Below, piece by piece: positions 1 to 64,000 of a stretch of 64,000 nt of DNA (position 1 is the first letter of the stretch; every line of letters starts with the position of its first letter). The DNA is from an uncultured Nitrososphaerales archaeon (lineage in GTDB: Archaea > Thermoproteota > Nitrososphaeria > Nitrososphaerales > Nitrososphaeraceae). The notes beneath the pieces were generated by a model that saw only the letters and a program-made list of their open reading frames with translations, made no database searches and was not told the origin of the DNA. Made by a program: the position numbers and the translations under genes. The DNA lies in contig CAVQMO010000003.1 of NCBI GenBank assembly GCA_963713605.1, positions 414,841 to 478,840 of the forward strand, in the 5' to 3' direction.

Positions 1-37
1 ATTCAAGTCTTTCATATTCGCTAATGATTTCTTTCCA

Positions 38-452
38 TTATTTCAGGCCCAATTTCTTTTGCTTTTCAACAAATTTTTTTCTGAATCTAGGGACTTCAAT
101 TAATGATCTTTCGTGTGTGCCTTCGCCAATTCTTTCTAGGCTATCCGAGGCCACTACTTCAAATAGCACTCTCCTCCCCTCGAAAGAGACGATTTTGGCC
201 TTCACGGTGATCTCTGCACCAACTGGAGTAGCGAGCCAAGTGTTTAATGTTGACTAATGTGCCTACCGAATCCCACATGCTGTCTACTATACATTCTTCC
301 TTGACGAGTAGTCTACAGGTCTCTTCCATTTCAGATATCATGGAAGGAGTAGATAATACGTTCTCTCCATCCCATAAGAAACTTGTTGTTTGATTGGTGG
401 CGACTTTCAGACGCCGTTCTTTATCAACTCCGATCTTGGCTAGGTAACTCAA
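38..452 (-). CDS. Thioesterase family protein (FlK/hot-dog fold), one frameshift near 235
   Basis: VLSTPSMISEMEETC and SVGTLVNIKHLA motifs. The shifted frame continues TPVGAEITVKAKIVSFEGRRVLFEVVASDSLERIGEGTHER to a stop at 38-40. Confidence 0.75.
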
Positions 453-744
453 GGAAAATTATAAGAACCGACAACTATTTTATTAGCGTTATCATTTCAG
501 TAGGAACTGAAACGTTGGTAGAACTGTGTGAAATCTTATCAATTGAAAAGAACGACGGAATTATTGTTGCGGATAAATAATTTGCACCAAACGGACTTTT
601 TTACTTACTACAATTATTGTTAATGATTTAGTGGATCAACGTTCTTTTAATTATTTGATGAAAAATATGTAATAATTGGATCAATACATTGAGGATACAC
701 TGTACCGAGTGAACATAAAAATAAAAATATGAGCTCGAGGTCGT

Positions 745-876
745 TTATGAAGGACGTCGTGCGCCTGAGATTACTGCAAATGCAAGTCCTACTGCAAGAC
801 CAAATGCTAGCGGAACCCATACCCCAAAGCTTTCCATACCAAAGACGATTACTTGTTTTAGCACTGCTTCGAACAT
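745..876 (-). CDS. 43-aa small membrane protein, not in the ORF track
   Basis: MFEAVLKQVIVFGMESFGVWVPLAFGLAVGLAFAVISGARRPS*. SD-like AGGTG directly upstream; one hydrophobic helix followed by an RR tail. Confidence 0.55.
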   Translation of the reverse strand: MFEAVLKQVIVFGMESFGVWVPLAFGLAVGLAFAVISGARRPS

Positions 877-1060
877 CACCTATTGGAATACAAGACTTAG
901 TATATTAGATTTACTCAGAAAACCCTTTACAAACCGATTACGCTGCGTCATTACAGACGGTGAATTGTCACCTTATTTATCAGGATTTATCTGACCCGGT
1001 ATGGTAAGAAGGGAAGTGAAGTACGCTGTCCTTAAATTACCCTTTTATATCTGAAGATAT

Positions 1061-1339
1061 ATGAAGATGCAGAAGGAGTTTCGGAAATTCTGCCCGAAAT
1101 GTAAAACTCATACTACACAATCTATTTCTATATATAAGAAAGGTAAAGATAGGAAGATGGCCTTAGGCGCGAGGAGGCACGCTGAAGACAAGAAGGGCTA
1201 CGGAGGACAGAAGTTTCCCGAACTCAAGAGAACGGCAAAGACCTCAAAGAAAATTACCCTGAAATACACCTGTAAGAATTGTCAAAGAAAGACCATGAAA
1301 GAGGGAATGAGGATCCGCAAATTGGAGATCCAACCATAA
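1061..1339 (+). CDS. rpl44e: 50S ribosomal protein L44e
   Basis: FCPKCKTHT, GYGGQKFP, KTSKK, YTCKNC. Confidence 0.97.
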   Translation: MKMQKEFRKFCPKCKTHTTQSISIYKKGKDRKMALGARRHAEDKKGYGGQKFPELKRTAKTSKKITLKYTCKNCQRKTMKEGMRIRKLEIQP

Positions 1340-1355
1340 CAAGGTGGTATTTGGT

Positions 1356-1553
1356 ATGAAGAAAAACATGATCCTAATACCTAAACCTCGAACTTCATTT
1401 ATTCTGATTCAATGCGGCCAATGCGATGAAAAGAGAATAGTATTCAGTCATACGACTGCTGATGTTTATTGTAAAAAATGCGGCGCCATGTTAGTGAAAA
1501 GAACAGGATCGAAGGCAGAAATCTTGGGCAAAGTCATAAACAATCTGGATTAA
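1356..1553 (+). CDS. rps27e: 30S ribosomal protein S27e
   Basis: IPKPRTSF..IQCGQC..IVFSH..VYCKKCG..L..TGSKAEI; follows rpl44e as is usual in archaea. Confidence 0.95.
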   Translation: MKKNMILIPKPRTSFILIQCGQCDEKRIVFSHTTADVYCKKCGAMLVKRTGSKAEILGKVINNLD

Positions 1554-2178
1554 GTCGCCGAAGTAGTTGTTCGGCAACTCCTAGATCCCTTGTAGTATTT
1601 ATATTGATAATGAGCTGTATCTCATTTACAATTGAATAGAATTCCTCGAATGGTTTGTCAGAGATAAGCGTGCCCAAATAGAAACCACACACGCCCGTGT
1701 AGCAATATTCCTTGTTGTCTAGGGCGAATAAGGAACTACAGGTTGTGCCAACGGAGCTAACAAATGACTTTTCTGCAACTGCTGCTATACAAGTATTCTG
1801 AATAGATGGTGTGCACCTGCTAATTAATTTTCTGACGGTATGTGAATCAAGTAATGGCAAATCCGATGGAAATGTAAAAACTTTCTGTTTAGGCATTGAA
1901 TTTAGAGCCTTGGACAGGTCTTTGGAAAACCCCAGTCCGTCAGCAACCATCACTTCAATCTTGTTATCTGTTCCATAATACCTCTCTAAAAGCTGTGTAG
2001 TGTGCGGAGAACAAGGGCTCGATACGCATAGAATCCTGCTAAACTGGCCGGATAAAATCACTGCATGTAAGACGTTTTCAATTAGCGTTTTACCCCCTAT
2101 GCGCGCTAGTGGTTTTTCAATATTCTCTTGCGTAATGAACCTAGACCCTTTGCCACCACACATTATCACAGCTATCAT
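1534..2178 (-). CDS. cobY: GTP:adenosylcobinamide-phosphate guanylyltransferase (NTP transferase)
   Basis: MIAVIMCGGKGSRF, EKPL, SDLP, ININT; directly downstream of cobS. Confidence 0.85.
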   Translation of the reverse strand: MIAVIMCGGKGSRFITQENIEKPLARIGGKTLIENVLHAVILSGQFSRILCVSSPCSPHTTQLLERYYGTDNKIEVMVADGLGFSKDLSKALNSMPKQKVFTFPSDLPLLDSHTVRKLISRCTPSIQNTCIAAVAEKSFVSSVGTTCSSLFALDNKEYCYTGVCGFYLGTLISDKPFEEFYSIVNEIQLIININTTRDLGVAEQLLRRLNPDCL

Positions 2179-2942
2179 ATTGAAATAAAACCCGACATAG
2201 ACGATAGGAAGATGAGACAAGATAATCTAACAATTTCATTAGAAGCCCCCATAACATCTCCAGAAATTCCTCCAAAGCTCAAATGAGCAATATATTGAAT
2301 TAATCCTGCAACAAGAAATGCAACTGCTAAAGTGATGAGACCTTCGTATCCAGTTACAAGGAACACTATAGCCAAGGTTATCAATGTACTAATCGTGAAT
2401 TTCATTTTATTTTTCATGGCCAAGACAAAGGGAGAGCTAAGGCCATCCCAAGCAGCCTTGCCAAAATGGGCCTGTTGCACCATTATATATTTAGCAATTA
2501 TCTCCGAAGTCAATAATAATGAAAGTAGAATAGTGCCATCATGAATTAATGACAGTGTCGTAAAAATGCCTATAAAATATAAAATCAAAGCTGTTGCCCC
2601 AGCCGATCCTATTGAATGGTCATGCATTGCATTTTTCCTTGATTCCCTTCCTCTCTTCGCCATCAATCCGTCGCCGAAATCAGCTAGTGCATCAGTGTGA
2701 TGCAATCCGGTTATCAAAGTGATAAATAGGACAACGAGAAGGCTCGTTATTTTAGGTTCGAGCACAAGTGACAGACCGTACGCAACTAAACCTGCTGATA
2801 ATCCAATCAGTGCTCCAACGAGCGGAAATAGGTACATATTTGTCGCTACGTATTTTATGCTGATCGGAGTTGATGGGCCATGCCAAGCAGAAGGGATTAT
2901 CGTCAAGAACGAGACAACTGCGACAAACGGCCTAAATACCAA
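2175..2942 (-). CDS. cobS: Adenosylcobinamide-GDP ribazoletransferase (cobalamin synthase)
   Basis: FLTIIP, TGLHHTDALADFGDG, AMHD..IGSAG, GGISGDVMGASNE; multiple TM helices. Confidence 0.95.
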   Translation of the reverse strand: MVFRPFVAVVSFLTIIPSAWHGPSTPISIKYVATNMYLFPLVGALIGLSAGLVAYGLSLVLEPKITSLLVVLFITLITGLHHTDALADFGDGLMAKRGRESRKNAMHDHSIGSAGATALILYFIGIFTTLSLIHDGTILLSLLLTSEIIAKYIMVQQAHFGKAAWDGLSSPFVLAMKNKMKFTISTLITLAIVFLVTGYEGLITLAVAFLVAGLIQYIAHLSFGGISGDVMGASNEIVRLSCLIFLSSMSGFISI

Positions 2943-3937
2943 AAATCAAGTTCCACCAACCTAGATGAGACAGGACAAGAATAAGAGGAAGTGAAAAAAC
3001 CAAACAGAAAAGCATGGTGGTCATCCTCATAATTTTGATGGCCAGCATACATTTATCAACTGTCAAGAATTCGGTCCCTTCACCTAAAGCATAGCTACCC
3101 ATTTTCTCAAGTCTCACTCTTAAAGCACCTGCCATAGAACTCATAGGGTATCCGGCATTGATACTGGTTGTCTTGTGATGATCGCGGATGAGCATTGCTA
3201 GAGAATTTCTCCAATCTGCCTGAACCATGTAAGCTGAGACAACCATCAGAAGACCAGTTATACGAGCGGGTAAGAAATTGAATATAGTATCTAGCTTGGC
3301 TGACATCCAACCTATATCTTTGTAGTATAGATCCTTGTATCCAAGCATGGAGTCTAGTGTATTGACTACTCTAAAAGCTATGCAACCTACTGGACCGAGA
3401 ATTGAATAAAAGAACAAAGGAGATATGATTCCATCGACAGTGCTTTCGCTAATGCATTCGATAGTCGCAGATTGGATATATTCTTCATTCAGGCTACTAG
3501 TATCCCTCCTGACTATCATTGACAAATGGTATCTCAGCTTCATCCAATTTGCCTGCCTCTATTGAACCGATGATCTGGATAGCAGATTTCTCCATTCCTT
3601 TCAATGCTATTGATATCTTTAACAAGACTGCAAACAGAATCAGGGTAATCAGTATTCCCATGTAAAGAGCAGTTAACGAAGCCACGGCAATTGTCAGCAA
3701 TGCTATGCCAAAAATAAGGCTACATGAAAACAAGATTCCTTTTACCTTTTCAATTTTATCCTGTGAAATGGAACTTACTATTACCTCACTATGTTTCAAA
3801 TTCGGAGTTATGGATTCGATTAGGTTTCCGAGCCATGAAACTGGATGGTACCTATTCGGGGGGTCTCCAAACAACAAGTCTAGGAGCATCCCAAGACCTA
3901 AGCCACCCCCCAGAAGAACAAACAGCTCATAAATCAT
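2932..3937 (-). CDS. cbiB: Adenosylcobinamide-phosphate synthase CbiB/CobD, frameshift near 3540
   Basis: GDPPNRYHPVSWLG in the 5' ORF; ESTVDGIISPLFF, VNTLDSMLGY, NFLPAR, SINAGYPM in the 3' ORF. Confidence 0.92.
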
Positions 3938-4793
3938 TTTCTAATTCCAGTATATCCTTTGAGATTTTTTCTATGTCAAGCATTGGTTCGATTGCTCTTA
4001 CCAAGTCTTGGATGTGCTCATCCAATGTTGTGTCAAGAGCAGCATTTGTATCACAAGGGTCTATACCATCAAGGGAATCCTCTTTTGGTAGGTTTAGCTT
4101 TACCTTGGCGACTACCCCGTAGAACTCCTTGTTTGTCATTATTTTGACAGTTGACATGGCCGATTCTAAAAGTGATTTATCCCCTAGAAATTTATTTATC
4201 ATGAAGCCTCTGACAAGTTCTCTATCGAATGGTTTTAGAAGCGACATTGTCCCTACGATACTGGCAAAGCATCCACCTCTTTCGATGTCTGCAACGATGA
4301 TAACAGGAGCGCTTACTTTTCTTGCGAGAAGCATATTTGCGACATCATATTGTTGGATGTTAATCTCGGCTGGGGATCCTGCTCCCTCCATGATAACTAT
4401 GTCATTGTCGTTTCTGAGGCTATCCAAAGAATTAAGAATAACTGGAAATGCGTACTGCAACACAAATTTTTGGTAGTAATCTTTTGCATGCATAAGCCCA
4501 CGAGAATGACCCTCTACTATTACATCACTTACATAGTTACCGTGTGGTTCAAGTAGAATTGGATTCATTCTTACATCAGGATTTTTTCTAGACGCGAAAG
4601 CTTGAACTGCCTGAGCCATTGAAATCATCTCTGAAGTGCCTTCAATTGCGTAAATTTTTGATGACATATTTTGAGATTTAAATGGTGCAACCTTGTATCC
4701 TCTGTTTGCAAAAATCCTACATAACACAGTAACAATCGTAGTTTTTCCTGAACCTGAGGACGTACCTTGAATCATCAAGATTTTTGCAGTCAT
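3927..4793 (-). CDS. cobQ: Cobyric acid synthase, synthetase domain only (288 aa)
   Basis: QGTSSGSGKT, VAPFKSQNMS, MNPILL, EGAGSPAEIN, DIERGG, EDSL; no glutaminase domain. Confidence 0.92.
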   Translation of the reverse strand: MTAKILMIQGTSSGSGKTTIVTVLCRIFANRGYKVAPFKSQNMSSKIYAIEGTSEMISMAQAVQAFASRKNPDVRMNPILLEPHGNYVSDVIVEGHSRGLMHAKDYYQKFVLQYAFPVILNSLDSLRNDNDIVIMEGAGSPAEINIQQYDVANMLLARKVSAPVIIVADIERGGCFASIVGTMSLLKPFDRELVRGFMINKFLGDKSLLESAMSTVKIMTNKEFYGVVAKVKLNLPKEDSLDGIDPCDTNAALDTTLDEHIQDLVRAIEPMLDIEKISKDILELENDL

Positions 4794-5878
4794 GGATCCA
4801 TTGATTTTAAAGCATCTATAAGAATGGCGTTTTCTCTATGTTTTTTAACAGCAACGCGAATATGCTTTAGGCCCATTCCAGTAAACGTACTACAGTCACG
4901 TACCAATATTCCTTTATTGTTTAGGAGATAATCACGCACTTCAGTTGAGCTTTGATCTGAAACGTCTATCAAAAAGAAATTGACGTCAGATGGCATCGGA
5001 AAAAATTTCGTCGTCTTTTTTAGCTCGTTAATCATAAAATCTCTTTCGCGTCGTATCAGTCTTTTGGATTTTTCTATATATGATGCATCCTTTAAGACCA
5101 TCATCCCTAATTTTTGAGCTATACCATTAACGTTCCAAGGAATCTTGTTATCGAGCATGAGATTTATCAGATTCGGGTTGCATACACAATACCCTAATCT
5201 GATGCCTGCTAAACTAAACGACTTTGTCATCGATCTCAGTATCACCAGGTTTTTGTACTCTGAAACCATTTCGATCATGCTATTCTTTTTGCCACTTCCT
5301 TCTACTAATTCAATAAAACATTCATCCATGAAGATCTGAATATTTGGATCAATATTTTCAATGATTTTTCGCGCCGATACTGTTGATAATATTCCTGTTG
5401 GGTTGTTCGGATTACAAAGGAAAACTGCGTCGCACCCCTCATTTGATTCTTTCAATATTTTCTCAGTATCAGGTTCCCAATTTTTTAAAGGAACAAATTT
5501 GACCGTTGCTCCCGATCTTCTGGCCGAAAGTTCATATTCACAAAAGGTGGGGGCAGAAATTACTACCTTCCTCTGAATGAACGTACGTGCGAAAATGTGG
5601 ATTAGTTCGGTGGCACCATTACCTATTAATAACCACGATGGGTCTAGTCCTAATCCTAAGTAATCCAGAATGCTATCCTTTAATTCCCCACAGGACGGGT
5701 CAGGATAATCTGTACAGAGACTACTTAATTCTCTACACACGCCATTTAGCAAATCCTTTGAAATTCCTAGAGGGTTGATGTTGGAGCTAAAATCAAGCTG
5801 AACCAATGCAGGATTAACCGAGTATATTCCTCCATGAAAACAATCTTGATTCGACCTATTTGTCGTCATCGAATTCAC
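4790..5878 (-). CDS. cobD: L-threonine-O-3-phosphate decarboxylase (class I/II PLP enzyme)
   Basis: HGG, LDFSSNINPLG, GNGATELI, CNPNNPTG, DECF, RSMTKSFSLAGIRLGY; first gene of the cob cluster. Confidence 0.85.
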   Translation of the reverse strand: MNSMTTNRSNQDCFHGGIYSVNPALVQLDFSSNINPLGISKDLLNGVCRELSSLCTDYPDPSCGELKDSILDYLGLGLDPSWLLIGNGATELIHIFARTFIQRKVVISAPTFCEYELSARRSGATVKFVPLKNWEPDTEKILKESNEGCDAVFLCNPNNPTGILSTVSARKIIENIDPNIQIFMDECFIELVEGSGKKNSMIEMVSEYKNLVILRSMTKSFSLAGIRLGYCVCNPNLINLMLDNKIPWNVNGIAQKLGMMVLKDASYIEKSKRLIRRERDFMINELKKTTKFFPMPSDVNFFLIDVSDQSSTEVRDYLLNNKGILVRDCSTFTGMGLKHIRVAVKKHRENAILIDALKSMDP

Positions 5879-6003
5879 TACTAGCTAATTTCCTCCAGCA
5901 TAATAGTGTAGACGCTAGATATTAGGAGGCATTGGACATATTTTCTGAGGACTGAATGCTTTTCGTGGAAAGATTATTAATTGCAGTTTACTAAGCCAAC
6001 CTG

Positions 6004-7079
6004 ATGTTGAAGGTAGCACTAATCGGCGCCACTGGAGCGGTAGGCCAAGAGTTTGTACTGGCGTTAAACAAGCATCCCTGGTTTGAATTGTCTGCAGTCG
6101 TCTCATCTTCAAGATCAGCTGGAAAAAAGTACGTGGATTCTTTAAGGGATCCCACTTCGGCAATTTTGAGATGGCATAGTAGGAACGAAATTCCTGATTA
6201 CGTTCGCGATATGATTGTCACTACTGTAGATCATATCAGGCCAGAATCGTTTGACCTTGTATTCACTGCGCTGGAATCAGACGATGCTCTCAAAATAGAG
6301 CCTAATTTTGCGAAATCTGTACCTGTCATAAGTACTGGAGCAGCATTCAGATATGAAAGCGATGTACCCATAGTTATACCTGGAATAAATGAAGATCATA
6401 TTGATCTGTTGAATGTCCAGAAAAGGCAACGCAAATGGAAAGGCTTCGTATGTCCATTACCTAACTGCACCACTACAGGACTAGTGATTACACTAAAACC
6501 TATCATGGAAAGTGCAGGTCTAAAAAGCGTGATCATGACATCGATGCAAGCCATCTCGGGGGCAGGTAGATCGCCGGGAGTTGTAGCTTTAGACATTATG
6601 GATAATGTAATACCGTATATTCCCAAAGAGGAAGAAAAGGTCCAAGTAGAGACGAAGAAGATCCTTGGTAAATTCAATAAAGATTCTGTAAGCCCAGCTG
6701 ATCTTAAAGTTAGCTGTACATGACGACAGTACCTGTATTGGACGGTCACACTGAGGCTGTGTTCGTGGAAACAGAGAAACCTCTGGAACCAGACGAGGTG
6801 AGGCGACTCATGATTAACTTTTCGAACTCTGTTACCATCCGAAAACTACCTTCCGCCCCCAAAGATTACATTATCGTACATGACGATCCTACTAGACCAC
6901 AACCCCGCATCGATCGAGAGATCAATGATGGAATGACAACCGTGGTTGGGAGACTAAGAAAGGACTCGGTCTTTGACAATGGCATAAAGTATGTGTTGCT
7001 GTCACACAACGAAAAGATGGGATCAGCGAAAGGAGCTGTTTTGATGGCTGAACTGCTAAAAGATAAAGAGATTCTATAA
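6004..7079 (+). CDS. asd: Aspartate-semialdehyde dehydrogenase, frameshift near 6718
   Basis: GATGAVG, PNCTT, QAISGAG, VPVLDGH, PQPRIDR, SHN..GSAKGA. Confidence 0.95.
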
Positions 7080-7170
7080 TCTTAATTTATTCTTCTAAAA
7101 AACAGCGCTATATTTTGAAAATAATACATTTATTAACCCCTCTGGATGTAAAGATATCTAAGAGCGATAT

Positions 7171-7635
7171 ATGGGTAGAATTGACGATTTTGACCTGAAA
7201 ATTCTCAGTGAGCTCTCCAAAGACGCTAGTATTTCTGTTCCGAAACTTTCCAAATCAATTAGTGTTAATTCCTCGGTTGTATATAGCAGGATTAAGAGAC
7301 TCCTAAAGATGGGTTTCATAAAGAAATTCACCATAGTGATTAATGATGAGGCTCTTGGTTTCAACGTGAGAGCCCTCACTGGAATAAATATGGACTCAAA
7401 GATGAGAGATAATGTTCTAAATGAATTGTTCAAGATTCCAGAAGTGCGAGAGGTTGCAGAAGTGACAGGAAGATTCGACATATTAGTAACCATGAGTTCT
7501 AAATCTCTCGATGAGATGCATCAATTGATATCAGAAAAAGTGGGTAGAATAGAGGGCGTGCAGAAGACAGAAACATTCATTGAAATGCGCAAGACCGTAA
7601 GAGAACTGCTCTATTCGCATTCAATAGCCCAATAA
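7171..7635 (+). CDS. Lrp/AsnC family transcriptional regulator
   Basis: IDDFDLKIL..L.KDA HTH, RIKRL..G.IKKF, EVTGRFD. Confidence 0.93.
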   Translation: MGRIDDFDLKILSELSKDASISVPKLSKSISVNSSVVYSRIKRLLKMGFIKKFTIVINDEALGFNVRALTGINMDSKMRDNVLNELFKIPEVREVAEVTGRFDILVTMSSKSLDEMHQLISEKVGRIEGVQKTETFIEMRKTVRELLYSHSIAQ

Positions 7636-7729
7636 CGACTGAAATGGCAATCGGAAATTTAGATGGCAGGATACGATATTAATATATTTAGTTAGATCAC
7701 TACTGTCAACGTTGGAAGGACAATAACAG

Positions 7730-8626
7730 ATGGATACCTTAACTACCTCTGCATCATTTGGCAGAGTTTTCCGAGACTATTACGAGCTCACAAAGCCAAA
7801 GATATGGTATCTATTAGTCTTTACTGCCTTTGCCTCCGCTCTAACTGCGTCCTTCCTGTTCGACATCCCTATTAATGCGATGATGTGGCTTTTGTTAATT
7901 CTCGGTGTGGCAGCAGGATCAGCAGCCGCTGACACCTTGACAGGATACAACGATCGGGATATTGATGCAATTATGGACCGAACAAAAGGACGTCCAATTC
8001 CATCAGGAAGAATAACCCCGAGAAATGCCTTTATCTTTGGAATTATCCTGACGGCAGTATCGCTTATTTGTTCGTGGTTTTTGAATATTTATGCATTCGC
8101 GCTGATGGCGTTCGGTCTATTTGACAATATAATTGTGTATAGTAAGTGGCTGAAGCGAACTAGTCAGGCTAATATAGTTCTTGGGGGGTTCTCCGGAGGA
8201 GCACCTGCCATGATAGGATATGTCGCTGTCACTACACAAAATATTGAGATTGGGATCATTATGGCGGGATTGGTTTTCCTGTGGATTCCAACCCATATTT
8301 GGAGCCTTGCGCTTCATTCGAGGAAAGATTATGCGAAGGCAGGGATACCAATGCTACCGGTCGTTCAGAATGAGAAAAAATCTGTTAGGATTATTGCAAT
8401 CACCACAATATTAATGGTTCTTTTCAGCATATTTCCTTTCTTTCTCAACAAATTTGGGATTGCTTATGTATTAACAGCCACTGTTTTCGGTGCTGCCATG
8501 TTAGCATTATCGCTGTGGTTACTAGCTAGACCTAGTGAAAAGGCTGCATGGACCGTTTTCAAATTCTCTAGCCCTTACCTGACTGCAATCTTTATAGCTT
8601 TTATAGTTGATGCATTGTTGCACTAG
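7730..8626 (+). CDS. cyoE: Protoheme IX farnesyltransferase (heme o synthase)
   Basis: YYELTKPKI, DRDIDAIMDRTKGRPIPSG, YSKWLKR, WIPTHIWSLA, DYAKAGIPMLP. Confidence 0.96.
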   Translation: MDTLTTSASFGRVFRDYYELTKPKIWYLLVFTAFASALTASFLFDIPINAMMWLLLILGVAAGSAAADTLTGYNDRDIDAIMDRTKGRPIPSGRITPRNAFIFGIILTAVSLICSWFLNIYAFALMAFGLFDNIIVYSKWLKRTSQANIVLGGFSGGAPAMIGYVAVTTQNIEIGIIMAGLVFLWIPTHIWSLALHSRKDYAKAGIPMLPVVQNEKKSVRIIAITTILMVLFSIFPFFLNKFGIAYVLTATVFGAAMLALSLWLLARPSEKAAWTVFKFSSPYLTAIFIAFIVDALLH

Positions 8627-8633
8627 ACACTAC

Positions 8634-9344
8634 TCATTGCACAAGATTCTTTTCGCATTCATAGACTAACCGCGCTACTACAACGTGTGCTTCAAGTCCT
8701 ATTTTTGATATGCTGTATAAGTCAGTAAATTTCCCAGTAGTTGTTTTCGAAAAATGCCCTCTGGGGAAACCTCCCACTACGAATGCGCACGACGACAATG
8801 AATTTAAGGAGAGAGAGGTAGAGACAATCTTCTCCAAGGTCGAAGGAGCTCCAATTGAGGAGAAGCCTATCACTTGCTTTGGTCTTATTGTTTGGTCTAT
8901 CAGTTGGTTAAAGGCTACTCCCTCGTTCAATTCCAACATTACTTGGGCCCTATTTCTGTTCCTTATCCTCTTCTTCTTAAAGAGGTCTGCCATTAGTCCA
9001 TCAAATCTAGAGTAGGATTTTGGAAACCGAACCCCTTCTCCAATCATAATACTGTTACTGTCTATTGTTGAAATGTATACTTTGATCTTGTTATTAAGAT
9101 AAAGCGGAGAGGACATCACTGCCGCCAATGAGAGATGCACAATGTCAGGCCTGCCATGCTTTAGTAGGGTTGGGTCAGTTTTCATTGCATCATGATGATA
9201 ACTCCTATCAAGAAATGTTTCTCCCGGACTCCTCCCTAGTCTCGCGGCATGAGCCCTCACCGCTTGATGATTTTGCAGATTACGAGGAACCAGCTCCAAT
9301 GCAGCTTCTGCGATAACTATGGAGCATACATATTCCTGCTTCAT
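8634..9344 (-). CDS. nep1: rRNA small subunit pseudouridine methyltransferase Nep1
   Basis: EAALELVP, LDRSYHH, GRPDIVH, RFPKSYSRF.GLM, VGGFPRGHF. Confidence 0.92.
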   Translation of the reverse strand: MKQEYVCSIVIAEAALELVPRNLQNHQAVRAHAARLGRSPGETFLDRSYHHDAMKTDPTLLKHGRPDIVHLSLAAVMSSPLYLNNKIKVYISTIDSNSIMIGEGVRFPKSYSRFDGLMADLFKKKRIRNRNRAQVMLELNEGVAFNQLIDQTIRPKQVIGFSSIGAPSTLEKIVSTSLSLNSLSSCAFVVGGFPRGHFSKTTTGKFTDLYSISKIGLEAHVVVARLVYECEKNLVQ

Positions 9345-9537
9345 GCAGCCAGACAGAAAAGAGGTTCAAAGTCTCCATAAAATAAATCTATACACTCTTT
9401 CGTAACGCTTGTCCATTTTTTATTGTCGGTGACAATTTTCAATACTAACAGCCGGCTAGGTTACGTATAATAAGTTAGCATAATGATTTATCTAGATCAG
9501 CGTAGACTATACCATAATATCTTCCAAAAGGCGTAAC

Positions 9538-9825
9538 ATGGAAACAGCGAAGGAACGAATAGACATCTTAATTGATGCTGCATTGTATTATTCTAAGATA
9601 GATAACAAGTTGTCAGATGATCAAGCTCATCTGGCTAAAAAAATTGCAATGAGGGTTCGTACCAGACTTCCCTACAACATCAAACAACTTTTTTGTAAGC
9701 AATGCAAAGAATTTATCATCCCAGGAAAGAGTGCAAGAATTAGACTTGGAGGATCAAATACGAAATGTATCAGAATTAGCTGTTATCGTTGCGGCCACAT
9801 TTATCGGAAAGTTCTCTCTGCTTAA
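9538..9825 (+). CDS. rnp4: RNase P protein component 4 (Rpp21/Rpr2)
   Basis: AKERIDIL, AKKIAMR, FCKQC..FIIPG..ARIR, CYRCG. Confidence 0.9.
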   Translation: METAKERIDILIDAALYYSKIDNKLSDDQAHLAKKIAMRVRTRLPYNIKQLFCKQCKEFIIPGKSARIRLGGSNTKCIRISCYRCGHIYRKVLSA

Positions 9826-10029
9826 TTCTTGAACCAACTTATTTTGCCTTTTTGTAGGAATTGAAATGTAGCAATCGATTGAACCTTGCACTTTTAAGTA
9901 AACTAAGAACAAATACTTCGATTTGGATTTGGTCGTTCCTACTCCAGGCAAAATGAAAATTGGAATTACAATTGAATGATGTCGGTAATAATTTATAAGG
10001 AGATAGAAGAGGCTAATACATAGTGTATA

Positions 10030-10479
10030 ATGGCAAAGGTGTATGATATCCCTGCTACAGACCTTATTGTAAAATTGGCTGAACGATTAAAAAAGGATAA
10101 AAAGATAGAGCCACCAGCTTGGTCGGCATATGTGAAAACAGGCTCTCATGTGGAAAAGATTCCCCAGAACAGAGACTGGTGGTATGTCAGATGCGCTTCA
10201 CTTGTAAGAAAGGTGTATCTACACGGCCCAATAGGCACATCTGACCTAAGAAGTATGTATGGTGGAAGGAAAAGAATCGGGTACAACCTCGACCATCATC
10301 GGGATGCTGGTGGTTCGATTATTAGAAAGGCATTGCAACAGCTTGAATCAGCTGGTTATCTGACAAAGAAGAAGGAGGGAAGACTAATGAGTGATGAAGG
10401 GATGAAGAAGATCGACAGACTTGCTACAGAGATCTATAAGGAGATTCATACAATACCTAATCTGCAAAGATACGCTTAA
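10030..10479 (+). CDS. rps19e: 30S ribosomal protein S19e
   Basis: PPAWSAYVKTG, DWWYVRCAS..RKVY, YGGRK, IIRKALQQLE. Confidence 0.97.
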   Translation: MAKVYDIPATDLIVKLAERLKKDKKIEPPAWSAYVKTGSHVEKIPQNRDWWYVRCASLVRKVYLHGPIGTSDLRSMYGGRKRIGYNLDHHRDAGGSIIRKALQQLESAGYLTKKKEGRLMSDEGMKKIDRLATEIYKEIHTIPNLQRYA

Positions 10480-10497
10480 TGGAAAAGGAAAGCTAAG

Positions 10498-10788
10498 ATG
10501 TCTGTAAATCAACCTTCTCCAGATCCAAATGAAGAAGAATTAAAGAAACGTGAGGCTGAAACCGCGATGCGACAGCGCGCACTGACATTCTTATTGGATC
10601 AGACTGCGAGGCAAAGGCTTACTAACATAAGGATGGTTAAACCTGAACTAGCAACAGCCGTAGAAAATTATCTTATAAGCTCAGCCTCCTCAGGGAGGTT
10701 GAACAGGGCGCTAACCGATGAGGAACTTAAACAAATACTATTAAATATACAACAGCCAAAAAAGGAATTTAGGATCAATAGGGTTTAA
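10498..10788 (+). CDS. PDCD5-like dsDNA-binding protein
   Basis: ARQRLTNIRMVKPELA.AVENYLI; canonical neighbour of rps19e. Confidence 0.92.
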   Translation: MSVNQPSPDPNEEELKKREAETAMRQRALTFLLDQTARQRLTNIRMVKPELATAVENYLISSASSGRLNRALTDEELKQILLNIQQPKKEFRINRV

Positions 10789-10799
10789 GTTCTCCAAGG

Positions 10800-10826
10800 T
10801 CAACCAACCAACCAACCAACTAACCC
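10800..10826 (+). repeat. (CAAC)n microsatellite, about 5-6 units
   Basis: caaccaaccaaccaaccaactaacc directly after the PDCD5-like gene. Confidence 0.8.
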
Positions 10827-10946
10827 TCCAGAAGACAGTGTGTGTAGCGCTGAGCCACCGATGAATACAGATGGAATGTTTTTCACCGTGTCTAAATCGA
10901 TTCCTTTGAGTTAACTATATTAAGTCTAGCGGGGGTTTTCAACTTC

Positions 10947-11996
10947 ATGAAAGCAGCCATTTTCAGAGAATATAACAAGGATCCTACGAAGAATGTCAAG
11001 ATCGAAGATACAGATATGCCCAAATTAGGTCAGAATGAGGTCATGATAAAAGTGGAAGCTGCGGCCTACAATTATAATGATCTTTGGGCAATTTGGGGGG
11101 ATCCCATTAAAGTACCTCTGCCTCATATTTCCGGTAGTGATTCGGCGGGTCATGTAGCCGAAGTTGGTGAAAACGTTACTAAAATCAAGGTTGGAGATCG
11201 TGTCGTTTCACATTCCAATATGAGCTGTAGGGTGTGTAATTTTTGTACCTCAGGCCGTGAATATGATTGTGCTGAAAGAACTATTTGGGGATTTCAGACT
11301 GGTCCTTTATGGGGCGGGTTTGCACAATACACCCGATTACCAGAAGTTAACGTTGCAAAGCTCCCTGATAACGTGTCATTCAATGACGCGGCAGCGATAT
11401 CCATGGTAGGAATGACGGCATGGCACATGCTAGTTGGAAGGGCCAAGATAACACCAGGTCAGACAGTGCTAATCATGGGCGGCACAAGTGGAGTGGGAAT
11501 GGCAGGAATTCAAATTGCAAAGTTGTATAACTGTGATGTCATTGCTACGGCAGGAAACAAAGAGAAGATGGACAAATGCCTCGAATTGGGTGCAGATCAT
11601 GTCGTCAACCATAGGGAGCCAGATTGGCACAAAAAAGTCAGAGAAATTACAAACAAACAGGGTGTTGATGTAGTGTTTGAACATATTGGGAAAGCTACTT
11701 TTGCACAGGAAGTATCTCTTCTCAAGATGGGCGGAACACTAGTGGCAACTGGAGCAACGACTGGATATGATTCTCAGCTAGACCTGCGGTATCTTTTCTT
11801 CAAAGGAACTAATTTATTGGGTTCAACACAAGGAACCAAAGCAGAGTTAGAAGAAGTAATACACTGGACAAATAAAGGCAAGATTAAACCATTAATCAGC
11901 ACAGTTTTACCATTTAGCGAAATGGTTCAGGGTCATGTCATGATGGCACAGGGCGAACAAATAGGAAAGATATTGACAACGCCACACAAGCTCTAG
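10947..11996 (+). CDS. Zinc-binding MDR-family dehydrogenase; probable acryloyl-CoA reductase of the thaumarchaeal 3HP/4HB cycle
   Basis: PHISGSD, CRVCNFC..G..C Zn site, TAWHML, GGTSGVG, GSTQG. The specific function is inferred from recalled similarity to the AOA family. Confidence 0.75.
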   Translation: MKAAIFREYNKDPTKNVKIEDTDMPKLGQNEVMIKVEAAAYNYNDLWAIWGDPIKVPLPHISGSDSAGHVAEVGENVTKIKVGDRVVSHSNMSCRVCNFCTSGREYDCAERTIWGFQTGPLWGGFAQYTRLPEVNVAKLPDNVSFNDAAAISMVGMTAWHMLVGRAKITPGQTVLIMGGTSGVGMAGIQIAKLYNCDVIATAGNKEKMDKCLELGADHVVNHREPDWHKKVREITNKQGVDVVFEHIGKATFAQEVSLLKMGGTLVATGATTGYDSQLDLRYLFFKGTNLLGSTQGTKAELEEVIHWTNKGKIKPLISTVLPFSEMVQGHVMMAQGEQIGKILTTPHKL

Positions 11997-12011
11997 ACTC
12001 ATCCGTAGTGA

Positions 12012-12875
12012 ATGTTCAGAACGCTATTGTTTATTCCAGGGAACAACAAGAGGTTTATCGAGAAAGCCAAGTCCCTGAACGCCGACATAATTTGCTTTGA
12101 TTTGGAAGATTCTGTGCCATTAAATGAAAAGCAGGCTGCTAGAGATTCTGTGTCAGAAACTCTGGACAAGAAAGTGGATTATGGCAACAGAAACGTGTAT
12201 GTTCGAATTAATTCGTACGAATCAGGTTTGGCGATCCATGACCTTGAGGCCATAGTAAGTGATGAAATAAACGGGGTTGTGGTTCCTAAGGTTAACAATG
12301 AAAATGAAGTTGACCTCTTGACCCGGCGGTTAATCGAATTGGAGCGTCAGAAAGGAATGAGCAAGAAAATAGGAATAATGGCGTCCATAGAATCTGCTCA
12401 GGGACTAGTAAATTCGTATTCGATTGCAACAGCTAATTTACGAGTGAAAATGTTGGTATTTGGAGTGTTCGACTTTCTTAATGACATGGGACTGGATTAT
12501 GTTCAAGATGGAATTGAATATTCTTTTGCGCGTGCAAAGATCCCAATCGATGCCAGGGCTGCCGGAATTGGCGCAATTGATGCGATCTGGCAAAAAATTG
12601 ATGATATAGAGGGATTGGTGCGTGATGCTGGAACAGCCAAGCGATTAGGATATCAGGGCAAGTGCGTAATTCATCCTAACCAATTGAAACCAGTAGCTAG
12701 CGTCTTTTTTCCAAGTAATAATGAAATTGAATGGGCTAGGAAGGTTGTGCAGGCCTTGGAAGAAACAATGGAAAAGGGCAAAGGTATTGGCGCAGTTACT
12801 GTGGACGGAAAGATGGTCGATGCCGCTCACTATCGTCAAGCTAAATCTGTATTGGATTCCTTGAATACCAAGTGA
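12012..12875 (+). CDS. CitE/HpcH-type CoA-ester lyase (citrate lyase beta-like)
   Basis: RTLLFIPGN, FDLEDSV, VRIN, PKV, IESA.G, G..GKCVIHPNQ, DGKMVD. Confidence 0.9.
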   Translation: MFRTLLFIPGNNKRFIEKAKSLNADIICFDLEDSVPLNEKQAARDSVSETLDKKVDYGNRNVYVRINSYESGLAIHDLEAIVSDEINGVVVPKVNNENEVDLLTRRLIELERQKGMSKKIGIMASIESAQGLVNSYSIATANLRVKMLVFGVFDFLNDMGLDYVQDGIEYSFARAKIPIDARAAGIGAIDAIWQKIDDIEGLVRDAGTAKRLGYQGKCVIHPNQLKPVASVFFPSNNEIEWARKVVQALEETMEKGKGIGAVTVDGKMVDAAHYRQAKSVLDSLNTK

Positions 12876-13025
12876 CATGTATTCACACCATTCTATTCAT
12901 CTAATCCGATCTGAACTGAACTGAACTGAGCTGATGCGGTCATCTTTTGGAATGCAGATTAGCAATGTTTCCTGATTAAAATAATTACGGAATTTGAGAT
13001 CGAGACACTTTGATATGGATACTTT

Positions 13026-13072
13026 AACACCACAACACCACAACACCACAACACCACAACACCACAACACCA
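13026..13072 (+). repeat. Tandem 8-mer repeat (AACACCAC) x about 5.9
   Basis: Read directly in the citE-thermosome intergenic region. A (CTGAA)n run also lies at about 12910-12933. Confidence 0.9.
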
Positions 13073-13297
13073 TAATCCTTATCACATTTGGCATATAGTG
13101 TGAAATTCATGAATAGCTGTCTCTTTCTAGAACCTTTTTAGAGTGATCATAATCCCTTGTCTGGTTGCTGACCCGCTTCCTATCTAGGCTAGATTCTAGT
13201 GACACTTCTCACAAGACACTACATGCTTGAACAGTTAGTAAATTTAATATATCCCAACCCATGCCTTTATTGAGTATATTTTAGGTGAATAGAGTAA

Positions 13298-14954
13298 ATG
13301 TCAATTCAACAAGGAACAGCTGGTGGAATGCCAGTCTTAATATTGAAAGAAGGCGCAAGTCAGACTAAGGGTCGTGACGCTCAGAAGAATAACATAACTG
13401 CGGCAAAGCTCATTGCGGAGGTAGTCCGCTCAAGTTTGGGTCCACGTGGGATGGACAAGATGCTCGTGGATTCACTTGGAGATGTGACTATCACAAATGA
13501 TGGAGCTACAATTCTTAAAGAAATCGATGTCCAGCATCCAGCCGCAAAGATGATGGTAGAAGTTGCAAAGTCGGTTGATAATGAGGTAGGAGATGGTACG
13601 ACATCTGCAGTCGTCCTTGCGGGAGCACTCATCGAGAAGGCAGAAGAGCTAATTGGAAAGGATGTTCATCCAACCATCATAGTTGACGGTTATAGAAGAA
13701 GTGCAATCAAGGCGATTGAAATACTCAACAGTATCGCGATAAAAGTCCACGGCAATGATAAAGATCAACTTACAAAAATCGCCAAGACTTCGATGCAAAC
13801 AAAATTAGTTTCCAAAGATTCAGATCAATTGGCAGAACTGGTCGTTACTGCTTCCCTTCAAATTGTTGACAAATCAACGGGTGGATATCGAGTAGACTTG
13901 GATGATGTCAAGGTTGAGAAAAAGGCGGGCGGTTCATTGAGAGATACTAAATTGATAAAGGGCATAGTGCTCGACAAAGAAGTTGTCCACGGGGGAATGC
14001 CAAAACGAATCGAGAAAGCAAAGATCGCTCTGATCAATTCGGCCCTTGAAATAGAGAAAACAGAGTTTGATGCAAAGATCAACATTAGCTCCCCTGATCA
14101 GATGAAGATGTTTCTTGAGGAGGAAAATAAGATGTTGAAAAACATGGTGGACAAAATTATTGCTGCAGGGTCCAACGTTGTCGTATGTCAAAAGGGTATT
14201 GATGATATTGCACAGCATTATCTGGCAAGGGCCAATGTCTTGGCGGTTCGAAGGGTTAAAGAAAGTGATATGACAAAGCTCGCAAAAGCAACAGGTGCGA
14301 GAATTATAAGTAACCTTGAAGACCTTTCGAGTAAGGATCTCGGGTCTGCAGATTTAGTGGAAGAGCGGAAAGTGGAAACAGACAAGTGGGTCTTTATAGA
14401 AGGATGCAAAAATCCAAAAGCAGTTACCATACTTATACGAGGAGGCTCCCAAAGAGTTGTAGATGAAGCTGAGAGATCGTTACATGATGCATTAAGTGTC
14501 ACAAAGGATGTTTTGGAGAAGCCAGCAATAGTTGCAGGAGGAGGAGCGCCAGAGGCGTACGTAGCTGGAAAATTGCGCGATTGGGTAGGCACCCTTTCTG
14601 GCAGAGAACAGCTTGCTGCTGAGAAATTTGCAGAATCATTGGAGGTCATCCCGCTTACTTTAGGTCAAAATGCCGGCATGGATCCAATTGATATTATGAC
14701 TGATTTGAGGGCTAGACAATCAAAGGGCTCAAAATGGACCGGAATTGATGTTAGAAACGCAAGAATTGCAGATATTTCCAAGATAGAGATTCGTCGAACC
14801 TCTAGCTGTAAAGGAACAAATAATCAAGTCAGCTACTGAAGCTGCGTCAATGATCTTACGTATAGATGATGTTATTGCAGCTAGCAAATCGGGTGGGGGT
14901 CCTCCTGGTGGAGGCATGCCTCCGGGTGGAATGGGCGGCATGGGCGAGATGTGA
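13298..14954 (+). CDS. ths: Thermosome (group II chaperonin) subunit, frameshift near 14790
   Basis: [24 protein letters not shown]. The shifted frame gives [30 protein letters not shown]...GGMGEM*. Confidence 0.97.
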
Positions 14955-15056
14955 TTACTCGCCCAGAACTTCGACCTCAACAAGAAGTCATCGTTTCTTT
15001 GAATTGTTTTTTATCTCTTAACTATGCTTTGTAGTGCATCAATTACAGAGGTTGAT

Positions 15057-15281
15057 CTACGGTATTTGCAGTTCTTTCTGGATTATATCTCTTATAGAGG
15101 AACCAGTTTCCTGCAACTCAAGTAATTTTCTTAAATAATTTTCCCAAGAAATTTCTCCCAATGCTCTCTTCCAGGATTCATACCCCGAAACTAATTTGTC
15201 AAATGATTTACAATGGTACTCGCAATACTTGCCAGAGGTCGCTCGAGAACAAATCAAACAAAATGCTGTGGGAGAAGCCAT
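15057..15281 (-). CDS. Hypothetical small protein with CxxC...CxxH motif
   Basis: CLICSR..SGKYCEYH..GYESWK.ALG..SWE.YL; clean ORF. Confidence 0.7.
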   Translation of the reverse strand: MASPTAFCLICSRATSGKYCEYHCKSFDKLVSGYESWKRALGEISWENYLRKLLELQETGSSIRDIIQKELQIP

Positions 15282-15353
15282 CTGCTAATTCTTATTGGGA
15301 CTCGTGGATTGATAAAAAACGGAAGTTGGATACTCGTGAGATTACGTTGTCAG

Positions 15354-15923
15354 TCATTCAATCACTTGGCCTAGTGTGAGTGGAACTCTTAATGGCTCGG
15401 ATATGGGAGATTCTTTTGTTGGATCGGTAACTGTAACTACCGCTGTAACATTCTTTAGTGCATTGTCATTGAAAGTGGTTGCAAGCTGAATTGTACCCGT
15501 CTCATTTGTAGTTATAGGTGAAGGAAAAGAGGATGTTCTGACTAGAGTTTCATTTGCGGCGTACACCTCCATAATAGCATTTATTGGTTTACCAATTACC
15601 TCAGGATTTGATACATTATAATCAACAAAGAGCTTTACTTGATTCCCAGGATCGACCGTCAAGGGTATGTAGTGTGCAGTCGCAAGTTTCAGGGAGACGC
15701 TGTTTGTATCAAGCCCTGTTGTTAGATTGGTAGACAATTCTGTAGTTTGCTGTTGAGCAGGTTGGTCAGGAGTGGATTGGTTTTGTTGTTGTTGAATTTC
15801 AATTTCAGGGAGATCGGTGCCAGGTAAGATTGTCACTTGTGCGTAGGTGGGGGGGGAAGAAACTAACAGTATAGTAATCAAGGAGAGCAAGACTGTCAAC
15901 AGTCTTGTTACGCTCGAGGACAT
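15354..15923 (-). CDS. Hypothetical secreted protein
   Basis: Signal peptide ending TYAQ, Q/T-rich linker, beta-rich C-terminal domain. Confidence 0.7.
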   Translation of the reverse strand: MSSSVTRLLTVLLSLITILLVSSPPTYAQVTILPGTDLPEIEIQQQQNQSTPDQPAQQQTTELSTNLTTGLDTNSVSLKLATAHYIPLTVDPGNQVKLFVDYNVSNPEVIGKPINAIMEVYAANETLVRTSSFPSPITTNETGTIQLATTFNDNALKNVTAVVTVTDPTKESPISEPLRVPLTLGQVIE

Positions 15924-15997
15924 GAATTAAATCTGATATCAATCAGATATATATTCTATATTCAACTTTTTTTGATGGATTTGTCATTGTTAAGAAA

Positions 15998-17434
15998 TCA
16001 TACGACTTCAACATCGTGAGGAAGACTTTCTATATACCCGGCTGAAGTGAGTTTTATAAACTTTGCATTCTTTTGCATTTCTACTATAGTCTTTGCGCCA
16101 CAGTAGCTAAGCCCAGAACGAAGACCCCCAACCAATTGCCTAATTATGTCGACCACGCTCCCTTTGTAACTTACCATTGCTTCTACGCCTTCTGGCACGT
16201 AGTCATTCAGATCGTCTGATTCGATTACCTGTGAACCCTCTTCACGGTACTTTCTACCCAAAGATGCATAAAAGGAAGCCATTCCTCTGTACATTTTGAA
16301 TTTCTTACCGTTCTTAACCAGGGTCTTGCCAGGACTTTCATCTGTGCCACCAAAGAGACTACCGACCATAACAGAAGATGCTCCCGCTGCAAGGGCCTTA
16401 GTTGCGTCACCAGATGTTCTTATTCCACCATCTGAGATAATTGGGATATCATAATCTTTTGTCACATCGGCACTGTCGACGACTGCAGTGACCTGAGGTA
16501 CTCCAGAGCCTGTAATGACTCGCGTAATGCATATTGATCCAGAACCAACTCCTACTTTTACCGCATCTACTCCAGCTCGGATAAGATCCTTCGATCCATT
16601 TCCAGTTGCAACATTTCCTGCTATGAGTTCACAGTTTGGAAATGCTCTCTTTATCATTTTTACCGCGTTTATTGCATTATCGCTATGCCCATGTGCAATA
16701 TCAACCACTATCACATCGGCCCCGGCCTCCAGCAATGTCTCAGTTCTCTCTAGAAAATCACCTTTAACGCCTACGGCCGCGCCCACAAGCAGTCTTCCTT
16801 TCTTATCCTTGGAAGCGTACGGATATTGTTCCATCTTGAGAATATCTTTACTTGTAATTAGACCTACTATATGATATTTCTTATCAACTACGGGTAGCTT
16901 TTCTATTCTATGTTTATGAAGAATTTCTTTAGCTTCCTCGATAGCGATTCCTTTTTGGGCCTTGATTACATCTTTACTCATTGAATCAGATACCTTTTTT
17001 GTTGGGTTACTTTCAAAGGTTATGTCTCGTCGGGTAATGATGCCCGTCAATTTGTGATCATTATCCTCAACAAGTAACCCAGATACTCCATAGTTAGTCA
17101 TCAACTTTCTTACATCAGTTACATTCATGTCCTGGCTAACTGTATACGGCTGCTCAATCATGACGGATTCGGATCTCTTAACCCTCAAGACTTCATCAAC
17201 TTGGTCTGCAATAGTCATGAATCTATGTATAATCCCTATTCCACCTTCGCGAGCTAGAGCGATAGCCATCCCAGATTCGGTGATCGTATCCATATTTGCG
17301 CTGATCAGGGGAATGTTAAGGAAAATATTTCGTGATAGCCTTGTCCTCAGATTAGTTTGACTACGAGAAATGATGTGTGATCTAGTTGGAACGATGAGAA
17401 CGTCATCAAACGTTAGTCCCTCTGTAATCTCCAA
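15998..17434 (-). CDS. guaB: IMP dehydrogenase with CBS pair
   Basis: [45 protein letters not shown]. Confidence 0.97.
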
Positions 17435-17673
17435 ATAATACCTTAATTAGGTGTTCAGCAGAGGGATTATAAGTTTTGCCTTAAATTCATGCGATAATAA
17501 CGGGCTAGATGTGGTAGCAAAATTAGTCGAGTCGTTAGAGAACCTGTTTAGTTAATATAATGACCATGTAAGGCCAACTTTTCATGGGTCACTAGAACCA
17601 GACTAGGGATCCAAAATACCAACAGATTAAAATAATATTTCACCAAAAATTTGATGTTGCAGAGGCTTTATCT

Positions 17674-18354
17674 TTGAAGGGCACAAAATATAACATTGCA
17701 ATATTTGACACATTTAAGACTCGGAAGGACAAGTTCACTGGAGAAGCGAAAAGACAGAGAGGAATTATCGCTCATCTTGCCTCTGAACAAAGCCCGGAGT
17801 TGCGTACAAGAACCTCCATCGCACACGTGATCGCGAAAAAACATGGGATACTATGGCAGAACATTTATTCAGGAATTTTTCGAGACCTTGATGAGGTCCT
17901 CATTCCTTCAGGGGTAGTAAAGGAGGGTGGTAGGCTGCCCTTGAGGCGTGGACCAAGAGCCCTGCAATTGGAAGGAGTACCATTCTATGAATTAACGGAA
18001 GCAGGATTATTGGTGGCATCATCCATCGAGGAGCTTGGGAAAGAGTATAGAACCAAGTCTTTAGAAGCATTTATCGGCTCACTAAAGCCCGTGAACAACG
18101 AAGAAAAGATCCTCTATGATGGTATACTTCTCTTGATGAGCATCGCTCCTTTTTTCGTATCGAAAATAATCAATGAGTACATTCATTCCTATAGTATTGG
18201 TATAGTAGATAGCATTATACCTATGAATGTGAAAAACTTTAAATCAGTTATCTCTGACCACATTGGAGTCGAAAGGGAGCTGCTTGATGCGTTTGTAAAT
18301 TCAAACAAGGATCGGCAGACTCTCATTATGGATTTTATGAGGATTCTTACTTAA
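17674..18354 (+). CDS. Conserved hypothetical protein (thaumarchaeal, possibly wHTH-like)
   Basis: Long clean ORF; FTGEAKRQR, YSGIFRDLDEVL, LKRGP-like RRGPRALQ..GVPFYELT. Confidence 0.7.
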   Translation: MKGTKYNIAIFDTFKTRKDKFTGEAKRQRGIIAHLASEQSPELRTRTSIAHVIAKKHGILWQNIYSGIFRDLDEVLIPSGVVKEGGRLPLRRGPRALQLEGVPFYELTEAGLLVASSIEELGKEYRTKSLEAFIGSLKPVNNEEKILYDGILLLMSIAPFFVSKIINEYIHSYSIGIVDSIIPMNVKNFKSVISDHIGVERELLDAFVNSNKDRQTLIMDFMRILT

Positions 18355-18693
18355 TTGAGTGAATGTCTTGCATGTATTTAATCAGAAATGCACAATTTTC
18401 TGATCTTATATAAGTTTTAAGTGAATTAGCATTAGCATCAAGTACCTGAATCAGATAAGAAGGGCCCCTGATTAGGAGGGTTAAAGGCTTCTTACCGTAT
18501 GAATGTACTTCATGTTGGGTAATGCTTCTTAGAGATACTTAAGACAGATGTAGGGCTAACAAGAAATTCCGACAAATAAAAAAATCTTGTAAAGGCGTAA
18601 AAGAAGAATCGGAAACTCTGGATTTCAGAGATGAATCAATCTTTATAAAATAAAGCATATTAGTATCAATTGGATACTGGTCCTCTGTCCTTG

Positions 18694-21600
18694 GTGCATA
18701 TAAAAAAACTAGAAGTCTACGGTTTCAAGTCGTTTGGATTCAAGAACTCCGTCCTAACATTTGATAAAGGGCTTATAGCAGTTACTGGCCCAAATGGTTC
18801 TGGAAAGAGTAACATTCTTGATGCGATAATGTTTGCGCTCGGAGAGAATAGCCCAAGGGTACTTAGAGTAGATAGATTTCAATCACTTTTTCATGACAGT
18901 CAGAATACCCATCATAAGATGATCCACGTAAGCCTCACCTTTGACAATCACGATCGGGGTATTCCTATCGACTCGGACAATGTCACTTTGACAAGAGATA
19001 TGGAAGGCCAATCAGGAGAAAGCGAGTACTATCTTAATGGAAAAAAAGTTACGAAGGGGACCATAGTTGAGCTTTTGGAGATCGTAATTGCTACTTCGAA
19101 TAAGTTGAATATCGTACAACAGGGGATGATAACTAGAATTTCTGAACTCAATTCTGATGAACGGAGAAGAATTATTGAAGATATAATTGGTTTATCATAT
19201 TTTGATGAGAAGAAGACTGAGGCACTAAAGCAGCTTGATGAATCGGATCGACGTTTAGAAGTTGCTTTCGCACGAATCGATGAGGTTAGAAAGAGGATCG
19301 ATGAACTTGAAATTGAAAGAAATGAACAAATGAAATTTCTGAGTATAGAAAATGAAATTAAAAAGTATCGAGCCATTAGGATTTCAAACAACATTGTGTC
19401 AACTCGGTCAAAGACCGAATCGATAGAAAACCGATTAAAGAGTTCCACCTCTCATTCTTCGTCATTGGAAGAGGAAATTAGTCAATTGAATGCCCAAATC
19501 GAGGGTATCGAGCAAGAAAGGACGAAATATATGAAAGAGTTAGATATAACAAATAAAGATAAGGCATTAGTAGAACGTAGATTATCAAACATCGTCTATG
19601 AATCAGAAAGGAACCGAGCAGTTCTGAAAGAAGCAGACCAGCGAATCATAAATATTGAGAGAAGGTTGAAGTCAATTGAACTTGAGAAGGTATCTCTGGA
19701 AGACAAGCTGTCTGGTTCACAGTTGGAATTAGAAAAGGTTGAGCAAAGCATACAAATAAAGAGATCCGAGATGAGTGATCTTACGTCTAAACTAAATACG
19801 ACAAATGCAAAGATAGACAAGATAGCATCCTCAGAAGGTGTATATCATACAAAAAAGGTTAGCATTGATGGAAGATTAAATGTTTTACTCCGAATACAGA
19901 GTCTTTTCGAAACAGTTGTCGCAAGATTAGAGGAGAGAAGGGCACAGATACAAAGAGCTATTGACAGCACTAGTACGGAGGTCTTATGGCAAAGAAATCA
20001 AATTTCTAGGTTCAATATCCTAAACCATCTGCAAAATAAGGACCTCCAAATATATTTACAACACCTTCAATCTTGTAACAATTCTGCAGAGACGCTTTTA
20101 GATACAAAGAAACGTGTTGAGCAAGATCTCTCTATTTCGTCACGACTTGTGGTTACTGCACAACATGCTGTCTCGCATAAGTATGACGACATTACCCAGG
20201 TCATGAGGAATCCAAATACAGAGTACTTTGCTATTGCAAGTTTGTTGGAAGCCTCCAAGTCCCTAGGAATAGTAGGACTAGTTCAAGACTTAATAAAGTT
20301 TGAAAGAGTTTATGAGAGAGCTATTCTCGCTGCTGCATCGGATTGGATGAGGGCAATTGTAGTATCCGACATAAAATCTATGATTTCGCTTCTTAGATAT
20401 TCGATGAACAAAAAGTTACCCCGATTTAAGATAATTCCTCTCGACATATTGAACTATCACACCAGCAAATCTAAAACTGATAGGCTTTTCGAAACCGACT
20501 CTATTGGCATATTGGGAAGTTTAGACAGATTTGTGAGTTCAAGGTATTCGGAATTAGTGACGTTCCTATTCCATGATATAATACTTGTTCGTACATCATC
20601 GACTGGTTATGAGTTAGCAAGGAGAGGATTCAAATCTGTGTCCTTGTCTGGTGTATCATTCGAACCAAGTGGCGTACAAGTATCGATTGATTTCGGATCG
20701 AAAATATTTGACATGAGCAAGACCGCTCTAACTACAGAGGTTGTGAGAAAATTAGAGTCTTCTACAAGCCATCTCAATTCCTTTGTAGAAATGAAAAAAT
20801 CAGACCTCGAAGGACTCACAAACGATCTGGCGAAATTAGATCAATTGGAATTTAAAGCCGAAACAAACATTACAAGTTTACACCGAAGAATTTCTTCCGT
20901 AAAAGAGTCAATCTCTTCATTGAAAGAATTGTTAAGGACACGAATCGATGAAGCCATAGCACTTCGAGAAAAGTGGGAGAGTACTGATAATATCCAAATA
21001 GTGGTTGATGCGCGTGTATCTCAGTCCAAATCCCTAATGAGAAAATTAATAATGACGTCAGAAAGGATAGACAAGCTGCACGGGAGTGGAGAATTTGCAA
21101 TCTTGCAAAGTGAAAAAAACAATATCATGAGGACTATTGAGAAAACCGATTTAGAACTCAGAGAGAAGATTACTGAATCCACACCGATCAGATCAATAGT
21201 GCAAGTAATCCAACAAAAGCCCAAGGAACTTTATGAAGAAGAGAAACAACTTCTAAATGAATTGCAACAAACGCGTAACGAATCAGATGAAATGCGAAAG
21301 AATTTAGATATTGTGGATTCTGAAATCTTGACACTTAGACAGAAGGAACAGGACATTATTGATTCAACTGGGAAATCTTATGGGATAATTTCTGAGTACG
21401 AACAAAAAATAAAGATGATGCGGGACAATGAACGCAAGTTGTCAAGGGAATATTCTAGCATAGACCGCGATATTGCCATCGACAAAAGGGACATCGAACA
21501 GCTAGGTGCTAAATGCGAAGAGTTGACAGGTGAGCTTAAGTCATTAAATTATGAAGAAATGCCACAAGATCTAAATGTAGACATAATATTGGAGAATTTG

Positions 21601-22242
21601 AATGCTGAGTATGAATCTATAAGGAACAGGGTTAACCTACGTGCGAAGGACGCATATTCTGAAATAGTCGAAGGTTATCGAAGTATGTCCGAACGTAGAA
21701 ATGAACTTGAAATCGAGCGTAACTCGATTGTTGAATTCATAGAAGAGATAGCTAAAGAAAAAGGCCAAGTATTTGAGGATGCATTTTCCAAGGTGGACCA
21801 GAACATCAGACAGACATTTGCCGAAGTGACAAGCGGTGGATCAGCTTGGCTTGAAATTGAAAACCCCGCTGAAGAAACAAGTGGTATCATGCTAGTAGTA
21901 CAGTTTCCTGACAAACCTAGGCGCGAATCTACGTCGCTTTCCGGAGGAGAAAAAACTATGGCCGCAACAATATTTCTGTTAGCATTACAGTCACTAAAGC
22001 CCTCTCCCTTTTATCTCATGGATGAAGTTGATGCTCATCTAGATGCCCAGAATACGGAGAGATTACTAAGTGTTCTCCTAAGACGATCAATAGACAACCA
22101 GATTATAATGGTCACTCTGAAAGATTCTACCGTGGCCAGGGCAAATCTGGTTTATGGTGTCTATCCTAAAGATGGAATTTCTCACGTTGTAAGGTATAAT
22201 CATGGCAAAAATCTAAGCCCAACCTTACAGTCTAGTCCATGA
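18694..22242 (+). CDS. smc: Chromosome segregation protein SMC
   Basis: GFKSF, Walker A GPNGSGKSN, QQG Q-loop, long coiled coils with hinge, LSGGEK, LMDEVDAHLD. Confidence 0.95.
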   Translation: MHIKKLEVYGFKSFGFKNSVLTFDKGLIAVTGPNGSGKSNILDAIMFALGENSPRVLRVDRFQSLFHDSQNTHHKMIHVSLTFDNHDRGIPIDSDNVTLTRDMEGQSGESEYYLNGKKVTKGTIVELLEIVIATSNKLNIVQQGMITRISELNSDERRRIIEDIIGLSYFDEKKTEALKQLDESDRRLEVAFARIDEVRKRIDELEIERNEQMKFLSIENEIKKYRAIRISNNIVSTRSKTESIENRLKSSTSHSSSLEEEISQLNAQIEGIEQERTKYMKELDITNKDKALVERRLSNIVYESERNRAVLKEADQRIINIERRLKSIELEKVSLEDKLSGSQLELEKVEQSIQIKRSEMSDLTSKLNTTNAKIDKIASSEGVYHTKKVSIDGRLNVLLRIQSLFETVVARLEERRAQIQRAIDSTSTEVLWQRNQISRFNILNHLQNKDLQIYLQHLQSCNNSAETLLDTKKRVEQDLSISSRLVVTAQHAVSHKYDDITQVMRNPNTEYFAIASLLEASKSLGIVGLVQDLIKFERVYERAILAAASDWMRAIVVSDIKSMISLLRYSMNKKLPRFKIIPLDILNYHTSKSKTDRLFETDSIGILGSLDRFVSSRYSELVTFLFHDIILVRTSSTGYELARRGFKSVSLSGVSFEPSGVQVSIDFGSKIFDMSKTALTTEVVRKLESSTSHLNSFVEMKKSDLEGLTNDLAKLDQLEFKAETNITSLHRRISSVKESISSLKELLRTRIDEAIALREKWESTDNIQIVVDARVSQSKSLMRKLIMTSERIDKLHGSGEFAILQSEKNNIMRTIEKTDLELREKITESTPIRSIVQVIQQKPKELYEEEKQLLNELQQTRNESDEMRKNLDIVDSEILTLRQKEQDIIDSTGKSYGIISEYEQKIKMMRDNERKLSREYSSIDRDIAIDKRDIEQLGAKCEELTGELKSLNYEEMPQDLNVDIILENLNAEYESIRNRVNLRAKDAYSEIVEGYRSMSERRNELEIERNSIVEFIEEIAKEKGQVFEDAFSKVDQNIRQTFAEVTSGGSAWLEIENPAEETSGIMLVVQFPDKPRRESTSLSGGEKTMAATIFLLALQSLKPSPFYLMDEVDAHLDAQNTERLLSVLLRRSIDNQIIMVTLKDSTVARANLVYGVYPKDGISHVVRYNHGKNLSPTLQSSP

Positions 22243-22288
22243 CGCATAGTGGTAACTACGACGACAAGCGCCATGGTTCGTAGATGAA

Positions 22289-23293
22289 TTAGTCATATAA
22301 AAAACATGAGACAAAATGATCGCTACTACTCTCAAATTGATTGGCTTTACGTTGATTGCTAAGATTTGGCTCTTTTTTGCACTTATCCATTGAATAAAGA
22401 CATCTAAAATAAAAATTACAACCGCCACTAAATATTCTCTCTCCTTCACGTATACGAATAGATCTTGTTTTTTGCAGGTTTGTAGGATTTGGTTCAGATA
22501 CTGCATCGATAAGAGCTTGGGTATACGGATGGAGAGGATTAAGTAAAACACTATCAACCGCACCCATCTCCACTATCTTCCCAGCGTACATGATAGCGAT
22601 CTTGTCTCCGATGTATCTGGATGTGCTAAGATCATGTGTGATATACACATATGATATTCTGAATCTGTCTTTAAGATCCTTCATTAACTCCAATATCCCT
22701 GCTCTGACTGATACATCTAGCATCGATACTGGTTCGTCTGCAATTATAATTGCGGGTTTCAGAACTAGGGCTCTTGCAAGTGCAACTCGTTGTCGTTGAC
22801 CACCAGAAAGAGAGTATGGATAATTACTAGATAGCTCAACGGCAGGTTCAAGTTTAACATCCTCCAACGCCTTGTATACTTTTTCGTGCCGCTCTCTTCT
22901 TGAGCTGCCCTTTTCGTGGATATTAATTGGCTCCATTATAATATCAAGGATTTTCATTCTAGGATCGAGTGATGTGTACGCATCTTGGTGTACCATTTGG
23001 ACACTTCTCCTAAACTCTCTAAGATCTGCATCCTTTTTTTTTGTGATGTCATTACACTTGAATATTATTTGACCGTCATCTGGTTCTATTGCACGCAAAA
23101 GCAGTCTTGCAAGTGTTGATTTTCCTGAACCTGATTCGCCTGCAATAACGTAGACCTGACCTTCATCTAGTCTTAATGATACGCCGTCAACCGCCTTCAC
23201 GAGGGAAACAGAGCCTGTTCTCATCGCGCCCATTAAACCCTTTGACATTCGAAAATATTTTCTCAGGTTTTCAGCTCTGAGTATTTCTTGCAC
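22289..23293 (-). CDS. Oligopeptide/dipeptide ABC transporter ATP-binding protein
   Basis: GESGSGKST, LSGGQRQR, ADEPVSMLD, ITHDL, HPYT, C-terminal Cys cluster. Confidence 0.93.
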   Translation of the reverse strand: MQEILRAENLRKYFRMSKGLMGAMRTGSVSLVKAVDGVSLRLDEGQVYVIAGESGSGKSTLARLLLRAIEPDDGQIIFKCNDITKKKDADLREFRRSVQMVHQDAYTSLDPRMKILDIIMEPINIHEKGSSRRERHEKVYKALEDVKLEPAVELSSNYPYSLSGGQRQRVALARALVLKPAIIIADEPVSMLDVSVRAGILELMKDLKDRFRISYVYITHDLSTSRYIGDKIAIMYAGKIVEMGAVDSVLLNPLHPYTQALIDAVSEPNPTNLQKTRSIRIREGERIFSGGCNFYFRCLYSMDKCKKEPNLSNQRKANQFESSSDHFVSCFLYD

Positions 23294-23734
23294 TTATGCC
23301 TTATATAGAATTAGGCATATATTTGCATATATACACTTTTTTCCTGGTCTGTTAAGTGGTGTGTGAAATAGCCAAATCAGTCTGTAAATTCCATGAGGAA
23401 AACTTGAATCACGACAAATTCTATTTCAACTCAAAAAAGTAAATGTGTGTCCTGTGAATGATCGAAGGAATGTCACTACGGAGAAAAGATCCATATCCAG
23501 CCTGACCATCCTGTCAGCCACTCATACTATTAAAGCTACGAGGCAATTATTAGGACAATAAATATAATTGCAGTAAAAAGAGGAACCCATTAATTAAGAT
23601 AGTTTTCTTTTTTTACTAAACACAAGCGGGTTATAGAAAAGGCCTGTAAATGCAGTTTAGTTATCTAAACTCTTGTATTATCCCTAAACCGAAATCGACT
23701 TAATATCGTCAAATCTGGCAATGAATTCATCTCG

Positions 23735-24355
23735 TCATTTTGGTTTGAATAAGTCATTGAAGTTCTTAAATTTCTTGATCTTCGTTACTAGGACCACAGA
23801 AGCTAACGATATTGCAAGGACTAATGCAGCGAGAGGGCCAAATTCAGGAACAATGTGTGTCCCAGTGATCTCTATCTGCTCGGATCCGTTACCGAATTCT
23901 ATACTCAATATTCTTGCTTGAGTGTTGTTCATGATTTCATCATATGGTACGAACTGTCCATCAACAAATACAGCATAAGCATCGTCCACGTTCGGCTGCT
24001 TTTTAGAGTCTATAACATTTCTAGGAAGCTCGATGGTTAATACCCCGTCAGAAACTGCCGAGATTTCAGCTGTCAGTGTTATATTATCTCTTTGGACCCA
24101 CATTGCCTTCAATTGATTGTCTCCACTGATCTGGTATCTGATCTGATACGACGCATTCACTATCTCCAACGCTATGGTATTCACCGGATAGGGAGCAGCA
24201 GTTCCGTTTAGTTCAGAGATGGTTTCATTTTCCTGTCCGTATACATTATAAGAGGAAATTCCGATAAACATGAAGAATGATAATACTACGAAGCTAGTTG
24301 AGAGAATATGATGTTGTCGTAATGATTGGACTATCGCGGCACTAGTTAAAAGCAA
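23735..24355 (-). CDS. PEFG-CTERM sorting domain surface protein
   Basis: Signal-like N-terminus, IEITGTHIVPEFG, TM helix, basic tail. Confidence 0.9.
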   Translation of the reverse strand: MLLTSAAIVQSLRQHHILSTSFVVLSFFMFIGISSYNVYGQENETISELNGTAAPYPVNTIALEIVNASYQIRYQISGDNQLKAMWVQRDNITLTAEISAVSDGVLTIELPRNVIDSKKQPNVDDAYAVFVDGQFVPYDEIMNNTQARILSIEFGNGSEQIEITGTHIVPEFGPLAALVLAISLASVVLVTKIKKFKNFNDLFKPK

Positions 24356-24533
24356 ATTTCTCTGGTTTAGTTGAAGATAATGGCTTTAAAGTTTTGGCTC
24401 TTGGCGTTACATTTTCGCAGTAATCAGGTCCATTACTCCATTTCCTCTAATAAATCAGGTTCGTTAATGCTATCTCAGGTTACATCTAAATATGCAGCAG
24501 AAGTAGCTTTCGTATTGGAAGAAGGTCATAGGA

Positions 24534-25818
24534 ATGGAGGTTGCTGAAGGAACTAAGTTTCGAGAGTTGAGTTTGACTGACAGACTAGATCTACTTAAGA
24601 AGAATGCTTCTCTTGAGGACAGGGACATCCAATTTCTCAAGGATTCAGCGCACAGTTTGGGTTTTGATAATGTGAATAGAATGATAGAAAATGCCATTGG
24701 AGTATTTCCCGTTCCAATGGGAATTGCGACAAACTTTTTGATTAATGACATGGACTATCTCATCCCTATGGCGATAGAAGAGCCATCTGTGATTGCCGCT
24801 ACAAGTAAAGCGAGCAAAAATAGCCAAACTCACTGGCGGATTTCACGCTGAACCAGATGATTCCCTAATGATTGGTCAAATTCAAGTGATTCCATATGGT
24901 AAGCCTCATGAGGCAATTTCAAGAGAGATTCTTGAGAAAAAAGATGAATTATTTAGGATTGCCACTTCCATGGCTAGATCGTCAAAAGTAGTAGAAATAG
25001 AACTCCGAACCGTCCAAGACGAGAGCCAGCTAGGCATGGGCACCATGATCATCGTTGAACTCATAATCAACACTCGTGATGCGATGGGTGCCAACGTAGT
25101 GAATACGATTTGCGAGGCGGTCGGACAAGCCATTGAAAGTATTACTGGTGGCAGGACGATATTGAAGATCCTTTCGAACTATTCGGTGCGAAGACTAGTT
25201 AGATGCAGTGCCACTTTCCCGAAAAATCAAATTGGTGGAGATATCATGGTGGAACGAATCCTATATGCGTATGCACTTGCTTATTCAGATGTCTACAGAG
25301 CTGTTACCCACAACAAAGGTATCATGAATGGCATTGATGCCGTAGCACTGGCGACCGGGCAGGACTTCCGTGCTATTGAGGCTGCGGCGCACGCTTATGC
25401 TAGTAGAGGAGGTCGTTACAGGTCATTGTCAAAGTGGTATAGGGATGAAAATGGTGATCTTGTTGGCGAATTGGAAATGCCTATGGCTGTAGGGACTGTG
25501 GGTGGAGTGACGAAGGTACATCAGATGGCTGCGACGAGCTTAAAGATTCTAAAGGTTAATTCTTCCCAAGAACTTGCGATTGTGATCGCATCTGTGGGTC
25601 TAGCCCAGAATTTTGCAGCACTACTTGCATTGGCTTCTGAAGGGATTCAGAAGGGGCACATGAAACTACATTCAAGAAATATTGCTTTTATGGCGGGTGC
25701 AAGAGGTGATATGATAGACATCATATCAGAGCACCTTGTCAAGGAAGAGAAAGTAAATCTATCTAGAGCAAAGGAATTGATGGTTAAGTTCGGCCAAAAT
25801 GGTCAAATCAATGATTAG
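24534..25818 (+). CDS. hmgA: Hydroxymethylglutaryl-CoA reductase (class II type), frameshift near 24810
   Basis: ENAIG, PMAIEEPSVIAA, DAMGAN, ILSN, THNKGIMNGI, GQDFRAIEA, GIQKGHMKLH. Confidence 0.93.
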
Positions 25819-25857
25819 ATATATACAAAGGATCTGGCATCTCCCAAGCATTTAGCC

Positions 25858-26835
25858 ATGTCTATAGTTAAGTTTGCAATTCCAAAAGGCAGTATTGAAG
25901 AGGCAACATTTAGAGTACTCGAACAAGCATGGCAGACTGTTAGTGGTCACGGACGAACATATCGCATCAAACTCAGTGATCCAGATATTGAAGTAAAAAT
26001 ACTGCGACCTCAAGAAATACCTACCTATGTTCAAGAAGGTTTCTACGATGTCGGAATAACTGGTAAGGATTGGGTCAGAGAAGCCAACGCGTATGTTTCT
26101 CATTTACTTGATTTGGAGTATGGGCGTGTTACCCAGGTTATTGCAGTACCTGAGATTTTTCCGGTCAATAACTTATCGGAGCTGATCACAGAATTCGCGG
26201 AGAAGAAGAAGACTTTAAGGATTTCGACTGAATATCTTACGACTACTTCTTCACATATAAAATCTAATAATGCATACATTAAGTATTTTGGTGATTCTGA
26301 TCCCCAGATCATTACACCATGGTTGCGTGTAGGAACGAACAAGAATGTGCAGATATTCCTTTCTTTTGGAGCGACAGAAGCTAAACCACCAGAAGATGTT
26401 GACGCGATCTTTGATATAACTGAAACAGGAACGACCATAATGCAGAACAATCTTAAGATTATAGATACTGTGATGGAGTCATCTGCAATATTAATTGCCA
26501 ATAAGACGTCATTAATGAATATAGGTAAGAGAGAAAAGATTGCAGATATGCTCGCTCTATTGAAGGGAGTAGTTGAAGCGAGAAAAAAAGTTCACATTTT
26601 TATGAATGTTAAAGAAGAAAATATTAGTTCCATTCTTGAAAGTCTTCCCGCTCTCAAGAGGCCCACAATAAGCAATCTAAGTGAAAGCGGATGGTACAGC
26701 GTTAGCACGATAATAGACAAAAACGAATTTATCAAAATCCTTCCAATATTGCGGAAGAGAGCTCAAGGTCTTGTTGTAAGTGAACCAAGACAGATTCTCC
26801 AGCTTGACGAAATCAATATAGATGACCATTTGTAA
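25858..26835 (+). CDS. hisG: ATP phosphoribosyltransferase
   Basis: AIPKGS, RPQEIP.YV..G.YDVGITG.DW, SFGATEAKPP, DITETGTT, PTIS.L. Confidence 0.96.
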   Translation: MSIVKFAIPKGSIEEATFRVLEQAWQTVSGHGRTYRIKLSDPDIEVKILRPQEIPTYVQEGFYDVGITGKDWVREANAYVSHLLDLEYGRVTQVIAVPEIFPVNNLSELITEFAEKKKTLRISTEYLTTTSSHIKSNNAYIKYFGDSDPQIITPWLRVGTNKNVQIFLSFGATEAKPPEDVDAIFDITETGTTIMQNNLKIIDTVMESSAILIANKTSLMNIGKREKIADMLALLKGVVEARKKVHIFMNVKEENISSILESLPALKRPTISNLSESGWYSVSTIIDKNEFIKILPILRKRAQGLVVSEPRQILQLDEINIDDHL

Positions 26836-27019
26836 AATAAATTGAAGACGATGAATTATTGCAATAGCTATTCTGCTTAACGCAGACATTTTGATGCATA
26901 TACTGATAGCACTATTCAATTTATGAAAACATTACGTGGTATACTAATCTATTATATTCTCACCGATTCGTGCTAGCCCATGCGAATCAATTATACATTT
27001 TAGTGGAGAGTTAAGAATA

Positions 27020-27139
27020 ATGAACAAAATCTCGAGGACTGAAGCCTCTATGTGCCTGAACTGTGATGGTGATGTTCTCAAAACCTACATACAGTATGCT
27101 GTCAATACAATTCTCGAGGGTAAAAAGATGATGAGTTAA
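27020..27139 (+). CDS. Possible 39-aa peptide with CxxC, coupled to the downstream hydrolase
   Basis: MNKISRTEASMCLNCDGDVLKTYIQYAVNTILEGKKMMS*; its stop overlaps the next ATG (TAATG). Confidence 0.3.
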   Translation: MNKISRTEASMCLNCDGDVLKTYIQYAVNTILEGKKMMS

Positions 27140-27792
27140 TGAACAACCTTACTTATGCCGCTGCAATACCGATAACAAATCGTATACGGCCAGTAGATAG
27201 AAAGATTAACCTACGTGCAGGACAACGGCGAGAGACAAGGTATGCTGTCTTAGTAAACGACATGTTATATGATTTTGTTCATGGGAAATTAAGATCAAAT
27301 AGAGTCTTTCGCATAATCCCAAAATTAAGTGCATTGTTAGATGCTGCGAGAGAGAAAGGTATTCCAATTTTTTATTGTAACGATGAACACGAAATTTCCG
27401 ACCCTGAAATTAAGATATGGGGTCCTCATGCCATGAAGCTTACTCCGGGATCCAAAGTGATACACGAACTTGAACCACGATCAACTGATTTTATAGTTCC
27501 AAAAAGGAACTACGGTTCATTTGAAAATACTAATCTTGATAAGCTTTTAAGAAGCATATATGAAGGACAAGGAGCTAATACTCTGATCATAACTGGAATA
27601 CACACTCACATTTGTGTTAAACATACAGCTTATGGCGGATTTATTAGGGGATTCAATATGATTCTACCTGAAGATTCTGTCACTGCATTCACAGAAGAAA
27701 ACCATAAGTCAGGTTTACAGTACATAAAGGAGAACTACGGCGCTGCAATTAAAAGTACTTCACAGCTACGAAAAGAGCTAAAGTCATACTGA
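27139..27792 (+). CDS. Isochorismatase/cysteine hydrolase family protein
   Basis: VNDMLYDF (catalytic D), WGPHA, KRNYGSF, TGIHTHICV. Confidence 0.9.
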   Translation: MNNLTYAAAIPITNRIRPVDRKINLRAGQRRETRYAVLVNDMLYDFVHGKLRSNRVFRIIPKLSALLDAAREKGIPIFYCNDEHEISDPEIKIWGPHAMKLTPGSKVIHELEPRSTDFIVPKRNYGSFENTNLDKLLRSIYEGQGANTLIITGIHTHICVKHTAYGGFIRGFNMILPEDSVTAFTEENHKSGLQYIKENYGAAIKSTSQLRKELKSY

Positions 27793-28354
27793 TTTAATAC
27801 CATATATGTATTTTTGGTTGACAGTATGCGGTTGCTAAAGAAAACTATAGCAAAGATGAATGATTTACGTACGAAGTTATAAGGAAGGCAATAATTGTAA
27901 TACAAGCGATTCAGCGTAACAAGTTAGCAACATATTTGATACAAGTTTACTAACATGCTCAAATTGGATTTGCTTGAGAACTATGATATTATTTATTAAG
28001 GTAACGATCTTGTCATCGAATATGAATTAGAATTAAGGGTGAACACAAATTCAAGATCGAACTGGAAATATTCTGTTACAACGTGTACTAGATGTGATAT
28101 GAAACCTTTTCACCTGATAAATTATATCCATTGAACAGGATAGCTCCTCCTCGTAAAAATATTCAAGCGAACCAAATTGAATATCGTTCTACACTTTGGT
28201 ATGACTGAAAACGCTACATTATTAGACTATAGAGCAGAGAAAACAGATGAAATAGGTATGTATAGAAGTGCAGAAATTCTTTGATAAGTAATAAGGTACT
28301 AATAACTTATTTGTGTTCGATACTCTAGTTCCAAGCAAGGCGGAGTAGAATCTA

Positions 28355-29179
28355 TTACTCACTTTGAAAGGGTTTGAAATCTATCACCCCAGAGACGTCC
28401 ATTATATCTATTTCGTTAGCCATTTCTTGAGCTTCCGCAGTTTCATCATCTTCTTTCATACACCTATTATAGAAATTGCATTTGGGACATTTCAAATTCC
28501 TCTTGGCCTGAGAGAGCCTAGGAAGGATAGACACATCGGAATGTTCAAGTGCTTTCCTGAAAAGATTTTTTCTTCTAACCATTTCGTTCCTTAATATTTC
28601 CCTAACAATATCATCTTTTGGCAGATGAACACTCCAACTTTCTATAGAGGGCCCTTTCGCATCATGAGGCTGAAGAAAATAATCCCCCTTCGAATCACTC
28701 TTTATCCATCTCAGTTCTTTCGTGTTATACCTGATGGAAATGACTCCTCGTTCAACGCCGGTTATTACAAGATAATATAACAATTGTCGCAGATATGATC
28801 TGAACTTTTCATCAGTAATATTCAGTCTACTGAAGTTCAATGTGTCTTTAAGTTCAACAATAGAATCGCAAGACATTATATCCGGATGCGCAAGTATTCC
28901 ATCGAATTCAAGATTTGATTGGGAGACGCCTATATTTGCTAGCTGAGTTATGACAAATTCGCTAGACTCTCCTCTGATGAAATGATACATAGATTCATCA
29001 GATATCGTATCAATTTCGGGGAATCTACGTGAATAATACTGTTTTCTGATACAGGATGAAGGAATAATATCTGAAACATGCACTTCATTTTCAGAACGCC
29101 TTTTCTGATCGTATCTTGATCTTAGATTCAGTTTGAGTAGATTAGTGAATTCGTCATCTCTTCTGACTATTACAGTCAT
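28355..29179 (-). CDS. Solo Cas4-like / PD-(D/E)XK nuclease with Fe-S cysteines
   Basis: HVSDI..SCIRKQYY, RG, HPDI..IVELK, YLRQLLYY, CPKCNFYNRC. Confidence 0.8.
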   Translation of the reverse strand: MTVIVRRDDEFTNLLKLNLRSRYDQKRRSENEVHVSDIIPSSCIRKQYYSRRFPEIDTISDESMYHFIRGESSEFVITQLANIGVSQSNLEFDGILAHPDIMSCDSIVELKDTLNFSRLNITDEKFRSYLRQLLYYLVITGVERGVISIRYNTKELRWIKSDSKGDYFLQPHDAKGPSIESWSVHLPKDDIVREILRNEMVRRKNLFRKALEHSDVSILPRLSQAKRNLKCPKCNFYNRCMKEDDETAEAQEMANEIDIMDVSGVIDFKPFQSE

Positions 29180-29679
29180 ATCTCAGCAAGACAAGGTGTA
29201 CATCGGTGCATAAAGAAATCCTCAAAATCATAATCTTTACATGACTTGGATAATTGCTGCGTTTTAGCTTGAACTGAACTTTTCATAATACTATTTTGAT
29301 ATCTTTGATACATTTTTGTGTTCCTATCGGATTTAGGTAAGATATTAGCTGAGTTTTGCTTCTACTGCTATCTGTCATTTTTGATGAAATAAATCCCGAC
29401 AATGGTGATGATTACATTTAGTAGCCAATTGAAATGCGCACGCTAGTAAGCAATCGATTTATAAAGAATCGATGTCATCATTGAAAATTTCATTTTACTA
29501 AACAGAAACTTGAAGTTTCCTTGATTTGACACGATAGAAAAAATCCCGTTAGGACGTCCAAACTCTACTTAACGAAGATTATCTTTTTTAGGACTTCGGA
29601 AGATATATTCCTGTGTCAATCCCTTCTAACTGCAACATTAATTGTCAGAGAATAGTAGTGATCTAGATGGTGTTGAGAA

Positions 29680-30976
29680 TTGTTGAGAATTGTTGATGTA
29701 AAAAATGTGCAGTCAGATGTTGCAAGATTTAGGAAGTCACGTGTAACCTTATCAGATAGTATTATAAAAAAAACAAGCGATATCATAGCGTCAGTAGTAA
29801 AGTCTGGGGATCGCGCACTCCTTAAGTATACTCAAGAGTTCGAAGGCGTTGAACTGAAAACTCTTAGAGTGTCTGAAGACGAAATTAGCTCTGCGTTCAA
29901 AAAGGTCACCTCTTTGCAGTTGAAATCGATACATGCAATGCGAAAGAGATTGATTAAATTCGAATCAAATCTGTTTGATCATGTGAGTGGCATTGAATCA
30001 CGGTTTGACCGACTGAAAATATCAAGACTACTTAGACCTATAGAAAATGTTGGTTGCTATGTACCAGGAGGAAAAGCTAGATACCCTAGTACCTTGCTAA
30101 TGTGCTGCACTCCAGCAAATGTTGCTGGAGTCAAGAGATTAGTTGTGATCACTCCGCCTCAAAAGGATGGAACTATTGATCCTCTGACCCTGGTGGCTGC
30201 TGATATCTGCAAAGTACAGGAAGTTTATAAGCTTGGAGGAGCTCAGGGAATAGCCGCACTCAGCCTTCGGAACAGAAAGCATTAGGAAAGTTGACAAGAT
30301 TGTGGGACCTGGCGGTATTTTTGTAACCGCTGCCAAAAATATGGTTTCCGACAGGGTTGCAACCGATATGGTCGCTGGTCCTACAGAATTGTTGGTATTT
30401 GCTGATTCAAAATCACATCCCCGACTCGCGGCCCTTGATTTGATCTCTCAATCTGAGCACAGTAACGACACACTCTGTGGTATGGTTACGACATCGAGAC
30501 GTATGGCGATGCGAGTTAACGAAGAAATTAATATGCTGATCAGAAGCAAAGTGGGTGTCTTAAGACGCGATATAATTACGCAAAGTCTTAATGAGAATGG
30601 TTTTATTGCAATATGCAAACGAAAATCTGAAGCTATCGATTTCATAAATGAATTCGCGCCCGAGCATTTAGAGGTAATGACTGTTAACGCGGGTTCGGTA
30701 GTTAAAAAAATAAGATCTGCAGGCCTCATTCTTATAGGAAAGTACACTCCATCGGCAGCTAGTGACTATTGTCTCGGTTCAAATCATGTGTTACCTACCC
30801 TGGGATTTGCTAAGTCGCGAGCTGCTTTATCTGTCCTGGACTTTTTAAAGATGATAAGTTGCATTGAACTAAACGGAAATGGTTTAAAAAAGATTGAATC
30901 TTGTGTCAAGGAAATCACGACTGCAGAGGGATTATTTAATCATTACAAAGCGGTAGAAGGAAGGTTTTTGAAATGA
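29680..30976 (+). CDS. hisD: Histidinol dehydrogenase, frameshift near 30262
   Basis: YVPGGKA.YPST, GGAQGIAAL, KIVGPG, DMVAGPTE, SQSEH, APEHL, DYCLGSNHVLPT. Confidence 0.96.
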
Positions 30977-32055
30977 CGTCAGAATGGCTCTCAAAAAGGC
31001 TGCTGGAACTATCCAGACTTGACGCCTATATCAAGCCTGCAACTCATGACAGAGTTATAAAAATGGATGCTAATGAGAATCTCGCTTTACCTCCACAGTT
31101 CCTTAATGATATTGTGTCTAAAGCAGTCTCGATGACTGACTTGAGATATTATCCCTCGGAGGAATTAGAGAAGTTCTATGAGCAGTTATCACGGTATTTG
31201 AACATAAACAAGAAGCATATTGCTGTCAGCAACGGTTCAGATCAAATCATAGAATCTTTGTTATCGACGTTAGGAAAACGGTCTAATGTTACTATTGTCG
31301 AACCCACCTTCTCATATTTCATAAACCGATGTAAATTGCATGATATATCGATTAAAAGTATTCCTTTGAACGAAGTGGATAATAGCATTCCGTTATCAGG
31401 ATTTATGAACAGTGCAAAAAAATCGAATATTGTATATATCTGTTCTCCAAATAATCCTACGGGAAATCAGTTTGACAAAGAGACCATGCTAGACATTGTT
31501 GAATCACTGGATAACCAATTGATAATAGTTGATGAAGCATATGTAGAATTTGGGAAATATAGTTTATCCCAATTCGTAACTAAATATAATAATTTGGTCG
31601 TTCTTCGGACTATGTCAAAAGCGTTTGGATTAGCTGGTGCCAGGATAGGGTATCTAATCTCCCAAGAGAATTTGGCAGAGATTTTTAGAACACATATTCA
31701 ATCTCCTTATCCAATCAATAGTTTGTCACTAACCGTAGCCACATCTGCTTTATCCTCTTGTCAGTACTTTTTGGAGATAGTTCAATTAATCAGACAACAA
31801 AGAGACAAAATGTTTCTAAGCCTTAGTAAAATGCAAGGAATCAAACCCTTCCGATCGGAAGCAAATTTTGTCTTTTTTGAATCTTTTGATTTATACGACT
31901 CAATTCAAGAAGAGCTTAGGCGTGAATTGATATCAATTAAGGCTCTAGGTAATATTTGTGGATATAGAGGGTGCTTTAGGGTTACAGTGGGTACTCAAAA
32001 AATGAATGATAAATTCATCGGCTCGATGCGAAACATCATGTCGAAGGATGGATAA
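30973..32055 (+). CDS. hisC: Histidinol-phosphate aminotransferase
   Basis: DANEN, NGSDQII, CSPNNPTG, DEAYVEF, RTMSKAFGLAGARIGY. Confidence 0.94.
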   Translation: MTSEWLSKRLLELSRLDAYIKPATHDRVIKMDANENLALPPQFLNDIVSKAVSMTDLRYYPSEELEKFYEQLSRYLNINKKHIAVSNGSDQIIESLLSTLGKRSNVTIVEPTFSYFINRCKLHDISIKSIPLNEVDNSIPLSGFMNSAKKSNIVYICSPNNPTGNQFDKETMLDIVESLDNQLIIVDEAYVEFGKYSLSQFVTKYNNLVVLRTMSKAFGLAGARIGYLISQENLAEIFRTHIQSPYPINSLSLTVATSALSSCQYFLEIVQLIRQQRDKMFLSLSKMQGIKPFRSEANFVFFESFDLYDSIQEELRRELISIKALGNICGYRGCFRVTVGTQKMNDKFIGSMRNIMSKDG

Positions 32056-32089
32056 AACTGTCTCACTCACCGGGTTTCTTTAATGGAGG

Positions 32090-33043
32090 GTGTGTAAGTT
32101 CTACAAGAAGAATATAGATGGCATCCTCTTTGATGTGGACGGAGTTCTGATAGACACTAGACTCTCGTACAATCTTGCCATCAAGAAAACGGTCAAACAT
32201 GTTCTCGACATATTGAATAGAGCCAAGACAATCCAGTCCGTATCAGACAATATCCTTCTTAAAATGCGTCGAACTGGAGGTTTTAATAACGATACTGATA
32301 CTACTTATGCCCTGATTCTTACTTTACTTGTAAGTCAGATCACGAGCACGAAAGAATTGGAAAGCCTTCTATTTGGTGCAACCAATAATATTGATGCAAG
32401 AGGGATAATTTCTGTAGAGAGGTATCTATCGAGACTCTATTCTAGAGCTACGGTAGAGAAAATAAAACACAAGTTGAACTATCCTGGACCTGTTGGCCAG
32501 AGTATTGTGACAACTGTTTTTGATGAAGTTTTTTACGGAGCAGAATTACTTAACCGAAGATACGGTATTTATCCTAAATACTATTTTGGTGACGGTCTAA
32601 TTAACAATGAAAAGATTGTGATTACCAGGGATACTGGAAGATTCCTGTTAAGTAGATTCAACAATAGTATTGGAGTTGTTTCAGGGAGGAGTAAATTGGC
32701 CTTTGAGCATTCTCTTCAAGGATTATTATCAACCTTTAACAAAGAAGCATGCATTTTTTTGGAAGACGAACCAAGAAAAAATGCAAAGCCTAATCCTTTT
32801 GGAATTAGAAAAGCTATGAAACGAATGCTCACAAAGCATGCTATATACGTAGGTGATTCCGTAGAGGATATAGTTATGGTGGAAAAGGCGAAAGAGGAGA
32901 TGGGGCTAGATGTTGAATTCATTGGAGTATATGGATCGAGTGCTAAGCCTATGGAAACTAGGAAAGATCTAAAGCAGAATGGTGCGGAGATAGTATTAAG
33001 GAGCGTCAATAAACTGCCAATTATATTAAATAAAGTAATGTGA
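32090..33043 (+). CDS. HAD-superfamily hydrolase, candidate histidinol-phosphate phosphatase (start uncertain)
   Basis: FDVDGVLID, SGR, KPNP, YVGDSVED; sits between hisC and hisB. Confidence 0.8.
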   Translation: MCKFYKKNIDGILFDVDGVLIDTRLSYNLAIKKTVKHVLDILNRAKTIQSVSDNILLKMRRTGGFNNDTDTTYALILTLLVSQITSTKELESLLFGATNNIDARGIISVERYLSRLYSRATVEKIKHKLNYPGPVGQSIVTTVFDEVFYGAELLNRRYGIYPKYYFGDGLINNEKIVITRDTGRFLLSRFNNSIGVVSGRSKLAFEHSLQGLLSTFNKEACIFLEDEPRKNAKPNPFGIRKAMKRMLTKHAIYVGDSVEDIVMVEKAKEEMGLDVEFIGVYGSSAKPMETRKDLKQNGAEIVLRSVNKLPIILNKVM

Positions 33044-33057
33044 ATACTTGATCGCAT

Positions 33058-33660
33058 TTGATTGAAGAAAGTAAGCATGAAAGGATTGGTGAAACTACTC
33101 GCTCCACTAAAGAAACAAATATCAAAGTTACAGTCAATCTAGACGGATCAGGAAAAGCGAACACTTCAACTGGATTGCCTTTTATTAATCACTTAATAGA
33201 ATCTCTCGCAAAACATAGTATGGTTGATATCAATGTACTTGCTAATTCAAATGATAATATTGTACACCACTTGATCGAGGACACTGCTATCTCTCTATCC
33301 CGTGCTCTAGACAAGGCGCTAAGCGATAGGAAGAATATCATTAGGTTTGGTTATGCGATCGTCCCGATGGACGATTCCCTGACGATCGCTTCTATTGACC
33401 TTGTTAGGCGGCAATATAGCAAAATTTCGTTGCCTCTCATCAATAATAAGATTGAGGGTATTTACAAAGAAGACATAGAGCATTTTGTTCGATCACTTGC
33501 AGAGAACCTTAACGCATGTGTTCATATTGATGCTAAGTATGGGGAAAATGATCATCACAAGGTTGAATCTGTGATAAAAGCATTTGCCGTCGCATTTCGT
33601 ATGGCTATAAATTTTGATCCTAGGAGTCAAAGTGTTGCCAGTACCAAAGGAGAGATGTAA
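33058..33660 (+). CDS. hisB: Imidazoleglycerol-phosphate dehydratase
   Basis: RSTKETNI, HHLIED, PMDDS, NDHHKVE..KAF. Confidence 0.95.
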   Translation: MIEESKHERIGETTRSTKETNIKVTVNLDGSGKANTSTGLPFINHLIESLAKHSMVDINVLANSNDNIVHHLIEDTAISLSRALDKALSDRKNIIRFGYAIVPMDDSLTIASIDLVRRQYSKISLPLINNKIEGIYKEDIEHFVRSLAENLNACVHIDAKYGENDHHKVESVIKAFAVAFRMAINFDPRSQSVASTKGEM

Positions 33661-34280
33661 TGACTAAATTGGCTATTTTCGACTATGGTGCTGGGAATCT
33701 ATTTAGTTTAGAATCCTCTATGCGGAAAAATGGAGCTACACGAGTATCAATAATAAGAGATATGGACACTTTAGATGAATTTGATGGTCTGGTACTTCCA
33801 GGAGTAGGGAATTTCGATCCTGCGATAACGTCTCTTGAACCCTTCAAAAGAACACTAGAAAAAGCATCCGTAGAGGGAACACCAATTCTGGGCATATGCT
33901 TAGGAATGGAAATGTTCCTTGAGAAAAGTGAAGAAGGGAAGCTGGATGGACTCAAATTGTTAGAAGGATGCGTACAGATACTTAATAAGAAACATGTAAA
34001 GGTTCCACATATTGGTTGGAACAACCTGATTATTACTAACAAGAGCGGCAAATTACTCAGCGGAATACAGGACGGATCATGGGTATATTTTGTTCATTCA
34101 TATAGAATCGTATCAGAAGAAAAGGAGATCACTATGGCAAGCACTGAGTATGGGACTAAGTTTCCTGTAGCCATCGAGAAGGATAATCTCTTTGGGACCC
34201 AATTCCATCCAGAAAAATCAGGAGCAATAGGTGAGAAGATAATTAAGAATTTCATTGGAGTGTGCAATAAGAGTAGATGA
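33660..34280 (+). CDS. hisH: Imidazole glycerol phosphate synthase, glutaminase subunit
   Basis: DYGAGNL, LPGVG.F, GICLGM, PHIGWN, YFVHSY, QFHPEKS. Confidence 0.96.
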   Translation: MTKLAIFDYGAGNLFSLESSMRKNGATRVSIIRDMDTLDEFDGLVLPGVGNFDPAITSLEPFKRTLEKASVEGTPILGICLGMEMFLEKSEEGKLDGLKLLEGCVQILNKKHVKVPHIGWNNLIITNKSGKLLSGIQDGSWVYFVHSYRIVSEEKEITMASTEYGTKFPVAIEKDNLFGTQFHPEKSGAIGEKIIKNFIGVCNKSR

Positions 34281-34986
34281 TGGTCATTCCTGCAATTGAT
34301 TTGTTGGATGGGAAAGTTGTAAGATTAGTAAGAGGGGATCCTAACGATAAGACCATCTATAGCGACAATCCCGTTGAAGTGGCCGAGAGATGGGCTGCTG
34401 AAGGAGCAGAAATGTTACACATAGTTGATTTGGATGCAGCTTTACAGACTGGGAATAACAATAGGAAAATGATATATAGAATAGCAGCATCCATCCAAAT
34501 ACCGGTACAGGCCGCTGGAGGAATAAGATCAGTTGAGACTCATTAATGAAATGCTGAAAAATGTGAATAAGATCGTTCTGGGCACGATCGCTTTTCAGGA
34601 ACCAGATCTTATAGGAAAGATGATCAAGAAAAAGAAAGAAAGGATCTGTACTTGCCGTAGATCATCGGGATAGAACGGTAGTTGTAAATGGTTGGAAAGA
34701 AAAGACGAATTTCTCGATTCAAAATGCCATTTATGATTTTCAAGCAGTAGGTATTTCAGAATTTCTGCTGACAAGCGTTGAAAAAGATGGCACTCTTTCC
34801 GGTCCAGATTTGTCTAGCTTACGATACGCTTCTGCATTCCCCGGCATAAAGATTATTGCAAGTGGAGGAGTTTCCAGCTTGGAAGATATCTTACGTGCAC
34901 GAACAGTCGGGTGTTCTTCAGTAATTTTAGGCAAAGCACTCTATGATAGAAGGATAAGTATCGCCCATGCGAAAGCCCTAGCGTAA
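34277..34986 (+). CDS. hisA: ProFAR isomerase, frameshifts near 34540 and 34648
   Basis: IPAIDL..GKVVRL..G, HIVDLD, GGIRS; 3' frame [32 protein letters not shown]. Confidence 0.93.
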
Positions 34987-34990
34987 GGAT

Positions 34991-35776
34991 ATGGCACTTG
35001 CAAAAAGAATTATTCCTTGCTTAGACGTTGATGCCGGTAACGTTGTCAAGGGTGTAAATTTCTCTGATGTGAAAATCGCTGGTGACCCAGTATTTTTTGC
35101 AAAAAAGTATACTCAGGAAGGAGCAGATGAGATAGTCTTTCTTGATATTAATGCTTCACATGAAGGTAGAGAAGCTTTAAAGACTGTCATCAAGGAAGTA
35201 GCAAGGGTTATCAACATACCATTTACCGTAGGAGGTGGTATCAGGAATCTTCATGACGCAAGAGAGATTTTGTTGAGCGGGGCAGATAAAGTCTCAATTA
35301 ATACCGCGGCGGTTAAGAATCCTGAACTTGTCTCTCAATTAATGAGTCTTTTTGGTAAGCAATGTGTTGTTGTGGCTATAGACGTAAAACGGCATCACGT
35401 CGGCCACTCACCTGAAAAGAAAAGTTACTGGTTTGAAGTAAGAGTATTTGGTGGCCGTGAAGACACAGGCATTGAAGCAATAGAATGGGCCAAGAAAGTA
35501 GAGAAACTCGGAGCCGGAGAAATCTTGTTAACGAGTATTGATAAAGACGGGACTGAAAATGGATATGACCTTGAATTGATTCGAGCTATCAGTAGAGCAG
35601 TTCGGATCCCAGTTATAGCTTCTGGGGGATGCGGATCACAAGAACATATACTGGAAGTATTTCGTAAGACCGATGTAGAAGCTGCTTTAGCTGCCTCAAT
35701 TTTTCATTATGAAAAAGCAACTGTCAATTCTGTTAAGCAGTACCTCAAGGAAAATGGAGTGAACGTCAGAATTTGA
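34991..35776 (+). CDS. hisF: Imidazole glycerol phosphate synthase, cyclase subunit
   Basis: [50 protein letters not shown]. Confidence 0.97.
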
Positions 35777-35795
35777 AAGCATTGGTCTCAGAACA

Positions 35796-37460
35796 CTACT
35801 TACATGGCAGCGAAAAACAAAAGGTAGCACCTTTCTCTCCTTCTGTATTGTTTTGGACCCAGATTCTACCCTGATGCGCCTGTATTATACTCTTTGATAC
35901 GAACAACCCCAAACCCGTACCCTTATCTGAATTTTTGACAAACTTTTCAAAAATCCTTGGCATGATAGCGGGATCTATACCACAACCAGTATCTGTTACT
36001 GTAACAACAGCACTCTGCCTCCCTTCCTTTTCTTGTTGTCGTTCTTTTCTTAATGTTACTATTACATTGCCTTCATTTGTGAATTCTAAAGCATTACCTA
36101 TTATATTGCGAACAACTTGAGATATCCTTTCTTTATCAGCTTCTACAACTATATTTTCATTTGGAGGTTCATATAGTACAGATACGTCTTTTCCGCTACT
36201 AGCACAATTCGTAGTATATTTACAATAGGTTTGTACTATATTGAAGAGCAAACCATTCAACTTGAATTTACCTTTTCTTAACGTTAATCTCTGACTCTCG
36301 ATTCTACTTGTATCAAGTATATTTTCCGCAAGTCTTTGGAGCCGTTCGGCATTTCTAATGATGACATCTAGTGATTCTTGCTCCTTTCCTTTCATGTACT
36401 CCTTCTCATACCTGAGAAGGTGAGCTAACCCAACTATAGGTTGAATAGGTGTCCTTAGCTCGTGTGCAGCAACGTTCATGAACTCTTTTTGCATTTGGTT
36501 TGCCTTTTTCGATTCTAAATTAATAACTCGCTCATTCCAAAGCAGTTCAAACATCCATCTATACAAGTCTGCACTTCTTTTATTATTCGAATAGATGGCA
36601 AAACCAATTGCTTCCAGAAAACTTTCTGCCTCTGGCTTTACGAGTTCTACCCTTAGGAACTTTATGTTATCAATTATGTACAGTCCATGCTGTGAATTGC
36701 TGCCATCGATTAATTTAACGTTCGGCGAGGAATTGAATATTTTTTCCTGTACCTGTTTATTCTCTTTAGATAATGGGCAGATAATCTTTATTACCGCACC
36801 ATTTCTGGATGCATTTAGCAATGAATCAACCACACCAAGTCTATCTATCCTCATCAAAGCTCTATCATTGGGAAGAAGTAATGCAACCTCATTTAATACC
36901 GATTTTGCCAGATCGATCAGTATCTCACTTATCCTCTTAGTGTCATTGATGATTTCGAAGAATTCTGCCTGTATACCTCTCTCTATTTCTTCAATTCTCT
37001 GTCCAGCCGGTATAGACTTATCCCACAGACTATTGAATAGGTATTGTTGCTGTTCAATAATTCCCCTGACATTACTGTAAATAATATGTGATTGAATTGA
37101 AGGTTGAAGTTCTGCGTTGGAAGTCGAGATACCAATATAATCGGTATTTCTTACAGCAAAATTTGCTTTAATCCCCTCTACATGGCGAACGACTTCGGCA
37201 AATTCCATTAACTTCTTACAATAGGATATGTTTTCACTGTTAATGTCAGTTAGAAATCTTAATCTAGTACCTCCATGTTCTTTTTTGGAATTTTCCATTA
37301 ATTTCTTGTAAACTTTAAGAACAAATGCTGGAGCATTAAAATCACCACATGCGTCTATTCTATCTTCATTAGATAAAAACTGTAATATTTTATTCATTAT
37401 ATTTTCTTCACCATACAATACTTCAGTCTTTCTAGAATGATTATCCTGAGAAGATATCAT
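35796..37460 (-). CDS. Cytoplasmic sensor histidine kinase (Nitrososphaera type)
   Basis: AAHELRTP H-box, NIIGNA, DTGCGI, GTGLGL; two repeated N-terminal sensory modules (FNSLW/FELLW). Confidence 0.92.
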   Translation of the reverse strand: MISSQDNHSRKTEVLYGEENIMNKILQFLSNEDRIDACGDFNAPAFVLKVYKKLMENSKKEHGGTRLRFLTDINSENISYCKKLMEFAEVVRHVEGIKANFAVRNTDYIGISTSNAELQPSIQSHIIYSNVRGIIEQQQYLFNSLWDKSIPAGQRIEEIERGIQAEFFEIINDTKRISEILIDLAKSVLNEVALLLPNDRALMRIDRLGVVDSLLNASRNGAVIKIICPLSKENKQVQEKIFNSSPNVKLIDGSNSQHGLYIIDNIKFLRVELVKPEAESFLEAIGFAIYSNNKRSADLYRWMFELLWNERVINLESKKANQMQKEFMNVAAHELRTPIQPIVGLAHLLRYEKEYMKGKEQESLDVIIRNAERLQRLAENILDTSRIESQRLTLRKGKFKLNGLLFNIVQTYCKYTTNCASSGKDVSVLYEPPNENIVVEADKERISQVVRNIIGNALEFTNEGNVIVTLRKERQQEKEGRQSAVVTVTDTGCGIDPAIMPRIFEKFVKNSDKGTGLGLFVSKSIIQAHQGRIWVQNNTEGEKGATFCFSLPCK

Positions 37461-37655
37461 GGGGTTAGGAATTAATGTATGCTAGATTTATAATTAAGCA
37501 TTACTACAATTTGAAACTACCAACAGGTTTGGAGGTAGTAAGTCTTTGCTGCTCTTGTGATGAATTCCTAACTAAGAGAAATTTGAAGGCCTAACTATGG
37601 AAGAAAAATTTATCTCTAAAATTCATATACTGATAGTAGTTACTCCATTTCGGTG

Positions 37656-38487
37656 ATGGATTGTTACTCAAATAGTCGAGATATTATGTATCGGAGATGA
37701 ACTACTTACAGGACTAGTTTTGAATACCAACTCAGAATGGCTCTCGATAAAGATTACAGGAATCGGTGGATTTGTAAATAGGGTTACGATCGTGGGTGAT
37801 GATGTGTGTGCGATATCATCGGCAATAAACGAATCTCTAGAAAGAGGAATAGATTGCTTACTAATATCAGGAGGTTTAGGTCCGACTCCCGATGACAAAA
37901 CATTGGAAGGTGTTTCTTCTGCATTAGGGAGTAAGCTCGAATTAAGTGAAAAAGCCGTGGATATGATGAAAAAAAGTTATGAAAGACTGTCAATTGAGTA
38001 TCAGTTAAATGAATCTCGGTTAAAAATGGCCATGATTCCTAAAGGTTCCATCCCTATTCAAAATATCGTCGGTATCGCTCCGGCTGTTCTGATAGAAGTA
38101 AAGTCAAGACAGCGATCTAGCAGAAAGATTTTTTGCTTGCCAGGGGTTCCTATGGAATTGGAAGGGATCTTTTCAGCTTTTGTGATCCCAATTCTTAAAA
38201 AACATATTGGTACCGGATTTCATGTCATCGAAACCACTCATGAAATAATAGGAGTAGGTGAATCTTTCCTTACTCCCATCCTCTTCAAGATAAGGAATTC
38301 GAACCAACCACAATCAATATATGTAAAAACACACCCACATGGATATACTTCCGACCATAAACCTAAATTACAGATTCAAATTGTTTCCAAAGGCAAGGAT
38401 AGGAAAAAAGTTCAAGCAAAATATAAAGAGACCTTTAGTCTTCTAATGGATGAGATCGATAGGCTAAATGGAAAGGTTGTCGCCTAA
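37656..38487 (+). CDS. CinA-like molybdopterin-binding domain protein (start uncertain)
   Basis: VEILCIGDELLTG..LNTN, VGDD, SGGLGPTPDDKT, LPGVP.E. Confidence 0.88.
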
Positions 38488-38852
38488 ATAGGGTATCAGA
38501 TATCGCAACGGATACATGAATTCGATCTTCGGACGATTAGAATATGAATTACCTAATTTATTGTTAGGGTGCTATCTCCTGGAATATTCTGCTATTGGAA
38601 ATAAGAAAAACCTTTCTCAACTATCATTCTTCATCCATCCCACTGCATAAAAATACCCTTACCTTATGAGAATAGGAATTGATAAATACTGCAAAAATAG
38701 TACGAAACAAATTTGAGGGACTGAGATTGCTCATTGAGAACAAATAAAAGAAATTCTAATGACAGTTCAGATTCTGGTCTTCCGATGACGAGAGTGGTGG
38801 TTGTATTGCTATAAATATTCGGAACAATACAAAAGAGAAAAGCTGAAAATTT

Positions 38853-39452
38853 ATGACAAATGGTAAGATCATAGTTCTAGAGGGAATAGATAAATCGGGG
38901 AAAACAACTCAATCAAAGCTACTCGTGGATTATTTTAACTCTATGACAAGCCTTAATGCAGTGCAAATGAATTTTCCCAACTATAGTACCTTTAGTGGAA
39001 TCGAAATCCATAGACACCTAAAAGGCAAGACATTATACAATCCGTATGCATTACACGTTCTGTTTACACTAAACAGATATGAAGAGAAGCCGCTCATTGA
39101 AAGATTACTCGATGAGGGATCGATCATAGTTATGAATCGCTACTATCAAAGCAATATTATTTATGGACTAGCGGATGGAATTACTAGGCATGAATGGCTT
39201 GAATCTCTCGACGGAGAGATGCCACAAGCTAATCTAATTATAATACTGGATATATCTGTAGAGGAATCTATGTCCAGAAATCTTAATCCAGATGTCAATG
39301 AACAAGATAAGAATTATCTTAGAAAGGTAAGAAGCTTCTTTATCAAATATGCCGACGCCTATGGTTGGAAGATTGTTGACGCAAGCAACAAGTCAAAGGA
39401 AGAAATCCACAGGGATGTGGTTAAAATTGCTGAGCGATATAAGATAATTTGA
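38853..39452 (+). CDS. tmk: Thymidylate kinase
   Basis: IVLEGIDKSGKTTQ, NFPNY, NRYE, NRYYQSN..YG. Confidence 0.92.
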   Translation: MTNGKIIVLEGIDKSGKTTQSKLLVDYFNSMTSLNAVQMNFPNYSTFSGIEIHRHLKGKTLYNPYALHVLFTLNRYEEKPLIERLLDEGSIIVMNRYYQSNIIYGLADGITRHEWLESLDGEMPQANLIIILDISVEESMSRNLNPDVNEQDKNYLRKVRSFFIKYADAYGWKIVDASNKSKEEIHRDVVKIAERYKII

Positions 39453-39642
39453 ATTTAGAGTCCATCATGTCAAGCCATTATCCACTTGTTATTGCCCGCC
39501 CGTAACATTCAATGCATCTGACTTGTTATTTGATGAACTTGCAACTCTCTTTTTACTATTTACATAAGGACTAAGATTCATTACCAACATTTCTTAACTG
39601 TAAGGTTACCGAAAGTCTAGATATTCAGGGGTCAATGGCCAA

Positions 39643-40035
39643 TCATTGACTGATTTCAGAGACTATTTCGCCATTCAAATTATCTATGAAATATGTGAAA
39701 TTATTCTTCTCATCAGTTACTTTCCACACAAAATAATTGGCATTGTTTGTAGTTGGGTGAGAATCGCCTAAATATCGGCCTACATGGTTGGAATTGAGGT
39801 TTGTTTCGTAGAATGACCCATTTCCTTTTATATGCACAAATTCTGTAACAAAATGTTGGCGATCGGAGGGGGTTAGATTCCTATTATCAATCACAATTGA
39901 AATGGCGGTTTCCTTTGATATTGGCGTTCTACTAAGGGTAGGCCTTTCGAGTGAGGTAACTATCCCTATATAAACTAAAATTGTCACAAGGATACTAATG
40001 GTTACAGTTAGTGCAAATTTCTTATCAATTTTCAT
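39643..40035 (-). CDS. Hypothetical membrane-anchored protein, PepSY-like
   Basis: N-terminal TM helix, ISKETAI, VWKV...YFID..NGEI. Confidence 0.55.
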   Translation of the reverse strand: MKIDKKFALTVTISILVTILVYIGIVTSLERPTLSRTPISKETAISIVIDNRNLTPSDRQHFVTEFVHIKGNGSFYETNLNSNHVGRYLGDSHPTTNNANYFVWKVTDEKNNFTYFIDNLNGEIVSEISQ

Positions 40036-40260
40036 CTTATACTTCTGTTATGTATGCTAGATAAATTCATTGGGGAAATCTTGTTATTTGAAATTTTTCA
40101 AGATAGTAATAGTACAATTATTGTAGGAAGATGTGAAACATACAAAAGACGTGAATTTTAGTTCTAGTAAGTAATTCCTTGCTATATATTTCTGCAGGCG
40201 AATGATTGTCTGCCCATACCTTGATGCGCTAATTTTCAATCAATATTCTGACAGCATAAA

Positions 40261-40518
40261 GTGATCCATAGAGAATTACATGACCCAGTTTTATCATTTG
40301 AGCTCGATAAAGGGTTTAAGTTTGTTAAAATATTTCCAAACCATCTAGAGGACTTATGTTCACGAAATTATGCCAGTTTCATTGAGTGGTTGAATCCTCA
40401 ATTTCGATACCATAGTTAGAGAACATCCATGTCAATCAAAGATTGTCACGTTCACCTCAATAAGTATGATAAAATAGGATCACAAGCAAAAATTTCACGT
40501 CACTTGAGAATGGACTAA
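40261..40518 (+). pseudogene. Relic of a YkwB-like GNAT C-terminus followed by an amidohydrolase N-terminus
   Basis: 40261-40419 reads VIHRELHDPVLSFELDKGFKFVKIFPNHLEDLCSRNYASFIEWLNP. 40429 starts MSIKDCHVHLNKY (DxHxH) and stops after 29 aa. Confidence 0.55.
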
Positions 40519-40746
40519 ATGCACTACTATCACTTAGACTATAGACATCCTGTACCACATGGGATCTATTACGTTGATCTATTGGAACGAACTGATATTC
40601 TTACCTGAGAAGCTCAATATTCGGCGTTCACCGAGCTAGAGATTGTGCACAATTAGAATTTGATTATTTTACTCAAATTCTTCCTCAGGAGATTCTGAAG
40701 GTGAGTTAGAATTATACAACCTTGAAGGTGAGAATCGACCCTAGCA

Positions 40747-41175
40747 TTATTCTGGAGCAAATCCATGATAGTACGATATCTGAGTGTATTCATCTTTAGG
40801 CTTCATTTCTACAATTGAAATGAGATTGCCTTCTGGGTCTTCAATTATAGTATGTTTGCCGAATGATTCCTCAGCTGGTCTCTTGAAAAAGCTTGCCCCT
40901 CTATTCTCCAATACCTTGCAAACGCTGTCTAAATCACTTACATTAAATCCTATTAGCGTATTGCGACAGTCATCTAAACCTTGTTTGACACTTGAGAGTT
41001 TTTTCTTGTCTCTTTTAGGGTATAGTGCAAGAACTGTAGATCCTTCCTTTGTAGATAATTCTATCCAATCTTCAGATTCTTGTTTGACTTCCAATTCAAG
41101 GACATCTCTATAAAAGCTTATTAGTTTGGGAGCGTCTTCAACTAAAAGGATAATTGCGCTGATTTTTCCAAACAT
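40747..41175 (-). CDS. VOC/glyoxalase family protein
   Basis: SFYRDVL.L, IGFNVSDLD, EESFG...IEDPEGNLI. Confidence 0.9.
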   Translation of the reverse strand: MFGKISAIILLVEDAPKLISFYRDVLELEVKQESEDWIELSTKEGSTVLALYPKRDKKKLSSVKQGLDDCRNTLIGFNVSDLDSVCKVLENRGASFFKRPAEESFGKHTIIEDPEGNLISIVEMKPKDEYTQISYYHGFAPE

Positions 41176-41331
41176 CTTAGCTGTGCCGCCATATCTTAAC
41201 GTTTACAAGCTTAAAAGTATTTATCTGATTCCACAATAATGCTCTCTCAGGGCAGTAGGATATTAAGGTATTCTAAAGACGTCAAATATTAATATGAATT
41301 TTTAATTCCGACTGGTCATTTGATTTTTGCT

Positions 41332-42132
41332 CTACTTGAACAGAGCTTTCATTCTTTGTTCTGGCTTGTACTTCTTGACTATGTCAGATAAAGGTACCCT
41401 AGCTTTTTCTCCGACAATCTTTAGGTCGAGTTTTATTTTGCCGTTTTTATCAATGTCAATAATATTATACGTATCTTGGAAGATTCCTCTATACCTCCAT
41501 GAACATGCTGTTCCTGCGTATGCTATCTGTAATCTTCCTAGATTCCACATCCAGGGCCTATGCTTATGCCCGCAAACAACTAGGTCAACCCCAGATTCCA
41601 AACACGCTCTTAGCATATCACCTGCATCCAATACGCCTACAAGGTTAGTGTACCCAGTATCAGGTATTGCAACTAAATGATGATGCATAGCTACTATTTT
41701 CACCCTTTTTCTCCCTCTGATCTCTTCTGAATAATTGCCCATCGTTTTCTCCATCCACAATATTTGCCGATGTCCCACTTCACCCTCATCTCTATCAGGC
41801 CGGGCAGTTCCTATTGTAAAAATTACGATATTACCATTGTCCAATTCCCAAACGTGTCTTGAAGTAGAGGGAAAGAACTTTTTGAACAATAGATATCCAG
41901 TGTGCCTATAGTCATGATTTCCGGGCAAGATGATGATATTTGGACAATCGAATCTTCGAATTTCATTTTGTGCCTTTTCGTACTGATAAATTATCCCTTC
42001 GTCAACCAAATCTCCTGAAATGATTATAGCGTTGGGTTTTAGCTCATTATTAATTTCATTGACAATGTCATTAAATGCATTCTGCTTAAAAAGACCCCCT
42101 ATATGAAGATCTGAAATCTGAACAATCTGCAT
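41332..42132 (-). CDS. Calcineurin-like metallophosphoesterase
   Basis: SDLH, SGDL, PGNHD, HHH, CGHKH. Confidence 0.92.
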   Translation of the reverse strand: MQIVQISDLHIGGLFKQNAFNDIVNEINNELKPNAIIISGDLVDEGIIYQYEKAQNEIRRFDCPNIIILPGNHDYRHTGYLLFKKFFPSTSRHVWELDNGNIVIFTIGTARPDRDEGEVGHRQILWMEKTMGNYSEEIRGRKRVKIVAMHHHLVAIPDTGYTNLVGVLDAGDMLRACLESGVDLVVCGHKHRPWMWNLGRLQIAYAGTACSWRYRGIFQDTYNIIDIDKNGKIKLDLKIVGEKARVPLSDIVKKYKPEQRMKALFK

Positions 42133-42217
42133 ATTACGCTCTATGGTTTCTTGAAGGGGATTATTATATTAGACTAGCTATACAATTAGAAGACATATCA
42201 AGAGCGCATGAGTTCTT

Positions 42218-42736
42218 TTATCGGCTATATGTACTAAATATCTTTAGATTTTCATTAATAAACGGGAGGATCTTTGTTTCTATGGCCTGTTGTACTCCAT
42301 AATCGACATCAAATGACAGCAACAGATAAAACTTCACCTTGTTGCGCTTGCTTTCATCGTCATCTCCGATAGCAACTTTTTGCTTACCGGTCGCCGTGTC
42401 GTCCTCAATGTAAATTATTGGAACCGTTGCACGAATAACATTCCGGTACTTACCGATGGAATATTCCTGTCTACCTAATTTTGATTCAAAATCCTCTCGT
42501 GTGGCAGAACGCAAGACTGACTGAAGAACATAATGGGAGGTTTCCTCTCTTGTTAGCAAGGGAATGAGATTATGTCTATAGGAGCTGGCAATCAGTGTTC
42601 CCAAGTGGTTCGCGATTCCAACAAAACGTATTTTATTGGAAATTCGCAAGACCCTATCACAAAGAAGATTTAAATCGTCTTTAGAAGTAGACGGTGATGT
42701 TGATGATGTTGATGATGATGAACTATCTCCAGCCAT
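42218..42736 (-). CDS. DUF6659-like (roadblock/profilin-like) thaumarchaeal protein
   Basis: IRFVGIAN..G...YR..L.PLL..EE, LG...Y....Y..V.RATVP, LLLSFD. Confidence 0.65.
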   Translation of the reverse strand: MAGDSSSSSTSSTSPSTSKDDLNLLCDRVLRISNKIRFVGIANHLGTLIASSYRHNLIPLLTREETSHYVLQSVLRSATREDFESKLGRQEYSIGKYRNVIRATVPIIYIEDDTATGKQKVAIGDDDESKRNKVKFYLLLSFDVDYGVQQAIETKILPFINENLKIFSTYSR

Positions 42737-43502
42737 TCCTTTTGACTATACTACAATAAGATAATTGACATGCCTTATTATTGATTTGCAATCAACGGGA
42801 CGAGGTGTCATACGTCACTATCTACTGTTCCTAAAGGATGCCAGATAACGTATCGAAACTCATGATAACCCAGGTGTCGATAGCTTTCATGCTGTTAAGA
42901 TTAAATAGAGCAATTGGAGAAGGCATTTTACATTGACTTCTGGTGTGGACTTCTTTTGGTAGCATAAAGATGCCTGAAAAAAAGAGGAAACAACAAATAA
43001 GAGAAAAAGAAAAATGATGAATGTCCTATTTTACTGTTGGGATTCTCAATTCCTCTTCCTTTATCCTGTTTTCTTTTCGAATTGGTTTTCTGTTTGTGAT
43101 TTTAGCGTCTCCCAGATCAAACATATAACAATCGCATCACATTCTATCATAACTTGTTATTGATGGCTTAAATAACTTTTTAGTCAAAGACAACTATATA
43201 CCGCAGCCTGTTTAACTTTACAAACATTACAAAGGATGCGTTGATCAATCTAAAATGATACTGATTGGATTGGCTATTAATAACGTTAAAATCGCAGAGG
43301 TCCTCTCCTCCCTACGAATCCGAGCAAACCGTCTTTTGCAATTGGGAAGCGATGGATTAGCTTTGCATATTTCATTCAATTTGGAGTATTTAGTAGCCTA
43401 ATCATCTATTTTTTGGTCTTTTTGAATGTAGACTTATTAATATTGCAGATGTTCAATGTTACATTCGTCCGAATGTGGGAGTAGTCTTAATGGAAGTCAA
43501 AA

Positions 43503-43853
43503 TCATGTTTTCATCATTCTCTTGTTGTATGAGTCTATTATTTTGTCTAGTGCTGCGTCCTCCTCTTTAACAGCAGCTATAAACTCTTCCCCATACCCAT
43601 AACACTTGATCATTTTTTGGATTTCCAAGTAATTCCTATTGTGATTAGCCTCAAGTTCTATCACCTTATGATAAAATGAATCGTCTAACGCACACTTAAC
43701 TAGTATCTTTTGGATCAACAATCTGTTGTATCGACTAGCTGCAAATAATCCCCGAAATATATTCATCCTCTCCTCCTTACTCATTTTACCAATATCTACC
43801 TGATTAGGAAACCTAAATTCTAGCAGTGCTTTATCATCCTCGTCGGTCAACAA
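43503..43853 (-). CDS. Hypothetical protein
   Basis: Clean 116-aa helical ORF. Confidence 0.6.
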   Translation of the reverse strand: MLTDEDDKALLEFRFPNQVDIGKMSKEERMNIFRGLFAASRYNRLLIQKILVKCALDDSFYHKVIELEANHNRNYLEIQKMIKCYGYGEEFIAAVKEEDAALDKIIDSYNKRMMKT

Positions 43854-44147
43854 ATCTTAGTTCTTAACCTACTCATTCTTATTACTTTTTGTAATGATGA
43901 TGAAAAAGGAGTCTAATGTTAAAACCTTAGCCTGGTCATAGCAGTAATTAGTTTCAATATTGCATATAACGTTTTGATATCGACCCAAGATTACTTCAAT
44001 GCATAGCATAGCAGTTCAAACATCGGTAATATAGTTTTCATATATGAAAGCATTTAGATCAAATGAAATGAAACCCTTGTAGAACTGGCATTTGGTTCCA
44101 GATTAGTGTGACTTGGAATAATCAGTGCCAGAAAGCGTCAAAAAGAT

Positions 44148-44468
44148 CTACTGTGGCTGACCCTTGTCTTGATGGGCGCGATATTCTGGATCATTGGGAT
44201 GCGGAGTCAGCGGCGTAATGGTGACCTTCATCCAGATATGAAGTGGTAACGAGTCGAGGACTTGGCGAAGCTCTGCCTCGTCGGCTGCGCTGAAAAGACC
44301 AATGCTGCGCCATTCACCTGGCTGGAGCGGCGGGCGCCATAGCCGGACCAATTTCCCTGCTTTGGCGAGATCAGCGGCGCGTATTGCCTCTGCCGCCCGC
44401 AATTCGTCGACTATCGCCAGACTAGTTCCTTCGGGAACCGTGGTGACCAGATCTGTGAGGTACTCCAT
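44148..44468 (-). CDS. Muconolactone delta-isomerase family protein (high GC)
   Basis: MEYL..L...VPEG, RAAEAIRA..L...G.LVRLWR, S.GLF.A.D..EL...L.SLPL..WM...ITPL..HPNDP. Confidence 0.85.
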   Translation of the reverse strand: MEYLTDLVTTVPEGTSLAIVDELRAAEAIRAADLAKAGKLVRLWRPPLQPGEWRSIGLFSAADEAELRQVLDSLPLHIWMKVTITPLTPHPNDPEYRAHQDKGQPQ

Positions 44469-46264
44469 GAGTTTTCCTGTCGCTCGCAAGGATTTAGCCA
44501 TTTCTGTCATTGCTTGCTACGCAATCTCTGTGATTACCCGTTCGTGGCTCATCCTTCTATCGCGTCGAATGTGGCAACCATGCAGGGACAACCAAATATA
44601 GCGGAGGCTTACCCATAGCCCCTCGATGATGCTTTTTCGCTGGCTTAGCGAGCTATCGGTGTACCCAAAAATAGGTGTGATCTGCTTTGTGGTTGCTCGT
44701 CTATCTTATTGCCATACAAAATAAAATAGGAGGTGATGATGTTGATATATGTGTGTTTCATTTTGTTTAACTAAATCACTTTCCATAGTAGTAAAGAAGC
44801 TTTATTGTGTCTGCCCTTCATACAAGAAACCCCATTGGCCATCGCAATCAATGAGAGCTAGATACTCTGTCCAGGATATCTATAGTCTATCTGTCTTTCG
44901 AACTAAAGAATATCAGTGCCAAAACTATGGTATAGAAAGTAGGATTATTTCCTTAGTTGCGAACCTTATCTAGTTTCTTTTCAATGCACACATGAAAAGA
45001 AAAATATCAACTCCCTTTGAGAGAATGACAAGGGACAAGTCACACGAACCTTCTTCCAGGATAGAAAATAACCTGAAATTACTTTAGCTTAATAGGTACC
45101 ACAATTTAATGATTCTATGATGAGGATGGTCTCTTAGATTAAGTACTATCTGAAGAGCACATATAAATGCCAAAATAAGTATTAGAACAATCGGAAGTAA
45201 GTTCAAGCCTAGAATTGCTACAGCTCTCACTTTCTTAATGTCCACTGCATTTCCGTTTGGAACAAGTCCACTATTCAGCTACAACAAGTAGTCCATTCCT
45301 CATCTTTCTTTTTTTTGATTCTATAAAATAGTAAGACTACTTTTTCTTATTGTTATAATACGACCATAGGTCCTTCATGACTAGGTTAAAGTTATCCTGT
45401 AGACCATCTAGTCTTGGACCCATTCTTTTATCTTCAAGATGAGTATCGATAACATGTCTGTATAAACCGTCAATCGCTTTTAGGTAAGCGTAAACATATG
45501 ATTCCAATGGTATATCCCTTGCCGAACTTTAACGTCTTTCACGCTCTTCTCAGCTCTTTGTACACTATTTCACCTTTGCTAATTATGATTTCTTCTAGCG
45601 TTTCTTTTTCATTCGACATCTTATGACTAGATAAATTGGACATAAATATAAAATATCATGCACCCAATAACCATCCTTGAGACTGAACAGTAAAAATTTA
45701 ACTATGCTCTCTTGGAATACTAGCCTGGTCTTTGCCCCTGTATCTCCCAATTGCGAGAAATGAATCATTGAGCTCCTTCCCCATCAGCATACCCCTAATC
45801 AGTGTGCTAGTGCAGTAGTAGTAGCTAAACTAAGCTATAATCGCGGTACACTTTATATAGAATAACTAAACGTCGTCATTGCTCAACAAGATGGCAGCTT
45901 CGAGTTTGAATGAAGCCTATATAAGTTATATTTGTGAACTAATCTACACGACTTAACAACTTGATTATATTAGTTACCTTTACAGAATACCCTTAGAGTT
46001 GCCAGAAAGCATAAGCCTAGTTTGTTTATCTTTAACCATAACACCTGTACGTTCTACTTATAAAGTGATAATTTCATTCTGAATTATGAAAAAATCAAGA
46101 TCATTGAAAAGTATTCAGCTGACTCAAATATGTGTAGTTGATGAATACGCTGTACGCTGGAATTCCCGCGATGAAGCTGTGCGTTAAGAAATAACAATAT
46201 ACTTGATATGACGTATTTTCCGTTAGCACTTAACAAAAAAAGAGAGGGTAGGTTAGCTTAATTT

Positions 46265-46523
46265 TTATTCTTCTTCAGAAACTTGGCCTTGTACTCCGTC
46301 TATTGCTACTGCGTTCTCTTCACCTTGAACTTGTGAGCCAATGTTTTGACAGAAGACGTTCAATGGTAATTCACCATTTCCACATGCGTTGGCTTGTGAG
46401 ACTGCTTGATTCTTGCCATAATGTTTCTTTCCGTCTGCAAATGCACTGTCTGTTGCAAGAGCTGTTGCGCCAATGAGCATTACTGCCATTGCTGCCTATA
46501 GCTACCATGTATTTAGTATTCAT
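46265..46523 (-). CDS. Small secreted protein with a Cys pair, frameshift near 46495
   Basis: MNTKYMVAI/AAMAVMLIGATALATDSAFA signal, then DGKKHYGKNQAVSQANACGNGELPLNVFCQNIGSQVQGEENAV. Confidence 0.7.
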
Positions 46524-46970
46524 ACTAATAGCAAACTGAAAATCGAGTTTATCTACATTAGGCAAATTCAGACCCTAGTATAAATCTGATATTTTTTCTA
46601 TTAGAGCTGCAATAGTCAGCTACAGGGTCAAAGATTCTTCGTGAGACCACTATTGTTTGAAAGGCATTACCTTCTTCTTGGCAATTCATCATACCAACCG
46701 ATCAGACCTTTACATCTGCCACAAGAAGCTCCGTTCTTGAATCATTCATATTAGAAAATTCTGTCATTTTTAATCATACTAAGCCATTCTCCTTCTTATA
46801 ACAGTAGAAAAGGGATAGAATGCACAGAAGAAAAGGAATGAAAAGGGATCGGATCTACGTTTAGCAAATGTAAACGCAGATAGATATCATAGTTACTGAG
46901 TTACATCAAAATGTTATAAATGTTATATCCCTAAAGTAACTATATTGGAGGTCCATTGATATTTGTACGT

Positions 46971-47222
46971 ATGAATAAATCTCAAAGCCTCGCATTAGTT
47001 GCGATAGGAGTAATAGCAGTACCTACTAGTCACAGCGGCAGTAGCTGATCCGCAAGACGTCATGGCTGGTAAAAAACACAAAAAACATCATCATCATGAT
47101 GGCGCAGCTGCCGCAGCAGCAGCAGCAGGAAACTCGGCAGCCGCTGCAGCAGCAAGTGGCCACGGCGCAGCCAGCAGCAGCAGCAGCCGGCGGTGCAGCC
47201 AGCAGCAGCAGCAGCCAACTAA
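46971..47222 (+). CDS. Small secreted His-rich/poly-Ala protein (needs about 3 indel corrections)
   Basis: Reconstruction: MNKSQSLALVAIGVIAV/LLVTAAVADPQDVMAGKKHKKHHHHDGAAAAAAAGNSAAAAAASGHGA(A)nGGA(A)nN*; GCA-repeat tracts. Confidence 0.5.
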
Positions 47223-47239
47223 AATAGCAGCAGTCACTT

Positions 47240-47270
47240 GAAAGGGTTGTCAAAACCTTTCTCTTTTTTC
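47240..47270 (+). terminator. Hairpin plus T-tract after the poly-Ala gene
   Basis: aaagggtt-gtcaa-aaccttt followed by ctcttttttct. Confidence 0.4.
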
Positions 47271-48132
47271 TCTGCCTTCGGAAATTTAAGCACTTTCATC
47301 GGGAACGTATAACTGATAAAAATATTAGATAGAGGGCGACAGAGACACTCAACATATCTGGTCTAACACGTCAATACAGAAGTGTAGAAATTGTTGAGTT
47401 CCTACTTAGTGTGATAAGGTCGCATTGAATATAGGCTTTCTCAAACATTGAGATATAGAAATATGCTTCTACTGGCATCTATGAAGTCAGTTTTATAGGA
47501 CAAGGTTTTGTCAATTACAGGTGCAGTAGACAAGGTTCGGATTGGCTTTCCTGCAAGTACTATATTGCAGCAGCTGGAGTTATCGAGAGTTGGAATTGGT
47601 AGAGGTACGTTACTAAAGTCAGGAATTTCGAAAACGTACGACGTTACTATACCTATAAGCATATCAACGGGTATAAAGAATCCCGGCAATCCAAGCACTT
47701 CCTTTACTGCTACTACACCCACTAGAGATACGCTCTGGAACTGTGATAGATGGTTCCTCGACAACAAATGTATATAGCGTTAGACAAATTGGTACATCTG
47801 ATATAACCACTGAAAAGCTAGCCAATAATGCAGTTACTGGAAATAAAATAAAGGGTTTAGACTCTCTTTTACTACATGAACCGATGCGGACGCCGAACAG
47901 GGTGATATCATTTACCCTGAGCGATAATATTTGACCGTATTATCTATGTTTAACGCAGTGGCAATAGATATATTGACGATTAAATACAAGCTCGGATATT
48001 TAGGTCATGTCTATGTCTACAACTCAAACAAACAGGGCAACTCTAAAAGACCGAACTGCTGAGATGTCATTGCCACTCAGACTACAACGGTGATCCTTAT
48101 TATTTATATACTATAAGGTGAAAGAATCATGA

Positions 48133-48810
48133 GTGGTAATGATTTCTAATATTTATTCTAATAACAGATTCACGACACCTTTAGTTTTGACGGCAGTAGT
48201 AACATCAGTTCTTTCAATTTCCCTAATGCTATCGGTACAACCAATAAGTGCTATACAACCAGTCAACCAATTTCCTCAATTGGTCGCTCCTCCGACAAAA
48301 TTAACTTATACAAGCCTTGGCGGCGATCTGAGAGGATCGATAGAAGGACTTCTTAGTGACCTGACAGATATTGCCGGTTCGACTGGTGGACAGCTTTCGG
48401 GTAAAATTGCTAGCTCGGAGATCAATTTGAATAACGGAACTGTAGATAAGGTATTGTTCGGAAATTGGTCTCTTGACTCAGAGCAAGGTAATAGTCCTAT
48501 TTTGCTTGTGGATTTTGACGTACTGAGCAATTCCAGAGGTATTCCCCTGAAGCAAGTTGCAGCAGAGCACTTCGTGATTAGCAACCTAACTGTAAATTCT
48601 ATGCAACAAAATGATGGAAATATGGAAATCGGGGGTTCGGTAAAGGTAATTAAACAACTGGGAAACCAACAGCAACAAGTGTGGAATGATGTCGGAGCGA
48701 GACTATCACTAGCAAATAAGGTTCTGCTCTTAACCTTAGATGAAAACTCCGAACCAGGACAAATATTCGCTCAGAGTCCAATTGTAGGCTTTGTAGCACA
48801 ATCAACTTAG
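48133..48810 (+). CDS. Hypothetical secreted protein
   Basis: N-terminal hydrophobic helix, LFGNWSL, C-terminal PIVGFV; beta-rich. Confidence 0.65.
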   Translation: MVMISNIYSNNRFTTPLVLTAVVTSVLSISLMLSVQPISAIQPVNQFPQLVAPPTKLTYTSLGGDLRGSIEGLLSDLTDIAGSTGGQLSGKIASSEINLNNGTVDKVLFGNWSLDSEQGNSPILLVDFDVLSNSRGIPLKQVAAEHFVISNLTVNSMQQNDGNMEIGGSVKVIKQLGNQQQQVWNDVGARLSLANKVLLLTLDENSEPGQIFAQSPIVGFVAQST

Positions 48811-49603
48811 GCTATTCCAATACCACATATACCGCCAGTATTCACTACTTAAGATAATAGTGAATCATTTCCAGACATCCTTCCACATGTCTTTACGAAT
48901 CTCATTGCATTTTTAACTTTGATAACGGTTGCCACGCCTGCCTCATCAGAATATAGAACTCCAAAGTAACAAATACAACTCGACAAGAAAATAAAGAGAG
49001 TAGGAGATACGCTCGCATCTATGGGTTGGCTAACCTCCCGCGGTACACCATCTGCATGTTAATCCCATAAAGGGTAGCATACTAATAAGGGCTGTACCTA
49101 CAATCATTCCGATCACACAAATGTTGTATTTTGTTGCTTTGAACATATTGATTGTACATAACTTGGAAGGATTACTACTCTACTCAATTATCGTTTGAAT
49201 AAATCAGGAGTTGACAGAACAAATCAGAAACAAGTATGAACTGAATCTTCTGGGAGAAAAGAAGAAAATACATTGTTTACTTGGGGACCGAGGTCGAGTT
49301 GATACAAATCAGACTACATCTCATTCTTTCCACAACTACTATGGAGTGACTTTCGCAAGCTAATCTGCTGAATCTGTATGAGAACCAAGTCATATTTTAG
49401 GTATTTTAGATATTAACCAATTTATGAGATCCTCGGTATATCTTAACGAATGAATGATACATTGTTTCAATATCCTTGAATACTACTCATATCGTGATTA
49501 TACTAGGGTTAAAACCAGACTAACGCTAATTACCACTTATGGAATCTTGTGCAGAAACTCTGATTGGAATCAACAGGATGTTTGGAATCGGATATGAAGT
49601 AGT

Positions 49604-50098
49604 ATGAGCCACACGCTACCCTATCATAACGATACGGTCAGACCAGGCTACCCTAAAACAAGCGTAAATAGAAAAAAGAGAGTATACATTATGTATTTTG
49701 TCGTTATTGTAATAGGGGCAATAGGATCATTGGGGATGGCTGTTGGATTTTTTAATTATGGGGGATTGAGTCCTACAAACGATGATCAGGCTAGGACATC
49801 AATTTTATCAGATCCACTCGATATGGGAGAATTAAAAGGAAAAGTAATTAATCATAATACGTTATCTCCCGGTGGGGCTACCGTCTTAGCATATAAGAGC
49901 TCTGGATTTTCTTCCTCATTTAAAAAAAATGGCGAAGACACTATAAAATCTAGAATTTCGATCGATAATACTTTCAACCTTCATCTGCCGTCTGGAGTCT
50001 ATAATTTGATCGTATTTTATCATGATGGAACACACGATGTAATCAAGAATCTTGTAATATGGCCCAACACAACCAGAACCCTTTTAATTAATTACTGA
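49604..50098 (+). CDS. Membrane-anchored protein with carboxypeptidase-regulatory-like beta domain
   Basis: TM helix, GELKGKV..GATV, F.LHLPSGVYNL. Confidence 0.6.
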   Translation: MSHTLPYHNDTVRPGYPKTSVNRKKRVYIMYFVVIVIGAIGSLGMAVGFFNYGGLSPTNDDQARTSILSDPLDMGELKGKVINHNTLSPGGATVLAYKSSGFSSSFKKNGEDTIKSRISIDNTFNLHLPSGVYNLIVFYHDGTHDVIKNLVIWPNTTRTLLINY

Positions 50099-50505
50099 TC
50101 TGATTCTAAGCAAAACCTGACCTGGGTTTGACACCTCGTCATAATTAACCAATATTTGAGAGTCCTGAAAGAAAGGCATATCTTCAATTATTCAAGGGAT
50201 CATAAGTTCACAAGTTCATGTGTTCTTATGTACTTATGTTAAAATGTCCAAATGTCCAAATGTTCAAATATTCAACTATTACAACTTTGGCTTAACCTTT
50301 GATAAGTTTCATCTATTCATTGTATATCTTCATCTTATCATGAGCCCAACCGATAACATCGTAGCACGCACTTGCGTTGATTTGATTTATGTTTGGATTG
50401 AAGATTTTCCTCATCAATATTAGTAATGCATAGTTGAAGCCCATTGTGATTTATCACCACGAGTGCTGACATAGGTTATTTAATAACATATGTCATTATT
50501 ATTCT

Positions 50506-51588
50506 ATGGTTGAATCTGCGCAAACAAGATTATTCGGCTTATGCAGGAAGAGAGTAGAGAACATGCCAATTATTCTAATAATACCAATAATTTTGTTACC
50601 CTCTGTTATCGTGATAATGGCGATCTCGTATCCGTATGCAAATGCTGTCACAGAGAACGACAGCAACGTAGTAGAGATTGATGTCAAGTCTCCTTTCAAA
50701 GGCGCTGATGGGGAGATAAAACTGATGGGAGTCGTTCATAACACCGGAGATGTGCCGTTAGAGGTTAAGCTCGGCGTAAATACAACAACAACTACTGGTA
50801 AGGCAACTGAAACACTGGGAATGGCAGAAGCTGCTCCATATAGTAGGGTTCTCTATCCTTATAGCGTTTCGCCTTTCAAGTTTTCAATCAAATCAACAGA
50901 TCCACAAAGCCAGGCTACATTAAGCGGAATTGGAAAACCATTTATAACTGGTTTCGAGAAACTATCTACTCCAAACTATGACGGCCTAGTAATTTTGAAC
51001 TACACTAATATTCCGTTCGGAGAAAATGCTGCTCTTGTCGGAACCGTCAAAAATTCAGGTCCATTCGAGCTACGGAATGTTGCCGTGTATGCATCCGCCC
51101 ATGATAAGAACATGGCACAGGTCGATTCAGTAAAGAGTAACATAATTCCGATCTTGGAGCCTGGCCAGGAGATGACCTTTACTGCAACTCCAGATCCTAC
51201 CAGGGAATCTCAAATAAAGTATTATAGTTGTGCGGGCGTTGATATCAATCCTCAAATGAATAAATTAATAATAGATGGTGATAAAGTGGTACGTTATGAT
51301 CTTGAAGGACCAGTTGCGATTAGAGACCTAAAATATGATAATGCAAGTGACAGTATGTTATTTGGGGTAAAGCATTATAATCCGGATGGAGGTCCCTTGG
51401 CTATCAAGATGGCTTCTAATGAATATCCTGGTAGTCAGAATCCCCTGTCTATAATGCTTGACGGAAAAGACCTACCCATTGAAAGAACCGCAACAAATGA
51501 CAATGGAAAGGTACTGACCATGAATATCGCAATACCTCCAAAGGAACATGAGATTCAGATAATAGGAATAAGTGATTTAGTTTCCTAA
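50506..51588 (+). CDS. Secreted FxLYD-like domain protein (two repeats)
   Basis: GVVHNTG...PFKF and GTVKNSG..NVAVYASAHD...LEPGQEMTF. Confidence 0.7.
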   Translation: MVESAQTRLFGLCRKRVENMPIILIIPIILLPSVIVIMAISYPYANAVTENDSNVVEIDVKSPFKGADGEIKLMGVVHNTGDVPLEVKLGVNTTTTTGKATETLGMAEAAPYSRVLYPYSVSPFKFSIKSTDPQSQATLSGIGKPFITGFEKLSTPNYDGLVILNYTNIPFGENAALVGTVKNSGPFELRNVAVYASAHDKNMAQVDSVKSNIIPILEPGQEMTFTATPDPTRESQIKYYSCAGVDINPQMNKLIIDGDKVVRYDLEGPVAIRDLKYDNASDSMLFGVKHYNPDGGPLAIKMASNEYPGSQNPLSIMLDGKDLPIERTATNDNGKVLTMNIAIPPKEHEIQIIGISDLVS

Positions 51589-51627
51589 CTATTCCTTTTA
51601 TTGATTAGAGATACATTAATTCTGGTA

Positions 51628-51880
51628 TTACATTTCTTTAACGACATCAGCGAACAATTTTAATGCTCCTAGATCAAGGGGATCTTGAAATGCTAACAGA
51701 AATTGGTTGATCCCTATATCTGCGTATTCCTTGACTCGTGTTGCCACTTTTTCTGGTGTACCTATCAAACCATGTTTCAGTATTTGACTATATGAGCCAG
51801 GACCTCTCTCCATGATAAACATCTTTTTCTTATATTCCAATTCCGAATCCGAATCAGCAATAATCACATCTAGCTCCCGC
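51628..51880 (-). pseudogene. C-terminal fragment of an LLM-class flavin/F420-dependent oxidoreductase
   Basis: ELDVIIADSD...GLIGTPEKV..RVKEYADIGINQFLL.F.D....LKLFADVV. The 5' part is absent and the Prim-Pol ORF begins about 10 nt away. Confidence 0.75.
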
Positions 51881-51891
51881 CCTCTCTTCCT

Positions 51892-54160
51892 GTGTATACT
51901 CTTTCCCTCCCTTTCCCGCCAGAAGAAGAATTACTGAGCATAAAAGAATCGAAAATTGGAAAAGTTGAACCAGTAAACTATATCCGCAATCATTCAGAAT
52001 TTTGGACTGAAGAAAGACTCAAAAAAGAAGCCCATAGATTTAAAAACGTAGCAACTACTCTTGGAAAAACACGTCTCGAAGCAGAAGATGGCACTCCATT
52101 ATATCTCAATGTTCTTGATATAGATAGTAAACCAATCTTTACAATATTGAGCATAGTAAGTGACAAATATGGAAAAGATTGCTTTTTTCTAGACAAAACT
52201 TGCAAGTCGACTTTTGTGACCTGGACTAAAAAGAGATATGGACGACATATTTTTTGGTTATCTAAAAAGCAGTATGAGCCGATCATTACCAGTGAATGTA
52301 AACCTGGACACAAATTTGAAATCAAGACTAACTTTGGTTTAGTAGCTCTTCCAGAAAGTAGACATAGAGACAATCCTAATTTTCACTATCAAAAGATTGG
52401 CATAGACAAGATTCGAAAGAAATGGACAAATGTACGATTTCTTAATGGAAACTCTCAAAGATTGCTTAAAACCTAAGCGTGATAAAAAAACAAACTATTA
52501 TACAGAAGAGAGTACAAGTTGGTCAAGAATCAAACTAAATGATGAACAGATACATTCATTATATCAGTTGTTATATCCATGTTACACAACGGGCTATAGA
52601 GATGAAATAATATATGGTTTGTCTGGGTTATTGCACAAGCATCACATAGCGATCGAGTCATCTATGTCACTAGTACAAAAACTGTCTATCAATGATGAAG
52701 AAAGAGATAGCCGGATATCAATTTTGCATTCTACATATCAGAAGAATCCAAAAGAAGTCAGTGGATACCAATATCTTCTCTCAGTTTTGGAAAATGTGGT
52801 AGAAGGCGGTCTAGCCTCCGCAAAAAACATTCTAAGAAAAATTGTAAACATAATTTCTGTTAGAGACACTGATCAAGACATAATTACTAGTCTCACTGAA
52901 CAAGTCATGACCGAATATTCTCTTAAAACAATGAGAGATAATGAAGAATTGTACTATTATGATACTGGTCTGGGATTATATCTAAGGCTTGGTGATTCAA
53001 TCATTAAAGAATATTTAGAGATTTTATATCCAAAGATCAAGACACATATGGTTAACGAGATTATTCAAAAAATCAAACGAAGAACATATGTAGATAGGGA
53101 ACAATTCGATAATAATATTGACATAATAAATGTTCAGAATGGACTACTAAATATCTGGACTGGCGAACTTAGAGATCATTCACCAGACTTTTTGAGTATT
53201 GTTCAATTACCACTAAAATACAACCCGAGGAGTAGATGTCCAAATATTGGAAGATATCTGAGACAAGTATTACATCCAGAAGATGTACCTACAGCTTTGG
53301 AAGTAATTGGGTACACTTTATACCGAACTGCAATATACGAAAAAGCTGTCATGTTGCATGGAAACGGGGATAATGGCAAGGGCGTATTTATCAAAGTGTT
53401 AGAAGCATTTGTCGGTTGGCAAAACTGTAGTCATGTACCGTTACAAGATCTGGATAATGACAAATTCTCAACGGCTGATTTGCATGGAAAATTAGTAAAT
53501 ACTTTCGCTGATCTTAAATTTCAAAAATTAATGGCGACCGGCAACTTCAAGACTCTAGTGTCAGGTGATTCAGTCCGAGCTCAAGAAAAATATGGTAAAC
53601 CATTCAGCTTTAGAAATTACGCCATACTCATCTTCAGTACAAACAAAATTCCCGATTCGGATGATAAGAGTTATGCATACTACAAGAGATGGCTAATCTT
53701 GTCTTTTGAAAAAGTTTTTCAAGGGACATCAAAAGATACCGATCTCATAAACAAGTTGACCATACCAGATGAGTTATCTGGACTGCTCAATCTGGCTTTA
53801 ATTTCGCTAAAACAGTTAAAGAAAGATGGCGGATTTAGGGACATTTCAGTTGAGAAAGTGAGAAAAGAATATGAGTACAATTCGAATACAGTTAAAGCAT
53901 TCTTGGATGACAGATGTGTTATAGATTTGACTGCGCCAGATTATATCATATCGACTGTTCATCTGTACAGTGATTACTGGAATTTTTGCCAAGAAAAACG
54001 AGCGAGACCATTAGAGAATAATGTATTCGGTTCTAAACTAAAAGAATATGGCATTGAGAGAGATCGTATGAGAAGCCAGGGAGACAGAGAGTATTATTAC
54101 TTTGGTGTAACGCTTCGAAAAGACTTGCGGGGCCAAAATCAATCTCTTTTTAACAACTAA
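51892..54160 (+). CDS. Prim-Pol (AEP) fused to P4/D5-like SF3 helicase, frameshift near 52420; 5' end possibly truncated
   Basis: NVLDID, TKKRYGRHIF, FEIKT..LVALPESRH (Prim-Pol); INVQNGLLN...LRDHSPD (D5_N); HGNGDNGKG Walker A, FADL, FSTN, YYKRW; C-terminal wHTH-like LYSDY.NFC. Confidence 0.9.
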
Positions 54161-54238
54161 AAGCCAGAGATTAACTAGACCATTTTAGATTATTTACAAC
54201 TGAAATTCGAGGCTCAGTATAATATATAATCTGTCTGC

Positions 54239-54365
54239 AGTGTCCCCCTTAGAACCACTATCTCTTTTCTATTTTCTATATATTATCTTCTACTATACTA
54301 TATCTTATAATTTAATCTAGTTATTACGGGGATAGATAGTGATTGACCACTAGGGACACTAGGGA
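54239..54365. other. Candidate replication origin: nested inverted repeats around an AT-rich core
   Basis: AGTGTCCC (54239-46) pairs with GGGACACT (54353-60); CACTATCT (54256-63) pairs with AGATAGTG (54334-41); direct repeat CACTAGGGA x2. Confidence 0.5.
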
Positions 54366-54767
54366 ACCACCATTTATTGAAGCAGGACGAGCCAAAAAAT
54401 GGATTTGAAAGCTCCTACCATATTAGTGGAAATTGGGAGAATAGCAATTGGTCGCGGTACGATTCAAGAAGATATGAACCCTGAAATCTAGATATAGATA
54501 TATGACCAATTTCAGTTTAGCTCGGGCTATCGATATGGGGGTCTTGAGAGTCAGTGATGTTTCAATTCTGCCAACACTTCGTGTAAGTACTCTTTCGCTT
54601 CTTGCTCACTGAGAGAAGATCTGACTTGTAAACTAAAACACGGCATAAAATATCGAAGTAATTAGACGGGTACGAAAGCAGAAATGAAATCTAATATAGA
54701 ATAGTTATCTAATTTATCTGAATTAACCGAAAAATACTTGTTAATAGAGTACATATCGCGAACAAAC

Positions 54768-55197
54768 ATGTTTCAAACTCGCTACATAAAGTACGGCACA
54801 TTATCGGGACTTATACTGCTCTGTACAATTATTCTGGGCACTACTGAAGATAGTCAGAGACTGGTATTTGCACAGATAACTCCGGCACCAGCACCAGAAG
54901 ATAGCGGCAGTCACGCATCAAATACTGATGGCAGTAATAGCAATGATGATTCTTCTGGTTCGGCATCTGGTTCCAATGACGATAACAATGATAGTGACGG
55001 AACTTCCAAATTCAGAAGATTTATCATCATCGAGTGAAGATTCTGATTTATCTGATCCAGATGACAGCAGTGATGCTGGGCAGGGCACTACCGAAGAGCC
55101 AGATAATGATATGACAACTTCAGAAGAAGAGACCAATCCATTATTGGAAACCATAACGAATAAAGTCACTAATGAATTAGCGAGCAAGCTGGGATAA
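54768..55197 (+). CDS. Secreted Asp/Ser-rich low-complexity protein, frameshift near 55008
   Basis: Signal peptide ending VFAQ, acidic D/S/N tract, C-terminal NPLLETITNKVTNEL. Confidence 0.6.
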
Positions 55198-55282
55198 CCG
55201 ATCAAGGATTCTAAAAATTAAACCCCATATTTTTTTGATATTTGATTTAATTGCTATTGTGCTTAGCGTATTAGTTACACCG

Positions 55283-55519
55283 CTAAAAACATTTCAGCAA
55301 GAATTTGCAGTTTTCGCATGTGTACGCCAACTTATCGAAGCTCGAGCACAATTCCATAATGCCATAACAACGCGGGCATTCTGTCTCCATGTCAAGTTCA
55401 GACACCGCCGGCTCTTCTTTTTGCTCCGGTAAATTGGATTCTTCTAATGCTTCAAGAGCATGATTTCTTTCCGGTTCCGTTTTTGGAGGGACTAGTTTAG
55501 CATGGCTTTGTCTGGACAT
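55283..55519 (-). CDS. Small Zn-ribbon protein
   Basis: ECPRCYGIM...YTCENC. Confidence 0.65.
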   Translation of the reverse strand: MSRQSHAKLVPPKTEPERNHALEALEESNLPEQKEEPAVSELDMETECPRCYGIMELCSSFDKLAYTCENCKFLLKCF

Positions 55520-55873
55520 ATCTTACTCTTATCAAAAATGACTATTATATGAGTGTGACTTGTAAGTGGGGGAGAGAGGTGTACATGTATATTTTCCAAT
55601 ATTTTAAGTTTCATACACGTAGTCATTTCTTTGGCTCAATTGCATGGTATTCAAACATGTGTAAGATTGTATCATAAATGATTGTTTCTTCGCCGATTCC
55701 ATAAATAGTGCAATTACAGTCAAGTCCGACATCTTGGCAGCGAACACAAAAATTGTTGTATACAATTTTCATATGCTTGGGACATTTGATTAATGCAGTA
55801 AAATTTGTTATATTTACAGTGTGATGTATTGTACTAGCAACTACGATCTAAGAAATCTAAGTGTGATTGATAC

Positions 55874-55964
55874 TAATAAAATAGCGCCAGTAACTAGTTG
55901 ATTGTCAAATACTCGCTATACTTACCCCGCTCCCGGGGTCTACAAGTTACTGCTAATTTTATTA
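55874..55964. promoter_or_regulatory. Long imperfect inverted repeat with internal GC hairpin upstream of the radA-polB2 operon
   Basis: TAATAAAATAGCGCCAGTAACTAGTTGA versus the reverse complement of TCTACAAGTTACTGCTAATTTTATTA; internal ACCCCG-CTCC-CGGGGT. Confidence 0.45.
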
Positions 55965-56007
55965 ACAAAGAGTCAAGAATAGTTTAACATATACTGTCGT
56001 GATGCAC

Positions 56008-57029
56008 ATGACTAGCCGTCTGAAAGAAGTTGATATGGAAGAGATCCCAGATATCACTAGCGATTTGATTAATAAGTAAAAAAATTGAATATTAACTCGG
56101 TTTATCAGTTAGCAGTCCAGAATCCGGCCGAACTTGCATTAGAGTTTGAAGATACGTCGCTTAGCGCCAAGTCAGCTTCTACACTCATCGCAAATGCCAG
56201 AAAAATTCTTATTGATAACAATGTATGTCCGAAGAGTTTCTAACTGCAGATGATTTGTTAGAAAAGCGGAACAAACTATCTAGATATGCAACTGGTTCTG
56301 AAGACTTCGATAACTTACTAAATGGGGGTTTTGAAACCCAAGCGATCACTGAGCTGGTGGGGGAATTTTCGTCCGGAAAATCTCAAGTCTGTCACACGTT
56401 ATGTGTTTCCGCAAGCAAACTTATCGAAAATAACCCGGACGGTGACGCGGGGAACATAATTTTCATAGATTCGGAGAATACTTTCAGAGCTAATAGAATA
56501 CATCAAATTGTGAGCAACGGGGACTTGACCCATTACCCATTCTAGAAAAGATCTTTCATTGTCAAGTCTATAGTAGCGAACATCTAGAGTCAATCATAGA
56601 TGATTTGGATAAATCAATTGAGCAGTACAATGCCAAGATTGTGATAATAGACAGCATAATAAGTCTTCATAGAGCCGAGTTCTCTGGACGCGGAACACTA
56701 GCAGAACGACAGCAAAGACTTGGAAAGATGCTAAACAAGTCAGACGATATGCTGATATTTACAACATAGCGGTTGTGATAACCAACCAAGTAGTGTCGTA
56801 CCCCGACGGCACGCATCCGGGATTTGATTCCATGAAAGCGGCTGGTGGGAACATAGTAGCTCATGGCTCTACATATCGAATATTTCTCAGAAAATCTGGC
56901 AAGAACAGAGTGGCTACAATGGAAGACTCACCCTGCCAACCATATCAACGAGTGAAATTCTCAATCTCAGAAAGCGGAATCCAAGATGCTAGTTCTTATA
57001 AAACAGAAGAGAGTGATTCGGGTTGGTAG
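56008..57029 (+). CDS. radA: RadA/Rad51-family recombinase paralog; about 4 frameshifts, possibly a pseudogene
   Basis: N-terminal HhH-like region, F.TA polymerisation-like motif, TGS..FD.LL.GGFETQAITELVGEFSSGKSQ, FIDSENTF, IVIIDS, HRAEFSGRGTLAERQQ, ITNQV, GGNIVAH, EDSP. Confidence 0.85.
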
Positions 57030-58865
57030 AATCTTTACATTATAGTAAGTATGATGAGAATGCCCGTAATTCTAGTTCTCAAATACTTAGTAATTTATAT
57101 CCAGATCCAAAATCTCTTCCAACTCCACCGGCTTTACGTGAGCCGATTCCATCTGTTACATTATCTGAGCTCGAAGCTGGAAAATATACTTCAATAACGG
57201 TGAGAATTGCATATATCAGAACTACCGAAAAGCCAGATGCTCTTGGAGAGAAAATTGTCTTTACCGGCGTGCTTGAAGATTCTACATCTAAAGTATCATT
57301 TGTTAGCCATAAGATTGCGTATCCACTCATTCGGGATTCAGCTTATAGAATTCATTCAGCGTACGTTCATGAATTTCCAGACCGATCTTTATTAGTAGTG
57401 ATAACAGAATTCACTAAACTAGAGCCAAAGAATGTGGAAGATATCCGTGACTTTACATGGATTCCAAAGATCGGGGCTATCAATAGACCAGTTAGACATA
57501 TCTTTTTGAATGGAACTATTTCAACTATACATAGCACGTCTGGTCTAATCAAGCGCTGAAACAAATGTAGATCACTGATTCTGTACGACGCTAATAAGTG
57601 TCCCAATGAGTGTGGTATGGGCTATGCGTGGGATCTTCGGATATCAAGCAAGTTGTATGATGGGTCGGGCGCAATCAAAATGGTCTTGACCAAAGATTTT
57701 GCTGCTAAAGTGTTACAGCGAAACTTGAGCCAACTCATCTTAAATGCTTCATTGAATCAGAATAGTCAACAAGAACAAACTCAATCGAATAATAATTCTA
57801 TCTCAACTCTCACTATAGAAATTCCATCTTCATTTGACGTAGAAGAAGCAGTTCTTCCCGATTCTGTCTCGCCATCACTCTATACAAGATCTGATAAGTT
57901 AATTGTATCTAACGGCCCAAATCTGGTCTATTTCTCAGTAAATGATACTGACTTGAAAGCTAAATTTGCAGAACTGAATGTTAGACATCTCGATGCCAAT
58001 GGAGTGAATCTATGGAAGATACTAAAATTATCAGAAGATTGGTTGAGCGCGCGATTTCAATGAGCGTTCAAGATACTACAGAAAAGCGGATGAGACATGG
58101 AATATATCTACTTGAAGATCCAATTTCACTTTACAGATGCGAAAGAGCCAAGCTATATTTGGGATTTTCTGTGGATGTCAGAATCAATACACAACAACAA
58201 TACCGACACAAGCTGCAACTGACCATAGAACTAAGTCCACATGCTTACGTTCGGGAAACCGTACTCGACTACATTAGAATGCGAAGAGAAGCTGGTGCTA
58301 CCGCAAACGCGGTCATTCGCATGCTACTAAACTATCGAAGTAAAGTAATTGTAATCCGACTGGGCATTATGGTAGTATAGTTGACGTAATTTCTAGAAAA
58401 GCGAGCCAGCAAATAGTATCTGAACTAGATAATCGAAACTTGGTCGAATTTTGGAAGCAAGTTTATGACATCGAGATCTCACCCGATGAGATACCACTTC
58501 TAAATATTAAGATGTTGAACTCTGAGAACACTTTTACTTACCCTGCTAGCGTCTGTTACTTCGGCCAAGAATCATTGTATATTCCGGCTTCAGTTCAGAA
58601 ATTCATTGAATACAAACAGTCAAGGCTTATTCCAAGAATGTATGATGTTGTTAAAAAAGCGGTTAAAGATCTGAAGATTGGAGATGACATAGAAATTCAT
58701 CCGATCAGTGACGTGTATCGGGTGAATAACAGAGAAAATATGCGGCGACAAATACTTGAAGAAACTAGAAAGAAGCTTTACGGTAGAAATATTCATGCGC
58801 GTGGTTCAGTCATGTACGTCCATGATGAGCTGTGGTTTTTTCCGAATCAGCTTCATATTTCTTAG
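57023..58865 (+). CDS. RPA-like two-OB-fold/Zn-ribbon protein with an inserted Argonaute N-L1-PAZ(-L2)-like region; about 610 aa after repair
   Basis: OB1 (GVLEDST.KV.F...YRIHSAYVHEF); OB2 SGLIKR*NKC..CPNEC..WDLRI..KLYDGSG; L1-like KLYLGFSVDV...ETVLDYI; PAZ-like NLVEFWKQVYDIEISPDEIPLL...FTYPASVC; OB2 tail EETRKKLYGRNIHARG. In-frame TGA at 57557; frameshifts near 58005 and 58353. Confidence 0.7.
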
Positions 58866-58872
58866 TGATAAA

Positions 58873-59739
58873 ATGTCACAATCAGCCAACTCATCCCAGG
58901 TCTATTTCTCCGCAATGAAATGTGCTCTCGATCTGTTAGACCAGCAAAATACCTTACAAAAAGATGTCTACCGGATCGGCAGAGATTGATTCGCTGGTAG
59001 ACGGGGTCCAACAGGGTTCATTTTACTTATTCTATAGTAGTCACGAAAATCACTATTCTCGACTCTCTATTATATCGGCAATTAATCGGGTGCGTATTGC
59101 CAAAAAGCAAGAAGAAGAATGGCTTTGAGTCTATTGCAATGCTTTGCAATAATATCGACTTCTCTATAAATAGAAACAAGCATCAATTATTAAATCCAGA
59201 AAAGATTGCAATTACATCAAAATACGCAGGGATAGAGCCGAAAATTGTGTTCAAGAATTTGTATGTTCATACTGCATATAACGTAGAACATCAAGTAACA
59301 ATTGCAGAAGAAATTGCTAGCAAGATAGAATCAAATCCGGACATTAAACTTCTTGCAATAAGAGATCTAACCAAGTTTCTTGCCAGAGATACAAATGCAA
59401 GTGATGATGCTAATACACTAAAGAAGACTCTGGGAACAGTTTACAGAGCGTGCACTAAAAATAAAGTTGCCATTGTCGCAACGGGAGAATGTAATGTTGC
59501 TAATAATGGATTTATTCCCAAACCGGCCGGGGGAATGTATCTAAAACATACGGCAAATATTATCGTGCATATTAAACCAAATTTCTGGTCTACAACCAAC
59601 AATAGTACCTGTAAGTCCATCTGTCTCATTCAAAGCATCTATGATTAAGCATCAGTATCAGAAAACTCCCAAAGCAGTTAACTTTTACGCCAGAAGAATC
59701 GGTAAGCGAATGAACCCAATGCTATACATATTGGATTGA
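58873..59739 (+). CDS. Inactivated RadA-like protein of the PolB2 operon (several frameshifts)
   Basis: MSTGSAEIDSLVDGVQQG, then FYLFYSSHEN in place of Walker A; CVLPKSKKKNG, NLYVHTAYNVEHQ, LLAIRDL, PKPAGGMYLKH, MIKH. Confidence 0.7.
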
Positions 59740-59745
59740 ATTTTC

Positions 59746-60110
59746 ATGGGGAGAATAACACCAAGTTTTAGACAGCTTTACGAAGAAACAATTGCCGAAC
59801 TAAAATCCGAACTTCAATCGGCCATGGTTGATCTGGGTCATAAAAGCGCATTTGATTCATTACTAAAAGACGCGTGGAGTCGCGAACAAGTCGCTATGGG
59901 TAACTCCACTCTGCCGACTGTTTGCGATAAATTAAATCTGATCGCTTCAATTCATAATAGAAAGATTACTGCCCATTGGCTAGAGAGTTGAAAGACAAAG
60001 ATTCAAAGATAAATCAGTTTTCAGGCAGAATAGGTGAACTCGAAAATACCGTAAAGATCATTATGGATAAGTTAAAAACTGAACCAAATGATCTTGACAT
60101 ACCAACATAG
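59746..60110 (+). CDS. arCOG07300-like small helical protein (PolB2-associated), frameshift near 59972
   Basis: Diagnostic MGRITPSFR start, AFDSL, coiled-coil tail; directly precedes the polymerase. Confidence 0.75.
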
Positions 60111-60116
60111 CAAGAA

Positions 60117-62281
60117 ATGGTTATTCAAACTGCAGACGGCTGGATTCTAGATGTTATACAAGACTCTGCTACTAGCGATATTAATGTACTCATTAAATTA
60201 CAAGATAGTAATCTAATCAGTTTCAAGCAAAAACTCAAAGATTATACATTATATATACAGCCAAAAACTACTTCAGCTGGAGAAGATCTCTTTCAGCAAC
60301 TATCAAGAAATGACGAAATAATCAAGAAACTATTTTGGGATGAAAAGTATATTGATCTTACTGACAGGAACAAGACACAATTAATAGGAATAGTGCTAGA
60401 AAATATCCAATCACAAGACTATCAAAAGTTCATCAAGAAATTGGCGACAGATTCTAGAGTTACGTTCTTTGTTTAATACGGAATTGTCTGTCATTCATCA
60501 ATTTATTTACAATCAACTAAGAATTGCGCCTATAAGCAAGGTTAGAATTGATTACGATGAAAAAGAGTTGATAACTATTTCGAAAGTAGACGATAGTCAA
60601 GAGATAGCCATGCCCCCGTTCAAGATCATGCATGTTAGGATCGGGGATGACAATAAAAATGACGAAATAACATTCAAAGTTAGACTCGAGAATGGAACAT
60701 CAGACGTATATAATGAATTGTCCTATGAGAACTTTATTTCGTGTATCAAAGAAAATAAGTCAAACATTGCAATCATATACGAAGATTACCAATATGATTA
60801 TGACATTGCTAACTCAATAGATAATATAATTACCGAACACTGTAATCAAACCGTAGTCATACATAGCCGTGACACGGTTGAAGATGTTTCTCCTGTTGAA
60901 TTAGTTGAGAAAGCGCGATTCAGTTATCTACCTATAAAGCATGCTTCGAAGTATGGCATGTTAAGACTTATCGATAGTAGAATTACATACGAATTACTTC
61001 AGAGAGATTTTGTTGTCCCAAAGCGGCAGTCAATATCTAAGCATCACGAACAAATCAGGACGCTAAATGATATTATAGAAATGGATAAAGGCTGGAATGA
61101 TTATATCTCCTGAGATTGGTTTGCATGAGAATGTAGCGGTCTTGGATTTTAACGATGAATATGCAAACATAATTACAGGACATAATATTAGCTACGAGAA
61201 TCTATCTCATGATGGCTTTACAATAGATGACCAAACATCTTTACTTCCATTAATTGTACAAGAACTTGTCGAAAGACGTGTTTACATGAAACAATTTCTA
61301 AAGACCCAACAAGCAGACAGTATTCTTTACTCTAACTGTGAAGCCCGCTTAGATATACTAAAGCAAATACTTGTTTGTCTATATGGCACGTCCGGATCGA
61401 TATGGAATAGATACAGTAATGTGCGAGTCTTTGAAGAGATAAATAGACATGCAAGACTGATATTACTAAAGACGAAAGATATCGTGCAGAAAGCTGGTTT
61501 TGAGCTGATCTATGCAGACACTGATGCAGTTTTTCTTAAGAAAAAAGACGCAACAAGAAAAGAGTATGAAGAGATTATGAATGAACTTGTAAGCGCGACT
61601 GGTCTCCAAATGACTTTAGATTTTCATTACAAATTCTTAGTGTTACTATACATAGAGGCAGACGAAAAGATGGAAGCTCGTAAGCACTATTATGGACTCA
61701 CATACGAAAACCGACTAATTACTCGGGGCATCGACACGCGCAGACATGATTCCCCTATGTTCATAAAAGAATTTCAAAGAACTTTACTCACACAGTTATT
61801 TAATTGTAATAGTTCCGAAGAAGTTCAAACAGTGGGCTATGAGCATGCTCTCATGTATATCACTGAAAGCATTGATAAATTAATGGATGGTAACGTCCAA
61901 ATAACAGATTTAGTTATCTCCAAGTTACTACGACAGAATATCGAGAAGTACAGAAGTTTATTTCCCCATGTTTCAGCAGCTATTAGATTGAATGTATCCG
62001 GAGTCACTACTAACCGCGGGGACAATATTCAATACATCCACACAGACTCGAATCATACAGACCCGCTCCAACGAATAACACCCGCCAGACTAATCTCTTC
62101 TGAAAATTATGATAAGGAGAAATATGTTGAAATGCTACTCGACTCAGCGGAAGCCGTGCTATCTATATTCGAATTTAGTCGGTCATTATTTGGGTTTGAC
62201 AGAAAGAAAGCGTACCATTGGTGGGACGAGATATATCAACAACGCGAGCGAGATATTGAGTCGGCAAAAACAGAATTATGA
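60117..62281 (+). CDS. polB2: Family B DNA polymerase, PolB2 type; frameshifts near 60470 and 61090
   Basis: GWILD N-terminus, DKG/GMIISPEIGLHENVAVLDFNDEYANII..HNISYE, K.ILVCLYG..G, YADTDAVF, K.YYG, RGIDTRRHD, YDKEKY; no exonuclease motifs recognised. Confidence 0.88.
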
Positions 62282-62778
62282 AATTGGAGTCTATAGATGA
62301 GTCTATTTCCAGATGTTTTTGTGTGTCAATAAAACTTGGCCAAGAACATTATGATTTTCAATAAACTGTCTCGGCAGCAATAGCGAGCAAGCTCGGACAA
62401 AGTTTGTAATATGATTAAAATAAACAATCAGTCAGTCCGTCTAGTCAACTGACTAGGATGATTTTTATCTATAAACTTCTATTTGTCCATTACTAACTGA
62501 CTAACATCTGGATCCTCACTTTTACGAGTCGCAAATTATATTAAACTATATTAGACTGGTAATTTTCGAGAGTGGGCAGCCGAGTCTCATAGGCGGTTTT
62601 GCAAAGTCAAGCAAATGATCCATATTTCCTTATCCTTGTCACGCATATTTTTTGAATGATGTTTGAACCACTTCTCAAACAATCCATCAATAAGTCGACG
62701 AGTTCATTTGAATAAAATTCAATCAACAAAATATGTGAGCAAGTTCAAATATTTACATGTGCTAGCATGGTCTATATA

Positions 62779-63171
62779 TCATGCTCTAGAAGAACTAGAG
62801 TTACCAATATAAAATATTCTTCTCCAATATCTATTAACTAATTTTATAGACTCAAATATACTGTCCCAATACGAGACAGACAAGTTAATTGAATTATATT
62901 TTATCTCATCGCTGAGTTGGTTTTGTATGTAACCATAACAATCATCATTCAAAGCTATCTGAGAAGAATTTGGGATGTGTACCAATTTTCGTATATCATT
63001 ATTGTTTTGAGTAGAAGCACTGCGGCGATGTGTATGAATTCTTTCATCAGTAGACATCGAGCAAGATGAGCATACGAAACGTAATACATCCTGGCAGATA
63101 TCACAATACGAATGTGGTATGAGAGTTGCTCCACATCGTACACAAACAGTCGAACCCATACGCTCCGGCAA
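62779..63171 (-). CDS. Hypothetical Zn-ribbon protein (three CxxC pairs)
   Basis: CVRCG..L....CDIC....RFVCSSC...TDERIH. Confidence 0.6.
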   Translation of the reverse strand: MPERMGSTVCVRCGATLIPHSYCDICQDVLRFVCSSCSMSTDERIHTHRRSASTQNNNDIRKLVHIPNSSQIALNDDCYGYIQNQLSDEIKYNSINLSVSYWDSIFESIKLVNRYWRRIFYIGNSSSSRA

Positions 63172-63431
63172 TCGCTATCAGATCTTTTATGTATTCAGGA
63201 ACAAAGTTATCGAAGTAGTTTAATGTCTTTGCTCCTATTTTCGAATTATTAATACACTTTTTTAGATGGTTTCTTACTGGTTCCTGATCGTCTCTATCTC
63301 GAACCAGTCAGGTGTTCGTTCTAGATGAGACAACGCCTAACTTCGCACTTCGTATTACAACGTCGGCTACAACTAGATATTAACGGTTCGCAAAATTGAC
63401 TCACATACCACCGAACCGGAAAGAAATACTA

Positions 63432-64000
63432 TTAGCAATTAGAGACTACGTCTAAATTCGAATCTACAATGTGAACCTGAGTCGTATTAACGGTAAAATT
63501 AGCAGTCTTCACACTGTTACAATCAAATAAAGAATCATCAAGATCTGCAAGATGTAGAGATGCGTTAGTGAGATACGAACCTCGTAAATCTGCTTGTGTC
63601 AGATCGGCATGGCGGAGGCTTGCATTTGTAAGATTAGCGTGACCAATAATTGCACGGTTTAGATTAGCATTTGATAGATCAGCGTTTGCCAGGTTGGCGA
63701 AATCAATAATAGCACGGTTTAGATTAGCATTTGATAGATCAGCATCTTTTACTGACATTTGATAGATCAGCATCTGTCAAATCGGCATAACTTAAGTCGA
63801 CATCCGTCAGATTGGCATAACGGAGATCCGCATCCAACAAGTCGGCATCAAGTAGGTATGCATCAGTAAGATCAGCGTACCGGAAATCGGCATCAGTAAG
63901 ATCAGCGTACCGGAAATCGGCATCAGTTAGATTAGCACCGATAAAAAGTGAATTAGTTACATCGGCATTCGCAAATAAAGCATCTTTTAAGTTAGCATCG
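63432..64000 (-). CDS. Pentapeptide repeat protein, partial at the window edge and frameshifted
   Basis: A(D/N)Lxx repeats (ADLSNANLNRAII, ADLTDADFRY); exact 30-nt DNA tandem at about 63860-63927. Confidence 0.85.

Follow-up and report, generated by a model that had tools for sequence, protein, structure and literature searches.

A PolB2 mutasome operon of Nitrososphaeraceae preceded by genes of a second RadA and of an RPA with an inserted Argonaute N-PAZ lobe

The closest described system is the archaeal PolB2 mutasome (PMC11791011; PMC4104785), in which, according to published modelling, PolB2, an inactivated RadA (iRadA) and a trimer of PPB2 form a pentameric complex that extends poorly paired primer ends (PMC11791011). 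A convincing model was obtained for PolB2 with iRadA, but none for PolB2 with active RadA (score 0.28) (PMC11791011). The linkage of PolB2, iRadA and arCOG07300 and the parallel with Pol V, both put forward in an earlier note on this DNA, are already published (PMC11791011). In the more specific analogy with RecA*-Pol V, the role of RecA* would pass to iRadA, because the modelling of PolB2 with active RadA is poor; the latter must then act upstream. Escherichia coli Pol V (UmuD'2C-RecA) and ImuABC also combine a proofreading-free polymerase with a subunit of the recombinase family, but the polymerase of our locus is of the B family, and its operon encodes an inactive and an active recombinase as well as an SSB of its own. 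To our knowledge, damage induction has been shown only for Dpo2 of Sulfolobales, which represents a different branch.

The analysed window is a stretch of 64,000 nucleotides from the assembly of an uncultured Nitrososphaerales archaeon. The five co-oriented genes reported earlier at 56008-62281 were found in the order proposed (Table 1), and all junctions were re-read in the sequence: TTG (57023) and TAG (57029) overlap between radA and the fusion gene, and the next genes follow as TAG 58865/ATG 58873, TGA 59739/ATG 59746 and TAG 60110/ATG 60117. The gene identities were upheld as well, since genes 1 and 3 match the Rad51 family, gene 5 matches DNA_pol_B, and gene 2 matches, weakly, PAZ. The iRadA product (Rad51 match, E 1e-9) lacks GxxxxGK(S/T), the PPB2 arm, MGRIT in the window and relatives, is of the MGRT type, and the D(K/R) loop motif of PolB2 is DK or DR in 6/6 full-length rows. 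No DxE motif is visible by eye at ExoI of PolB2, in line with the proposed lack of proofreading. In the order of adjacent, co-oriented iRadA, PPB2 and polB2 genes, the type of arm, the DK motif, the decayed exonuclease and a second PPB2 without the arm, which in relatives sits after polB2, the locus is the same as the described system, and its sequence identifies the core as the published PolB2 mutasome of the DTD-intact branch. What distinguishes it are two additional upstream genes. A close Nitrososphaeraceae ortholog with DTD (MPZ08282.1) is listed in the supplement of PMC11791011; the main text of that paper mentions neither RPA, SSB, PAZ nor Argonaute, and the supplement rows examined leave the corresponding neighbour cells blank. 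We found no published mention of an active RadA from a second lineage that precedes iRadA, whether or not the fusion is there. The contig ends 1.7 kb past polB2. The divergent zinc-ribbon gene had no Pfam match, and its ortholog in L024 had no NCBIfam match.

Table 1. Features of the operon region and breaks of its reading frames (window positions)
Feature	Position	Strand	Remarks
Zinc-ribbon gene, 78 aa	55283..55519	-	divergent from radA, linked to operon
radA paralog	56008..57029	+	HhH N-domain, FxTA polymerisation motif, Walker A, DSE catalytic Glu, Walker B IIDS
radA 1-nt deletions	after 56076, 56224, 56510, 56739	+	
RPA with inserted Argonaute N-lobe (fusion)	57023..58865	+	~613 aa if read like relatives
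OB-1 of fusion	57149..57464	+	ortholog residues ~44-149; window positions approximate
Zinc-finger OB, first half	57461..57752	+	residues ~147-245, CxxC...C..C
Argonaute N-L1-PAZ-L2 lobe	57803..58716	+	residues ~262-567; PAZ ~58252-58572
Zinc-finger OB, closing helix and last two strands	58725..58862	+	residues ~570-615
Fusion breaks	TGA at 57557; 1-nt deletions after 58004, 58355	+	
iRadA, inactivated RadA	58873..59739	+	without N-domain, without Walker A
iRadA indels	58958, 59052, 59609	+	
PPB2 (arCOG07300)	59746..60110	+	MGRIT N-terminal arm
PPB2 1-nt deletion	59973	+	
PolB2	60117..62281	+	YADTD motif intact, DK loop motif, exonuclease domain decayed
polB2 1-nt insertions	60460, 61090	+	
Second PPB2-like gene, six-codon remnant MSLFPD	62297..62332	+	remainder missing in window

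The suggestion that the operon carries a dedicated RadA paralog with an intact Walker A motif was confirmed: GEFSSGKS is readable in gene 1, whose product is 39-44% identical to the RadA proteins of three complete genomes that have one radA each; the other RadA of the genome of the window is 57-67% identical to them. Intact orthologs score above the cut-off for RadA in NCBIfam (PRK04301; 320 bits, cut-off 259), and the HhH N-domain, FxxA, Walker A and B motifs and the catalytic Glu are all present in 8/9 operon RadA rows (the N-terminus of L081 is cut by the contig end, and DAE of the L774 type was scored as Glu kept). In the RadA of L018, Val replaces the catalytic Glu. The operon radA is assigned to a second, non-housekeeping lineage, and its product is predicted to be active. 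Copies of this type also occur solo, without the other operon genes. The AU test rejected the grouping of all 16 operon radAs in a single clade (p-AU 1e-52), but it is confounded because solo copies nest within the group.

For gene 2, the earlier reading as an RPA-Argonaute fusion was right about both parts, but the Argonaute lobe interrupts the second OB fold and is not appended to the RPA. In the model of an ortholog (pLDDT 82.6), OB-1 resembles Sulfolobus SSB (1o7i; Z 14.5, 104 aligned, rmsd 2.3), and residues 147..615 align across the insert to residues 186..339 of Pyrococcus Rpa1 (Z 13.0, 142 aligned). OB-1 also matches the Ta0387 OB (E 1e-5). C180 and C183 of the zinc-finger OB are conserved in 15/15 rows with a residue there. 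The lobe aligns to MILI 227-559 (Z 15.2, 278 aligned, rmsd 4.3) and its PAZ to that of Hiwi (Z 12.0, 102 aligned, rmsd 2.5); the Pfam PAZ profile matches 27/57 alignment members at E<=0.1. The helix of the PAZ pocket, as aligned to Piwi PAZ, is kept (W479 in 16/16 and F/Y478 in 15/16, L018 numbering), and a basic RRxxGA helix is conserved. Both the N and the PAZ domain of Argonaute are present, and since the N-tail, the two OBs and the lobe account for all 615 residues, MID and PIWI are absent; therefore, the fusion has no pocket for a guide 5' end and no slicer.

Euryarchaeal zinc-finger RPAs (PRK07218/PRK06386) share with the fusion OB-1 and the zinc-finger OB (profile E 1e-17, below whole-protein cut-offs), but in the fusion the latter is split by the 305-residue Argonaute lobe. 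The similarity extends to haloarchaeal RPA (E 8e-31), where a segment similar by eye to the tail of the fusion directly follows the part matching profile positions 26-229, and to Pyrococcus Rpa1 (OB-1 and OB-4; Z 13-14). The match to Rpa1 stops at residue 339 of ~357, and the residues past it are presumably a trimerisation helix, which for this reason seems absent from the fusion. The parent RPA may have been RPA3-like; Haloferax RPA3 mutants are described as damage-sensitive in PMC7776575. As in Argonaute/PIWI proteins, N, L1, PAZ and L2 follow in the Argonaute order with the pocket helix present, but the lobe lies inside an OB fold and in the context of repair, not defence. This may point to a module of gene silencing that was taken over for DNA repair. 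PMC6299218 reports eight long pAgos whose N-terminus carries an OB fold and describes PAZ as anchoring 3' ends. The fold of the fusion predicts binding of ssDNA; sequence cannot tell the DNA or RNA preference of a PAZ. In the DNA-binding domain of BRCA2, which acts beside a Rad51-family recombinase, OB folds also stand in tandem, and the second one carries a large insert that binds nucleic acid; it is an analogy only, as its insert is unrelated and no FxxA was seen in the N-tail of the fusion.

Searches by title or abstract gave no literature on the fusion (subscription journals were outside their coverage), and an RPA with Argonaute N-L1-PAZ-L2 inside its zinc-finger OB was not found in print. 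A second homolog search gave close relatives alone among the best 120 matches. The lobe has a language-model look-alike in eukaryotic DUF4708/C18orf63 (PF15813, score 0.90-0.93), whose HMM matched none of the 57 alignment members or five genomes, and a fold search of viral models gave weak matches (best E 6e-5), baculovirus LEF-3 among them.

The survey of synteny called for in the earlier note was run. The five-gene order recurs in four loci of the same genus, in another taxonomic order and in another class, and is found complete twice in the window's own genome. All five genes are open in L018, L019, L024, L025 and L065, and in L081 they are open save for the 5' end of radA, which is cut by the contig. 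The L081 fusion is of a thermophile type (531 aa); those of L065 and L018 are mesophile. The fusion is preceded by radA in 17/19 loci with readable upstream DNA and followed by iRadA in 17/17 loci that hold its 3' end, and the order is conserved down to 29% fusion identity (P0151). Where the PolB2 tree splits most deeply, both branches have the fusion always in one and the same slot, radA-iRadA. The module recurs, but it is not fixed as a five-gene unit: 9/16 related loci have the order radA-iRadA-PPB2-polB2 without the fusion, joint gain and loss of radA and the fusion was rejected, and the fusion is missing from 27/27 other related PolB2 loci fetched (0/16 and 0/11), among them sisters whose PolB2 is 76-77% identical to that of L065. 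Its spread is patchy (8/401); homologs also occur in Bathyarchaeia, for example UCH37541.1. As none of the three other genera that are best sampled in the family yielded the fusion (0/15, 0/24 and 0/8), the Nitrososphaera or Nitrosocosmicus strains with the locus proposed earlier for experiments may not exist. By these gene contents, the fusion is an optional accessory and radA a commoner one; a second RadA, predicted to be active, joins the PolB2 operon in many Nitrososphaeria, a feature not in the published neighbourhood survey.

As assembled, none of the five genes of the window is open: the alignment shows 12 small indels (four in radA, two in the fusion, three in iRadA, two of which combine, one in PPB2 and two in polB2), with a net of 11 frameshifts, and one in-frame TGA. 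Gaps in its variable loops that were larger and compensated each other were disregarded as noise. If the window locus were a genuine cluster of pseudogenes that decayed recently, this would explain why breaks occur in all five genes and why their density (12 in 6.3 kb) is ~2.5 times that of control genes (31 in 13,578 aa). The deletion of the second PPB2 in the window, the C10 copy without PPB2-polB2 and the operon remnants in relatives L011, L013 and L071 also fit such decay. DNA alignments of the control genes (72-90% identity; 72 indels) were too noisy for the count of breaks and were dropped. We nevertheless regard decay of this copy as rather unlikely, because 8/12 indels lie at AGCT/GTAC sites against a background of 13% (P 3e-5), motifs of persistent m4C methylases in 8/8 Nitrososphaerales (PMC10609329), and because the indels are absent, wherever spanned, from contigs 98-99% identical to the window. 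Moreover, private substitutions of the window copy are mostly silent (50 vs. 14 replacements), similarly to intact rows (52/19 and 50/17), and cobD, asd, hmgA and hisD of the same window are likewise split. The indels thus appear to be mostly long-read errors. The organism itself probably carries an intact copy, whose frames were interrupted in the assembly chiefly by miscalled bases at m4C sites; the TGA at 57557 may be a genuine stop. In long-read genomes of Nitrososphaerales, AGCT and GTAC sites can accordingly make intact genes look like pseudogenes.

The reading that we somewhat favour is that of a DNA-damage operon predicted to couple recombination to error-prone synthesis. In keeping with it, orc1/cdc6 adjoins L077, L082 and 4/16 fusion-free loci and DUF72 lies near L081, neighbours of two kinds that have been tied to the damage response (PMC11791011), and all five genes are under purifying selection. 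The most likely function of the fusion, as far as its modelled fold can indicate, is to bind ssDNA and to hold a 3' end so that, after damage, RadA can pair it and a polymerase without proofreading can extend it. Single-stranded DNA would be bound through the two OB folds; since the PAZ pocket is proposed to hold a free 3' end and the N-domain to wedge at the duplex junction, the fusion would cap and present a primer that has stalled or an end that has been resected. On the adjacent ssDNA, the dedicated RadA would then polymerise and pair the 3' end with a homologous template, and the DTD-intact, proofreading-free PolB2 complex would extend it. More tentatively, the fusion may be an archaeal 3'-end mediator, whose Argonaute N-PAZ lobe would have a task unrelated to RNA silencing: to catch the 3' end of DNA that is broken or stalled, which the dedicated RadA would then pair and the error-prone B-family mutasome would receive. 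If so, the five-gene form would be ancestral among DTD-intact PolB2s, because the fusion slot is the same across their deepest split, and the three-gene mutasome of Sulfolobus and bacteria would be a reduced form. Purifiable proteins could address two questions: the delivery of the mutasome to a primer end and the use of an N-PAZ lobe without MID-PIWI. Observations that go against the favoured reading are the L018 RadA without catalytic Glu, the dispensability of the fusion, the break density and the TGA of the window copy, the multi-copy, remnant-rich occurrence of the locus in its genus and the rejection of binding between active RadA and PolB2 by published modelling.

That radA and the fusion are merely co-regulated damage genes apart from the mutasome, with a lobe that adds duplex or junction binding and no hand-off of 3' ends, is consistent with the failure of PolB2 to model with active RadA (PMC11791011), with the fusion-free loci and with the solo radA copies. 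We consider it unlikely, as the whole fusion gene was never seen outside its slot, and in the database protein P0037 RadA and the fusion are joined in frame, though this join may be a deletion.

If the recombinase, SSB and DTD-intact polymerase were instead a cassette for recombination-dependent replication, they would copy a mobile element that carries them and not serve host repair; T4 offers a parallel of such replication. The genome of the window contains three copies of the locus and many fragments, and in its genus the locus is multi-copy, often as remnants. A Prim-Pol and SF3 helicase pair (51892-54160) lies 1.8 kb from the operon; a mobile cassette would show such copies, remnants and neighbours. 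A homolog of the helicase lies ~12 kb from the second copy. The patchy spread and a PolB-iRadA operon reported on a Nitrososphaera integrated element (PMC6563490) point the same way. Against this, L065 is surrounded by housekeeping genes, integrases or transposases were found in 0/94 ORFs scanned (49 in the window, 45 in related loci), the window has no tRNA, phages, plasmids and viral contigs gave no full-length match (the viral scan detects close relatives only), and the polymerase lacks proofreading, so that we judge such a cassette improbable. A guide- or RNA-linked system, in which the lobe holds a small RNA or DNA 3' end, or partners a distant MID-PIWI, and directs the pairing by RadA and the mutagenic synthesis towards DNA that matches, would account for the retention of the entire lobe beyond PAZ, the basic helix and the PIWI-clade proteins as best structural matches, but is highly improbable given no MID for a guide 5' end, no PADLOC match for three proteins and Piwi profile matches in 0/5 genomes (2/14 controls matched; divergent short pAgos could escape).

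The five genes and junctions described in the earlier note are present in the window sequence. They are radA, an RPA that proves to have an Argonaute N-L1-PAZ-L2 lobe in its zinc-finger OB (the fusion), an inactivated RadA (iRadA), PPB2 (arCOG07300) and polB2. The iRadA-PPB2-PolB2 core and a PolB2 branch with the catalytic DTD motif intact, for which a close ortholog is listed, have been published (PMC11791011). A term search of the main text of that paper for RPA, SSB, PAZ, Argonaute and "active RadA" gave no match. Literature searches aimed at such an RPA-Argonaute-lobe protein found no paper; the operon is a variant of the published system, and the fusion architecture was not found described in the literature searched.

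The fusion of the same-genus locus L018, modelled from a 57-row alignment (pLDDT 82.6), matches both RPA and Argonaute/PIWI chains in a structure search. Since the Rpa1 alignment extends around the lobe, the latter is placed inside the second OB. The trimerisation helix of Rpa1 seems to be absent from the fusion, the match to Rpa1 ending at residue 339 of about 357. The insertion agrees with matches at the sequence level: profiles of euryarchaeal RPA hit fusion residues 47-238 (E 4e-17), and a haloarchaeal RPA, which matches profile positions 26-229 (E 8e-31), continues directly past them into a segment resembling by eye the last 45 residues of the fusion. An alignment to Piwi PAZ includes the motif of the PAZ helix (E 0.4), in which all 16/16 fusion rows have W479. 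The nearest language-model look-alikes of the lobe (residues 258-570 of the fusion protein P0001) include eukaryotic DUF4708/C18orf63 clusters (0.90-0.93); HMM searches of 57 alignment members and 5 genomes did not confirm this likeness, and a literature search found no paper naming DUF4708.

Features of the window and of the L018 fusion model
Feature	Position	Strand	Remarks
cobD, asd, hmgA, hisD (housekeeping)	window 3500-3543, 6720, 24793-24848, 30282-30302		each split in two
Prim-Pol gene overlapping SF3/D5-like helicase gene	window 51892-54160	+	mobile-element replication pair
Zinc-ribbon gene, 78 aa	window 55283-55519	-	~17 matches in the source genome; no family match
Small Cys-rich ORF	window about 55600-55830; L018 2263-2514	-	between zinc-ribbon gene and radA
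Two TTAACA-like boxes	window about 55960-55992		~20 bases apart, just upstream of radA
Pentapeptide-repeat gene	window 63432-64000	-	two frames, contig end
OB-1	model residues 44-149		structural alignment
Zinc-finger OB	model residues 147-615		Pyrococcus Rpa1 186-339; 142 aligned, Z 13.0
Argonaute N-L1-PAZ-L2 lobe	model residues 262-567		MILI 227-559; Z 15.2, 278 aligned, rmsd 4.3
PAZ	model residues 412-519		Z 12.0, rmsd 2.5

Operon RadAs retain the N-domain, the FxxA motif, Walker A and B and the catalytic Glu (L018 is the exception for the Glu). Within the class of the source genome, thirteen of them and four solo copies form one group, separate from the housekeeping type (support 89/82). 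Three complete genomes have a single radA each, which shares 57-67% identity with the radA on contig C1 of the source genome and 39-44% with the operon type. Another radA lies elsewhere in each of 5/5 fusion-free genomes checked, and in a 68% complete genome (G076) the operon copy is the only one seen. PolB2 keeps DTD and the DK loop, with no exonuclease motif visible, and PPB2 begins with MGRIT.

The fusion gene occurs in 8/41 relatives including the source genome (7/13 other same-genus genomes), in 8/401 genomes of the class, 2/401 of the phylum and 3/120 of another class, Thermoprotei-like as judged from source label and taxa, which gives 15 distinct genomes over all surveys. Protein searches yielded 842 matches and, in a second search, 301 representatives; Nitrososphaerota, Bathyarchaeota and Thermoprotei are among the source labels, and one homolog is labelled Methylomirabilota and is possibly mis-binned. 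The whole gene order with open frames is found at L018, L019, L024, L025 and L065, and at L081 with only the radA start cut by the contig. iRadA follows the fusion in 17/17 loci that contain the fusion 3' end, which three remnants lack, and radA precedes it in 17/19 loci with readable upstream DNA; these counts omit one duplicate and come mostly from one genus (~5 independent lineages). The fusion was found at 0/11 related PolB2 loci of other genomes (one with only 0.7 kb upstream) or at 0/16 of a second set, a further match (G052) being outside the count; in 9/16 of the latter a Walker-A-intact radA directly precedes iRadA. The presence and absence of the fusion on a PolB2 tree of 35 rows require 4 changes, of which at least 3 are forced, and its slot is always identical. 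This is most simply explained by a five-gene form that is old and was lost repeatedly; repeated transfer is also possible. The four-gene form radA-iRadA-PPB2-polB2 was seen at L152-L156, L158 and L160-L162, with orc1/cdc6 near four of these loci and AVD instead of DxD in two of the PolB2s. In P0037 (798 aa) most of RadA is joined in frame to the fusion, and at L023 (6-1879) a radA fragment runs into it; both are probably internal deletions.

The direct evidence on the operon concerns domain anatomy, motifs, synteny and selection. The BRCA2 DNA-binding domain offers an analogy to the fusion. We lean slightly towards a joint reading, in which the fusion would coat ssDNA and hold the 3' end, the second RadA would pair the held end, and the mutasome would extend it without proofreading. 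PAZ is a 3'-end pocket and the N-domain a proposed unwinding element, as presented in PMC6299218; PMC11791011 describes the PolB2-iRadA-PPB2x3 complex, its action as an extender and damage induction in Sulfolobales. The orc1/cdc6 and DUF72 neighbours are consistent with a damage role. The modelling of PMC11791011 did not join PolB2 to active RadA, and therefore the RecA*-Pol V parallel drawn previously holds for iRadA. That radA and the fusion are co-regulated passengers is rather unlikely. Less probable still is a mobile-element replication cassette, to which T4 offers an analogy and which the Prim-Pol/helicase pair upstream would favour. A guide-linked system is very improbable: the fusion has the Argonaute lobe and neither MID nor PIWI, with Piwi matches in 0/5 genomes examined.

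The source genome (4.1 Mb, 15 contigs, 87% complete) has the window at the end of one contig, and every operon gene there is broken. The breaks are a TGA at 57557 and 12 small indels, which leave net 11 frameshifts. Two further copies, one on C3 with complete gene order and one on C10 without PPB2-polB2, are also broken, and many fragments lie elsewhere. The breaks in the window are likely for the most part not real, and the copy is probably intact in the organism. Among control genes from two relatives (81 ORFs queried, the others falling below the coverage or identity filter), 20/47 matched are broken as well (31 breaks in 13,578 aa), and cobD, asd, hmgA and hisD of the window are also split. 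AGCT or GTAC stands in an aligned row at 8/12 indel sites vs 13% of positions (P 3e-5); persistent m4C methylases for both are reported in 8/8 Nitrososphaerales genomes (PMC10609329), and both motifs are slightly rarer in the source genome than in relatives (AGCT 0.92 vs 1.04, GTAC 0.92 vs 0.98). The assembly, which we infer from the error pattern to be long-read, is probably affected over its whole length by methylation-linked errors. In four public runs, which represent other strains, contigs restore C at 56076, 56225, 56510, 58004 and 58355 where the run shows the site; in 98-99% identical pieces the gap number equals the window indels in the span, among the matches listed (e.g., 60306-61651, 22 other letters and 2 gaps). 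Window-private substitutions (50 silent, 14 replacement) are similar to those of intact rows. Against the error reading stand a break density ~2.5x that of controls, the in-frame TGA, and the second PPB2 gene, which is truly missing from this locus. The window copy is a poor template for study; L065, L081 and L018 are better suited.

The zinc-ribbon gene is divergent from 7/7 operon-lineage radA copies in the source genome and not from housekeeping radA, and its product is possibly a regulator. The TTAACA-like boxes, conserved in 7/8 aligned promoters, are a candidate regulator or promoter site. The small Cys-rich ORF, in 4/8 of these promoters, is open in L018 and broken in the window. Near-identical radA and zinc-ribbon blocks on three contigs (C2:85.7-87.7 kb, C12:385-387 kb, C13:7.1-9.1 kb) suggest that the blocks were duplicated recently or that the bin mixes strains. 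The second operon copy has a homolog of the helicase ~12 kb away, at C3:247321-248349. At L081 (5437-8551), the genes 3' of polB2 encode an HTH protein and a metallo-beta-lactamase-fold protein, with DUF72 another 1 kb away.

Follow-up and report, generated by a model that had tools for sequence, protein, structure and literature searches.

An RPA-type protein with a predicted internal Argonaute lobe encoded in PolB2-type operons of archaea

The stretch of DNA analysed here (64,000 nucleotides from an uncultured Nitrososphaerales archaeon, hereafter the window) carries a gene whose intact relatives encode, as judged from profile comparisons and a structure model, a euryarchaeal-type RPA, namely an OB fold followed by a zinc-finger OB fold, the latter interrupted by an Argonaute N-L1-PAZ-L2 lobe. 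The internal insertion of the lobe in an RPA and the absence of MID-PIWI at the level of whole genomes are new here, while the operon core was already known. No description of the fusion architecture was found in the literature searched, chiefly openly accessible papers.

Architecture of the fusion protein

The structure of an intact relative was modelled from a 94-sequence alignment with a pLDDT of 89.7 and a pTM of 0.64, so the relative placement of the domains in the model is uncertain. An earlier model with 24 close sequences had a pLDDT of 44.7 and was unusable. Foldseek ranked RPA first for the model (E 3.6e-11 to 8oej) with PIWI/Argonaute entries next, and a search of 48,161 chains without Foldseek returned the same RPA and Argonaute fold groups. 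Among BFVD entries the fold matches were apparently OB-fold and LEF-3-type proteins, none of them named Argonaute.

The RPA part was recognised at both ends of the protein. The N-terminal 245 residues matched haloarchaeal RPA/SSB proteins (hhalign 99.3% to a 424-aa RPA, also 97.4%). The first OB fold matched the OB fold of Ta0387 (2K75) by profile at E=2.9e-6, and in the model its best-matching structures included 1o7i (Z 15.1) and 2k75 (Z 13.6). NCBIfam PRK07218 matched at E=4.5e-17 with 62.1 bits against a cut-off of 447, and PRK06386 likewise stayed below its cut-off. Residues 182-288 and 290-323 of Pyrococcus Rpa1 aligned to profile positions 124-225 and 523-556, weakly (E 0.08-0.14) but collinearly. 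When the insert columns were removed, the match to the haloarchaeal RPA rose from 89.6 to 103.7 bits and became continuous, and a profile of the flanks only aligned unbroken to residues 165-390 of the 424-aa haloarchaeal RPA. In the model, residues 186-339 of 8aas_A (Pyrococcus) spanned positions 108-576 at Z 13.1. Since profiles and model place RPA matches on both flanks, the middle 300 residues represent an insertion, and the same evidence puts the insertion point within the zinc-finger OB fold, after a helix and ahead of the closing helix and strands. The chain re-enters the RPA fold at the point where MID-PIWI would begin, and the C-terminal extension past the end of the reference is at most 14 residues in 94 aligned homologs. 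The succession of an OB fold and a zinc-finger OB fold with closing helix and strands is thus shared with euryarchaeal RPA large subunits (PRK07218/PRK06386/PRK07217; P. abyssi Rpa1), from which the fusion differs by the Argonaute lobe of about 300 residues in the last OB fold, by having neither the N-terminal domain nor the extra OB of the 424-aa type, by scores far below the curated cut-offs, and by its location in a PolB2 operon of TACK archaea.

The inserted lobe resembles the N-lobes of whole Argonautes at Z 11-16. Model residues 223 to 528-541 aligned with MILI at Z 16.0, over 283 residues and at an rmsd of 4.1, and residues 223-528 aligned with HrAgo1 32-389 at Z 12.5 and with Mili 227-559 at Z 12.2; CpAgo gave Z 13.5 and KmAgo Z 13.2. 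SiAga1 (9lgw_B, Z 10.6) and the SPARTA APAZ protein (8j8h_B, Z 10.3) were also among the structure matches. Subunits of the CDK8 kinase module, which we take to be Med13, matched the model at Z 10-11. No eukaryote-like origin of the lobe is claimed: MILI ranked first by Z, but the other PIWI values (11.9-12.9) overlapped with the prokaryotic ones (11.6-13.5).

Sequence links to Argonautes were weaker. The long-pAgo model PDLC02428 matched the insert in 14 of the 33 carrier genomes (best E 8.6e-6 per genome), and all 17 matches fell on the insert, covering only positions 19-295 of the 666 of that model. PADLOC pAgo models gave no match at E<=0.01 for three full fusion proteins, and sequence searches of the PDB returned nothing significant, whether the query was a single protein, the profile of the insert or just the PAZ. 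Comparison of the fusion family with single long pAgos by hhalign was weak or negative (0.7%, 0.6%, 11.2%), and when 10 pAgo-related proteins were searched with the insert profile by hmmsearch, two of them matched weakly, at 14.0 and 11.5 bits, with a shuffled maximum of 3.7. Because matches to single pAgos are weak, no donor lineage was assigned to the lobe. Compared with long pAgos and PIWI-clade Argonautes, the fusion shares the fold, the domain order and a full-size PAZ, while its sequence links to archaeal long pAgos are weak, its lobe is internal, and MID and PIWI are missing, so that neither 5' anchoring nor slicing is expected. The nearest published note concerns 8 long pAgos with an N-terminal OB fold, in which MID-PIWI is kept (PMC6299218).

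The earlier note had placed a PAZ-like region at 57740-58740. These positions correspond to residues about 241-575 of a 615-aa reference protein, almost exactly the span of the insert, and the PAZ assignment was borne out by intact relatives and by the model. Pfam PAZ was weak on the window fragment alone (E=0.014, 15.8 bits against a cut-off of 28.8) and matched all 16 aligned intact relatives at E<=1 (best 1.5e-6). Model residues 373-480 matched the Hiwi1 PAZ (3o3i) at Z 12.9 and an rmsd of 2.5, with 102/108 residues aligned. As for the pocket, whose residues were mapped through sequence alignment, F478-W479 and Y483 align to the YY and Y of the Hili PAZ (FLEYYSKNY), with Trp in place of the second Tyr. 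W479 is found in 93/93 sequences, F or Y at 478 and Y or H at 483 each in 90/93, and P509 in 91/91. A conserved YY pair of PIWI PAZ domains is required for 3'-end binding, and for piRNA binding in Aubergine (PMC4626872); F478-W479 would correspond to this pair. Sequence and model thus point to a full PAZ with a putative 3'-end pocket and not to a reduced PAZ*. Preference of PAZ domains for DNA or RNA is not readable from sequence, according to the relevant passage of PMC6299218.

Conservation was highest in the PAZ, where the frequency of the top residue was 0.61; L1 (0.59) was level with the OB folds, and N and L2 were lowest (0.49). It peaked at the aromatic and TYP motifs. With dS near saturation, dN/dS ranged from 0.05 to 0.16 over all fusion parts and was 0.048 and 0.071 for the PAZ in two groups, values that were no higher than those of the OB folds or near the lowest.

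Operon, distribution and the copy in the window

The order of the genes is RadA, fusion, iRadA, PPB2-like and PolB2-type polymerase (Table 1), and the stop codon of RadA overlaps the start of the fusion gene. In loci with enough flank this order was kept: RadA lay directly upstream in 29/30 and iRadA directly downstream in 26/27, followed by the small gene in 20/22 and the polymerase in 19/20. The first RadA has a Walker A motif across relatives, and an intact relative scored 320.8 bits against the NF003301 cut-off of 259. The gene after the PAZ-like region had been read as an inactive RadA, correctly so, because this second RadA homolog has no Walker A. No Pfam or NCBIfam model was significant for the small gene of about 120 aa. 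The polymerase belongs to family B by Pfam and has intact YADTD and DxD motifs, with YADTDAVFL as in a PolB2 row of supplement 1 of PMC11791011. In the distant locus L079 the order is kept and iRadA is fused to the small protein; in the distant locus L082 it is kept without an upstream RadA and with a divergent Orc1/Cdc6 neighbour. Several loci have a second PPB2-like gene after PolB2. In one record (P0038), possibly a deletion product, the C-terminal part of RadA is fused to the fusion protein.

In its last three genes the cassette fits the archaeal PolB2-iRadA-PPB2 operon, described as damage-induced (PMC4104785, PMC11791011). PolB2 is described as a damage-induced extender of distorted primer ends, with a predicted complex with iRadA and PPB2 (PMC11791011). 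In the operon table of that paper, a Nitrososphaeraceae row has YADTDAVFL and the order iRadA-PPB2-PolB2-PPB2_2, its position -3 being blank; RPA, PAZ and argonaute are unmentioned in the paper's text and three supplements. The cassette shares the order iRadA, small PPB2-like gene and PolB2-type polymerase with the mutasome operon of the Sulfolobus Dpo2 type, the intact DxD with some TACK PolB2, and, in L082, the Orc1/Cdc6 neighbour. It differs by two extra upstream genes, the Walker A RadA and the RPA::Argonaute-lobe protein. As most PolB2 operons work without the fusion protein, the latter is accessory.

Table 1. Predicted features of the cassette in the window. The N/L1 boundary was placed by reading secondary structure.
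Feature	Position	Strand	Evidence
RadA paralog, active type (Walker A GEFSSGKS), first in operon	56002..57029	+	Pfam Rad51 on fragments; four single-base deletions
RPA::Argonaute-lobe fusion gene	57023..58865	+	tblastn of intact protein, three frames
First OB fold of RPA host, residues about 45-140	57152..57439	+	Profile match to 2K75; structure matches
Zinc-finger OB fold, first part (RPA OB-C type; CxxC...C-xxx-C/H), residues about 145-246	57452..57757	+	hhalign to haloarchaeal RPA; PRK07218; Pyrococcus Rpa1 182-288
Argonaute-like N domain and L1 linker, residues 262 to about 411	57803..58250	+	Model alignment to HrAgo1 and Mili; PDLC02428
PAZ domain, residues about 412-519	58251..58574	+	Hiwi1 PAZ 3o3i match; conservation in 94 sequences; Hili PAZ alignment
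PAZ motifs FW and TYP	58449-58454 (FW), 58536-58544 (TYP)	+	F478-W479, Y483, P493, T507-Y508-P509 conserved
Argonaute L2 linker start (long helix and hairpin), insert end	58575..58718	+	DSSP of model; Argonaute alignments end near model residue 528-541
RPA zinc-finger OB closing helix and two strands, residues about 571-615	58728..58862	+	Pyrococcus Rpa1 290-323; flank-only profile; 8aas_A
iRadA (inactive RadA), without Walker A, frameshifted	58873..59739	+	RadA homolog by profile; motif check
Small protein, about 120 aa, PPB2 (arCOG07300) position, frameshifted	59746..60110	+	Position and size
PolB2-type family B polymerase, YADTD intact, frameshifted	60117..62281	+	Pfam DNA_pol_B E=1e-30; motif

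The fusion gene in the window is a broken copy, with one stop (TGA at 57557-57559, replacing the first zinc-finger Cys) and two frameshifts due to single-base deletions near about 58005 and near 58354. Residues 1-337, 329-449 and 447-615 of the reference (615 aa, from L003; the L037 protein is identical) matched it by tblastn in three frames at 79-87% identity. Intact relatives have one frame, of about 615 codons in close kin and roughly 500-630 aa in the family. All five plus-strand genes of the cassette (56.0-62.3 kb) are in pieces as assembled. Two more copies of the fusion gene elsewhere in the source genome are also broken (3/3), while 19 of the 27 fully covered copies from elsewhere in genome_contigs are intact and 8/27 are broken. 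In the source genome, stop-to-stop segments of at least 700 codons number only 32 and one other polymerase gene is apparently split, while the housekeeping RadA is whole. We also compared contigs of sequencing runs, perhaps from other strains or paralogs, at the break sites: the base that the window lacks near 58354 is present in contigs of 4/4 runs (two studies, 90-99% alike), the one lacking near 58004 is present in contigs of all 3 runs covering the site, and the lacking base is likewise present at three RadA sites in contigs of 4/4 runs. The balance leans tentatively towards assembly error at the missing-base sites of the window, though the eight broken copies elsewhere must be kept in mind. 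As assembled, the window's own fusion copy is non-functional, and the biological conclusions below refer to the intact family and not to this copy.

The insert profile matched 33/238 family genomes (the carriers); G120, a weak match, and G204, which is unpublished, are counted among them. Of 401 genomes of the phylum, 3 matched the full profile, one of them weakly. Pattern searches of genome_contigs gave 87 matches, which reduce to 36 loci of Nitrososphaeraceae, Nitrososphaerales, Nitrososphaeria and unranked Thermoproteota. Profile searches reached homologs of 500-590 aa with 25-50% identity, some of them from sources named as Bathyarchaeota, Thermoprotei, Brockarchaeota and Nitrososphaerota, and one from a Methylomirabilota bacterium. 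The word-indexed homolog search covered proteins up to about 1,080 aa; three long proteins from the representative search (P0242, P0265, P0266) matched at only 24-46 profile positions, and a search for shorter homologs gave 10 proteins of 142-199 aa. Copies are often several per genome, with scattered fragments and variable flanks. Trees of host and insert, drawn for 43 of the 94 sequences, agreed with a rho of 0.91 and 17 shared well-supported splits against 6 conflicting pairs, an agreement that fits one old insertion.

Search for a MID-PIWI partner

No MID/PIWI had been seen in the window, and this absence was confirmed and extends to the whole source genome. That genome, which is 87.5% complete, gave 0 matches to Piwi PF02171, the search proposed in the earlier note, and 0 matches to PDLC02436 (PADLOC). 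A profile of 12 same-phylum MID-PIWI proteins, run with --max on 66,793 six-frame segments of the source genome, reached a best E of only 0.55. Pfam Piwi was judged insensitive because it had 0 matches in the 238 family genomes, whereas PDLC02436 detects 6. The latter scored 9/9 same-phylum pAgos at E 3e-22 or better and was positive in 4/14 control genomes. The six family genomes in which it found MID-PIWI include no carrier, although 19 of the 33 carriers reach a completeness of at least 90% with no more than 5% contamination. Most carrier genomes are nonetheless fragmented MAGs, and the search could overlook a MID-PIWI that has diverged very far. The MID-PIWI part of PDLC02428 likewise had no match in any of the 33 carriers, and the distant carrier G635 gave no MID-PIWI match. 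In the phylum, pAgos occur in 15/401 genomes at E<=0.01. The lack of overlap between 33 carriers and 6 MID-PIWI genomes is no evidence of mutual exclusion, because only 0.8 would be expected by chance.

These results bear on the choice left by the earlier note between a split pAgo acting in trans and a domesticated, guide-free lobe. In the trans reading, a MID-PIWI protein from elsewhere in the genome would dock on the lobe and recruit RadA/PolB2 in a guide-directed manner. The lobe does keep N, L1, PAZ and the start of L2, its fold resembles the partners SiAga1 and SPARTA, and pAgos do exist in the family and the phylum. However, the partner would be needed in nearly every carrier, and 0/33 have a match by PDLC02436 or Pfam Piwi, the outcome that had been set beforehand as speaking against docking. 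The L2 end is moreover bound into the RPA fold, and described split partners are encoded by adjacent genes, with the N-part just upstream of MID-PIWI, the chain ends close together and the PAZ reduced or lost (PMC10954474). The split and short pAgo partners (AfAgo-N, SiAga1, APAZ) do share with the fusion an N-L1-L2-type fold apart from MID-PIWI, but they have a reduced PAZ or none and an adjacent, bound MID-PIWI, whereas the fusion has a PAZ, no free L2 end, no MID-PIWI in the genomes searched, and RadA and iRadA as neighbours. We thus consider guide-directed docking highly improbable. The trans model is largely refuted, and the domesticated, guide-free lobe is the branch that is supported.

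Proposed function and alternatives

From sequence and model we infer, with fair but far from full confidence, that the fusion protein is a guide-free ssDNA- and 3'-end-binding factor of an extended PolB2 mutasome. Long ago, an RPA-type ssDNA-binding protein (monomeric or oligomeric) would have captured the N-L1-PAZ-L2 lobe of a long pAgo internally. Given the absence of MID-PIWI in the genomes searched, the fusion protein would act without MID-PIWI and without a guide. Its two OB folds would coat ssDNA at a damage-stalled fork, a gap or a resected break, while the PAZ pocket would hold and protect the 3' terminus, either a primer end or a 3' tail, and the N/L1 part would sit at the ss/ds junction. 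The DNA would then be handed to the active RadA of the operon and to the PolB2-iRadA-PPB2 complex, which would extend the 3' end, be it distorted or invading. The operon may thereby form a self-contained kit for damage tolerance and mutagenesis with its own SSB and recombinase. E. coli Pol V, which needs RecA and SSB, offers a parallel. Dicer holds a 3' end by PAZ without PIWI; its partner is RNase III where that of the fusion is RPA, and its substrate is presumably different. The closest ESM Atlas clusters (residues 260-615, score 0.95) carry PAZ, Dicer_platform and DUF4708 (C18orf63) in 18-27% of members, which we treat only as a lead; DUF4708 matched 1/16 members of the fusion family at E=0.001.

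The same lobe may instead be a scaffold for protein docking or junction binding without a 3'-end pocket, a reading that we regard as unlikely. It might replace RPA partner subunits and link RPA physically to PolB2, iRadA or RadA, perhaps by the face that in Argonautes is turned towards PIWI. Euryarchaeal RPAs use partner subunits (Rpa2/Rpa3) or RPA-associated proteins, and no separate small gene for an RPA partner was seen between the operon genes RadA, iRadA, PPB2-like and PolB2. The insert moreover lies in the OB fold with the zinc finger, which in Pyrococcus RPA makes up the core of the trimer (8aas entry title), L1 equals the OB folds in conservation, and P0038 joins part of RadA to the fusion protein, albeit in a single record. 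Against this reading, the PAZ is the most conserved part, with peaks at the aromatic and TYP motifs and the lowest or near-lowest dN/dS, and N and L2, the parts expected to face a partner, are the least conserved. A carrier of oligonucleotides without PIWI, in which a short DNA or RNA would be held at its 3' end by the PAZ and along its body by the OB folds, agrees with the full PAZ retained in its N-L1-PAZ-L2 setting, with the co-encoded active-type RadA and with the OB folds at the N-terminus of some long pAgos (PMC6299218). However, the conserved genes include no nuclease, reverse transcriptase, array or repeat to supply oligonucleotides, and at the level of sequence the carrier is indistinguishable from plain 3'-end binding; we hold it to be rather improbable. 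Equally doubtful is its fuller form, in which RPA replaces MID-PIWI and the oligonucleotide serves as homology probe for RadA and as primer for PolB2 in sequence-directed repair or mutagenesis. Finally, the cassette could help an integrated mobile element to replicate or recombine and have no part in the damage tolerance of the host. Its patchy spread, the several copies and scattered fragments, the variable flanks and a pair of Prim-Pol and D5-type helicase genes 2 kb upstream in the window would agree with this. However, two patterns found no relative in viral_contigs, the matches in 23 plasmid records are confined to the RPA part, the window has no tRNA, the flanks of ten loci have no recurring mobile-element gene, and the Orc1/Cdc6 neighbour of L082 is typical of damage-inducible PolB2 operons; a mobile-element role is accordingly given little credence.

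A lobe with a full PAZ appears to be kept under purifying selection in several TACK lineages, without MID-PIWI and inside a core ssDNA-binding protein. By contrast, the separate Argonaute N-lobes published so far, within the literature searched, pair with a MID-PIWI encoded next to them, and in most of them the PAZ is reduced or gone. Should the oligonucleotide carrier be true, half an Argonaute would have given rise to a system of oligonucleotide-directed repair or mutagenesis, much as PAZ was recruited into Dicer, but in a prokaryote. In the preferred reading, the fusion most likely grips DNA ends in repair and does not serve guided defence. The fusion is found in soil Nitrososphaeraceae, often in several copies, and with it the archaeal PolB2 mutasome, the in vivo make-up of which is so far a prediction, would gain an active recombinase and a candidate SSB of its own. 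It may thus serve as a natural construct for the stand-alone action of N-L1-PAZ and for a PAZ on DNA repair ends.

Surroundings of the cassette

The pair formed by a Prim-Pol N-terminal domain and a D5/DUF5906 helicase lies 2 kb from the cassette, on its upstream side. Replication modules of this kind are characteristic of integrated elements. As listed in the table, a C-rich pyrimidine tract is found upstream of RadA in the window and in other loci. The tract is positioned about 70-100 nt ahead of the RadA start, with a TATA-like stretch after it; its complement stands before the tract in several loci. The motif CTCTCCC was present in 11 of the 21 RadA upstream regions, which are kin and thus not independent, versus a shuffled maximum of 8. 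No enrichment of the tract's 10-mer was found across the whole window. The tract is a possible regulator site.

In several loci a second small gene, encoding about 100 aa, was observed 3' of PolB2; it is absent downstream of the window's PolB2 copy. This gene is probably the PPB2_2 of PMC11791011.

Features around the cassette and in related loci
Feature	Location	Strand	Remark
Prim-Pol N-terminal domain, then D5/DUF5906 helicase with winged-helix end	window 51892-54160		Prim-Pol E=0.004
C-rich pyrimidine tract	window 55567-55581 and 55925-55934		also upstream of RadA, L037-L079
Second small gene after PolB2	L028 2783-3115	-	
Second small gene after PolB2	L038 13381-13638		
Second small gene after PolB2	G000 C3:228503-228805		
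Long pAgo (this family/phylum)	L110 376-2694		short stretch common with insert, in N/L1
Long pAgo (this family/phylum)	L103 1879-4344		short stretch common with insert: PLxKV..TYPPS, end of PAZ

Cassette copies and aberrant records

The cassette appears to duplicate and decay in the window's genome, G000. Many PolB2, RadA and PPB2-like fragments are scattered across its contigs C2, C3, C5, C10, C12, C13 and C15, together with several additional intact RadA paralogs; three near-identical 355-codon RadA frames lie on C2, C12 and C13. L064 and L070 are two complete cassettes on one contig, about 20 kb apart, one intact and one broken. Two database proteins, each a single record, are possibly deletion products: P0126 (391 aa) has neither the zinc-finger OB nor the greater part of the N domain, and P0038 (798 aa) joins a RadA C-terminal part to the RPA::Argonaute-lobe protein.

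Relatives of the Argonaute lobe

On the basis of the shared stretches, the two long pAgos in the table are candidate relatives of the donor of the insert, the Argonaute lobe within the fusion protein. When insert residues 260-615 of the intact reference protein (L003:79-1923) were compared with the ESM Atlas, the closest clusters were eukaryotic proteins, among which PAZ, Dicer_platform and DUF4708 (C18orf63-like) occur. Titles and abstract openings from part of the literature mentioning DUF4708 gave no treatment of it as a PIWI-less Argonaute N-lobe. Because the nearest clusters carry these domains, the comparison suggests that DUF4708 may be a further such lobe.
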